Positions 1-64,000 of a stretch of 64,000 bases of DNA are shown here, piece by piece (the stretch's first letter is position 1; each line of letters begins with the position of its first letter). Made by a program: the position numbers and the translations under genes. The notes beneath the pieces were generated by a model. The model saw only the letters and a list, made by a program, of their open reading frames with translations. It was not told where the DNA came from and searched no databases. The stretch is from Amoeboaphelidium protococcarum X5 (Eukaryota; Fungi; Aphelidiomycota), in contig JALDTO010000155.1 of NCBI GenBank assembly GCA_023515725.1, forward strand, positions 1,088,984 through 1,152,983, given 5' to 3'.

Positions 1-580
1 TCAGAACCACCACAGTCCTTTGATATGTTGAACTTTGTTAAATAAACCATACTACCAATTGATTGTACGTGCAGTACGTGATTCTGGTGTTATTAATGAT
101 CTATTACGGTCTTATTAGAGATAAAGAAGAGGCGCTTGAGTTCTGAAACAGAATGGGACAACTGTCTATGAAAGCGAAACCAACACCTGGATACAAAGCG
201 TTAACCATTCAAGTTGGTCTCATAATTGTTTGATCTTGATTGCAATTTTTAGTCTAGAATCTATGCTTATTCTTGATCCAATACTACTTATATATATATT
301 CAGTGAAGAAATGACAATGCCTTTGGTGTGAAACAATAAATTTGTCATATAACTAGTTCACTGCACTATGTTCGTTCCGATCTCTCCTGGCAATCACGTC
401 TTCTCAGGTCGGCTCGTCTACTTCTTTCCTTCCCTTCTTTCCTGCTAAGATCACAACTCACACACACAGCGATTCATCCCTCTCTTTATTTGAATCAATT
501 TACAACATCTCTCCCCTGTCGCTTTAATTGCTATCTGATAGCATTATATTAAATTGTTTAGTATCTGAAATTTCATTATT

Positions 581-1567
<987 letters not shown>

Positions 1568-2265
1568 GCGTGTACTTAAGTTGCATATTTGTTACACTAT
1601 TTGAACGAGCGAGAACTTGAGTATATGTCTGTGTGAACTGATTGAGAAGATGTGTAAAAATATATAATTATGCCTGTTATCTGATGATTGCTTATTTTCT
1701 TTTTTTGTATAATCATTCATTGCAGTTAAAGAAGTTGGTTATTGAAATGAAAATTGCGACTGTTGAGAATTAAATATCGCGACATCCTTTACAAGAAGCT
1801 GCGCAGATTGATAGCCTGTCCTCAAGCACGACCAACATCAGTGGGACAATGCTTCGGTGTCATTTAGTTGCACGATTGAGTATGCAGTCAGATGACAGCA
1901 GTTTGAGGCATTCACATACAAAACAAGAAACAATAATCACTCCAGTCTATTGCAAATTCGTATAGATAAAGACTGAGTACTGAAAAATGATGATATAGCG
2001 ATATTAGATCTCAGAGATTGAAACTATCATGTGCAGAGGTACAAAATACAACTGCATCAAATAGTGTGGATGAATAGAATCTCATCATAGAAACTAATAG
2101 AATTACATGTGTGAATATAAAGCATCTAATACTAGACGCGTTATATTGAGTACGTTCGTGTTTGTCCATCAAGTAATTTTTCTACTTTTCAGTAGAAAGA
2201 ATGGAAGGGGAATCTCGGCCATTGAAAATTTATGCTTAAAGAACGTCTTTAATCTTTACAAATAA

Positions 2266-2898
2266 TCATCTTGATACTGAGGGCATTTTAGTTTTCATAA
2301 TTTTACCAGGGACTTGAGATTGCACGTCTAGATGTTCCTACTCAACATTCTCAATCACAATCTGCGGCAATGTCGATCTAATCATCGATTCGCTGACGTT
2401 CTATCCCAAATGAAGCCGGTCACTGAGCCGATCATTTAAGTGATTAACAAGCATCTCCTAATACCCAGCATCGTGACTAGTGGGATCACTCTCAGTTATC
2501 TGTACCCAGTCGCTGGGAGGAGATGCCGGGGGACTGATGAGGAACATTTTATCATTCTCTGGTGGTATGAGATACCTTTCATACTCGCCAGGCTGTTCAA
2601 ACAACGCATCACTCACCTAATACGCCTTGATATTGGACTACTTTTACTCATTAACGTACTGCTTACATCGCTAAGCCTACTCGGTGTTCTGAAAGCATAA
2701 TAAAATTCTGGCAAATGATGTCAGCGGTGCAACTTCCACAATGGTAGATGCAACTTCGGGACTTAGCACTGAGAATTCCACCAGAGCTTATGCATAGCAT
2801 TCCGATACCTTTGATGTCCCATTGCGCTGAGTTTCTTAAGCATAAGCAAAAATTTCATCAGGTATATTTACCAATACTAGAGATTTCGTTTACTCCAT
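2266..2898 (-). CDS. RCN1: Calcipressin / regulator of calcineurin (RCAN family)
   Basis: With UAR=Gln, a 210-aa ORF containing FLISPPASPP, a PQIVIE (PxIxIT-like) motif and C-terminal KTKMP. Confidence 0.9.
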
Positions 2899-3014
2899 AT
2901 TCCTTTAAATAAATGTCCCACTGATTAAATTGTAAAATCCAATCACTCTTCCGCACGTAACGAGGAGAAAGAAATCGTAACATCAGCTCACCCGATTATC
3001 GACAGTAAAAAAGT

Positions 3015-3656
3015 ATGAGTAAATAGAGAATTGTGGTGCTTATATCAGGAAATGGAAGTAATCTATAAGCCATAATTGATGCAACTTGTAATCAGTTGAG
3101 TAATGTCGAGATTGCCTTGGTAATATCGTCCAAAGCGTCCGCTTACGGTCTCACGCGTGCCAGCGAGGCGGGAATACCTACAAAGGTACACTCTCTCAAA
3201 TCATATAAAGACAAGGGATTGACGCGAAGTCAGTTTGATAAAGACTTGGCAGATATCATACTCAACGTTGGCAATGTATAATTGGTGGTAATGGCTGGCT
3301 GGATGTTGATCGTATCGAGGGAGTTTCTGGATCGGCTTCAACACAATACTGATGTTAGCCCAACCGTCCCCAGAGTGATTAATCTACATCCAGCTCTGCC
3401 TGGTGAATTTAGCGGTGTTAATGCTATATAACGCGCATTTAGTGCACACCAAAGTGATCCTAGTTTGCGAAGGAGCGGTGTGATGGTTCATGATGTGATT
3501 GAAGATGTGGATATGGGCAAGGTTGTGGAAATGGAAGAGGTTGAGTTCATCAATGGGGAATCACTAGAAGATTTTGAATCTCGTATGCATTAAGCTGAGC
3601 ACAGAGTCATTGTCAAGGCGGTTCAGACTTGTCTATAATAATCAAGCACTAAATGA
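3015..3656 (+). CDS. ADE8: Phosphoribosylglycinamide formyltransferase
   Basis: IVVLISGNGSNLQAIID (Q encoded by TAA), AGWM, INLHPALPG, GVMVH, DMG; ends in TGA. Confidence 0.95.
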
Positions 3657-3713
3657 ATACTTATAAAACATACTTTAATTCTTTCTGTTTATACAGAGCG
3701 ATATATTTATTCA

Positions 3714-4124
3714 TCAACCGAAAATGTCCTTCTTCATATTTCTAAATCTATGCTTCAGAGACGCTGTCATGACTGGTATGAACAGAGACACTGAGCTGAT
3801 CTTTGACGAGCGCGCCTCATTCGACAACAGCGGATATGCTTCTCTGTGCACTGGACGCCATGATTGAGGCTAAGGATATTAATTGACATATTTGTTCTAA
3901 AGCACATCTTGAGCGTAATTAAATTCAGCTTTAAGAGACTGCGATTGTTCTGCAGATTTGACGTCACCTTTACTCATGCGCTAGATCCTCTTCTATAAGA
4001 AATCACGCATAGATCGACCTTCTCGAGCTGGCTCTACGGGCCATTTCTAATACAGCGAATTCCACTAATGTAATATCGGAATAGCCTTCTTCTCAAGTTA
4101 TGATGTACGCACTACTTTAGCCAT
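3714..4124 (-). CDS. Complex III assembly factor, UQCC2/Cbp6-like
   Basis: 136-aa ORF. KWPVEPAREGRSMRDFLQKRI and LQNKYVNQYP resemble UQCC2 [20 protein letters not shown] and NYYKHKYP. Confidence 0.7.
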
Positions 4125-4231
4125 ATTGATCGATGCTAACGATATATTGCAAAGACAAAAAAGATGAAGAACTAAGATCAAGCGAAAACAAAAACAAACA
4201 AAATCGATACTATAAATGTATTGAGTCACAT

Positions 4232-4731
4232 TCAAATCTCAGTTGGAACCAAGTCTACACATAGATTTGAGCAGTGAAAATCAATTATACACGCGTAATA
4301 ATCAAAAAATCTTACTTGCAGGCAGACTCTCCTTCAACTTGCCAACCTTCTCCTTATCAGTCAAGACCATGGTGAGCAGTTTCTTGCTAGTTCTCAACTT
4401 GAACTTTGTGTTTCTCTTATTAGTCTTGATGACAATAGATTTAGCATCAGGACGGCGCAGGGCAGTCAAAAAATCTTTCAATTCCAATACTTATTTAGGC
4501 TACACACATATATTTAAATGACAATAAGAGAATTAGATTCTATCTGTCAATAGTCCTCAGTCATCGGGCGCCGATCAATGTTGATCACGTAAACGCGTAT
4601 ATCAGAAGGAAGGCAGTATGGATACTCAACAATTGTAAATTCTGTCGTGACATTATCCATATGTCCTCATCATATAAATTATTAACATTGAACCACGCGC
4701 ACGACGACTGATTGTAATACGTACTTACCAT
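4232..4731 (-). CDS. RPL38: 60S ribosomal protein eL38 (introns 4728-4500 and 4315-4255)
   Basis: ATG-only first exon, then [25 protein letters not shown]...[14 protein letters not shown]...KLKESLP; canonical GT-AG introns. Confidence 0.93.
4598..4676 (-). ncRNA. Intronic box C/D snoRNA, probable snR52/SNORD83-type guide for 18S rRNA (yeast Am420)
   Basis: Box C ATGATGA (4673-4667), box D CTGA (4605-4602), TATA/TATA terminal stem. Guide CTGCCTTCCTT next to box D is complementary to conserved 18S AAGGAAGGCAG. Confidence 0.85.
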
Positions 4732-5268
4732 TTTATTCTTCAGTCTATAGTAGCTTATATTATGGGACAACGGAACGTGGAGGAGAGCAATTGACGAAAA
4801 ATTTGAGGTTTCTCTAAGGTTGATCGACGAGAACGAAACTTTTTACGCGCGAGCCGACCCTGCGCTTCATTACTGCTTTTATAAGTTTGTTAGGGGCTCT
4901 ATCGCGTATTGTAGGACTGTCATGACTTTTAGACTAGACTTACGAACTATATTTCAATACACTGATTTTATTTGTTATTGCTCCCGAGAAGTTATTTTAC
5001 GACTTTCAATTTACGGCAGTTGAATGTAAATCTTTGACGGAAGTTCTCGTGATTCTTTTTGTCCTCATTGCACCGACCAAGTACGAATAACAGTTGGTCC
5101 GAATTAGGCATAAGACTCGCGACTTGTTTCAAGTGGAAGTTTATGCTAGAGATTGAAGATATGTCTGCATTAATTGCTACTCAAAGAGAAAACATATGTT
5201 AGATAGTACTGTATGTAACTTTCCATTTAGTAAAAATTTTTATTGTTTCATCTTGATACAGAAGTCGA

Positions 5269-6443
5269 TCAATCTGAAGAGTCAGTTATACCTTCATTTT
5301 GAATGCTGAATACGGCTTCAGAGTCTGGTAGCATAGGACTATCATACACTTTCACGATACGCGAATCACCGCGACCTTTACGGAGGGATAGACGCGTGGT
5401 AGATGCATGCGCCATTATGTTTCCACCAATAGGCTTCTTTGGATCAGCATTGAACATGGCCATTCCACCGTCAACCTGCGCAACGACTTGATTCGTGATA
5501 ACCACCGCGACGCCAAATTCATCTGCCAGACGCAACAGACTTCTTAAGAATTTGGCCAAGTGCATCTGGCGAGCGGATAGTTCACCACGACCACTGAAAT
5601 CAGTTCGATACAGCGCCGTGGCAGAGTCTACAATGAGTAGAGCAAAACGTTCATCAGCCATCATTGCACTTGCTTGTATCAAGAGCTGATTCTAATGATC
5701 TGAATTGTACGCTCTAGCATACGCAATATTATCAAGACATCCTTCAGGATTAAGTCCAAATCTCTCTGCGATGGGGACGAGACGCTCTGGTCGAAAGGTG
5801 CCTTCAGTATCGATAAACAGACACTTCCCTTCAGCCCCGCCTTGATCAGATGGCAGTTGACACGTTATAGCTAGAGTATGACACAACTACACGTATCGGT
5901 TATTTAATCATAAAATGAAACTATTTTAAAACTTACTTGAGACTTTCCAGTTCTAAATTCTCCAAACAGTTCAGTGATACTGCCCGTTTCAATACCTCCA
6001 TTGAGTAACTTGTCAAACTCCTTACTTCCAGTAGAAATGTGCAATACATTTTTCCTTTGTTCAAACACCTCATTAGCACTTTGAAAGCCCATAGGAATGA
6101 TTTTGTGAGCTACTTTATGGAAATTGAAGATAATGCATTAGAGATGAGAGTCAGAGTTGACAATGCTTGAAATTTACCTTCATTGATGATTTTGTCAGCT
6201 TTAGCCTCACTAATACCTTTAATATTCAAAATGACCTTCTTTGGTGTATACGCAACTGCTTCCACAGTATGAAAACCAGCTTCAGCCAACTTTTTCACGT
6301 CAGCAGCACCAATTCCGCACTCCTACAATAAATATCAAATGGTGTTGTTGTGACGTAAAGATGGAATCACCGAATACCTCTAGTTTAGTAATTGGAGTAG
6401 GACCCCCAATTTCCTCTCCTTAATCTTCTTCTACCTGAGGCAT
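5269..6443 (-). CDS. RAD51: Recombinase Rad51 (three short introns)
   Basis: [61 protein letters not shown] (Rad51-type rather than Dmc1-type). Confidence 0.96.
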
Positions 6444-7080
6444 AGTTTATTTGAATTCTATTAAGGTGGAGTATATCAATAGTACAAGTATAGTACGTGA
6501 ATGTCGAGGAATAAGAGAGATAGAGACAGAGTTAATTAAGAGAGTTGAAGTGAAAAGATTCTGTTTCAGCTTTACGAACTTAAATGTTTTGAAACGCGTC
6601 GCCACTCTGCTGTGACTCTCACTTCAGATCTCAACTACTGATTGAAGATGTTTATACTACAGTATTTGTAGCATGAAACACTTCATCAACTCCAATTTAT
6701 GCCAGATAGAAAAAGTATACTATAAAGGATCCGTCAATTTTTGGATCAAGTGACAATTCGCCATCATTAGAGGGCGAGCCACTTTAGCCACAATTGCTGG
6801 ATAAAACTGTAGGAATCTGAATAAAGAACTGCTAATTATTGAGTATATTTTCCTTCACTTTCAAGATTCAAGGCGCAAGCGCCACCTTTCGATTAACACA
6901 GCAGTCGATCAAGTTGTGGCTGAGTACAGCCACCCGCCTCCAACAAAAACTACTCATGTAAAGCCCAACCATGAACGCGACAATTTCCCGTTATTGAAGA
7001 TCTATTGTCTGCAAAACTAAATCAACTAACAACAATAAAATCAAGATATTCATATTAAGTACCACTAATGATTCAATAAA

Positions 7081-8904
7081 TCAGTCAAATCTACTTCTGA
7101 ACAGAGCAATGTAATCGTCACATTCTTCTTGAGGTCTGAAATTCATTGAATTGTACAGATAAAGATTACGCTGTTGAAGGAATGCATATACGTTGTAAAA
7201 TGTCAGGTAATTGTCTTTGACTTTCACAGCCGCATTTAGAAAGTTGGCAGGAGCGATATTCTGCATGAGTCCATACTACTTAACAGCTTTGACCGCCTCC
7301 ACTACCTCGCAATTGTCCAGTAGCAACTGAACAACAAGATCATACATTTTGAGCCGCTTGTACATTTCAATTCCATATCCACGAAGTCTGGGGTGACGAA
7401 TCAGCAGATGTGCAACTTCTATAGAATCCCCAATGACACGATCGTTTATAAGAGACTATAACAAATGTACGTTTTCCATCTTAATGAGTAATTTAACCAG
7501 ATCAGTTTAGAGCTATTACATTACCAACTTATCCTTAGTGATCAAGAGAAATTCAACGGCGACATCCACAAGTCTATCCAATTATTTACACCGAGACATA
7601 AACACTGACCATACTGTCTCATAAAGCTATTTCTCTGTCAACTTAATGCGCTATTACCCATTCTCAGTGTTGTGAATAATCTTATAACGCGGGATTTAAA
7701 TACGAGTAGGCTTTACCAAATTGGGTACTACTTGATGTTAAATCTTCATCTACTCTATTATATTGACACCATCCAGCTCATGACGCAAAAGTTGTAACAC
7801 CAGATTTACATTGCCAAGAGAATCATCTGAGCACATTTTTAACAACTTGGTGGATATACTTGTAGACTAAACCAGATGAGATCTGCGAATTAAGAACTGC
7901 AATTATAAAGTATCATTCTTTAAGACAGAGTCAACCTAAGAGGTATCCAATTGTAATCTAAAAATCTGACTCATATTATTGTACATATACTGCTGGTATG
8001 CAAACCATTTGAGCTGCGAGTCGCAATTAAACTTTTGTTCAAATAGAACTGACCAAGAGATTGCAATATCAAATACCAGCGACTTGTTATTCTCAATACT
8101 ACTTAATACAAGCATATTCTCGTAAGAATTTATTACAAAATTTTCATATTACAATGCTTAAACGTCAACATTACTCAAGAATACCAAAACTGCATTCGTA
8201 GTATCAATGTAATAAACTTGAGCACTCTAATCCTTGATAATCATCAAAAAACTCCTCGAATAACAATAAAAGAGCTTCGTGTTCACAGGTGAAAGCTTTT
8301 ACTGCGTATTAATTACAATTTTAGACCACTGCTCAACCAAGCCATCTGTAGCATTAATGGTGAACAAAGAGACTGCATTTCCATGGCCAATGGTCAATAA
8401 AAGTCCTGGAACGTAGTGATGCCACGACACATCAGATGGAACGGATTTCAACGCCTTGTTCTAATTCTCCGCAATCTCAACATATTCTATTCCACAATTA
8501 CTAATAACAAGTAGACAGGCTGGATGCAGCCAGTGAAAGCCCAGAATTTCAATCATAACATTCTTCTTGGAGAACGCTGGTGTATGTGACATTATGCCAA
8601 CTTCTCTTACAGCAATTTCAATTCGCTATGAATCCCTGAGTAAAGCCAGCTTATTCAAATCCTGAGATACTCGCATATACGTCACAGTCATGGCATCTTT
8701 AATTGTAAATTCACTCTCGCGCTATTTCTATTATTATTGTTGTTGTTCTTATGATTACTATTACAATGGCTAATGATCTTCAACTACTTGAGACACTAGG
8801 ACCTTATCCAAGTTGAATACTTGTATAAAACAGCTGCCTTCCTCGTCGAAATGCACCACCTTGCATCCGGCTTGAGGTTCATACACTTGCTAACGACTTA
8901 GCAT
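7081..8904 (-). CDS. RMC1: Regulator of MON1-CCZ1 complex (Mic1 domain)
   Basis: 607-aa frame under UAR=Gln. C-terminus FLNAA...FYNVYAFLQQRN...F.PQEECDDY...F resembles RMC1/C18orf8. Confidence 0.8.
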
Positions 8905-9377
8905 TGTTATATAATAAATATTCAGACTTTTATTTAGTAGAACAGTGAGTGAAAACAGTCACTATTAGTAATAATGGCTAAACGGTAAAAGAAAGTTGAA
9001 AACGCGAGGGATGAGCATTGCAGATGATTGAGTACCCACAAGGACCATTGCACAATTAGAAGCGCGCGTACAGTAAGAGAATGGAGATGAATGCATTTTA
9101 TTTCATATAAGAAAAGTACATATTTTCAATCTAATAGATTCTTTTCAATTTTCTGAATAGTTGAATTTTTAACCGGTGAATCTTGACCCAATTGAGTCAT
9201 TGTGCGATTCAACCGTTACAGTGACATTTATATCATCTGATCGACGCAAATATGACGCACTTTTAAACGTGTCACAAAGGGATACGCAATATACTTGGAC
9301 TGACAATTTTTATCTTTTATTTTAAATCTTGACATTCAGTATCATACTTATCCATAGTAACATCACGAAATAGTTAA

Positions 9378-9848
9378 ATGGTACAGCCAGAAACTTAATA
9401 GAGATTGGATTAGGCTAAAGTTCTTGCTACAGAAGCTACAGATTACACGAAGGAGAAGGTTGAAAGAGGTGCAGCGGACGTGGCTAGAACATCAAGTCTG
9501 GTTGATCCCGTGCCTCATTACACTTTAAGCGGTGCATGTGCTCTGGGGTCCGCATATGCTTATACTAGACTGCGTAATCCTCAAGCCTCTATGATCAGTG
9601 CTCTGTGCAGTATTGGGTACCTCGCTGCCGCATAGTATATGAAGGCTGGACAAGATCGCCTGGCTTATGATATCGGAGCGCTGACTTCAGCTGTCCTGGT
9701 TGTGGCTAAAACACCTCAAGCTTACCGTCTGAGGGAGCCCTATAGCGCCGTGTTGGCTAGTCTGGGTGGTGTAAGTCTATTTACAAATGCGGTCAAGGGC
9801 ATTTAGATTCGAAACAGAAGACCTCGTGAATACAAGGCGCACTTTTGA
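9378..9848 (+). CDS. TMEM14-family small membrane protein
   Basis: 156 aa with Gly/Ala-rich hydrophobic helices (PHYTLSGACALGSAYAY..., LGGVSL), similar to fungal TMEM14. Confidence 0.65.
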
Positions 9849-10100
9849 TTAATACCATATGGTTAATACCATGGGACGGCTGAATTAGGAACTTGGCATT
9901 GAATTAATTAAATATAATTTTGCTCTTTTGATTAATCTGCCTTTGTATCAAACTCCAAAATTACAAAGTATTACGCGCGACTTTGTAACAAAGAGCATTT
10001 TCTCTTCACCTTTTACAGCCGATTTACTGTACATTGCTGATTAAATTTACATAGCACTGGGATTAGTTAGAATTGCGCTCATTTTAATAGATATAAGTCA

Positions 10101-11270
10101 ATGGGTAAGAAGTAAAAGCGACAATAAGCGAAATAGTGGTGTTGGTAAGTGTTCAATTGAAGCGTCATCTTACATCTATATACCATAATGATTTACCAGT
10201 TGTGTGTATGTATGTGTAGGTACTGCGATAGAGAATTTGATGATGAAAAAGTACTCATAGATCATTAGAAGGCTAAGCATTTCAAGTGCTCAATTTGTAA
10301 TAAAAGACTGCACAGCACTCAGGGAATGGTGCGACATTTGGAATAGGTACACAAGGAGGTTATCGATAGAGTACCGAATGCTATGGAAGGACGAGACTCG
10401 CTGGATGTGCAGGTGATTGGTATGGATGGGATCCCACCTCAAGATTTGGCTTTGTATCATCGACGATACTCTGAATCTGCTAGTAGTAATTCTTAATCGT
10501 AGCATCAAATGTACTAAACTTATCAGCAGTAATAATAGTAGCAGCAGCAGTAATTTTAACCAGATTACTCAATAGGCGCGGCTTATTCAGTTGGCAGCTA
10601 TGTTGTTGATCCGTATGCAAACGCGTATGCAGACTATTCAATGTACCATCATCATCATCATTAGTAATAACATTAGCTGTAGTAATTGTAACCAGCGTTA
10701 TAGTAATAATAGTAGGCTCATATACTTGGTGGTCAATAGCATTCCTCGTTCCAAAGCACGCAAGGTACGTCTATCAATGAAATTAATGGTGCGTAATAAT
10801 CACTGTACGCGTATGATCCCAACGTTTATACATAACACCAAGTGGCAAGTTCGGCGGAAGGAAGCTTGGTATCACCTTAGTACTTTGCACCTCCTACTCT
10901 TTAATCTCCGGTATATACTGATATCCATACACAATAGTAGTAGTCGGTGTCTTTGAGTAAACATGTAGGTTCAGGTATATAACAACCATCTACAGTCTCT
11001 GTTGATCAGAAAAGTGTTGCCTCTTTATATCAATCTGACGCGTTATAAACCTCAGTGTAAGAATTTAAACCCGCCACCAAACCTGCGGATTCTTTATAGT
11101 AAGTTATGTATTACATTAATGATCAAGACCTGTCAGTGGTAAGTTTACATTTGTGCGATGATAAGATTTTTGCGATTAAATTAAACTTTATGAAAGTGTA
11201 GGAGGAGTTAAAAAGTCTATCTAATAAGTACCGCCGATTTAGAAAGGCTAGCACCATTAGTAAGAATTGA
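10101..11270 (+). CDS. ZNF207: BuGZ/ZNF207-like zinc-finger protein (introns 10145-10219, 11139-11201)
   Basis: MGKK...WCWYCDREFDDEKVLIDHQKAKHFKC..C...QVHKE; Gln-rich middle; C-terminal DLSVEE. Confidence 0.9.
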
Positions 11271-11376
11271 ACTATTAAAAATCATCATAATAGAATAACT
11301 TTTGACTAAATGTAAGTGTATTTTTAATCCCTTGTTCATTTAAGTAACGATTTACTCGGCAGGAGTGTAAATAAGA

Positions 11377-12406
11377 TCACAGAGCAGAAGCACCAGTAAT
11401 AATATCCACCAAATCGTTAGTAATCGCAGCCTGACGAGAACGGTTATAAGTCATGGTCAACTTGTCGATAATCTCACCGGCATTCTTGGTGGCATTCTCC
11501 ATGGCTGTACGACGTGCTGCCATCTCGGAAGCGTGTCCCTCGGCCAGGGCCTGGAAAAGAGCATTGGCCATTGAGAACTCGGCATAGTTCTTCAGCACAT
11601 CATCTTCAATCTCGAACTGGGACAATTTCTCAGCATTCATGATGGTGTCCGGCGAGTAGACAGGCTTTGGGATACACTCATAGGAGATGGCACTCTTGAA
11701 AGTGTTATAGTAGATCTTGGCAAAGTCGAATTTAACATTCTCGTTCGACAGCAGCACATCCACCAGAGCAGCAGCCTCAGCAAAAGTTGGAATATTCTTA
11801 CCAATTCCATTGGCAGACATGACTATGGCAGTCTTGCTCTCCCTCACAATCTACATGCGCGGCTTATCACCAATGACGAATACCTACTGCTCAGGGTTCT
11901 TCTTCAACAGAGCCTTCACCGGCTTGGACACGGTAGAGTGGATGGCACCACACAAACCACGATCAGAAGTAGCAGCGATGACCAGAGTCTTTGCATTCTC
12001 TGGCTCCTTCAGTTCCATATGCTTGAATGCGCTGGTTGAACACTCGCCATACACGCGAGCCACCTCCATAGAACGCTGAGCGCGAGATAACTTGGTAGAC
12101 GCAATCATCTTCATGGACTTGGTGATCTTTCCAATATTCTTAATAGCCTTTAAACGCATCTAGACTACACATTGATTATATCATCATTGTAAATCGTATG
12201 TTATAATAATCATGCTGAAATGATAATATTACGTTCTTTCAAGGTGGCCATTCCGCGCTATTAGTTCAACACAGTCAGACTGCTAGTTCTACATTAGAGA
12301 ACTGTTGATAATATTAAAAATTCTATGTACATTTTTCGAAACTATAATCTCACCTCTGCAATGAAGCAGCACCAACTATTCCGCTTCTACTTAATCCACC
12401 CAACAT
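11377..12406 (-). CDS. ATP3: Mitochondrial ATP synthase gamma subunit (two 5' introns)
   Basis: MATLKE, KITKSMKMIA, SDRGLCG, RQAAITNDLVDIITGASAL. Confidence 0.96.
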
Positions 12407-12740
12407 AATAATATTCCAATTATGATCTGCTCTTTACTTTTAAGTGAGTAATGAAGACTTGAGGGAGTAAAAAAGGTTGAGATGGTCGTTGAAGGAAAGA
12501 TCGGGCAAAGTGAAAGAGCGAGAGGCAGACTGAACGACGAAGAGACAGACTGATCTCCCTCGATGGAAGACTACTTGGTCAATGATAACGATTAAGAAAG
12601 CGATTGAATTCCTACAGAAGCGCCAAAATTGGTTGATTTAATTTAGTATGGCGAGCGTTAGTGTGTCAAGGTAAATAGATACGCGATACGTTTCATTACA
12701 TAGGAAATTATATTATTTTGGAAAGTAGTCATAGCCATTA

Positions 12741-15014
12741 TCATAATCTAAACTTACTATCAGGAACAATTTATCGAGAGCACTCCTCTTGCAGGGCAGA
12801 GATAAACTTTTCCACCTTGTCCACGTCTTAACGAGCCATTTCGATAATCATCAACAACTTTTTGATACCAATGTAAATCTGGCCATCCAAATTGTAAGAC
12901 TGCAATCTCTACACAGCCTGTTGGTATTCAGCATCAGAGAATAGTTGTAAATCTTTGACCACGTGTAAAACCTCCTTAATGTTATTGATACTGGCCACCT
13001 TCAGTTCTGCATTGAAGCAGTCAGCCATATCCATCTGTTCCAAAAGGCCCGGCTGACTGGTGGTGGCTATGATCAACAATTTTCTATCCTTTGGCGGTTA
13101 TTTCTTGAGTAGAACCACCAAAGTCTACAGAACACCATTAGAGAATCTAGGACCAATTGGAACATAGTCCAGTAGTCGTTCAATCGAGTCAACGACAATC
13201 ACACTCATTGGACTCTTGTAAGAATCTGTGAATATTTTAGTAATGGCAGTCATCTTTGAATTCTCAGTGTATCCAACCATATTGTCAGCAGAGATCAGTT
13301 TGATATAAGGAAACTCACTAGCCATAGCAATAGTGGCAGCCAGAGCAGTCTTTCCACAACCAGCAGGCCCTTTGATCAACACACTGACCAATGGAGTTCT
13401 GGCACTCTTCTTCACCTGCTGTACGTACAGCTGACCATCAGTAAGGATCTTATTAACAGAATCATTAAAATGAATGATGCCATTCATAACACAAGCCTTC
13501 ATCTCAGCCTCAGAGACACCGAATGCTGGCTTCACTTCATCCAAGGCGTGCATAAAGTCATCTCTGCATATTCTCAAACTTTCAATGTCACTCTTGTCAA
13601 CATTGGCCAGGGATCCAACTTTGATATGACGATTGAAAGCAAATGAAGACGCACTCTTCACCAGACCGGCAATCTCTGCACCACTGTAATTCTTGGTCAA
13701 CTATGCCAGCTCCACCACGTCCACATCATCATCCAGAATATTATTCTAACGCATCTTGGCTGTATGAATCTTCATAATCTGCGTACGTCCCTTTTCATCT
13801 GGCAAATTCACCTCCATATGAACTTCCAATCTTCCCGGTCTCAATAGAGCTTCATCAATCATATCCAATCTGTTCGTCATACCGATAACCAGGATGTTGT
13901 TCAGCTAATCAACACCATCCATCTTACTGAGCAGCTGATTAACTATAGAATCTCCCACACCCGTTCCATCGTTTTTAGATCCACGCTGCTTACAAATAGC
14001 ATCAATCTCATCAAAGATTATGATATGCAAATCAGAGTTATCACCTCTAGCCTTGTACTCAGACTCGGCTTCAGCGAACAACTTTCTAATGTTCTCCTCA
14101 GACGCACCAACGTATTTATTCAAAATCTCAGGACCATTGACAATCTTTGGCTCTTTCGCATTCAACATCTTACCAATCTGCCTGGCCATCAAAGTCTTAC
14201 CAGTACCCGGCGGTCCATAGAGTAGTATACCGCGCACATGCTGTATGCCAAGCTTTTACACCAAGGCCGGTGGAAAGATACGAGATGCAAACGCACGTCT
14301 AAATATACCACTAAACTCTTGATCTAGACCACCAATACCCATATCTTCAAACTTGAAGTCTGGATTAATTATGGCTGAACCAACCGACTTACCACCCTTC
14401 AATCTAATGGACGACTCTTTATCTTTAACAAAAGTGATCTAAGTCTAATGCATCAAAACACCGCGATTACTACCAATACCATTAGATGCTGCAGACTATT
14501 ATGCGGAAGATTCCATTTTACCACGCTTCAGTGCGTCAATATCAACACAACCAACACTCTGAATGGTGGCGGCCAGATTGACACCGCAAAATTCAAACGC
14601 CATCTGCTAACCTTTAGTGAACACTTAATTACCATAATTGCCAATAAACACCTTGCTCATTTCGTTAGTATCAAATTCATCCTTGATGTCTAGCGTCTTT
14701 CTCAAGAATCCAATCTCAATACTCATCGATGCAAGATAAGCCTGGGAACCATCAGCACTAGGATCATATGGGGTGACGGACACAACTTCGCCAAGAGACA
14801 GATTAGCCCAACGACGATGGAATGAACTAGTTCCCACTTCACCAGGCGTACAGGTATCATCAGCCAGGATGGTGAACACATAGTCACCACCCTTCAGTGC
14901 CACATATTTGATATTACTGGTAGGAGGGTAATCGCTCTTGCTAACAATCAAACAATTGGTCAGAGCCAGTCTATCATTCGCAGCCTTATTAATTCTAACT
15001 TCTTTCGGAGGCAT
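12741..15014 (-). CDS. SEC18: Vesicle-fusing ATPase NSF/Sec18
   Basis: N domain plus two AAA modules ([34 protein letters not shown]); continuous 757 aa with UAR=Gln. Confidence 0.96.
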
Positions 15015-15188
15015 AATACTTCTGATGTGTAATGTAAAGATACTAGAATCTAGCTTTATATCGATATAAACAATTAATGAGTTTAAATAATGAAGAAACA
15101 GTTCGGCGAGATTATCTTTGAGATTAAAAATTCAACTTTGAAATAAGACATTCATAAACTTTTGTAATATAAACAACAAAGCTGTTAG

Positions 15189-15552
15189 ATGGATTCGGCC
15201 GCGATCGTGAGCCGATTGTCTAACAAGAAGGGCGTGCTCGGTGTGGTTGTGTTGTCCGCTGTGGATAATGCTGTGGTGGAGAACACCTTTTCAGATTTGG
15301 ATACCGGCCTCAAGTATGCTTAACAATACTCAAAACTGTGTGGATATGCTTCATCTGCAGTCACCGAACTGAATCAATCTGATGCTCTAAAATTTATACG
15401 CATACGGTCTAATATGCAGGAGATTGTAGTAACTCGTGGTAAGTTTTATTCATCCATGTCATTAGAGTTTATTGGTCTTAGGGGGGTGATTAGAATATAT
15501 TGTAGACGATACTTTTCTAATGATAGTGGTTCAAGATGTTACTCAGTTATGA
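15189..15552 (+). CDS. Dynein light chain, roadblock/LC7 type (one intron near 15439-15505)
   Basis: RLSNKKGVLGVVV...LKFIRIRSNMQEIVV...FLMIVVQ. Confidence 0.85.
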
Positions 15553-16108
15553 TTGGGTTACGTGTAAATATTAATTCTATGGTCAAATATACCATTTTTA
15601 CATGTTAAATCTTCAATTATCTTGTCAGTTAATGAATGGTACTCAAAGCAATACATATTCAGATCTCTTAGATTGGGCAATCTCTCAAATTAGGTTGTCT
15701 CTCCATCTGATGGAGCTTTGAAAAATTCACAATCTCAACGTTACCTTTCAACGCGCGTAGTTAAAAGTATCGTTAGAATGTTCAGGTACGCTGAAAGTAT
15801 AATAGAGAAAAATATTATATATCTATCTATCAATATTCATGATTGTCTGGCAATGTGTTCAAATGTATCGTTATGAGATGTGTAGGTGATAAGTGCAACA
15901 TCCTGGCAACCATTCAATCAACTGCTCAGTTATCGTTTCATCTTCACGACCGCGGCCGACCGTTCCAAAACTGATTTTACTTTGTCTCTCTCTCTCTCTC
16001 TCTAATTGTTGCTCAGATTGTTCTCTTATATTAAAGTGCCGTAGTGTAATCTAGGTTGATACACAGTACTTGCTTAACTTGATAAACCATCGTAGAATAA
16101 TAATCGAT

Positions 16109-17686
16109 ATGGCTGGCATGAGCATTTTCGATTTCCTGTCCAACATTTTTGGATTTTCTATTCTGATTAGTGGTGTGTATTATGGCGTATACAAGCCTGT
16201 TGGTGAAAATCAGACTGGAATTGACCGCTGTGGCTAATAAAATTATTGCGCTGAAGATAAGGAGGATGTTCACGGGAAGATGATGTCCACTTCATAATGC
16301 TGCACCTAAACTGATTCTGCGATTAATTGCGTTGATAGCGAGACTTAAACTTTGAATGTTGGACTTAATACAATAGGAACGTAGACTGATGCCGCCCTAT
16401 CGAACCAGGAAGACTCTTGCACGTAGAATACATCAGCGTCGAATGATTCGAATAACATGCATGCAGATAAATAATCCTGTGTACCTGCACCACCTCCGAA
16501 AGCACCACCGATGCCTCCGCTGTTATTGAATATGAATGCTTTGAAGCCAAAGTATAAGTTGTGTCCTATACCGCTGGTCAAGCCTTCATCATCTCTTTTA
16601 CTTAATTCTATTGATCTACCGCAAAGTGCTATTGAGTAATTAGATTAAAACTTTGCTCTTAAAGCATAGTTGTCTCCTCTATTGTCTGCTCAGAGTTAAG
16701 ACTCTACACTAACAGTTGATAGTGCATTCGGTAGTGAGAGAAGAGATTCTGGATTTGAAGATAGCGCCGATGGTCATTCACCTCTGATCTTGCCGCGTAA
16801 ATCTATTATAAATGGCAGAAGAAGTCACACCATTGATTTGACTCTGAGATAATTACGATTGAGTCCATCTCTGATCCGTGATGCTGTGAGTAATTTAGAT
16901 TGCTCAAAGATTGATCAGAGATCTGCATCACTTCTCCTTAAGTATATGCCTACAGATTTGGAGTTCAAGTAGTTGTAGAATGTTGGTGTGGATGGTTTGA
17001 ATGTTCCTGAGCAGTTTTTGTACTTTGCTATTCATACTGGGCAGTTTAAAGAGAGATTGGAAGCTATAAAGTTTATTCACAGCTATCAAGAGGTCTCCGC
17101 CGAGTGTTTTATTCAACTGGATAATGTTTAAACGGCGATTGATGTTATTTAATCACTGTAGATGGAATTGGATCTCATTGTGTCCGCTGCGTCCAAGTTG
17201 ACTTTGAAGATGAACGATGGTCGTGTGGCTTCACTGGTTGCCACAGACTCTATAGTGCGACTTACTGACGCTCATAAACTCAAAGAGATTAGAGCGAATA
17301 ATAAGCGCCTCTCACTTTTTGATATTCTGATTGCAGTAGTTAAATAGGTCAATCCACTGGCTATGGATAAAGTCAAGTAACTGGATGTTCTCCTCAAGTG
17401 TCAGGGAATTAAGAATCTCAAATATTCATCTCAAGTGGAGCAACTTTAGGATGGTATTGATAGCCTTAAATTTGTATCGGATAACTTGAATGATTAAACC
17501 GTAAATAATTTGGTTCAATCTCATATAAAGACAGCCAATGACAATCTGCAAAGCCTGATATCAAGAAAGCAATCAGTTTAATCAGATCTTCTCTCTTTAA
17601 TGCAGCGATATTGTGGCGAAGATCTAACCGAGTACGAGAACAACATCGGTGAATTTATGAAAGCGGTGTCACTGCTTAAATCATGA
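16109..17686 (+). CDS. Divergent formin (N-terminal hydrophobic anchor, TQT repeats, short FH1, FH2-like domain)
   Basis: 525 aa. PAPPPKAPPMPP followed by FH2-like RRSHTIDLTLRQLRLSP..IRDAV, LLKYMPT, EQFL, ERLEAIKF, KLKEIRANNKRLSLFDIL. Confidence 0.75.
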
Positions 17687-17911
17687 AAAATTTGAATTTA
17701 TAGATGATTATATAGTCAGCACTCATAGTTGTTCATTATCATATCTTCTTAACCTCTGAATATCATCAGATTTTTATTAAATTTTTACTTTCAGGGTCTG
17801 TATCGACTGAAAATTCCACTAAATGATTTGCCTCCTGGTCTTGTGCGAAATCGTGTCAAAAAATTAGATTTGATTGTCCATTGATCCAGTCACTGATTAA
17901 AGTTAATAAGA

Positions 17912-18829
17912 ATGGATCTTTAGTTTATTGCGTAGTAGCTGATAGATTAGATAAATCTACATGAAAGTAGAGAAATCGCTCCTGCTCCACCAAAGATTGA
18001 AGAAGTGAAGAAGGATGCGGAGAGGATATCACTGGCCTCTTACTTGTAGTCAAAGAAGAGTCTCGATCAGTTGATAAATAAACATTTACCTAACTCCACT
18101 GTTATTGATGATAGCGAAAGTGATATATCTATATCCGATGATGATGATGATGATGATAATGAAGATTAACAAGACGTAATTCTTGAAGAAGGTCAAGTAG
18201 TTGGTGATGGCTTATCTCATGGCAGAAATGCGATCATTAATTCAGGTGAGATGGATGATGAGGACTCTCCAGATGCAAAATTTATACCCAGGACGCGTCA
18301 TGAAGTTGACAAGATTGAAATACCGCCTCTGCCAGTGAAACAGTTGCCGAAAAATTATCTGTTATATCCAGTGGGCTAGATCCTCGCCGTGGTTGATGAT
18401 ACAGTGGTAGTTCAGGGGCGTACGATGGATGGACTGAGTGGACAGTTGCCGCTTGATGAGGGAACACTGTTGGCGTTTGCTGATCGCTCTGTTCTTGGCC
18501 TGATCTTTGACACATTTGGACCCATTACATAGCCGTTGTACTCTATTAAGTTCAATACTACTGCAGATATTGATGTTGAAAGATGCGTAGTTGGCGCCAT
18601 GGTATACTCCTGTCCTGATTACGTGAAGCCGATAATGACAGAGTAGTTGAAGCAGATTAAAGGATCTGACGCAAGTAATCTTTACGATGAAGAAGTTGGA
18701 GCGAACGAGGCTGAATTCTCCGACGATGAACAAGAGCAGAGTATTAAACGGTAGAATAAGAGGAAGAATTAACATAAAAAGTAATCATAATCAGACTCTC
18801 TAGGTGGATAGGCGCGTCATGTAATCTGA
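17912..18829 (+). CDS. NAF1: H/ACA RNP assembly factor Naf1
   Basis: Gar1/Naf1 domain (LDEGTLL...[20 protein letters not shown]) and [13 protein letters not shown]...EFSDDEQE. Confidence 0.92.
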
Positions 18830-18876
18830 GAATGCATACTTCAATATGAATTCTGATCTATAAAGTACTTATTATC

Positions 18877-20403
18877 TCAATTCATATCTGTAATCAATGC
18901 TTTCTTCTCTTTTCTCTTGACACTATCTCTTAATGATCTTTTGCGGCTGAACAGTTTTTCAAATCCTCTGTAATTGTCAGCATTTACATCTACGGCTGGT
19001 TAAGGCTTTTCACCGATCGATACCTTCTAGTATTGCTCGTCAACATAAGCCATGACAAATTAAGCTAGACTCTTGTCATAATCAGTAACGAAGCTAATCA
19101 GCTCTCCTTCCCTGTTGGCGCGCGCAGTTCTCCCAGCTCTATGCATGTAATTGATGGCATTGGTAGCAAAATCAAACTGCACAACCTTACTGATCTACTT
19201 ATCAAAGTCCACGCCACGAGATAACACGTCTCCAGTTACAATAATCTAACTTGGACTAGTCTCTTACACCAGGGAATCCACAAAGCGCTAAAGCACATTA
19301 GACTTTTCACTTTTTTGAATCCTGGAGTGTATTCGATCCACTGTAATATTAGCCAACGCTGGCGATTCTTACAACTTTACGCCGAGCTATTAATGTACTT
19401 TATCCACTTAACTTACAGAGTTACAGAATACCAGCATCTTCTATCCGGTGGCATTTTCGCGAATGATGTTCATGAGCTCCTTGATTTTGAGCTGAAATAC
19501 CTCAGCAGAGTTGTTTTGCACATCAGCGGATCCATCGGATTAAGACGAAGATATTTAAATAAACTCCTGTCTAAGTGAAGATGGAAATCGATGATAATTG
19601 GAGCTACTAATGACTTTAACATTACGAACCTTTGATGATACTATTGAGTCTGCAGACACCAGTCCTTTAGGAAGAGTCGCACACGCGAATATGCATTACA
19701 GATTAGATTAGCCACGATTCTATTATTATTATTATTATTATTTTGAGAATTTTAGAATATTGCAGAACGTTGTCACCGGACTATATGATTTCGAACGCTC
19801 ACCATCACCAAACATCAAATCCACTTCGTCCACTAGCAGGTATTGAAGTTGAGAAAAGAGCTGCTTATGCAAGTGTTACACGGTGTGAAGCGTCTAAAAT
19901 GTAGATACAACTATATCAGTCTGAGGTGGCAGATACAAACTACCAGAGTCTTCAGAGTCCTCATTTATTAAAAGTTTGCTAGTAAGCCCGAGAGCAGGAG
20001 TAAATTTATTAACAACACCGGCGACTTGACGCGCCAACTGATTATTCGGAGATATGAATAGAGATCGCATCTGATACTTGCCGCCAGCTGATGAAACTCC
20101 TTATGATTAATGCAAATTCTATAGGAGTGGCAGTAAGATTGCTAGTGTCTTTCCACTGCCACATTCAGCCAATACGATAGCATTCTCCCTATTCAGCAGC
20201 GGACCGATGCATTTTGACTAAATTTCAGTTGGTATCAGAATATCATTTGCGGCTAAAGTGGCTAATATCGCAGGATCCAAATTCAGACTACGGAAGGATG
20301 CTACCGAGTAACTCTACTTGAAGCATATTGTATTTAAAGCATTATCTAGATTTCCTAGTGATACACGCGACCTGTGACGCGTTACAATCTGACGGAGCAT
20401 CAT
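18877..20403 (-). CDS. DEAD-box RNA helicase, probably mitochondrial (DDX28/Mrh4-like)
   Basis: Q motif PTEIQ (Q=TAG), AECGSGKT, DEVD, YMHRAGRTAR, C-terminal FSRKRS; basic N-terminal presequence. Confidence 0.88.
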
Positions 20404-20835
20404 AGTCAATCTTGCAGTTGTTTGAAAAGGTGTCAAAGATTGATGAAAAAGATGGAAACAACTACAATGAAGCGGCTCCTCAAGTTGCAACAAGTAAAGA
20501 TAGAGAAAGAAACAAGCATAGAAGAATATTTGGAATGAAGTACAATATATAAAATCATTCCATTCATTATTAAATAGTGCAAAGGCACTACCCAGACCCG
20601 AACTGCTGCCAAGGATCCACCTGTCATCTCTGCGCCAGAAGGTTTTACGAACAGTGAGTTTTAACTGAACGCTCCCCTTACCCGGCGTCAGTCCCACTTA
20701 CTAGCCTATAACATTGAGACGATCAGTGAAAGAGTAGCAGATTCGAGGATTCACCATGCAGTCAGCTCGGGCCCAGTCGCTCCCAATTGTTGTGAGCCAT
20801 GGTACCATTAAGGTCCATTTGGCCAGATTTTTTAT

Positions 20836-20998
20836 GCACCGTAGATTATCGTGCTAGTAGAGACTTGAGTCTTGCTACTTTAATTAGACACCGTAAGTTA
20901 TCGTGCCAATCTAGTTCATTTTTTCTCTTTTTTATGCACCTTTAATTATCGTGCTTCTTTTATCTTTTTATTGTCTTAAGCACCTTATTTTATCGTGC
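20836..20998. repeat. Four spaced copies of RCACC-N5-TTATCGTGC
   Basis: Copies at 20836-20854, 20888-20906, 20936-20954 and 20980-20998. Confidence 0.9.
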
Positions 20999-22086
20999 TT
21001 TCGTCGTCTTTGGGTACAAACTTCTTAGAGTAGCGACTTTACTCAAGGAATCATAGAGATCAGATCAGGGAACCGACATACAACGACAGAGCGCAAGAGA
21101 GACATTGTGACATCATTAGGATGTTACAGAGAAACTAGGACTTGTGACAAAACCATGATGAGCAGGAGGACGAGGTATAATCAGATCATAGAGTCCTATA
21201 CCAGGAGGACATAGAGCAGACATCTTACGCACTGTGATCTACCACACCTACACATAACATATATCATTAAAATCACACTACAAAAGTGACATCTGAAAGA
21301 TAAGCGTACCGAGTAAGCGCAATGACGGGACTATTGTTGGAGAAGGATAGAGTAGCGCCATCAACCTACAGCCGAAAGCAGGTAGACGAGGAACAGGAAA
21401 CAACAAGCTGACCACAGACTGAGAAGAGGATGAACAGGAGGAGGAAGAGGCGACCTCAGCATCCAAGAAGAGTGGAGACTACCAGAACCAGATGCAGTTA
21501 AGGGACAAGACTATGCAGAAACATCAGAGCAGAGCAAGCAGTGGAGACAGAGGCGAGCAACAAATGTAGGATAGTTTCAAAGGTCGCAGTAGATGCTTGA
21601 GACTACAGTAGCAATGGCAGTCGAGGTAGACCAGTAGATACCAACTATCAGAGTATGACAATGTTGGATTGTATTATCTAGCAAATGTTGTTTGAGGAAG
21701 AAGAAGCAGGACTGTTGTGGGAATTGTGGGTTGTGAAATCTCATTGTTTACTCGATTGCGTACTTGTGAAACGAGGCCTCGCCTTTGAATCGATGGGCCT
21801 CTAGTGCCAACTCGGTCAGATCTGGTCCGATTTACCTCGCTACTTCATCATGAAGCGTTTCAGAATACAAGCTTTATGCTGATATAAATATTATGTGCAG
21901 AACTTGGTAAAAGCATAAAGATAAGAGTCAAATAATTGATTCAAGATCTGAAACGATCGCGAGAGTCGCTGAAACATCGGCTCGCTCAGGAGAGCGCGTC
22001 TGTTTCAGACAGAGCAAGTAAAACCATCCACACTGCATGAAAATCATACTACAGTGAGCTAATACATTGAAATACAACCAGCAACT

Positions 22087-23955
22087 TCACTCATCAAATA
22101 CAATTGCATCGCTATCGTCGATAACAATTTCAACTTTTGCCTTCTTTTGTTGCTGTGAATCAGAGCTTTCAATATTGGAACCATCCCCTTGAGGTGCTTC
22201 CTCTTCATCGCTACCTGAACGACGGCGTTTATTTGACACGACGACAGGCTTTTTAAGCAACGGACTCAACTTAATTTCACCAACATCTTAAACGCCGGCA
22301 CCGTCAATGACAAAGAGCTAGAGAGGAGTAAAAATTTCATCATCATCTTGAATGTTCAACACGAGTTATTAACTCTGCTTTGGCATGAAATCTTTCAAAG
22401 CCTTCTCCAGATTATCGTCAAAATCTTCATCATACAATAGAGAACCAGCAGATGTACTGATAGATATGTCACTACCACCCATTGACTTCCGTACAGCTTC
22501 GACCAACGTACTCAATTCAATTTTTGAGCAATTCAACTGCAGATTTTAATACTGAACCTTGTGGGAACTGCAAACAGCGCAATCTTTTGCAGGTGATTCA
22601 AGCTGATCAGGCTATAACCAGTGCTTACCTTCGTAGCTCAAATAAACCTTTTTAATTGCGGAAGTGGACATCAAGTTTTTCAAACTTTAATGCAAACCCA
22701 CTCCCTTCTCAAGTTTATCTGCAATTTTTAAAGCCATCCTAGTCTGAAAAGCAGCTACAATTGCATTGGACGATGCAACTGCAGGTATAATATTCCCAGC
22801 CATTTACTTGGCTTCAAACAAGCTCTTTTATGGCTTGATGTGATAGATATGAGATCTCAAATTAGATGCTGCAGTCACAAACCTCATTGCGTCCTCATCA
22901 TCCTTGTCGAAATCTAAACTTTCACCATTTCCGTCTTTAAATCTAAGCGCCAACTTGGAACAACTTTCAATGAACACGGCATAGTTTCTTTACAGTGGCC
23001 ACACTGAATGTTCATCATCGACATCACGGCTAGTATTACCAGCTTTTGTACTACCAACAGTACTATTTTTGTCCGTCTTGAGATGTTGGGCAGACAATGG
23101 CACCGGTCTAACTCTTCCAGGCTTATTCCACATTTCATCAACGGAGGCAACTCTACGAACATCTTTATCGAAGATTTTATTAAATACGCGCTAAGAGTAA
23201 AGATGTTCATTCAATTTACCATCCTTTTATGAAGCAACCCCATCTTTAAACAAAAGAAACTATCTCAACTGGGACAACTCTTGCTACTCCTGTTACAATT
23301 GTGCCAATTCCTCAGCGTTATCACCTTCATCATTAGCACCATCACCTCCAGCAGGCGAAGACTCGGATGACTCTCCAAACAAGACATTGAACAACCAGCT
23401 TTTGGCCCAAACAATACAATGGATCGGTAGACTCGGAGTACTTCTAATAGTACATACAGCGAAAGACTTGGTATCAGGAGTCTTTGGCACACAATCAAAG
23501 CACTATGTAATTCCAGGAATATGTGCAGTAGCCTAACCATTGAGACCAGCTGTACCAGATTCAATCAATGGCTTATTACACACAACAGCCATTCTATTAA
23601 CATGGCTCCTTGCCTCCAGATTGTCTAAGGCATTGATAACAATATCAAATTGAGAGAAGAATTCAACATTAAATCGAGGATCAGTTATAATGTTCGCATG
23701 CAGAGCTTCAATTTGCAATTTTGACCGAAGAGAAGGATGAGCAAAGGCTTTCACAGCCTCACATGCCACCTAAGATTTACTCTACTTTATGTGATGAGAT
23801 CTAAAAAGAAATTATCTGTTCAAATTAGACAAGTCAATCGTATCCAGATCCACCACAGTCATTTGAGGGAAGCCAGCAAGTACAAGATTTTTCAATAATT
23901 CGCACCCAATTCCACCAGCACCAACAACCAACAAATTGACATCCTCAATCTTCAT
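22087..23955 (-). CDS. UBA2: SUMO-activating enzyme subunit 2
   Basis: [26 protein letters not shown] (Q=TAA), [41 protein letters not shown]. Confidence 0.95.
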
Positions 23956-24886
23956 TCTTCTACAATTCAAAAGAGTGTTAATAATTTACAGGATAGATGA
24001 AGCAAATAATATTCAGTGGTGAAGTATGAAGCCCCGCGTTACTATGAAAAGAGAGATTGAAAAGAGACGCGTATTGCACAAGACGATTTCACGTTTCAGA
24101 CGCGTTGTCTTTTGCAAGCAACACGCCGTTATAATCGACTCATCCAGCTTATTGGTCCGACTCTCACCTTGCAGTTTTAGTTTGTTTCAAAACTCGTTCT
24201 TGGTTGAAAGAATAGCGTCAATTCTGATTAATAAGCCGGATTAATCATGAGTAAAGACTACCTGAAATTGAAACACGTCGGGGAAGTGTTGCTCAATGAC
24301 GCGTGTTTATGCATATTTGCACTCTATCAATTTAAATAGACAGTTCAAGCAGAGAATAATAAATACACAACCACTAACGTACATACATATTCTTTATCAC
24401 GTTAACGAGCGATATCGCGAAATCAATCAAACCACATTGAATACTGTGACTAATAATGTCAATTTGCAGAACTAGATTAAGGCAGTTCTTAGATTCTATC
24501 TCCCGCTAGTCTACATCAAAAGGATAATCATTAATACTTAGAATTATGATAAAAGGAAGCCACGTCAACGTACTTTAAAAAGTTTCGAACGAACGGAACG
24601 CATATCACCTTGTCTTTCACGCTTTCACATTCATATTAAACGAGTGATATTATGTCCAACTTATTCTTGGCCACTCCTTTATTTTCCTATTAATTATCGC
24701 TACCAATTTACCGTTCCATTTTAAGATTAAAGTATTTAATTTAACCCAGTTGGGAGAACAGATGCTTTCAGTAAACGCCAAAAAAGTGAAAGGAAAACGA
24801 TTTCAATTTCTCTCTCAGCGAAAACGCCTCCAAAATTTACACATTTGGATTCTGTGTTAACATCAACATTTATAGATTGAGTGAGA

Positions 24887-25249
24887 ATGAGTTCGCATCC
24901 AATGTTAGAAATTGACTCGGATAGTGCATCTACGGCTGATTTGGATATTATTTAGGACGAGTCTGGTATGCTAATGGGTAGTCAAGAGTTGGTGTCTCCT
25001 GTCTCAGGAACGTAGCAGAAACGTTCAATGACACCCAGAGGTTCCATTAATCACACTAACAGCATTGGTCAATCATCACGGTAAAGACACTATGGAGCTG
25101 ACAATGTATCGAACATGGCTTCGAATCTCCTTCCGTCAGAGAAAAGGCAGCGGTAAATTATGGATTTCAACATGGGATAACCTGGGCGTACTAAAATTGT
25201 CCATCAAGATGCAAACATTTTCTTTGGCGATTTGCTTGAATAAAAATGA
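24887..25249 (+). CDS. Small disordered protein, C-terminus weakly CSN9/CSNAP-like
   Basis: 120-aa ORF under UAR=Gln ending IMDF...KIVHQDANIFFGDLLEQK. Confidence 0.45.
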
Positions 25250-25503
25250 ATGTCTGTCTAATAAAATCATATTGATAAATTATCATTTTATACCATCAGC
25301 TGCTATCAACTAAGCGAGTTACATCTTGACTTTATACTTACAAAATAACCAACCATTTTATTAGCGAAGAGACACTGACCGTTTCAACCAAAGGCGACGA
25401 TGATCGCGCGAATGCTTTCCTTTGAGAGCAGAGTTGGCGGCTTAAGAGAGCTAAAGATATACTTGCGGTAGTACAGTACTTTGTAGATAGATCAGTGATC
25501 ATT

Positions 25504-26331
25504 ATGAAATTCATTGTTCAATTGTTAGTCTCAGTGCTTCTCCATCAATTGGCTGTGGCAGATGGAGGTGCCAATTGCAAAGTCGAGTTCAATGGTGTCA
25601 AATATGACCTCAATGGCCTTGCAAAGAGCGATTAGAATTACGTTATTTCACTGCCTAAATCCTCGGTGAATTCCAAGTCTTAGGATTCAGAATTGCTTTT
25701 AAACGTGTGCAAGTAACTCTATAATGTCACAGAGCTAAATGGGGCGAATTCTGCAGCAGCCATCCGTGACAAATCTAATTCGAAGACTATATCTATTGGC
25801 TCTGTGGAGAAGTAGAAACTTGCGGTGGTTGATGGTAATCTGTTTTTGGAGTATGCTAACGGAGCCTCATGCAACAATGGGGATACATCCAAGACTATAG
25901 TTAGATTTCTCTGCGACTAATCGATTGACGTTGGTTCTCCTAAATATTTGTTTGACGATGGGTGCGTCTACTTGCTCTAATGGAGGACAAAGTATGGATG
26001 TTACGGCTCAAATGCGCCTTCATCTAATGATGGTGGTGGGAAAGATAACTCATCAAATGTGAGTCGCGGCATGGGATTCTTCTCTACGCTTCTATTTGTG
26101 TTTGCTCTTGCATTCTCAACGTACCTGATGATTGGCTTGTATTAGAGGAGAAGTCAAGGTCATCGCGGATGGGATTAGTTGCCTAATGCCGAGTTTTGGA
26201 AATCTTTAGCGGCTAATATAAAGAGCGCGTTTTCACGTAGAGCGGCAGCTGGTGGCTATTCAAGTCTTGGTCGAAGTGAAGCCAGTCGCGGTGGTGTTGC
26301 TTTAACTGATGATCACGAAGAGGAAATATGA
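25504..26331 (+). CDS. Mannose-6-phosphate receptor-domain type I membrane protein (CD-MPR/Mrl1/Atg27-like)
   Basis: Signal peptide, YDL, LNVC, LEYANGASC, IVRFLC, CVYLLQWRTKYGC, a TM helix, and tail GWDQLPNAEFW plus YSSL. Confidence 0.88.
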
Positions 26332-26553
26332 TCCATTACATGTATCCTACCTAGACATAGCCGAGTGTTAGTTACACTCTATAAGATTGCCTCATTAGTA
26401 TTAAAAGTAATATGTAAATTCAAAATTTTTTTAAAATCTTCTATTTCATCATTTCACCGTAACCATTTCTCATCACAACTACATGTATACGCACGGCAAA
26501 TTCTTATTCTCTCTAGTTGCTACCATCTTGAGTGCTATGGACACTGAGTTCAT

Positions 26554-29505
26554 TCACTTGGTTGTGGTGAGCTATGGCTTGGAATTTGCAACGTAACCAC
26601 CGCGTTCACTTGGCTCACAATCGCGACTCATCTCCAGCAGTAGTTTTTCATCATCAATACATGGAGGACCATATGGGAATCCAACATAGATAGCCAAATC
26701 AGCGTCATTACCCAAGTAGTGCTAGTTAAAGAATCCACCATCATCCTTTTCCTTCTCATCCTCAAACTTGTATGTGGACTATTGATACACTCGGATGGCG
26801 TGAATCTTGTCAAATATAGTTTTACACTTTTCAAAATTGATCATCTACGCTGGAGGTGGCACATCTTCCTACGTGGTTGCATTTCTTGAGCTCTTGGCAT
26901 CAGACGCCTCTGAAGACTTGGTCTGCAGCGAGGCTGTAGACTCCAATTCTTCATCAACATTTCTCAAGATAGATGGAGCCAATGAAGTTGCCGGACTTAT
27001 ACCAGCACTGACATCTGCGCTCTTCTGCCCGGCAACAGCTGCGGCGGCAGGGTTCTTGCTCTCCTACTTGGCAGGCATAGCAAGATGCTTCTGATTACCA
27101 TCATTCATAAATGTCAAATCTTTAACATACAGACCAAAGAAAGGGATAAACGGAGGTTTAGAGAAGGCTTCAATCTCACGGTAAGCCTTAAAATTACCGC
27201 GATAACTCATCTTTGCCTCAAGTTCCTTGTACGTATTGATCTACTTTCCCTTATTCACCAACTCCCAAGTCTTCTTGAGTCTAGACACAGAAGTGGTGTT
27301 CAATCCCGATATAATTGCCATCAGCGTTCCGTAATTGGCAAACTTGTGAATGTACTTCATAATCTCAATGAATTTGTTAATTGCATCAGCACGCTTCTTT
27401 ACATCCTTGTATGCACATACAACACTAGACACCCAGAAGCCAATACGATTGAATCGTTCAATGTAAAAGTTGAAGTTATTAATTCTAGTATCATTCTTAT
27501 CTCCCCAGAGAAAGATACAAAACTCGTCTGGTTTAATCTGCCTGAATAGCTTTAAATCAGACAAAGTCAGTTCCTAAGCAATTCTCTTGGGAGACCAGTA
27601 CGTGACAAAATCAATGCTATCAATCAGCTTCTTTACCTCTGGTGGCGCAACAGGTCGCTCAAAAGGCTTGAAAGTCTTTGATCTTTCCACCTCGCCATCT
27701 AAAATGTTCTTAATCTGACCACCATATTTAGCACAGTCTGAGGCATTGATGTCATTCAGAAATTCATTGAATGCATCCACCATCTCCTGTGATCTAAAGT
27801 CGTAATAATGACGTTCAGCCCACTTCTTGAAGACGCTGACAACGCGAACTCTGATAATTGCAGACGCTTGAGCAGTGTCTGCTTAATACTGGAAGCGATC
27901 TCTCAACAACTTGATAAACTGCACCGGAGTCATAAAGTGCCTGTAAGTCAAAAGGAATATTTCGATATAAATCGTGTCTGGAGGGGCTTCTTCAGCCAGA
28001 CTAGCAACCAAAGCCTCAGCTGTACCAGCGGTGATGTCATATTTACCTCCCTTCAGATTCTTGATGAGAACTTCTCTTCCATACTGATCGTACTTTTTAT
28101 CAACCGCAGGCATTGCTAGCTCCTTTACCGAGGCTGAATCAATAGAGTTTGCAGAAGCCAAAGCATCGCTCATACCTGGGAATTGACTAGTTGGAGACTT
28201 GGAGTCGCCGCCTTTAAACAGCTCCATAGCTGATTTTCTACGCTTATCTGCAGAAGATCCATGAGTGTTCACTCTCTTTGTAACATTATCGGAATTCTTA
28301 CTGGCAATAGTATCAGAGCTAGCGGTGGAGTTTGACTAATCAGTCTCATTGATACTACCCAGCTCAGCAGGACTCTTCTTACTACCAGTTCTCACGCTTC
28401 CACTATTGAATAAGGACCAGCCTCTGACAGTGTTGTTAAAGCCTTGACGATTACCTTTACGCTTGCCATCCTTGGATTGTCTAGCCGCAGCACCAGCCTA
28501 ATCTCCATCTCCATCAGCGCCTTGGGTATAATCGGAACCATCGTCCTACGATACCAGTTGGTCATCACGAGTCTCCATCGTCATGATACTCATGTTATCA
28601 TCATCTCCACTGTGAACTATCATAGGAGAAGACCCATCCTCTACAGAGTGTTAGCTCTAACCGTCAGTACCGGCACTTTGCATTTGATTTCTTTCATCAG
28701 CTGCATTAGACTAATCTGTGTCATTACTGACTTCGACATCAGCCACACCTTCAGTGATCACAGCCAGATTCTGACCAGCATGATCTTTTTCACCCGGCTA
28801 CTGTTACTACTACTGATCTTGCTGAGGATCGAATCCCTGCTCGAATTCGCCACCCTTCATCTTGACCATCAGCGCAATAGCACTACCCAGGCTCTGATGA
28901 ATATCAAAAAAGTCTTTAGACGTGAAGCGGTAGTTGGTCAGTACTCCATCAGACTCCAGGTAGGCAAAGGTGAATCTATTCTATGAGCGATTATAAGAAT
29001 ACTACAGAATCTGGTCAATCTCAAAGTCTCTAGTTCTCTTCTACACATACACAAAAGTGCGCCATCACAATGACATTTGATAATTCAATCAATAAGAAAA
29101 CAATAAGTTTAAACATACCTTATTAGCTGGCTCTGCGACTCTGATACCGCTCAGACTAACAGTCAGTATAACTTCACGAAACTTTCCAGACGATTCGCTA
29201 ACAATATACGTGGCCTAATACTCCTTGCCTTTTTACAGAGCGGCGGTCTCCTCGGGATCATCGTCCTGGGTGTTGAAGTTGAAGAACAAATCGCCAGCCT
29301 TCTTGCCTGCAGCCTCTCCCTCATAGTATGCACTTGTTCTATTAGATGGAAAGCTGTTTATGCTCTGGTCCTCTGGCTACAGCAGTGACTAGTCCAAATG
29401 AGGCTATTGTTGTGGAGAAGAACTACCGCCACCTTCTGTCTCAACTCTATCGGCCTGCTAGTCTTATCCGACCTGCTACTACTGCGATGTCAGTGTATCA
29501 GCCAT
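26554..29505 (-). CDS. Ras guanine-nucleotide exchange factor (REM + CDC25 domains; intron near 29118-29041)
   Basis: AGTAEALV...FLLTYRHF, IAQELTL..LKLFRQI, NYGTLMAIISGL...VSRLKKTW, PFFGLYVKDL..MNDGN, ends MSRDCEP. Confidence 0.9.
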
Positions 29506-29929
29506 ACTTATTACTCAATTGATCAACAAGATGATATCAGCGATTTCAAATTAATACGGAGTAATAGAATACGAATTTATGTAGAAAGGAATAACGATAA
29601 TCTAGATTTTCAACTAAAGCAAGTCGTTGACGATATAATTGTTGGCTCAAAAGTTTGGTTGTCAAGAAGATGAAACAATAGGCCCTATTGAGAAGTAAAG
29701 AAGCAGCGTTCTTATAAATAGCCCGTATGAAATAATGGTTTATAAATACACTACAAATAGTATATACTATTGGGCTATTAAATTTATAAATGTAGGTAGC
29801 CAATGAATTTTGAATATGAAATATACGTGAGATCAAAGCTCCCTCGATCTATATGACTCTGTGATGTCTGTTATGCGACCAAAGTTCCGACTCGTTCTCT
29901 CCTCTAGCATCACAGGGTAGGAACGGACA

Positions 29930-31050
29930 ATGAATAAGGCTAGTGATAAAAGAGCAAATAAAAACAAACCTCATAGAAACTAGTAGGGTGGCAAAAGGTT
30001 TTAAAAGCCTGTTGCAATTTTGTAGCGCGATAATATCTTAGATAACGCGATTAGTGTCAATTCGTAGCCTGCCTAGCAGGTGACTTAAGACGAGGACTGT
30101 AGAAAACAAGAAGATTAGAATAGCAACCGAGACATCCTGTCCAAGATTAATTCCATCAAACGATCTTTATTTCCGGATCCCTCGCGTGATATGTTGTCTG
30201 TGGTGGGCAAAGATTGGAGTGTTGATTGGAATATATAGAAAGTAAGGACATTATTCAATAGTCGATTCATTTATAATCAACTTCGGTGTTGTAGTTTTTA
30301 TGCGGAGAGTCTATGTTATATCTTCCTGTCGCGTTTATCGGATATGGCGCGTCCAAATTCGTCTCTGAGCTATATAATGTAAATTTACAGTAAAGATAGT
30401 GCACCGACTTGATATCTATGGTGACAACGTCTAGTCGCGTCATTAGCCTCGCTCATGATACATTGCTGAATGCAAAGCATCGAGAGTCACAGCGCGTCGA
30501 TCCTCACAAAGATTATGAGACGGAGATAATTGTTACTGATGCCATCACTTAAAAGTGTCAGCTAACTGTAGTAATATGTAAGAATGGGCAAGAGCTCGAC
30601 TCAATGTCGAGATTACTATCCAAGTTGAGCAATTTTCGGTCATAGTTTGACCAAGAAAATGTTTAAGCTGGTTCGAAATTGCTTTTGATTTCTTAATTGG
30701 CTCCGAAGCATACCCTACAATTACCGTAGAACTTGGTTTAAAATCTGGTTCCTATTAAACATCCTCTCTTACAAAATTGTGTGTTTGAAAGTATTTTGGT
30801 TCCTCCTGCGCAAGACGGCTCACAACGTTCATAGTTGGATGATTCTGACTTTATTTGTAAAGCGAGCGAATTAGACCGTAGAGAGTTTATGAAATGTTTG
30901 AGAATCGAATTGGAATCCTATTTTGGGCAGATTTTGCAGCCTTAATATCCCTCAGAAGTGGTTTGGTTTCAGAATCTAATTAGACAGATTGACATTTTGA
31001 AGAGATCCCCTACAGTCAAGGATGTCGCTAGAAGCGTGTAAGAAAAATGA
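29930..31050 (+). CDS. SMG9-like nonsense-mediated decay factor, divergent (intron about 30242-30293; possible upstream ATG 29864)
   Basis: Disordered N-terminus, then VAFIGYGASKFVSELY, TSSRVISL, and C-terminal SEVVWFQNLIRQIDILKRSP resembling SMG9 TEKNWFHYAARIWDGVRKS. Confidence 0.55.
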
Positions 31051-31417
31051 TTGAACAGTTTTATTGTCCTAGTATTAATTATTTAAAATGAGATACGTAT
31101 TTAAACTAGATTATTTTGAGGGTTCCAGCGGGCAATTTCTGCGTCGATCTAAGCTTCGAAACAGATCGAGGGGGATAGAGGGAATTTACCAATAGAGCAC
31201 GCGCGTCATCATGCGCTTATCCCTCTGAAACAATTACGTTTCACGTCCGTGAATGGAATCGGAAACACCTTCCTGTTTCATCTATATCACATTACTTTGT
31301 CAAGTCTCAGAACGGCAAGATGTCCATCCAGCCAGCTTTTGGTAATTTAGATTCCCACACTTAATTGGGCTTCTATCATAGATTCTAGTACAGATAACGT
31401 TTGATATAGTACATAAC

Positions 31418-32728
31418 ATGCCAAAGGTTTGCTTTGCCGGAGACGATATCATTGAGTTTGAAAATATCTCAAATGGAGATTCTATCAGCGAGTCACCTGC
31501 TGCAACTTTATCGCTCTCGGAAGAACCACTAAGCAATCCTTCACCAATTCCGGATGGAAATGTGGTCAGCGCTCCTCCTTTATATTTGCAGCGATAATCC
31601 TCATATGATCAACTGGTCACTAAAACTAAAAGCAAATGGCAGAGGCTGTCTTAATGTCAACGGGCCATGATTATAACTATACCGCTGGTAATTCTTCTGA
31701 TAATTCTGGTGTGTATCATAGCTTATGGTATTGCATATGTCATGATACGTAATCAATTTAACTCTAGAAATGATGGACAGTATAGCAGCATGTATCTATC
31801 AAATGTGACCAATTCCTCAGTTGAGGCGACGGTGGTATAAAGTCAGCAGATGAAATCATTTGTGCCTGTGTACTTGGAAGACTTCACAATTGTGTACTCC
31901 ACAGCTTATGGTGATTTCGCGAGTATAAAAATGCCTGGCTATATGGTCGAGAATGGTATTCTCAATAGATCTTACATAACTCCGCTATAGATTACTAATA
32001 TGGACATGCTGGGAAGTTTTGGTAATGAGGTGATGCGTATACTGACCTCGCAAAGTTCTGACATTTACAATATCTAGATTCATTAGAGAAGCATTATGAG
32101 TGTTCACATTGGATATCCTGCTCTATCATTCATTCGTTGGTCCATTCCATACTACAGTAGCTTTCCATTCAAAGTGACTAGTCTTGGAAATTTCGCATCT
32201 CTAACTGCCAAACAGGAAATTGCGAATGATACTGAAATACCCGATACCAGCGCATCAAGTTTGGCGCAAACTACCGATGCCGACAAGCCCAACAACACCT
32301 TGAATAATACAATGGTTGAGTAGTAGAACGAAATGTCTGGGAACGCGTCTATATCCAATGTTCGTCTGCGTTTGAAGAACTTTGTATTCGAAGCAACAGT
32401 CAATTTCACTAATCCCATTCCTTTGGCTCTGAACTTGCAATTGGTGAAAGGCAAAGTTTATTTTGTAGACAAACCTCTTGCTAATGTATTTGTCTAGAAC
32501 TGCACCATTGTATCCGGTTTCAACTCTATCAGACTCAAGTTTTAAATCATTAGCTTTGGAGGTTTTATGGGCACAGCTGCGAGTGTGGTGTTTAAAGGTT
32601 TACGACCAGAGAAATTTACTCTTAGAGATATCACGATGATCGGTGAGGGTGGCTACATTCAATGGCTTAACGCATGGTTTGAAGGAGTACAAGTCAGACT
32701 ACCCACTTCTCCCACGTAGAAACGATGA
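31418..32728 (+). CDS. Type II membrane protein, beta-rich (DUF3712/LEA2-like)
   Basis: Continuous 436-aa frame; one TM (IITIPLVILLIILVCIIAYGIAYVM); N-glycosylation sites; FTNPIPLALNL motif. Confidence 0.6.
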
Positions 32729-32815
32729 AAAATTCAACCTGTAAGTAGATGACAGGCAAGTATTTGGTTATGAGCTATATTTTGTATTCTGTTTATCTTT
32801 CTAATCATTAAGTGC

Positions 32816-33703
32816 TCATTCAATATCAAAGTATTATTTTCGATCTATCTTCCTCTACCCTTGCATTGCATACAGACGCTTTATTTCTTTTGAGTCCTAG
32901 CTATTGCGCCTTCTGCTGAAATGAGTCTTGAAGAACTAGTCAGGAACATATTACGGTAGATATTCTGTATTTTCTATTGCATCAAACTTTACGCGGGCAT
33001 TTCTCAGCTTGTTTCTTAACACAATGAACTAGTAGATTGGATGTCTAATTGATTCTGCATCAAGATACAGCTCATACGCGATAAATCCAATGCTTCTACT
33101 GAGCTCAAGTATGTTTCCAAACTGTCTGCCCGTTAAAAACCATATATGGGCCAATTTGCTTACCATAGTGTTTATTTTATACTGAAAGGTATTGTATCGC
33201 AGTTAGTAATCAGATACAGCAGACCTCAAATTGTTTGTTACGCGTCCCAGTTAGTTTGCCCTACGTCTGCTGATGAAGCGCCAGAACGGGATATCGTGAG
33301 ACATGGAATATGACATTGGCACTCCAAACACCGGCTGCAGTAATAAACTATGGCAAAGCTCCAGCATTTTAAAATGGTTATTTGCCAGTTCTTTCAGTTT
33401 ATTTAGTCTTGCTTAGACAGAGCTAAAAGCAGTGTTAATGGAAAAATCTAAGCCATCTTAAGCATCTTCACGCGTAGCAGCAGTGATATCAGCCATGACC
33501 TCACTTAAAGTATGCAATAGAGTATCAGTAGCCACCTTTTCATTTTAGAACTGATAAGGCTCGATAAACCCTTCTGCAGTATCACCATCCCTTGAACCAA
33601 TTTGCCAGTCACTAACACCATTCGTATCACCCGAAGGGATATCAGTTTTACTGAAGGCGCCTGATGCAAGAGCGAATATAGCAACAAAGTTCTACCAGTG
33701 CAT
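32816..33703 (-). CDS. Hypothetical secreted protein
   Basis: 295-aa frame; MHWQNFVAIFALASGAFS looks like a signal peptide; no recognised domain. Confidence 0.6.
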
Positions 33704-33977
33704 TATTTATTGAGATTCTGCACCAAATATCGTTCGGTTGAAGAATTTTGCATCTTTGCGTAGCATATTCTCTCGTCATACTGCAGATGTATTAGACCCT
33801 TGATTGCCCCTTAATTTCAAAGTTCTATGATTTGAACAACTAACGTTGAGATACAATGTGTATTTGAAGCGCAATTCTCTTTTATGCGTGTAGTAACTGT
33901 TGAACACAGATAGGATTATGTAAAGCTTCAAAGACAAAACATATACTGTATTGAGTGACGACAAAAAATATTAAACA

Positions 33978-35153
33978 TCAGTACGAATTAATTACGTAAT
34001 GGTAACAAGTTTAAACCAATCTACAGAATTGTTAAAATAGAGTTACCAGGCCATTTGCAAGCATTAGTATGCTATCAAGTGGAACGATTTACAACAGTTG
34101 CTATTACTTGTCTTTAATAACAAAAACGGTCCGCTCTTGGACACTTGAGAATACTATAAAAGTCCAGACGATTTGCGCAACAGTAGCGAATACGCTTGAC
34201 TTGTGCAAGAACGCTTTCCACGCGCCAAAGTACTTATCCAGCTGGTAAATTTCACACTCTACCAGTATAATGGGAGCAAAGAGATAGATGATTTGTAGTG
34301 ATAGAAACACTGATGCCAGTGTGAGATTCTTTGTCCAATTACATACATGCAAAACCTTCTATAGTAGATGATTATCGCGCGAAGATTAGTTCTTGATCGC
34401 ATCAGAACCAACACATATCCCTTCTATAAGAAGTTACGATATGGACGCGAGTGATGCTGACAATATATCAGTCCAAATCAGAGGAATACAGCAGATGGTG
34501 TAAAACGAGAATACAGACCATTGATAATTCTAGTTTGGTGACAACAATGGCATAAATGAATGCATGTATTGTTGACCATTGATGTCGTCGAGAAAGCGCA
34601 AATCCTTGTATACCAGCTACGAATGTATCACCATATCACATATCAAAGATCTCAGACTGGTGTCCTTAGTTGATATCGTAGAATAACAAAGTTTTTGTAT
34701 GAAATGCACAGGAAATATCACCATAGCGAGGAGACTGCGCATCAGCAACGTATAACCAAAATGGATCGAACGACAACTCTTCTCAAACTCAACATTGATC
34801 AACTGAGAAACTGTTCTTGGAATTACAGGATGCAGATGCTAGTTTTGACCGTGATAACCGGAGAGAAGAATGTATTTCAACTTGTATTAATGGAATGATG
34901 CAGCATAATCTTCACTACAGTCAGCAGAGGACCTTGGGAAGAGTCGTTGCATCAAAAGGCCAAAGTCGCGTTTAAGATTCCGTTTCCATAACAGATTGTC
35001 AGTCTTGATCAATTTGTGCATTCGCACTGTGGTCTCACTCAGAGCCATCAGAGATTTCAAGTCTAACTGTTGAACGATCTCACTCAATATCTCATTCGGC
35101 AACAATGCAAGTTATGATTTCTATTATATTTAATCACTATCTGCTTGATCCAT
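33978..35153 (-). CDS. F-box protein with hydrophobic (TM-like) C-terminal region
   Basis: LPNEILSEIVQQLDLKSLMALSETTVRMHKL...LW; continuous 391 aa. Confidence 0.8.
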
Positions 35154-35445
35154 AATGCCTCTTCCTCCTCTTGTGGCATGTGACAATTGTATCAGAAAGA
35201 ATCTGAATAAACTTGAAACGAATGACGCCAATCTGATGACGGAAACAATGATGACAATTGATTTGATTGACAGTATGAGTGCTGCTTTGATCCCCAATTG
35301 ATTCATTTTGTATGATAACATTTTATTAATAAAAATATTCACAGATAATAAAGTGTAACGAATGATTCAGTGTTGAGATTTGAAATGCATCATATTGATT
35401 GGTCATTGCAGTCAATCAGAACGTCAGTTTTATTAGATGCCGTTG

Positions 35446-35925
35446 TCATGCACCATCTTGTTCGGCAACTAGGCGTAGAGTCAACTCGATCACTTATAGT
35501 TCATAATCAAGAACTGCCAGCCAGTTCTATACATCTCCTAGTCCCTACACGAAGCATACGCGTCGCAATCTCAAGATTAAATATATGACACGCTCTTACT
35601 TTTAACGAGGCGGACATTTCATTTGCCAGCTCTGCGTACTATCGAACTTTGGAGACCGTCTTGTCGTGTGACTTTTGAAGTGACTTGACCAACCTTTCAA
35701 TTTACATTTGGTTGTAGAAAATTTTGGCTATGCTACATGTAATTTGGTGTAAATTACTCAACTGAATACCACCAAAAATGATGTAAAATACTCTTCATTC
35801 AAATTATTGACTATACTGTCTGAGCACAGATCTGCCAACTCCAACAATTTCTGCTCATCTTCTTTCAATCGTCGCTCCCTCTATGACTGCTGAATTTACT
35901 TTTCTCTGATCAAATTTTATATCAT
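35446..35925 (-). CDS. BLOC1S1: BLOC-1/BORC subunit 1 (two introns)
   Basis: IVNNLNEDIAKIFYNQ..IE and SLK|GLGDVQNW match BLOS1 LVDHLNVGVAQAYMNQ and LKEIGDVENW. Confidence 0.85.
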
Positions 35926-36351
35926 AATTCTCTACACTTTGCTCGCCAATGGCAGTGGCTACTTTGTAAGCGTTAGACTACGACCAATCAAAGGGATCTT
36001 GTGTCAACGAGGATCTAGTCGCGACTCCCTCAGGAACAAGCGAAAGTAACAGAGCGGTCGGTGACAATGCGGAGAAAATGATCAGAGTTTTTAACAATGC
36101 AGCTCACGTATACAAGAAAGTTTTATATCATAAAGATTGTTTCGGCAAAGATTGTTTTAAGAAAGGCGCTAACTCTGTTATAGCGTATTTTAACTCTCCA
36201 AATAGCGTTATAAGCCCCCCTCATATATTTTATTCTCCACTGCGATATATATACGTGAAGACTTCAAAGGCCTTTAAAGTCTGTTGCATACATTCCATCG
36301 TTTTCGTTAGATAACTTTGTGACGGCTTGAGCGACAGCATAAAGAGAGACT

Positions 36352-38040
36352 ATGTAATTTAAAGTTGTAATTGAAGACTTAATTCGACAAAAAACGCTGC
36401 GAAATAAAGATATAGTAGAATTAATCAATACACTAAATGCGCAAGTCTCTAGTAGTCTGTAGTTGAGATAGTAGAATGAGGACCAGCAGGTGCAAATTGA
36501 GAAGCTAACAACCCAAGTTGAGATTTAGAAGTAGCAACTCTAGACTGAAAGCCCATAACTAAAGGAGTTAAAGTAAGAACTGAACGAGCTGTACAAAGCC
36601 CAATCGAACAATACTCAGCGACTACTGTCAGTCGGAGATGAACTGGTGGCCACTCAAAAATTGCTGAAGCAGTAAGAAGATTCCACCACACGCGTCACCA
36701 TGCAGTTGGAGAAGGAGAAGCGACGGGCTGATGATGCTCTTGATTTGGTGCAGCAAAAGAACGACACCATCCAGTTGTTGCAGGATGAGCTGAACACTTT
36801 ACGGCTTGAGATATAGTAATCTGATGAGAGGATGGCTGCCATTAAATAAGAGAATCAGGAATTGTTGAATAAACTTCTGCGAAAGGCGTCTGATGATGCA
36901 ACCAAGATGAATGCCGCCAATAACATGTATGAGAGCATGATGGAGAAGAGGTAAAAGTTTACCACAGCAGCGTTAGGTAGAATATCAAGTTTAAGAGATG
37001 TGGTCGCCAAGAATATGTTCAGCGGTGAATAGTTTGGTGGTCTACAATCTTCGTCAGAGCTCGAGGATAGCCAGATGCCTCTGTAGCGCGTGCCCACCTG
37101 GAACAAGTGTAAATGGCCTGAAAAAGAGACCATATGCAATAAGCTTCATGAAGATGATATTAATCATGTTGACTTCAGTTCTGATGGAAGTATAGTCGTG
37201 ACAGCTTCAACAGACAAGAAGGTTAAAGTTTATGATATCCCCACCAAACATGTCAAGTACTCTCTGTCGGGTCATCTGCAGTCAGTTTTGTATGTTCAAG
37301 TGAGTTCTAATGACCAATTGCTTCTTGGTGCTGGTAATGATCATAGCATTAGATTGTGGTCGTTAGTGACGCAGAGATCTGAACATACTCTGACTGGACA
37401 TGTTGCTTCAGTCAGAACATCGCGATTCTCCATTGATTGTAAGCGGGTGATATCTGGTAGTCACGATCGCACTATAAAATTGTGGGACATACAGAGGGGC
37501 GCCTGTTTACATTCAATGTTCACCAACTCAAGTGTGAATGATCTATGTCTTACAGAGGATTCAGGTGTTATCAGCGGACACGTTGATAATCAGCTCCGCT
37601 TCTGGGATTTAAGGATAAGGGAATGTGTCAAGACTCTGAGTGGGGTGCATTCTGGTTAAATAACATCCACGTGTACTTCAACTGATTCTTAATCTATATT
37701 GACTAGTTCTCGAGATAACACACTAAAATTAATAGATATTCGTACATTTGAGGTGAAGCAAGAGTTCAGGCATGACAATTATCGGAGTAGTAGTAATTTC
37801 TCCAAAGCCTGCCTCAGTCCTGATGGTTAATATGTGGCGAGTGGTGGTTAAGACGGTAAGATGTATGTATGGAAAGTGCACAAGCAAGGATAACCGGTTT
37901 CGTTGAGAGATGGCAGTAGTGTTCGTGTATTCGACGGACTTCATCAGTCGCATGCAATCAATGCTGTACAATGGTCTCCTAAAGGCGAAGGATTGTTGGT
38001 TAGTGCAGACAAAGCTGGCTAAATTGTACTCTGGAATTGA
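36352..38040 (+). CDS. ATG16: Autophagy protein 16, ATG16L-type (coiled coil + WD40)
   Basis: ELNELYKAQ, LQDELNTLRLE...ENQELL...MNAAN, followed by WD40 repeats (SGSHDRTIKLWD, SGHVDNQLRFWD). Confidence 0.88.
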
Positions 38041-38123
38041 ATATTAAATTTGTTCAATCTGTATTTAGTTTCAAATAAACGTAAATATATTATTTAGTTC
38101 AGTTATATCATTCATGAAGAGTT

Positions 38124-39029
38124 TCACTTGGCTTCCTAATCCAATTGCTATAAGTAACGCTATGCGAGAGAGGGCGCAGTTTACAGAATCTCTGTCAACT
38201 GCAGAGTGTCCAGACTGCCATGACCAAACATTTATACATTCAGAATAGAACCATTTCGATGCACAGCGCACATAGCATGACAAGCAGATACTTTACATTC
38301 ATCCAACAAGGGATCAACAACATATTGCCTCTGAGATGGAGTCGCGTAAAAAGTAACAACAGCAGGCAAGTCTACCAACGGTAACAGAGTCATACTTTAA
38401 TCATCCAAGTCAACTTCATAATCCACCATGGCAGTATCATCTGCTCTCTTATCCACATCTTCAACGCGTATATTTGGAATTCTACAATCTTTCAATGCCG
38501 CGTTGATCCCAATGCATATCAAATCAACTACACCGCCTCCAATATCAGACTGTATAAGAACATCTGCATACAATACCCATCGTGTCCTGCCGGGTATTAC
38601 ACTCAATTTCTCATAGTCAATTACTGAGTTTGAGCTGTAAATAGACTCGATCGCCTGCTGATACTAGAACGCGATATGATCATCAGGCGCATATCTAACA
38701 CCATTTTCAGAATTACAGGCAAACTCTATGGCACATCGAAACTGACCAGCACCATTAATGGCTTACTTATCAGTATTCAAAGAGGTAAAACCTGGATTTT
38801 AAAGTTTTATTTAGAGCGAGTCAACGTGCTAACTCTGCTGCAACTCGGCTCTGATAGATACCAAAATTTCAGTACCATCAGCATTGAACACACGCGCCGA
38901 TCCATTACATTAAGGCAATACTCCATTTTCCATAGTGAAATTTCGCGTCTTCTAATTACTTCTACCATCTTATCGCACTCCTTACTCAATACCATCCAAG
39001 ATAAAATTTTACTCCGCCACTGATATCAT
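38124..39029 (-). CDS. RRP42: Exosome subunit Rrp42/EXOSC7
   Basis: ISVAEQNFILDGIEQGVRQDGR, NGSARV, WVLYADVLI, AALKDCRIP, VVDP. Confidence 0.88.
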
Positions 39030-39177
39030 ACTGTGTGTATTTATTATCGCTTTACACAACACTTTTCAATTTTTTAAAAATCTAAAATCAACAACAGGAA
39101 TTGAATAATGAAAAATGATGTTGTTATATTTCCGCCACCACAATGTTCGTATTATCAGCAAATATCATCGCTATTAC

Positions 39178-40842
39178 TCAACTAAAATTAAATCCATTGG
39201 ATTAAATAGATTGATTACCGAAAGTGAACGCACCCGTGTTGGCATCAACAGTAGGCACGATATCAGCATCTTCCTCCACATCATCGCTAAAGTACTTGAT
39301 AATCAAACCATAAGCCTTCTTGTAAATCTCGGTATTTTCAGACTCTTGTAGAGCTTAGATTGTATCCATGCCACCAGCTTCTTCAATAGCCAAAGCATAC
39401 ACGTTAGTACCCATGTTACCTGCACTATCTTTATCATCTTCCCCAACTTTAAGGATATTCTCCAATCCATCGAGAGCCACCAGCACCACTTTGTTATCCT
39501 TGCAAGTAAGAACATCACACAGCGGCTTGATAGCACCGATGCTGACAAGATATCGAATGATGTCAGGCTTATGCAGACCGCCAGTGGTTGCATTGGACAC
39601 TGCCCAGCACGCTTCCTTTTGAATTTTAAAATCTGCAGTTTCCAACAATTGGAGCAGTGGTGGGAATAGACCATTATCAATTGCAGCCTGAATCTGCGGA
39701 ACAGTACCGGCAGTTATATTTGATATAGTCCAGCAGGCTTCTTTGCGGATACCATCACGCGGACTACTCAACATGGACAACAGATTAGGAAGTGCACCGG
39801 CATTAATAACCACCTACGTCTGTACGTCGTCTCCAGTCACAATATTACCGATGGTGCGCAACGCTGGAGTCTGTACAGAGTAGGACGAGTGCAAAAGCAA
39901 TTCAGACAAGCGAACCACCACACCAGACTCTATAACAGCCTAAATCTTCTCATTAGGTCCATCCGACAAGTAAGACACGGCCCAACAGGCATCAGTCAGC
40001 ACCTCTTCATCCATTACGTACATCAACTTGGCCAGGACGGGCAATGCCGGACAGATCAACGGCCACGATGGTGGAGGATTCTTACCTCTACAGAAATTGC
40101 TCAGAGTCCAGACTGCATTTCTCAACATTGACAACTTCTGATTCTCCGTAATGATCTTAAGTAGAGGCTCCAGAGCACCTCGCTATAGCACAAAGTCACG
40201 ACAGTCGGGCGAGTCACCCGCAATATTACCCAGAGCCCAGACAGCCTACTCCCTCACATCGCTAGACTCGGACTTCAACAACTGGATAAAGTAAGGCACC
40301 GCGTTAGCCTCCAAAACAATCTTGGTCTAATCTGAACTACCAGAAGCAATGTTGGTCAATGCCCAAGCAGCCTCAAATTACAGCAGTGGATCAGGTGCTG
40401 TCAATAGTTCAACAAATCTGGGCACAACCCCGGTACCGATGACCTCTGCAATAGGTGGGTTCTTCTCTTTACTCAAAATCTTGCGGAACTTGGTGACAGC
40501 TGCAAGAATCGCTGCCGCATCATTAGAATAGACATCACTAACCATAGATGGTAGGTCATTCAGAGACAACTACTTGGCAGAGACAGCACCGGCAGATGTG
40601 GTAGAGTCACCAAATCCACCAGCAGTACCACCACCGTTAATACTTTCATCTTCGCTGTCACTCAACACAGCACCGGCACCACTACCAACGTATTGTCTAC
40701 GCTTAGCCAAAGACTCTTCACGTTTAGACTTGCGCAACTCAACACTCTGCTCCTCACGTCTACGTCTCATGTCTTCACTCTACAGAGAGCCGCGATTCTT
40801 GTAAGCATTTCTGCGCCATTCAGGTACTTTTTTATCGCTCAT
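39178..40842 (-). CDS. SRP1: Importin subunit alpha
   Basis: IBB domain ([18 protein letters not shown]) and ARM repeats ([37 protein letters not shown]). Confidence 0.97.
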
Positions 40843-41188
40843 TGATAAATTTGTCATTCACAACTTTTAAAGGGAAATATGGCTCAAATAAATATTTTAA
40901 TTATTATTACAGTAAATTAACGGGGATCAAACTGATGATAATGTTCAGTAAGAATATGAATTTTTAACGGGTCGCCGCCTCTTGGTATAGAAGAAACAAA
41001 AGAAATAAAAAGAGAGCGAGATAGTGAGTGACGATAGAGAGAAATCAGAAGAAGCGAACAGCCACTTACCAGGCTGAGAGGAAATGAACCGGCTGAAGGC
41101 TAAGGGCTTTAGATCTCTGATCAGGCGCGCGTTGTCATCAATTTTATAATCGACTTTTCGTCTGACTACAATATGATGATAAAATAAA

Positions 41189-42552
41189 ATGACTAGTTTG
41201 GCTGAATTATTATTATATCGCGCACCTGCTGCTCAGATTTGTGATCGAAATAAAGGTAGATCTAGCACTAGATTGACTGTGGCGGTCAATCCGAGAGATT
41301 TGGAGGAATGCTCAATCTTATAGTGGGACTCGTTTGATATTGAGGTGGTGCAACCTTTCTAATAGCGCGTCGTCCCACTTTTAAATACTACCGTTATGTT
41401 CAGTTCGATAGATGATCCCCCGTATGTGATGTCCGAGAAATGTGTCCAAGATAACATAAAAACCTATATATGTCTCCCAGTAATGAAGCTTTTAAAGCAT
41501 TATTTCGATGAGAGGGTTCAGATTATAGGTAGTCAAGGAGGATTCTGCGGTAATCCTGATATGTCAGTTTAGTGGATTGTTGATGGGCGAGTAAAAGATA
41601 TCATTCCGGTCGAAGTGAAGAGTATGTGGGCTTTCGACGTTGGCGATGAGTTGTCTGATGTCCTGAACGACGGGGCAAATGATGACTATCAAAAGGTGAA
41701 GAAAGTCGTATCCTAAGTGTATGGCTATATGAGTATCAACCACTGCAAGTACGGCATTCTGTGCACGTATGACAAGTTTTATTTCTTGAAGCGTGATGGC
41801 TCGTAGCAAGGCTCCACGTTGTTGATTATTAAAATGGTTCATCGTGATCAAAGCGCACCTTATACAGTGGTGAAAGCATTGTCTGCTCTGATTTTGGCTG
41901 CTTGTGAAGATCACTTTTATTCATCACCGTACAGTACACCACCTTGTAGTAGAAGGTAGATATCGATGGATGCCGAACATTCGCTTGGATATTAGAAGGT
42001 TTTTAGAACCAATCAATAGTTGTACATTCATTAAATGGTGTCCATAAATTCTCAAGTTCGATATTGCGTGGTGGATTTGCCAAAGAAGCAAGATATTAAC
42101 GCGTCATTAAATTGGTGGATGTTGCCAAGTGTCCTGATGCAGCCGCAGATCTTGCGCGTGAAGTTAGGGCGTATCAGCTACTTGAGCTATTGCAAGGTAC
42201 CGTGATTCCCAAGTTTTATGGATATATCGATTTGGCTGGGTCGTTTGATTGCTTGCTGATTGAAGATTTGGGAGCCGGATTGGAAGATGATGAATGCAAT
42301 GATATCGAAAGTTAGATTATCGACAAGGTGAAATTATAACTGGCTTAAATGCATCAACTAGGAGTAGCTCATGGCGATATTGCATTGAGAAATATCATCA
42401 TCCACCGCGATTCCCTTGAGAGTAATCGACATGACGCTGTAAGAATCCTTGATTTTGGTCAGTGCTCGTTCCAAGGCGACAGTGGCGTGGACTTTAATGC
42501 CGCTTGCTTGAAAGATTTGTAAGATGCCGACTAGTTGTTTTAGAATCGATGA
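41189..42552 (+). CDS. PD-(D/E)xK nuclease + protein kinase fusion (Crinkler-type architecture); frameshift or short intron between about 41940 and 42060
   Basis: GNPD...IIPVEVKS...SQVYGYM...YGILCTY, then in another frame VIKLVD, EVRAYQLL..LQGTVIPKFYG, HGDIALRNI, ILDFG. Confidence 0.78.
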
Positions 42553-42670
42553 TCGCCTCTGCTCCCTGTATTCCGATGTAGATCCTGATGTATTTTACTA
42601 GCTGTTGTTTAAATTTTATGAAAATATATTGTATTTCTTATCATTTATTCACCGTTTTACTTCCTTTAAC

Positions 42671-43807
42671 TCAAATCTATTTAGCAATTGACTCAGTTGG
42701 TAAAATCACCTACGGGAACTTGTCGCGCATAGCTCGAAGTTTGCGAAAGCCAAGAACTTCAACTCTATCCTCTGCCCTTGTCCATTTATGCTACTGTATT
42801 AGACTTCGCAATTCCTCATCCTCAGTCACTTAAAGCAAGAATTTAACTAGTCTTGGATCATGGATGTTGTGTCTGCCGACAAACCCATACACACTGGATT
42901 CCACTACGACTGCATAAAGTTTTATTTTGCAAATTTAATCTAAATAAGTGTCGTGAATGACAAATTAATTGCCACCATTTTACTTAATCAGAGCCCACGA
43001 TCTCGTGTCTCTTAGACATTTCCGAAAATAAATCTGCGGTGTCGAATGTCTATACTCCCATCTAATGACATCACCACACACTTTGTTGTAATCAAAAGTG
43101 TCTTATTTTCTCAGAAGGTCGAACACCCAGACTTTCCTTTGGTTTGAAGATGAAAGCATCATTTCTTCAAGGACTCCCATTGGCTTTTCACCTGACAGAG
43201 AATACTTCAAAGCAGCATCGTAAAACCCATCTCTTTCCTCAGCAATCTCTAAAAGACTTTTGTATTGGCGATGTTTAGCAAGAGCTTCCGTAGCAAATTA
43301 GTCACTCAACATCGCGCTAGTACGGCTGTCTAACAGCAGAAATAGAATGACAGCTGTGCAACCAATTTCGGCAGCAGCCTTCATAGCTTTATCGCAGCCA
43401 AGTTCATTCTTGAAGCGATAGTTTTCAACCAACAGTTTAACGACATCCAGATGGCACCTTCCAGCAGCATTTTTAAGAGCAAGATTATCATGATCATATA
43501 TGTCAACGCGCATGTCGAGCAACAGCTCCCTCACAATAACAGTGTGGCCGTTCTTTGAGGCAGACATCAAGCATTGATTTTCTTTGATGGAAGGATCGAT
43601 ACCAAACGTCTTAACAGATATTCGGTAAGTATTCAAGTCACCAACTCTGCAAGCTCTTAAAAACGCGTATTGACGCGCATAGCTCCCCAATCCTGCATAC
43701 CATGGACGACTGATGACGCCACTACTAACCATCTCCTACTCATTTGTATGACCGCCATTAATGCTCAGCGCTAGAAAATACAATAAAAACCAGACAATAA
43801 TGACCAT
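42671..43807 (-). CDS. Secreted ankyrin-repeat protein
   Basis: Signal-like MVIIVWFLLYFLALSING; ankyrin repeats (CLMSASKNGHTVIVRELL, ALKNAAGRCHLDVVKLLV); 378 aa. Confidence 0.8.
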
Positions 43808-44578
43808 GATATAATGATATAGTGATATAATGATATAATGATGCGAGAGATCAATGTTATCAGACTCTAATCAACTTTTAAAAGGGAGACTTAGTGTCTT
43901 TGAGTGGCGCAGCATTAAAGGGGGTCACCCAAAATTTGCAATCATTTACATCCCTCCTAAGTCGGTTTGTATCAGCTTCACAATTAAAAAGTCAACATTC
44001 TTAATGTCTTATATTTACTGCATCAAAGTACCTTGTTTAATATAATCTATTTAGTAATGTTAACTGGATTTACACGATTGTATTGATAAGGCTCGTTGAT
44101 GAGAATGGGAATGATCGCATCAATAGCTCTGAATAGGAAAATTGTCGCTGAAAAGTTGTAATTTTAAATGATTTGTATTTTGTTATTTACCCTTAGATTA
44201 TAGCTTTTGAATTACAGCGTGGCAGTTTTGATCTCAACAAAGACTGCAATATGAATGTGTCAATAATGTTACGATTCATGACACATCTTCAAGTGATCCG
44301 ATCTGAGGTTGTGATTGAATCATTGCTGCGATAAAATGGTGGCAGTTGGCGTGTTACCTCTCTTCTAGAAAAGGAAAGAGTAAGATATTATTATTATAAG
44401 CTTGAGTGGGGTTATCATAATATTGCATCTACATTCTCGGGTTTCGTTGGCAATGAACCTGTAACAATAGTGAAGCGCGAGCATAATTAAGTGGATATGG
44501 ATACCGAGTGTGCAATCGTGTGCAATGTTTGAATCCTTCGACGGTTACGTTGGTCAGTCTACAAGACGAACGCGTGAG

Positions 44579-44727
44579 AGACATCATTCCCGTTGAAGTG
44601 AAGAGTATGTTGGCTTTTGACATTGGTGATGAGTTGTCTGATGTCCTGAACGACGGGGCAAATGATGATTACTAAAAGGTGAAGAAAGTCGTATCTTAAG
44701 TGTATGGCTATATGAGTATCAACCACT
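44579..44727 (+). pseudogene. Partial diverged copy of the nuclease core at 41596-41744
   Basis: About 150 nt aligning without gaps (DIIPVEVKS...QVYGYMSINH); flanks unrelated. Confidence 0.85.
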
Positions 44728-45262
44728 TCCTGAGCGCCACAAAAACTGCAACCCGGCAAAGTGTCAAAAGGCCCTCCTTTAGGATTGAATTTTGATAATA
44801 ATCATGATTGAATAGACTCTATTGACCACTTTGTAGGATTAATAAATTAAGGTTTTTCGAACATCTTTAAAAAAACACCGCATTAGTACATGTTTAGGAC
44901 CAGTTTCATGTTGAAATATAAAAAGCGTAATATCTCGCAGCCCATCTCCACTTAGGTGATCAAAACAGTATAACGCGATATTATACAGTCATTACCTACT
45001 ATAGATGAAGTGTATGCTCTGACACTACACGTTACATGCGATCATCACAAAAGCACTGTTTCTCCAACGCTTCAGAAGGAAGGAAGTGCGAACTGCTCCA
45101 CGATTCGTTTCTTCTCGCTTGGCCTATTTTGATTTTCTTTTCGACGGGAGAACAAGAAGAGACCTTTGAGATTTTATCCACTAGCTATTTCCCTCATTCA
45201 TATTGTAATCCGTCAGGCATTGACTTATATATCTCAAACATTAACTTTTGAATTACTAATAG

Positions 45263-46762
<1,500 letters not shown>

Positions 46763-46864
46763 GTTGAGCATTTTGAATATTAAGTAAATCAAAAGTTCAA
46801 TTTTATCATATATCAAGGTCAACATTAATAGCTATTGACACTTTTGATTCAGCATATTTTGTCA

Positions 46865-48816
46865 TCAGCAATTCTTTAAGGTGTTTCCCTACAATTACAC
46901 ATACATATCATCGTGTGTCACTATTACAAAAAAGGCATACCTGTGGTCTGTAACCTTCAATCCAATCTGAAGCATTGCATCCCTTGCAACAAAATGTGGG
47001 AGGATTCTCGCTGTTGACAACTTCAACGGGTAGTGCATCACATCTTAAGCATTTCCAAAAGGTTTTACTAACCGTCTTCACCTCTACTGAATGCTTCTAT
47101 TATGCACACATCTCATTCTGAAATGATGACAACTTGGAGCACTATAAGCAATAAAACTGACGCGTCTGCATTGAATGAACTCCACTGCCAGCATTGACTT
47201 TAAGCACATTCTTTAACGATTAATTACTGCTCTATTCACAAGCAGGCTGCTATGAACTGACAATAACTTTAGCCTTTTTAGATTTTCTCTGTGCCTACTC
47301 AATGATACGCTTCATAGCAGAGGATCTAGCCGACGCATCACCACTGAGTGCTTCATCCTATTCGATTTACAACTCCACAGTGTCAATCTTATCAGATCCA
47401 CTCTAATCAGCGGTAGACGAGTCATTATCGGACGTCGTACCAGATGAAGATTGAAACAGACTTCTTAGATCCGTCAGAGGTTTAGAGTCGGCACACTTCT
47501 GAGGACTCAAATTCGTTGACTCTTTATGACTTTCAAACATATCCTACCCAGTTCTCAACATTTACACGTATCTGCCACCTAGTGACTTTTACTTTAACAT
47601 CTTCTTTACCAGTTTCTCCTAATCTTTACTCATTGGTTGTTATGTTCGATTCAAAGAGGAACTTGCTTTACCGGTTTAATTGACAAGTGTAGTAGGAGCA
47701 TTTGCTACTTAGTGCTACAGTTGTTTAGTAGATAGAGCGGTGGTAGAGGTCAAAGAACCATTAACAAAATAGACACCATCTGATGACTTATTGGACTTGT
47801 CAAGTTGAACAGTACTGGCCATGTGTGGCCTATTCTACAACTACCTTTTCCTCATCTAACTGATGTGATGCCTACAATAATCTCCAATCTTCTGATTAAC
47901 CGGCATAGTACATGCTGATTGCGACTTAAATGCCACTCCTCTACATAGTCCAAAATGAGTAAACTTGCCCACTTGGAAGAATTGATTCGCCTTACTCACA
48001 GCAAATGCCACGTTCGTATTCACCTTATCAGTGGGTGGAATAACGTTGGGATTAGCAATGAGAATCACAGAAGACTAAGCAGACACAGACAGCGACTTCC
48101 AGTGTTATTCATACGCGTCATCATTGAGAAAGAGAGAGAATATCGGACAGTCCAGCTCATTCATCTAACTGATCTTCAACACCACGTATGGACCTTTGCC
48201 TTTGTTGTGCATCACCGCTTTCTCTGTGATGATTCCAAAAGTGACCCAATTGTATTGAGATAGCTCGGCAACAGCAGCAGATCCAGCCACAATGTTACTA
48301 AGCTTTACCACTTTGGAATCTTTGACCAGATTCTATACACTGTCAGCAGAGAGCACGCGATCACATATAGATATACCAGATGTGGGATCAACCTCTCCTG
48401 ATGATACGGCCGATGTTTCAACTTTTTCAAACGACGGCTAAAGACTCTGGCGCTCCTTAACTAACTCATAGTTCTTTTCCAATATTTTACTCCACTTGGA
48501 TCCATTCGCCACCTCTAATTACTACTACTCTTCACTCTTCAGCCTTTTCAGAATCATCTTATACGTGGCATTCAGTTCTCGCAATAACAATTGCGTTTAG
48601 TTGCCTACATTACAACTGTCCAGTCTCTTTTAGTTGTATCAAAATGGAAGAAATACCTGAACATTTGCGCGCATAAGAGTTAAATACACTCAACGCTGAT
48701 TTAATGGATCCGGGAACTTCGCTCTCATCCAAAACGTTATTATCAGCTTCATTATCACTATCATCTTCATCCAACAATGCATGCAGCAAGTCTTCTTCTC
48801 CTTCTTCAACTGACAT
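46865..48816 (-). CDS. MCM10: Replication factor Mcm10 with C-terminal zinc-finger domain (introns; 3' end approximate)
   Basis: DPTSGI, NWVTFGII, ILIANP, FGLC...CTMPVN...DYCRHH (CCCH), and C-terminal YCLQC...C...H...WKCLRC...CKGC. Confidence 0.85.
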
Positions 48817-49013
48817 TCTTACTGTATCTCACTAAACGCTCACTCGCTAATAAATGAACGACCTGTCGACTTTTCGCTTACTTCCCCTGATGTGAAACAA
48901 AAAAGCGCGCGAGAGAAACGTTTGATCACGGAGAGAATTTCAAAGGATTTCTTCTCTATCTGCTTTTTTGAATTGATTTTTGCTGATTGCTTGTACACTA
49001 TAAGAGTATAAAT

Positions 49014-50036
49014 ATGTCTTCTTCTAAAAGTGCTATAGATGTGGAATAACTGGATAAACTGTATCCGACATGTGTGCTAAATATCGGTATGGCTGGCAGT
49101 GGCAAGACTTCGTTGATGCAACGTCTGATAACTGAATGCTCTCGACGCGACAAGGAGTAGTTTGTCATCAATCTTGATCCTGCAGTATTGCACATCCCCT
49201 ATGAACCGACTATAGATATCCGCGACACTATCGATTACAAGGGTGTGATGAAGGAGTATAAACTGGGTCCGAATGGTGGTATCATGACCAGTCTGAATCT
49301 GTTTGCTACTAAATTTGATCAAGTACTGGATGTGGTGGATGAGAGGATCAATGTTAAAGCAGAAGACAATGATGGTGATGTGAATGGGAATAAGAGACTT
49401 GATTACCTGCTTGTAGATACTCCAGGCTAGATTGAAGTGTTCACATGGTCAGCTAGTGGCAGTATTATTACGCAATGCCTCATAAATTCTTATCCGACCG
49501 TGTTTTTGTACGTGATTGACGCGTAAAGGATCACTCATCCCACCACGTTCATGTCCAACATGCTGTACGCCTGCTCCATCTTATACAAGGATTCTCACTC
49601 TACATCCACCACTTCTGTTGAGAGTGATAAAGCTTCAGGTACTAAGCATCCGCTCCCTCTTAAAATGGTTGTCGTGATAAATAAGATTGATAAAGTCAGC
49701 GATAAAGCCTAATTTGCAGTTGATTGGATGAAGGATTTTGACACTTTTCAGGCGGCTCTGATGGAAGATTCCACGTTCATGTCTTCACTTTGCACGTCCA
49801 TGGCCCTGGCATTGGAAGATTTCTATGCTTTGTTGAAAGTTGTTCGTGTTAGTGCTGTCACTGGCGAGGGAATGGATGATCTTCTTGATGCCATTTCTGA
49901 GAGTAAGAGGGAGTATCTGGAAGTTTTATCGCAGTAAGATCTCAGCAATAAAGTTAAAAATGAGCGAAATGTTAATTCATTCATGAAGGACTTGTCATTA
50001 AACGCAGACTCTAATACTAATGAAGTGGCGAAATGA
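49014..50036 (+). CDS. GPN1: GPN-loop GTPase 1
   Basis: [37 protein letters not shown] (Q=TAG), [14 protein letters not shown]. Confidence 0.96.
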
Positions 50037-50119
50037 GAATATATATATACGTGCATTATTTAAACTAATCTTAATCTTTTATTCTAAATTCAGTTACATT
50101 ATAATCACAATACATATAA

Positions 50120-51568
50120 TCAGAACGGGAAATTAGGACGTTATCCACTTTAATTTTAGTTGTTATAAGTCAGAAAGGGATTAGAGTTTACACCTTAATT
50201 ATTGCCATCGAAATACGATCCAGACTGCTAAAATTATTACTAATATTGCTATTACTAAACCGGAGTATTCTAAATTGAAACTCCAAAGGGATTCTGCTAC
50301 TGAAATCCTGGCTAACTCATTGGCTAAAATTACTAATTCTATCCACCTTATTGGATTCCCGGACCATACGTATAACTTTACCCAAAATTTTATTGCTGAT
50401 TGAATTAAGGACCAGATGAGAAGTACTATTATTATTGTTATTACGGAGGCGCCATCATCATAGGAGATCCAGTAAATGACGATTACTATTGTTATAATTA
50501 GATCGGTGACGGTTAGTTGTACAATGCCAGTATACTATTCTTATTCAGCATTGGCTTACTCTGCTCTGGCTGCATCACAATAGCAGACGCAGTTCCATTC
50601 TGAGGTTGTACTTAAGCAATGCTTGAACTCTGATTTTACTAAACATCAGCCGGCAAAGTATTGTTAGGTGCAGTGGAGAACACGTCTAGAAGAAGCGATT
50701 CCTCCACTATTACCGGTGTGGTAATTTTCGCACCTATAGAGTGACCAGAATCTGAGCGAGCATCCACCCTGCGAGCCACGTTACCCATAGCTTACTGGAT
50801 TTGGGAACGTTGTACAGTGTCATCTCCCGCAACCAATGTTGATGAATTGGCAGACGATTTCCGTCTCTGCTCCTCTTCGCTCTTACGCCGCTGCTCTTGT
50901 TCCATCATAAAAGACTTGCGGCGCTCGTCAAAAGATGGAGGATCAACGTACACAGCTCTTGGTTACTTCTATAGCCACTGAGATGCATCTTAAACATTGC
51001 CGCTGTGTTCCTGCAGTGCGTATAAACATAATATGTTTGATTGATAGCCCATCGCTTGTAATTACTTGACCAAATGCTAATACTTCTCAGCAGTCTGCGG
51101 GGATACGCTGATTTTAAATCTACTATTGCTAGACTCTGGGAACATGAACTTTTTGTACTCATACTTGTCGCGGATGTACATCTCCATGTCACCATCGGAT
51201 GAGGAGTTTGTGGGCACAGGGAAGAGTTCAGGCCGGGGACAGAATTGCTTGTTCGCTTTGACATTACCCCATTTTTGCATCTGCTGAATCTACTCCAACG
51301 TCCACTAATCGAGAGTGATCGACCTCACTTTAGACAGATGAGTTCCCAACTTTCTATGCAAACCGCCGCATCTACAAATATCGAATAATCAAATCTATCA
51401 CATATCATGCACATAATCAACAGGTTACCTGATGCATAGAAACACTCCCAAGTTGTAAGAGGCCCAGCGAGGCCCTTTCTATCCACAATCACCACATTTC
51501 GCATTCTCCGGATCTCTCAGCATTTCCTGAAGCTCTTTCTCATAGTTTCCCTTTTCTTTGGCACTCAT
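50120..51568 (-). CDS. ArfGAP with UBA-like domain and Gln-rich NPF tail (Gts1/SMAP-like; one intron)
   Basis: CGDC...[39 protein letters not shown], and NPF motifs. Confidence 0.9.
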
Positions 51569-51893
51569 AATGTTCGTTTTATTATGCGTATATAACAAGA
51601 GTAATACTTGCACTGTATATAAGTTACTAAAAATGGTATACTGACAAAGAAATATGATTGTTTATTACAAGTGAATAGGGATGATTTCAAGTGGCTAACG
51701 ACAGTGATGATGTTTGCCCATTGAGCGATCAAACAATACAGCCAGCTTATCGACTGAAGCCTTAGTTAGACGCTGAACTGAATTACAATAATTTGATATA
51801 TATCCGAAATTAAAAGAAGAGCATTATTGAAATAATAAATAAGAGCAATACGTATATATAGCAGATGACAATATATTAAAGCAATCAAAAATG

Positions 51894-53519
51894 TCATGAC
51901 GCGATGTTATCGGTATTAGTAATTTTGCTAGTGTCTTTAATCAGAATACGTATCTAGCTTTTCTGCAGATAGTCCATTAGAGATGGAGCAGATATGAGCT
52001 AGCCTTGGAACGGTAGCTAAGAGATGAAATCTTCCGGAGCTATTTCAACCAGCTTTTTTTGTTATTACAACTTTTATGGCGATGAAGATTATGATGTTGA
52101 ACCATTATCTGACTTGTTGTACCTTTTAAACACAACACCGAGAGAGTGAACACAATCCTTCACCTCATCGCGAGATAACTTGGATAAATCTCCAGTAGAG
52201 GGGGACTAATCTTCGTCAAGATCGCCAGCATCTTTATCAGCTGCATCAAACAATTCCAATACAAACCTCGTGATGGGAACTTCTTTAAAGTTTTTAGCAC
52301 TCTTAAGAGCATCGGACGGATTTAGCTGGGAGCGGATATGATCGACGCTGTACTGATCAACGCCCTCCTCGGCTAATACCTTGTTCATAAGCATAGAACC
52401 GGCCAGCTCTTCCATAATATCTTCGTCCAAATCTTTATAATCTGCAGATAGACTTTGACTCACGCGTCCACTGCTCTAGTGCTTCAACTTGAATTTTCGA
52501 AGATTAGCCGTGAAATCGCGCGTTGTCTAAGCACCAGCACTCTTATCAATCTTCCAGCCTTCTAGCCTGAACACTAGTGCAGTGCAATTATCCTGCGTGC
52601 CAAATCTCTCAGCGTAATCCACAAGTGTTGAAGCGGCAGATTATGGCTCTTTACAATGCTTTACAATGTCCACAGCTTCCTGATTAGACATGACACTCAT
52701 CACACCATCAGTAAGGAACAGGAGGAATGAGTCTTTATCAGTCAGAGATCGGTGTATGATGTCTGGTTGACATGAAAGCACTTCATCACCGTATTTATCT
52801 TTCAGGAATTTCACACCAATCGACCTGGTGACGCCCAGCACACCTAATGCATTAACATGACCAAATGAGTCTGCCACTACAAATCCGCCAGCCTTCTCCA
52901 ACCGCTTCCTCTCGGACGATAGAGTAGGAGAATGAACCGTGGTGAGAACTTGCGCATTGCCCAGCATGACATCGCTCATCAAAATTCGTGTGTCTCCGAG
53001 ATGCGCAACTGTCATCAGCAGAGATGGAAGCGGAGGATTAAGCGTCGAAGGTTTGTATGGGACTTGTATAGACTAGAGCACGGCGACAGAAGCAGTGGTA
53101 CCATCTCTGGATCCATCTGGTTATGATTATCGAAAGTCAGAATCCAACAAGCGAAAAGCCTCCTTCAAACTCTACTCAAGCATAGATTAGTGTTAATGCA
53201 GTCCCCGTGCTGTGACTTTGTCATCTTTCTATCGCGATTGCTCGCTATCATATATTCGACTATACACACTCTAAAGTTGTGTCGCAAGATTACTAGAAAC
53301 GTATTCTGATGCTTTCGGACCTCCATGACCATCAAACACACCTAGTAATATGGCATCGGTTTTACCCAGCTTTATCTTCTACTTCACAAATCTATCTTCA
53401 TTATACCTTCTTATTCCCCTGGTGCTATAAACACCACACTATTACGGCTATACATCCAATTTTAAAGATAATTTCCCTTGCCCACTCTAGAATCTCCGCC
53501 ACTACCTGCAGATTGCCAT
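51894..53519 (-). CDS. PP2C phosphatase, probably mitochondrial (Ptc6/PPM1K-like)
   Basis: RRYNEDR, VFDGHGG, AHLGDTR, VTRSIG, TDGV, GTQDNCT; Arg-rich N-terminus. Confidence 0.9.
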
Positions 53520-53845
53520 AGAGTAAAAATTCCAACAGATGCCGCTATTGGAATAAAATTTCCCAATATACGGTAGACAGCGAAAATACAATTTATTTGA
53601 CTTACTACAGCGGAGAAGAAGTTATAGTATGCTTTTGCAAATTTTTCTGATTTCACTCAACTCCCTGAAACTTTATCGCGCGACGGTCTCTCGAGATTCA
53701 GTTGCCAATTCTACCGTACGTTTACACGAGTTGTTTCAAATATCAATTTTTCTCCATTGTTTTGCTCTAAAGTTATCAAGTACTGTCTGTAGTCGAGCAT
53801 AATTACTATAACATCTTCAAATATATTGATTAATCGATATTTAGT

Positions 53846-54756
53846 ATGAGAAGATCAAATGGGTGGTAAAGTCCATATGCAAAGAGGTTCATGTTCATGA
53901 TGGTGATGATGGCATTCACTTTGATACTGGTGGTGGGATGTCCTTTGATTCTTGATGATACTGCTCTAAGTATGGTACAAGTAGATTTTCAGTAACTTAT
54001 GCTGGTCAGAATACTCTTACTGATAATACCTCTCAGCGTCTATTCATTCTGCATCATCTTCGGATATATGATCATCTCTAGAGATATTGGACTCTCTAAT
54101 ATCGGCACAGAAATCATTGATGAATTTTCTCAATCTGTTTCATCACCTGTTTAGTTGAAGCCTCAGATCAAGCGATGTTTCAAGTGTTCACTGGAAGTGT
54201 CAATTGACACGATTCATTGTAGATATTGCGACAAGTGTATTCCTAGGATGGATCATCACTGCTTCTTTTTAAACACCTGCATTGGATAAGGTAACTATTG
54301 GCTGTTTCGGTGACTAGTTCTGGCAAGTGCAGTTTTGTTTTTACTTCAAACTGTCATTTGCCTGTGGTCTGTAGTGCTTCGCTTTGCTCTATACGGTAAT
54401 CTCGCGTTTCTGTCAGTCTTTGAGTTGAATTAATGGACATCCATTGTTATCGTGGCTTTTACATCTGCCGGTACTACTATTAATTTGGTTAGTGGCGTTT
54501 ACTTGCTCTATCTGTATTCATTCCATTTCTTTGTTCTAGGTAAAATTATATATACAGGCTTGCGTTAATTTACTATCGTAATCGTAAGTGCCAGTGTAGA
54601 TCGCATGCATATCACAACTATTGAATATGCGCGAATACAACGAAATTAAAAAAGCAATTCTCTTGGTGCGAATTTCAACACCACCACCTGGTTATCATCA
54701 ATCTGGAGAAGAAATAAAGTTTATCCGGAAGCAGGAATTCATCAAATAGTAAAATG
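53846..54756 (+). CDS. DHHC palmitoyltransferase (ZDHHC1/11-like) with in-frame TGA at 54311; intron about 54540-54599
   Basis: [34 protein letters not shown]; after the TGA come two TM helices and the TTxE motif (ITTIEY). Confidence 0.88.
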
Positions 54757-54859
54757 ATTGTTGTCCAAGATGTGTCTAAATGCAGAAGGTACAAATTAGG
54801 CAGAATTGACTAAGATTGACTATACTATTCATATTCAATTTTCAAATGATAATCAATTC

Positions 54860-56720
54860 TCATTCCTCCTTATTGACGCGTCTCTTACGAGGCTTATCTT
54901 CATTCTCCTATGCCTCGTCCTCCTCTGCTTCTCCATCAGCATGATGTCCGTTTACGACGGCAGCGCTAGCTTTACTCTTGGCATCCTTCGCCACTTTCTT
55001 CACTTTAGATCCGCTGAAGGCCATGAGCAGATACAACGGAGTAAGTACAACTGCCAACACAGTACCGGCGACATACGGAAATTTCTAGACGGCCTTGACA
55101 GGATCAACCATGAGCGCATCCATAAATTGGGTCAACATACGCTACACCTTCTTGTACGAGAGCTTGCCAGACTTCTTACCCTTCTTCTTGTTCTTCTTTG
55201 GTTTCAATGGATCAGTAGGTTGAGCAACTTCTTCCTCTTCCTCCTCGGACTCATCGTCCTCCTCTTTAGCCATAGCGTCTTCAGCGGCCTTTCTAGCAGC
55301 AGCTTCTTCTGCATCCTCAAGATCACGCTTCACCTTCCAAGTCTCCTCGGCAAACTTCTTGGCATCCTCAACAGAATGACCAACGTAGAAGTTGTCAAAC
55401 TGAACATCCTTCTGCATAACCCAATTCTCGATACCAATGCCCATGATTCTGTTAAACTTACTTGGAGTCAAATCCTCAAAATATTCAGGATTAGGAATCT
55501 TTGGAGCTTCCCAAGGTCCTTTATACGCTGGATTGTCAATCAAAGGAGCATACCATTTACCCTTGTACTTTGGATTAGGCTTCATTGGCGGAGTCCACTT
55601 GCCACAGCCACTAGCAGATGAACAAGCTGGATTAGCGATTTGAGGAGCGACCCATTTACCATCCTCTTCATCGTCCCAATCCTCAGGCTTCTCAGCAGCT
55701 GGATCAGCGATATATTCCGGCTCATCTTCCAGCCAGTCATCGGGCTTAACTGCATCATCATCTGGAACCATTCTAGGCGCATCTTCATCCCAGTCTGCTG
55801 GCTTCTTGGCATCAGGATCTGGAATCTTTGGCTCTTCAACCCAATCTTCAGGCTTCTTGGCTTTAGGATCGTTCAGCTCCTTTGGTGGATTCACAGCAGG
55901 ATCAAAATCTTCCAGCAGATTACCCGTCTTCTCACGCTCCTAATTGATATAAATGTGGAAGGTGTTGTTTGGATGAACAATCAGGGTGTACAAGTTGGAC
56001 TTTAGATCATTCTTGATTGAAGGTGGATGCATAAAGTGCTTCTCCTAAAACTTTCCATTCAGCGGGTTCTTATGACGGAAGATGAAGTGCACCTTGTTGG
56101 TAGAGCCACACATGTCAGGACCAAACATGATGGTGTACGGAGTCTTGTCATCGAATTCGTGGTACTTGATTCCAGCCTTAGACTCAGTCAGCAGTTTGAT
56201 GTACGCGCCGGTGCAACGCAACTCCTGGCCGAACTTGACTTCATACTAAACCACCAGATCCTTGTTCTCTGGATCAACAGGCTTTGGAAATGCGACACTG
56301 ATGGCGTGGTGAGCACCTTCAGTCTTCATGAAAAGGGCGCGATCACCAGGCAGAGCGCCTTTCGCAATCTTGTCCACCTTCCATTCACCGCGGTATCTAA
56401 ACAATTCTTCAGGATTGTCATCATCATTCAACTTGTAATCTTCAGGCATTTGCTTTACAGCACCAGAAGACTTCCAGCGACGATCCCAATTCTCATCGAA
56501 TTGTTCAATAAAAGGCGCCTTGATGTTAGTAGGCTACACACCCCAAAAATACTGATGACGGTCGCGATGAGAGTAAATATACACGAGAGTATATAGCAAA
56601 GCTTACCGTCCACTTCTAGGAACTATCCTTAGACTAATCATCATCAGACTTTGAAGAAGATTTCGCATCACAGACCAATGCTGCCACAGTCAAAGTTGCT
56701 AACAACGCTATAGACTTCAT
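54860..56720 (-). CDS. CNE1: Calnexin (one 5' intron)
   Basis: Signal peptide, [19 protein letters not shown]-domain repeats ([11 protein letters not shown]), TM helix and charged tail. Confidence 0.96.
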
Positions 56721-56993
56721 ATAATAGCTCGTACAATTGTCTTTTCCCGTTCGCTCGAGTGCGTCAAATTTCGCGAAAGAGAGACGGCCGATCGATCGTT
56801 CGTTGAGTAAAAGTGACTGCTCGATCAGAACGACGTAACGTTGTCACTATGGCGAAGAGAGAATGCAAGAGAAATCAGGAGAACTGCCTGACGCCACACA
56901 ACAAGCAATACTTGTTGTAAGAAGTAGGAAGTATTCGCAATTTTAGATCTATATATTGTTCATTTAAAATCATCATTATCGTTACCGAGAGAA

Positions 56994-58202
56994 TCACTAA
57001 TTAGAGTCATTCCAGAGAACCATGGACCAGAAGGAGATCCCAATAGTTGATCCCGCTGCCAAGATCAACAACACGGGATAATACTTAAAGTGGCTACTTT
57101 GCTTTTGATTTTAACTTTGTTCATTTTTTTATCGTGATAAAGCCTCAAGTTCAACTTCCGATTTCTGATGATTACTACTACTATTCCCAGATTTCTACGG
57201 CACGCCAGTTGCATACATATAAGTCGCGATGATGACAATCATACCGGACAACCAGGTGATCAGCGTAGAGTGCAGACCAAAAAATATGCTACTTATGACC
57301 ATCAAGAGAACAGCCGTGATGGAGGATGCAAATGTTTTCACTAAAGCGTCTCCATATTTATACACCAGAGTGATCACGATTCCAATAATGGAATTACAAA
57401 ACACCACCAGCCATGCCCCGCCCGTATAACCAGTGAAGAACGAGGGCCAGCCTTTATATGCGTCTTGTATATAGAAACAGAAATTAAGCAACACCCCGAA
57501 GCCGTACATGATGGCATTAAAGCTGTTCAGGGAGATGGGAACATTTTTCAACAGGAAATCGTTCCATACAGAGCTTATAGTGGTGATTGATACTGCCATG
57601 CAGAGAGCGAGGTAGAGATAGGGAGCGTGTAGCGGCTTACCAACGCAAGGATCCCATTGGAACATGACAAGACCAAGACACTGGAATATTATTGCAAACC
57701 ATTACGTTCGATAGATGGGGCGACTCAGGAGGAAGAACATCAGAATAGCAGTTGAGAAAGATGATACTGATTTGAATAATGAAATGGTGGCAGGATCTAC
57801 CAATTTGAATAGGTAGAATGAGAGATTATTATTGAGCGCATAAAGAGCAGCCAATCCAAAGATTTTGCCCAGCAATTGAAGAGGACGATCTTTCTAGTGC
57901 TGATGATCAGACTCTTCTGTAGTAGGTAAAACACTATGCGCACCCCGATGTTATTTAATAGATTATGATATACTTCTCCAACTAAAAATTCTTTTTAGAT
58001 TCTAAAAATCAGATTCCTTGTCAAATATCCGGATTGATACAATGCTTATGCACATCTTGATCAGTTCCGACATTGTCAGAGATGAGGCGGTGCTAAATGG
58101 ATAGCTGCCAGAAGTCTAAGCCACTTTGTACACTACATTGATACTTGTATGGACCAGGACAAGAGCGATCGCTGATGCATAAGTTCTATAAAGTTAGCTC
58201 AT
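56994..58202 (-). CDS. Nucleotide-sugar transporter (SLC35A/CMP-sialic acid transporter-like)
   Basis: SELIK, LYALNNNL, DPATISLFK, KYGDALVKTFA; multiple TM helices. Confidence 0.88.
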
Positions 58203-58265
58203 TGTTATTATTGGCTTTTAAATGGACGATGATCTAATTGTTTGCCCGAAACAATACAACAATTA

Positions 58266-58604
58266 CCGTATTTCCGAAATGAAAGGCCCCCCGACGATCA
58301 CGCAAACAATGGCGAGGGGGGCCTTGCGCGCATACATAGCTTTTTTAAAAATAACAATTAAGCAATAAAAATCACATATTATTTTTTATTGTAATTTTAA
58401 ATATTAAAAACTTTTTTATTTGAAGATGAGAAGTCAATTTTTCGATGAGCAGTTAATTGGGCTATCAAGCCGCCAGTCGTCCATTGTTTCGCTGCTTTGT
58501 ACTAATAAACGCTGTGAAGCGATTGCAAAAAGGTGCACAACAAACAATGACTTTTCTCGGGCGATCGCTTTTTCCGAGGGGGGCCTTTCATTTCGGAAAT
58601 ACGG
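58266..58604. mobile_element. 339-bp MITE, pogo/Tc2-like, with TA target-site duplication
   Basis: Perfect 27-bp TIRs CCGTATTTCCGAAATGAAAGGCCCCCC (58266-58292 and 58578-58604), TA on both sides, no coding capacity. Confidence 0.92.
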
Positions 58605-59289
58605 TAATGGAGATCGTCAAGCTTAATCAGGAAGGACGTTAGATCATGCCATTATATAAATCTTATCACCCGTGTGCATCAAACTAACGCGAGAATTTAA
58701 GACCAATAGCTATATTTAAGGTCCGAGTTGTAGAAAACTTTATGCTAACGCCATCTGTAATTGACATGTGTTCTGCCGATGAACGTTTAAGTAGCCTTAG
58801 CAAGCATGATTTTATCAAAGAGTGAGATTTTAAGAGTCCAAATATTTAGACTCAGGCAGATCAAATGGTACTCAATTAGCTTGCAATTCCTGGCACCACT
58901 TTTGGAGAACACAGTAAGGTGCACCTTTAAGGTATCTGGAAATGAATAATGTCTAAACAAAATTCGTGGAACGAAACTGTTAAATGTATTGACGGTTTCT
59001 CAGATTATGAAGATTGAGTCGTTTGTCAGCGGCTGATCAAGGGGTCCGCCTCTGCTGACACGGTTCTTCTGACAAGTAGTTTTTAGGATTTGAATAGTGA
59101 ATTTTGAGTAATTGAATATAATCTTATCTGGAAATAGTGTTTTCTATGCTTGACAAAGAGGTCCATTGGAACGGTGGTTCCCGTGTCTCTGCCAGTACTA
59201 ATTGTACGGGCAGCCCACGTAACAGAAACAGCGCACGGCCTGTTGACTACGAACAACAATCATATCTGATTGAGTTCTAAAGATGGATA

Positions 59290-59870
59290 ACACTAGGCTA
59301 ATTCCAAGGCTCTTGGTTTGATTAAAGGTTCGCTCTATCACGCCTGAAGTGCTGGCCAATGTTGGGAAAGGTAGCTCCGCGTACGAAGCACTTGAGGCTA
59401 TCGACGAGTACTCTAATATGAAGGCCCCCAGTAATGCGACTAATATTGATTCCAAAATAAGAAATGAAATCTGTGTTAAGAAATACGCTTCAGCTATGCA
59501 TTTTGTCACGAAAATGGAAAAGTGGTTTGAGGACCTTGAGGATACGGCTTCCAGCTGGGGATGGTAAACTCCTGCGTTCCTCGTAGACTTTAGAACTGCT
59601 GCATGTTGATCTCATTGGTCCTAGAAGAGTTATGTCTATTTCTCACTAGCGCTATGTCTTGGTGGCTTAAGATTATTATTCTGGGTATATTGCGGTACGT
59701 CTGCTTGAAGCTAAACAAGAAGCTTCCGCGGAACTTCGTCGCATTTGTCAGCAATTTGCAAGATAAATCTGTCAAGACTATCCGATGTAATTGTGGGCGT
59801 GAATTCTTATACTTAGTTATCATTAACTGGTGTGCTGATTTAGGTATATAGATCAAAGTGACTCGCGGAG
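59290..59870 (+). mobile_element. Decayed Ty1/copia fragment (gag-like + integrase core)
   Basis: LELLHVDLIGP...RYVLVAQDYYSGYIAVRLLEAKQEA, then a frameshift to VKTIRCNCGREF...WCADLGI (degenerate RSDNGGEF). Confidence 0.75.
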
Positions 59871-60480
59871 GGCCCAAACATCGATTGGAGATTAAATCGA
59901 GTACACAGCAATTGGACTGGTTCAGTTTACGTTGATTGCGATAAAGTTAAAATATCAGAACAAGATATCGCTATGAACAACGTCAATTATCGCGTGATTA
60001 GTCATGAGGGCGGTTTTGTTCCTCAGATGCATCTGTAAGCTGGCAAGTATGTATGTACGTCAGAGGTGTGAGATCACTGACTCAAGTGTGAGCTGTTGTT
60101 GTGCATAAAAGGATGGTTTGGCGTGTAAATCTTCTATTCTGGAGAGAGAATTGTGATCGTTAGTATTGTAGACTCTACTGTAAATGGTAAAAAACTTTTT
60201 ATGAGTGGAATGCTAGCTGAGGTCTCAGGACAAAGACCGTTTTGATGTTTACATAGGAGACTTCTTCTGCCAAGATGAGGGCATCAATAACAATATTGTG
60301 TAAGAGACTTTATTCGCATGGTAAAAATGAAGATAAGACCAAGAGATAGGATAAGGCTGAAAAGCATATCCGCAAAGTTCTCAAGGGTCGCAAGATTAAA
60401 CGCGTCGACAGGCATGTGCTGAAAGATATGGTTAAGCGTCGCTTGCAATTCGCTAGTGATGACATCAAGTTATACTACGT

Positions 60481-60575
60481 ACTAGGAGTCAAATGAAATC
60501 ATTCAAAATCCCAAGTAACTTTGGAGCGCGCTTGCCAAGCCGCATAATTTGAAAATCTACCAAGCATTTGAGCTC
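60481..60575 (-). ncRNA. Candidate Fanzor omegaRNA scaffold
   Basis: Nested stems directly 3' of the Fanzor stop codon: outer GAG(c)TCAAATG/CATTTGACTC, inner TTCAAA/TTTGAA, and two hairpins. Confidence 0.55.
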
Positions 60576-63500
60576 ATTCTGATTCTTGAGATCGACTTTG
60601 ATTCTTGCTGCACAGATATTTTGGTCGAGGCTCATCGCATATCAGACATATAAGGACCTGTGTAAGATTTTCAGCTGCCATGATATCTCGATGATAAAAC
60701 TTGTGGCACTTTCTACAGTACTTGATTCTCATTCCAAAGCTCTCACAAACACAGCCACAACATGGCGCCTTCTAAGAAGTGAGGTACTCATTCAAAAAGA
60801 CAACAGGATAGCCTAGAGACTTCACCTTCTGTACAAAGTGGCGCTAAAATGACAGATGAATAGTCTGCTTACTGTCAAATTGAGCATTTCCAATACCAAA
60901 CACCACTCGGCCGTTTGACTTCTAAAACACGCTAGCATCAACCATTTTTAGAATAGCATTGGTAGCTCTATCAAACTCTGCTCTTTATGCCTTTTTAAAG
61001 TCCCAATGTCTCTTTTGCCGTATTTCAGATGAATAATATGACCTTAACTGCTAATAGATATCAATGTACCTTTCCCAATAGCATTCCATTGACTCTTCTT
61101 CTCCGCGATACATAGACCGTTCTAACTGAGTAATATTAGATGGCCTACCTTGGTGATACTTTCTAAACTTACGTCCAGGCTCATTGACTGCAGAAGATTT
61201 CAAAGCTAATGCTCTAATTATGCGCGATTCTCCTTGCCCTTTGACAGCTACAACTCCAGCAGTGTATCTTTCGCCAATGTCGAGACAGCAAATCCAGTAT
61301 TCAGAGAGTTTATCCGGCTAAACTTTAACAGTGTCAGACACCTGCATTGTAACTTTACTCAGTCTTTTTCTCTAAGCAGCCTCTAGCAAGCCTTCACTTT
61401 AACTTCCAGCAAGACGTCTCACCTACTACTTACGTCTGATATCAATCAAGTGAACTTTTAAAACTTTACCGTTAGTTATGAAAGTGTTAGATAGTATTTT
61501 ACGCGTAGTATCACATGCTTCTGGCATATACTGACTGAGCAGTCGCAATCCCTTCTTCAATTTAATACCATAGCATTCTCGTAATGTATGACCTTTCTAC
61601 TTTACCAACCCACCTTCACTATAATAACATTGCAGATCTCGAAGAAGCTCTTGTTTGCGCTCTTACTCCATCTATGGATTATTAATAATTGAACTCTAAA
61701 GTAGCATCATCATTGAATTTTCGGTAAACGTAACATAACAATCTTGCGGAGATGACAAAGGATACCCATATTGACGTTCCTTGGGAAGCAGGTCGTTCAA
61801 AGACTAAAACTTTTAAAACACAGAAGGCATCTTGTCAATTTCCTCAATTCTACTGCGTAACTCAGGATCATGCTCCAGTACTTGTGCAGCCAACAGTTCG
61901 ACTCTGCCAATTACTTGAGACGCAAACTCAGAATCTAACTAAATAGCAAGCTAGTCCACAATTTACGTAATGTTTAAAGTGCGATCAAATTTTCTCTCCA
62001 AACCATTCATGATATTCATCTACTATCCAAGCAATTGCCCAAATTTGAGAACAGCGGCACCTTTTTGGCTTGCATTAGATCTGCCATTACGTAAAAATCT
62101 AATCACGCCTTACCAAAACTTCCTACCTCCCTATCCCGGAGTGTCAGAGTAGCAAATATCATCTAATAAGGAAATTTCATCAGGATATTACTCCAAAATA
62201 ATGCCAATAAACCATTGCACACCTAATTAAGCCATTCTTTTTAGAAGATTAATGTCTCTCACCACTGTCTGAATTGTAGCGACCAATTACTTTTACAACT
62301 ACTACGACAAAGAACCCTTACTGAGGCATTTTCTCAACGATCCAACCTCCAGAGTAGACATAGAATGAGCACTTTTCAACTTTTTCATTAGCAAGGTCTC
62401 TTCAGTATTAATTCTCTTCTAACCACTTGAACGCGCATCACATTTATCGCGAGTTACAGAGCTGCTAGCACGATAGTTGCCACGTCTCGCTGTCTGGGAG
62501 GACTAAACACGTCTCTTTTTACGCGGAGCTACCTCGATATCGTCAGATTAAGTAGTATCATCACTCTCCTCCTAGCGTTCTTCATGACTTTCAATATCAC
62601 GGATGAACTTTGGTATCTACTTCTTTGGCTGAGGTATTTCCGATTTAGACTTGCGATTCCATTCAACCTCCTGGAACATATATCGCCCACCGCTTTATAC
62701 AGACGTACCACTTTATCGATCATCAACAAACTCCTTCTTATAAAGAGGCAGAAATCTATTGTAGCCTTTCCACCTTTCTTGAAGAGATAAATAAGACACC
62801 TCTTCACGATACTTTCCAACTTGACGGCTTTAGATTTTCCACTCTTAGTAAGCATCCAATTTTACAGATTTCAGCTAAAGGACGCTTTCATGCCACTTGG
62901 AATAAAGATTCAGTAAGGCATAAACTTCGTGATACTGACGATGAGCAGCTGTCAATGAGCTAGCAGATATTTCACGTCGAATCCATTCCAATGTACCCAT
63001 AGAGACGAAAACTTCATCCTCCACAGGCTTGAACAGATTATCAAGTGAATTCTTTTTATAGTTCGGATCCCCCTCTAGGGACTGAACAATGAGACTCTCT
63101 TGATTAGAGTCGAACACACGCAAGGCCTGACAGAATATGGGACCAACTTCCATTACACTCTGATACTAACTAACGATACTCTTAACATCTGAATGACCCG
63201 CTCCCATCAGCTTACGAATGATTTTCAAATTGCGCCCAAAACCGAATCCTTTTACATTGTCAGAGTAATCGTTACCTGATACTACTGCGAGCGCAACCCA
63301 GGCAGAATTTGTCAGATTCAATTTATCGCAGACCATTTTCCTATCCAGTACAAAAAATTTCAATAATCCGCAGTCAAATGTTGGCTTTGCAGCTACCAAG
63401 ACATTCTTATGCATGAACAGATCAGAATCAAAGCTAACTGCGACGACTGGATCTTTACACTTGGCAATGTGAACATCTGCCTCTCCAAACGCAACTTCGA

Positions 63501-63999
63501 CATTGTAGCCCGCTTTAATCAGCTCCTACTATAAATTTGACGCGTCATCAGCCTTAAAATGCCAAGTAGAGCGCTCAAGCTTTCCAATCATGCACCACTT
63601 TGCTTTACTCACTTTCTTATCAACCGGCAGATTTTCCAAACAATTACGCAGTTTCAGAATTTGTTTCAGTCTGGCATTGACGCGTTTGAGAGAAGTCTGA
63701 GATTTCTCGCAAGTCTGCTCTCCTTCAAACACCAATGTGACAATGTCTTTTATCGGCCTTGCCTCACCTTAAACCATCACCATTTAATTAAGAGGAAGCG
63801 CTGTCTTTACGAGATGGATGCTAGCCTCGAGAGGATTCTTGCTGCGATTGTAAATCCTGCGCAGATGGCGATAGAATGTACCATTGAAGTCTACCATAAT
63901 CTTGAACTGTGATCCTAAAGCTGGGGTGGCCATTTAACACACTCTTTATATATCAACTGCTCTTTGATTGCTAAAGAGGTTCAGCCTTCTTAATTGACG
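60574..63999 (-). CDS. FEN1/XPG-type PIN nuclease fused to Fanzor1/TnpB-like RuvC nuclease (frame open to window edge; first in-window ATG 63933)
   Basis: Single TGA-free frame. PIN motifs: VDFNG, VFEG, GEAD, DSD, SGNDY. Fanzor motifs: FITNG, CLDIGE, VVFGIGNAQF, NEYLTSQK, CRKC, HRDIMAAEN, RPKYL. Confidence 0.88.
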
Positions 64000-64000
64000 A

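Follow-up and report, generated by a model that had tools for sequence, protein, structure and literature searches.

A FEN1/XPG-type PIN nuclease fused to a Fanzor1 module as cargo of mobile elements in an aphelid and other early-diverging fungi

Fanzors are eukaryotic RNA-guided nucleases, and we know of no Fanzor for which homing has been shown. In eukaryotes, most breaks are repaired by end joining, which would destroy a homing target, and exonucleases have been engineered onto Cas9 and Cas12 to shift repair outcomes. Restorative homing is established for bacterial TnpB, and solved Fanzor1 complexes hold the 3' target dinucleotide in the scaffold and the 5' one in the TAM (PMC13565253), while the cut made by SpuFz1 leaves 5' overhangs (PMC10432273). 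Bao and Jurka (2013) reported the capture of Fanzor1 genes by MuDR elements (TIRs, 9-bp TSDs) in Mucoromycota and by Helitrons, as well as a GIY-YIG nuclease encoded by a separate gene beside Fanzor in PGv-1, and described no PIN fusion (PMC3627910).

The gene reported here, from the aphelid Amoeboaphelidium protococcarum, aligns over its whole C-terminal module with Fanzor1 (SpuFz1, 8GKH/9CEZ; PpFz1, 9CF1; GtFz1, 9CER), and shares with it the rearranged RuvC, the status of transposon cargo, and a target dinucleotide predicted inside the scaffold. In contrast, its N-terminal part is longer by approximately 500 residues, which contain a second nuclease; identity is 12-15%, and the candidate RNA differs in sequence. 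Capture by MuDR- or Helitron-type carriers is also a feature of described Fanzor1 genes (PMC3627910). The N-terminal part resembles FEN1, EXO1, XPG, and GEN1 in its MG start, acidic cluster, gateway Lys/Arg, and H2TH, with no subfamily closer than the others, but differs from all of them in being tied to an RNA-guided module in a transposon. Fanzor2 and IS607 TnpB (ApmFz2, 9B0L) are similar in the zinc-ribbon tail and in scarless insertion, whereas the structure match is much weaker (Z 11.8 over 332 residues) and the aphelid element has neither a recombinase gene nor a GG core at its ends; an identity as Fanzor2/IS607 was rejected on the weaker fold and the lacking serine recombinase partner.

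No description of a PIN-Fanzor fusion was found in a full-text collection that lacks most subscription papers and Repbase; what came up was, by title and abstract, reviews or work on other subjects, and word searches of the founding Fanzor papers and of a 2026 review returned no mention of it. One likely PIN-fused protein is listed, uncommented, in a published Fanzor table. Sequences of this kind are already public as hypothetical proteins, and the fusion itself is, as far as found, undescribed.

The window (the whole stretch of 64,000 nucleotides that was analyzed) ends with its contig, and the gene lies at this edge on the minus strand. An earlier note, made from the sequence of the window, had proposed a two-nuclease fusion in one frame of more than 1,140 codons, with roughly 40 or more UAR codons and no TGA. 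With table 6, the frame from 63999 to 60577 (-) indeed has 1,141 codons, including 46 UAR (19 TAA and 27 TAG) and no internal TGA (p ~9e-13 for a TGA-free frame by chance at the TGA frequency of the window), and every motif quoted in that note lies where it was placed. Under the standard code the frame is broken, as had been said, but into 15 pieces of at least 25 aa, the note having given six or more. The features of the frame and of its N-terminal part are as follows:

60574..63999 (-), PIN-Fanzor1 ORF read with table 6; stop codon TGA at 60576-60574
63097..63999 (-), FEN1/EXO1/XPG-superfamily PIN 5'-nuclease domain with an H2TH/H3TH-like motif, from profiles, model, and alignment
63894-63880 (-), VDFNG, PIN motif
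63732-63721 (-), VFEG, PIN motif
63486-63475 (-), GEAD, PIN motif
63429-63421 (-), DSD, PIN motif
63276-63265 (-), GNDY, PIN motif
63258-63235 (-), NVKGFGFG, H2TH/H3TH-like motif
62419..63096 (-), connector in the model: long predicted helix, then low-confidence charged linker
62526-62506 (-), PRKKRRV, candidate nuclear localisation signal (sequence motif)

The first seven codons of the ORF and approximately 1.1 kb of 5' leader fall outside the window. Extension past its end with a complete sister copy (C179) placed the true, FEN1-type start MGVKG seven codons farther upstream, giving 1,148 aa in total; C344, tried as the missing 5' part of the window copy, belongs to C158 instead. The NCBI hypothetical protein MP228_001458 (P0157), from a second assembly, is 98.7% identical to the window copy without gaps. 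Both assemblies contain the fusion as one uninterrupted frame, as do independent runs, which are four contig sets of unrecorded type that show presence only. The assignment of TAA and TAG to Gln in A. protococcarum is supported in three ways: many other long frames of the window are open under table 6 only; between element copies, TAA/TAG exchange with CAA/CAG and with each other; and, among standard-code relatives, Q is one of the commonest residues opposite UAR codons (13% versus 3% at other codons). A broken pseudogene with many stops was ruled out by the reading of UAR as Gln and by purifying selection, and two separate genes were ruled out by the single frame and by the single standard-code ORFs of relatives.

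Because Pfam gave weak matches on the pieces between UAR codons (XPG_I, E 0.2; TNB, E 0.006), MP228_001458 and its relatives were used for the domain work. The N-terminal profile matched FEN1, EXO1, and Rad2 with E ~1e-17 from residue 1 to about 270. The acidic cluster (D15, E70, E151, D153, D169, D171, and D222), the gateway residues K77 and R84, and Gly2 (in the MGVKG start of the complete copy) are present, and the PIN-like fold with N and I regions and an H2TH/H3TH motif is that of the FEN1/XPG superfamily. The AlphaFold2 model of MP228_001458 (123-row alignment, mean pLDDT 84.8, pTM 0.64) is confident at residues 1-279, continues with a long helix and a disordered linker, and is confident again at ~511-1112. 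All checked copies of family A, to which the window's element belongs, have Glu (E70) at the position of FEN1 D86, where family B and other relatives have Asp; since this Glu, confined to family A, replaces an otherwise conserved Asp, the family A PIN may be weakened.

The PIN might also act as a second R-loop cutter, making an XPG-like incision in the non-target strand where this displaced strand meets duplex DNA at the distal side, with RuvC left to cut its partner and the geometry of the cut altered as a result. This would fit the profile searches, in which Rad2/XPG scores much like FEN1 and EXO1, and the single/double-strand junction that an R-loop supplies. Nevertheless, the RuvC triad is intact, the flexible linker would impose no fixed geometry, and the Fanzor1 RuvC alone cuts both strands (PMC10432273), which makes such a role unlikely.

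The C-terminal part contains the following features:

60577..62403 (-), Fanzor1 module (WED/REC/RuvC/zinc ribbon), from motifs, fold, and alignment
61281-61279 (-), catalytic D of RuvC-I
60900-60886 (-), FGIGN, with Gly at the canonical RuvC-II Glu position (60891-60889)
60789-60787 (-), shifted catalytic E
60687-60685 (-), catalytic D of RuvC-III

In MP228_001458, the D/G/E/D residues are D885, G1015, E1049, and D1083, and the D-X(125-275)-TS...RD spacing, the Gly at RuvC-II, and the shifted Glu before the zinc finger are those of Fanzor1. With the whole model as query, the top seven Foldseek hits were all Fanzor1 (E 1e-11 to 1e-9), followed by FEN1 and EXO1. The C-terminal module folded alone reached a pTM of 0.84 and, in VIA, where the first seven rows were likewise Fanzor1, matched PpFz1, SpuFz1, and GtFz1 with Z 16.1-18.7 over 450-480 residues (rmsd 4.1-4.7), compared with Z 11.8 for the mimivirus Fanzor2 and Z 10.6-11.2 for TnpB. 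As modeled, the C-terminal half has the extended architecture of Fanzor1 and not that of Fanzor2/TnpB, an assignment made by structure ranking (Foldseek, VIA). The proposal of one polypeptide joining a FEN1/XPG-type PIN to a Fanzor1 thus agreed with profiles, model, Foldseek, and VIA, the C-terminal half taking the expected RuvC fold with its rearranged triad in place. The zinc ribbon listed in the same note retains five Cys, but the first Cys of the TSxxCPxC knuckle is Ala (TSQKAPCCGC ... CxxC). PF07282 matched the zinc-finger piece with E 0.006 and relatives with E 7e-8, and the finger is absent from some relatives; the best sequence match of the zinc-ribbon tail was to Fanzor2/IS607 TnpB, with E 1e-3 as a single sequence and 5e-8 as a profile.

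Searches with one PIN piece retrieved full-length metagenomic relatives matching both halves, and a Mortierellaceae RuvC-region query retrieved 88 proteins from Mortierella, Linnemannia, Podila, Dissophora, and others, and from Umbelopsis. These region searches found relatives, whereas a whole-length search with P0004 returned no homologue beyond P0004 itself. Both domains were present in 55 of the 90 proteins of the Mortierellaceae RuvC-region set, many of the others being short or partial models. The earlier note had expected standard-code mining to miss the fusion; MP228_001458 is in NCBI, and dozens of standard-code relatives were found in Mortierellaceae and metagenomes, contrary to that expectation. 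The fusion is neither hidden nor rare, such relatives being common in Mortierellaceae and thereby among soil fungi. Across 27 motif-complete homologues, a set picked by motif, the aligned residues never vary at the PIN acidic positions, at K77, or at the RuvC D/G/E/D, and among the 70 proteins with both domains each motif is kept in 48-68. Another alignment, of the PIN, shows R84 to be invariant as well. Between the window copy and the C179 copy, dN/dS was 0.19 in the PIN and 0.23 in the Fanzor part, compared with 0.51 in the linker. Judged from these comparisons, both nuclease sites are intact-looking and under joint selection. The PIN tree and the RuvC tree recover the same main clades, and the fusion is therefore old and inherited as a unit. 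Pattern searches of limited reach found the fused form neither in viral contigs nor in prokaryotic genomes. These results indicate that the fusion is real and a variant of Fanzor1, with a function predicted from sequence.

In the aphelid genome, approximately eight copies or fragments of family A with coding sequence and approximately seven copies of family B (45-48% protein identity to family A) were identified. Family A behaves as a mobile element: its multiple copies are 94-99% identical and sharply delimited, and homeologous sites that lack the element exist. The whole family A element, 4.66 kb in the second assembly, begins at its left end with TCCTTTCTAT and carries the fusion as its sole gene. 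Its right end in the window is as follows:

60482..60485 (-), right end of the element, CTAG; six copies diverge directly after CTAGTA
60480..60481 (-), target dinucleotide TA, unduplicated; predicted TAM core at empty sites

The break in independent runs likewise falls at 60480. In the empty homeologues of two loci, exactly 2 bp separate the flanks; the empty sites of C98 and C158 were measured by coordinates, and the TA gap was taken from the window's homeologue and from family B. Because the 2 bp left at empty sites are TA, the element TC...CTAG is inserted 5' of TA, with no inverted repeats or duplication. An 8-bp target TCCTAGTA with a duplicated core was rejected on these 2 bp, and a TA target duplication as in the Mariner-type Spu-1 was rejected on a left end without TA.

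The ends of the element were thereby defined, but no transposase was found in it. A 5'-TC and a CTRR-3' end (CTAG in family A), without TIR or TSD, are typical of Helitrons; the right end of family B is CTTG. Helitron insertion between A and T was not seen, as T always follows the right end but A precedes the left end in only one of six copies. Five Rep matches exist in the genome, none near copies of either element end; the element contains no Rep gene, and no Helitron sharing its ends was found in the genome. Since the left A is not conserved and no Rep shares the ends, the carrier is called Helitron-like and left unclassified. The family A element of the window has no TIR, TSD, or MULE-SWIM transposase and is not a MuDR/Mutator element. 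Short elements of ~485 bp, with the family A left end and another right end but without the gene or the RNA hairpin, add to the Helitron-like look of the carrier.

The solo ORF in families A and B, and the lack of an autonomous partner with shared ends, would be explained if the fusion protein itself were the mobility enzyme of the aphelid elements. However, a guide that derives from the flank of the element itself has no means of selecting new sites, the ~485-bp elements share the 5' end without gene or hairpin, Helitron Rep genes exist in the genome, and the Mortierellaceae relatives come with a MULE transposase; we consider self-mobilization very improbable.

In Mortierellaceae, the fusion genes reside in MuDR elements with 20-29 bp TIRs, and 9-bp TSDs were found at two loci (L059 and L060). 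At L065, pieces of a divergent transposase follow one another in order, namely FAR1 and MULE, both weak, and SWIM, which is above cut-off; SWIM occurs also at L079/L081. Because these MuDR carriers have their own FAR1-MULE-SWIM transposase, the fusion is cargo and not the transposase. It switches carriers, as other Fanzor1 genes do (PMC3627910). The PIN could alternatively serve the transposition of its carrier, through donor flap trimming or gap repair following strand transfer, with the Fanzor merely delivering the polypeptide to the nucleus or to the site; the fusion is always found within mobile elements, and MuDR insertion leaves 9-nt gaps. This role is quite unlikely, given that the fusion is kept in both TIR/TSD and TIR-less/TSD-less carriers of different chemistry and that the two domains stayed together across carrier swaps. 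The earlier note had identified neither the ends of the element nor a candidate omegaRNA, and the fungal MuDR carriers had escaped it too.

Downstream of the ORF, the following features were recognized:

60526..60543 (-), stem 1 of the candidate omegaRNA: a hairpin in non-coding sequence, conserved, loop YTRGCAA
60480..60519 (-), terminal stem of the candidate omegaRNA, conserved pairing of TTAC with the terminal GTA
60465..60479 (-), predicted guide of 14-15 nt, equal to the right flank, inferred from Fanzor1 architecture (PMC10432273, PMC13565253)

The candidate scaffold starts approximately 30 nt 3' of the stop codon. Families A and B share its hairpin, which is also conserved at two metagenomic loci despite a protein identity of only 31-34%, and a similar hairpin recurs in Mortierellaceae-type loci. 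Nine sequences show covariation in both the hairpin and the terminal stem (pairing in 95% of cells, 3 double-change pairs, 0-4 of 500 shuffles), which is moderate evidence because the nine sequences are related and the structure was drawn from the same sequences. A search of Rfam gave no match for the candidate RNA. As TTAC pairs with the terminal GTA, the target TA lies inside the predicted scaffold. This conserved 3' structure is a candidate omegaRNA, and by analogy with Fanzor1 the guide would start at 60479 and the TAM would end in TA.

The position of the candidate scaffold ~30 nt past the stop, on the same transcript, also suits a PIN that acts on RNA or on a hybrid, either trimming the omegaRNA 5' end from the mRNA or clearing the guide:target hybrid for enzyme turnover. 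RNA primers and hybrids are among the substrates of FEN1 and EXO1, and the viral relatives of the PIN have RNase activity. The PIN, however, retains the duplex-binding H2TH/H3TH motif and the gateway residues of DNA 5' nucleases, and known Fanzor1 proteins mature and use their own RNA without a PIN (PMC10432273); an action on RNA seems improbable to us.

In the reading that fits best, to which we give an even chance, the fusion is a transposon-borne two-nuclease homing factor, in which the Fanzor cuts the empty allele and the PIN resects the 5' ends. The 3' end of the element would be transcribed to give the omegaRNA, with a scaffold ending in the target TA and a 14-15 nt guide equal to the right flank. 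The Fanzor1 module would recognize an AT-rich TAM ending in TA together with the guide match, that is, the empty allele, either on the sister chromatid after excision or on a homologous or homeologous chromosome. Its cut would be staggered with 5' overhangs, and the tethered FEN1/EXO1-type domain would strip the 5'-ended strands or flaps, leaving 3' tails that would steer repair to homologous recombination instead of end joining, so that the element is copied back. Transposition to new sites would be the task of a distinct transposase: in Mortierellaceae, the MuDR enzyme acting in cis, and in the aphelid, probably one of the rolling-circle (Helitron) type acting in trans. Enzymes of the FEN1 superfamily work on 5' ends and on flaps; EXO1 resects breaks, and recombination in poxviruses depends on G5. 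Counted for the homing reading were the empty homeologous sites and scarless insertion, together with the single frame, the two folds, the conserved active sites, the dN/dS values, the agreement of the two trees, the covarying 3' structure, the MuDR carriers, the 5' overhangs of SpuFz1, and the homing of TnpB. Counted against it were the filled right junction, which reads AG-TA-guide while two inferred empty sites also read AG-TA, a difficulty for how the element would avoid cutting itself; the long disordered linker between the nuclease modules (model pTM 0.64); the family A Glu at the FEN1 D86 position; and the missing Helitron with the element's ends. A stronger form, in which the fusion also moves the element to new sites, is highly unlikely.

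The nearest Atlas clusters, by features and shape, were giant-virus XPG-like for the PIN half (TM 0.68-0.72) and giant-virus for the Fanzor half (TM 0.67-0.70), which hints at a giant-virus origin of both parts, although these clusters might just be the largest. We only tentatively suggest that the protein is a natural programmable cut-and-resect enzyme that could spread the element to empty alleles without a transposase and probably arose from two giant-virus parts. The lasting attachment of a FEN1/EXO1-type nuclease points to a built-in answer to end joining, and one that is testable. If true, it would be a natural counterpart of exonuclease-Cas fusions, and it comes with many orthologues in the standard code, with ends that are defined, and with a guide whose position is predicted. 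The fused clade is widespread in aphelids, Mortierellomycota, and other early-diverging fungi and occurs in two transposon types. Degraded fusions are present in Synchytrium and Umbelopsis, and Pfam already displays XPG_I together with TNB on some relatives.

The fusion of a FEN1/EXO1-type PIN domain with a C-terminal Fanzor1 also has relatives in fungi outside the aphelids. In Mortierella sp. GBAus27b, the PIN-Fanzor gene is located head-to-head with a MuDR transposase, both within one TIR pair:
L065:6816-9367, minus strand, MuDR transposase, unannotated and intron-containing
In addition, Synchytrium endobioticum and Umbelopsis ramanniana (L116/L117) carry a PIN domain with either remnants of Fanzor or a Fanzor ORF disrupted by a frameshift downstream of it, indicating that the family reaches chytrids and Umbelopsidales. 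For the aphelid protein itself, the NCBI model MP228_001458 (P0157) begins at the second Met and misses 29 residues, including Gly2 of the MGVKG start, which is required by FEN1-family enzymes. A further aphelid protein, KAI3658238.1 of Amoeboaphelidium occidentale (1,219 aa), has been entered as a hypothetical protein in the published Fanzor table (PMC10432273, supplementary file 3). FEN1-type motifs were found at its N-terminus by eye, suggesting from sequence that this table may already contain a PIN-fused Fanzor that went unremarked.

The core motif of the hairpin, a candidate omegaRNA stem past the stop codon, occurred 24 times in the aphelid genome (G000) versus 3 times for the control, and approximately 11 of these occurrences were distant from known PIN-Fanzor copies. 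Sites of the motif included the following:
C146:267879, hairpin core motif
C205:604825, hairpin core motif
C207:786964, hairpin core motif
C206:111916, hairpin core motif
C207:281755, hairpin core motif
The occurrences distant from known copies may represent RNA-only 'ghost' loci. The aphelid hairpin is echoed in the Mortierellaceae-type elements (L059-L110) by a stem of 6 bp that closes an NNGCAA-type loop, right after the stop codon and about 60-140 nt inward of the right end. A strict pattern for this stem, picked post hoc, matched 11 of 21 loci, compared with 12% in shuffles.

Other aphelid elements had altered ends or nested DNA:
L054:950-1431 and L055:7741-8224, two elements of ~485 bp, 5' ~330 bp common with family A (the window's element and kin)
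L017:3029-3060, inverted left-end segment (terminal ~32 bp) of a copy of family B, the second aphelid family
L021/L022 (C98:1541390-1559131), family A copy with an internal deletion
The ~485-bp elements, each preceded by a T run, contain neither Fanzor nor RNA hairpin and, unlike family A, have a 3' end of their own (…CTAT); this swapping of 3' ends resembles Helitrons. The family B inversion, found in one copy, is precise, with the palindrome CTTATAAG at its bounds. Nested within the deleted family A copy is ~16.5 kb of DNA, part of which is a direct repeat of 2,018 bp (99.4%).

The window's element copy is hosted by a small dispersed repeat (window 60479-60322, minus strand). Empty paralogues and the homeologue carry ACTCCAAG-TA or ATTCCAAG-TA at the exact position of the element end ACTCCTAG-TA (window 60489-60480). 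This likeness was confined to the window copy and absent from all other insertions, and reflects either chance or a junction made by microhomology. Another repeat was identified nearby:
window 58977-59224, dispersed repeat of ~240 bp, at least 20 copies
A further copy of it is inserted in the 5' leader of the element on contig C179.
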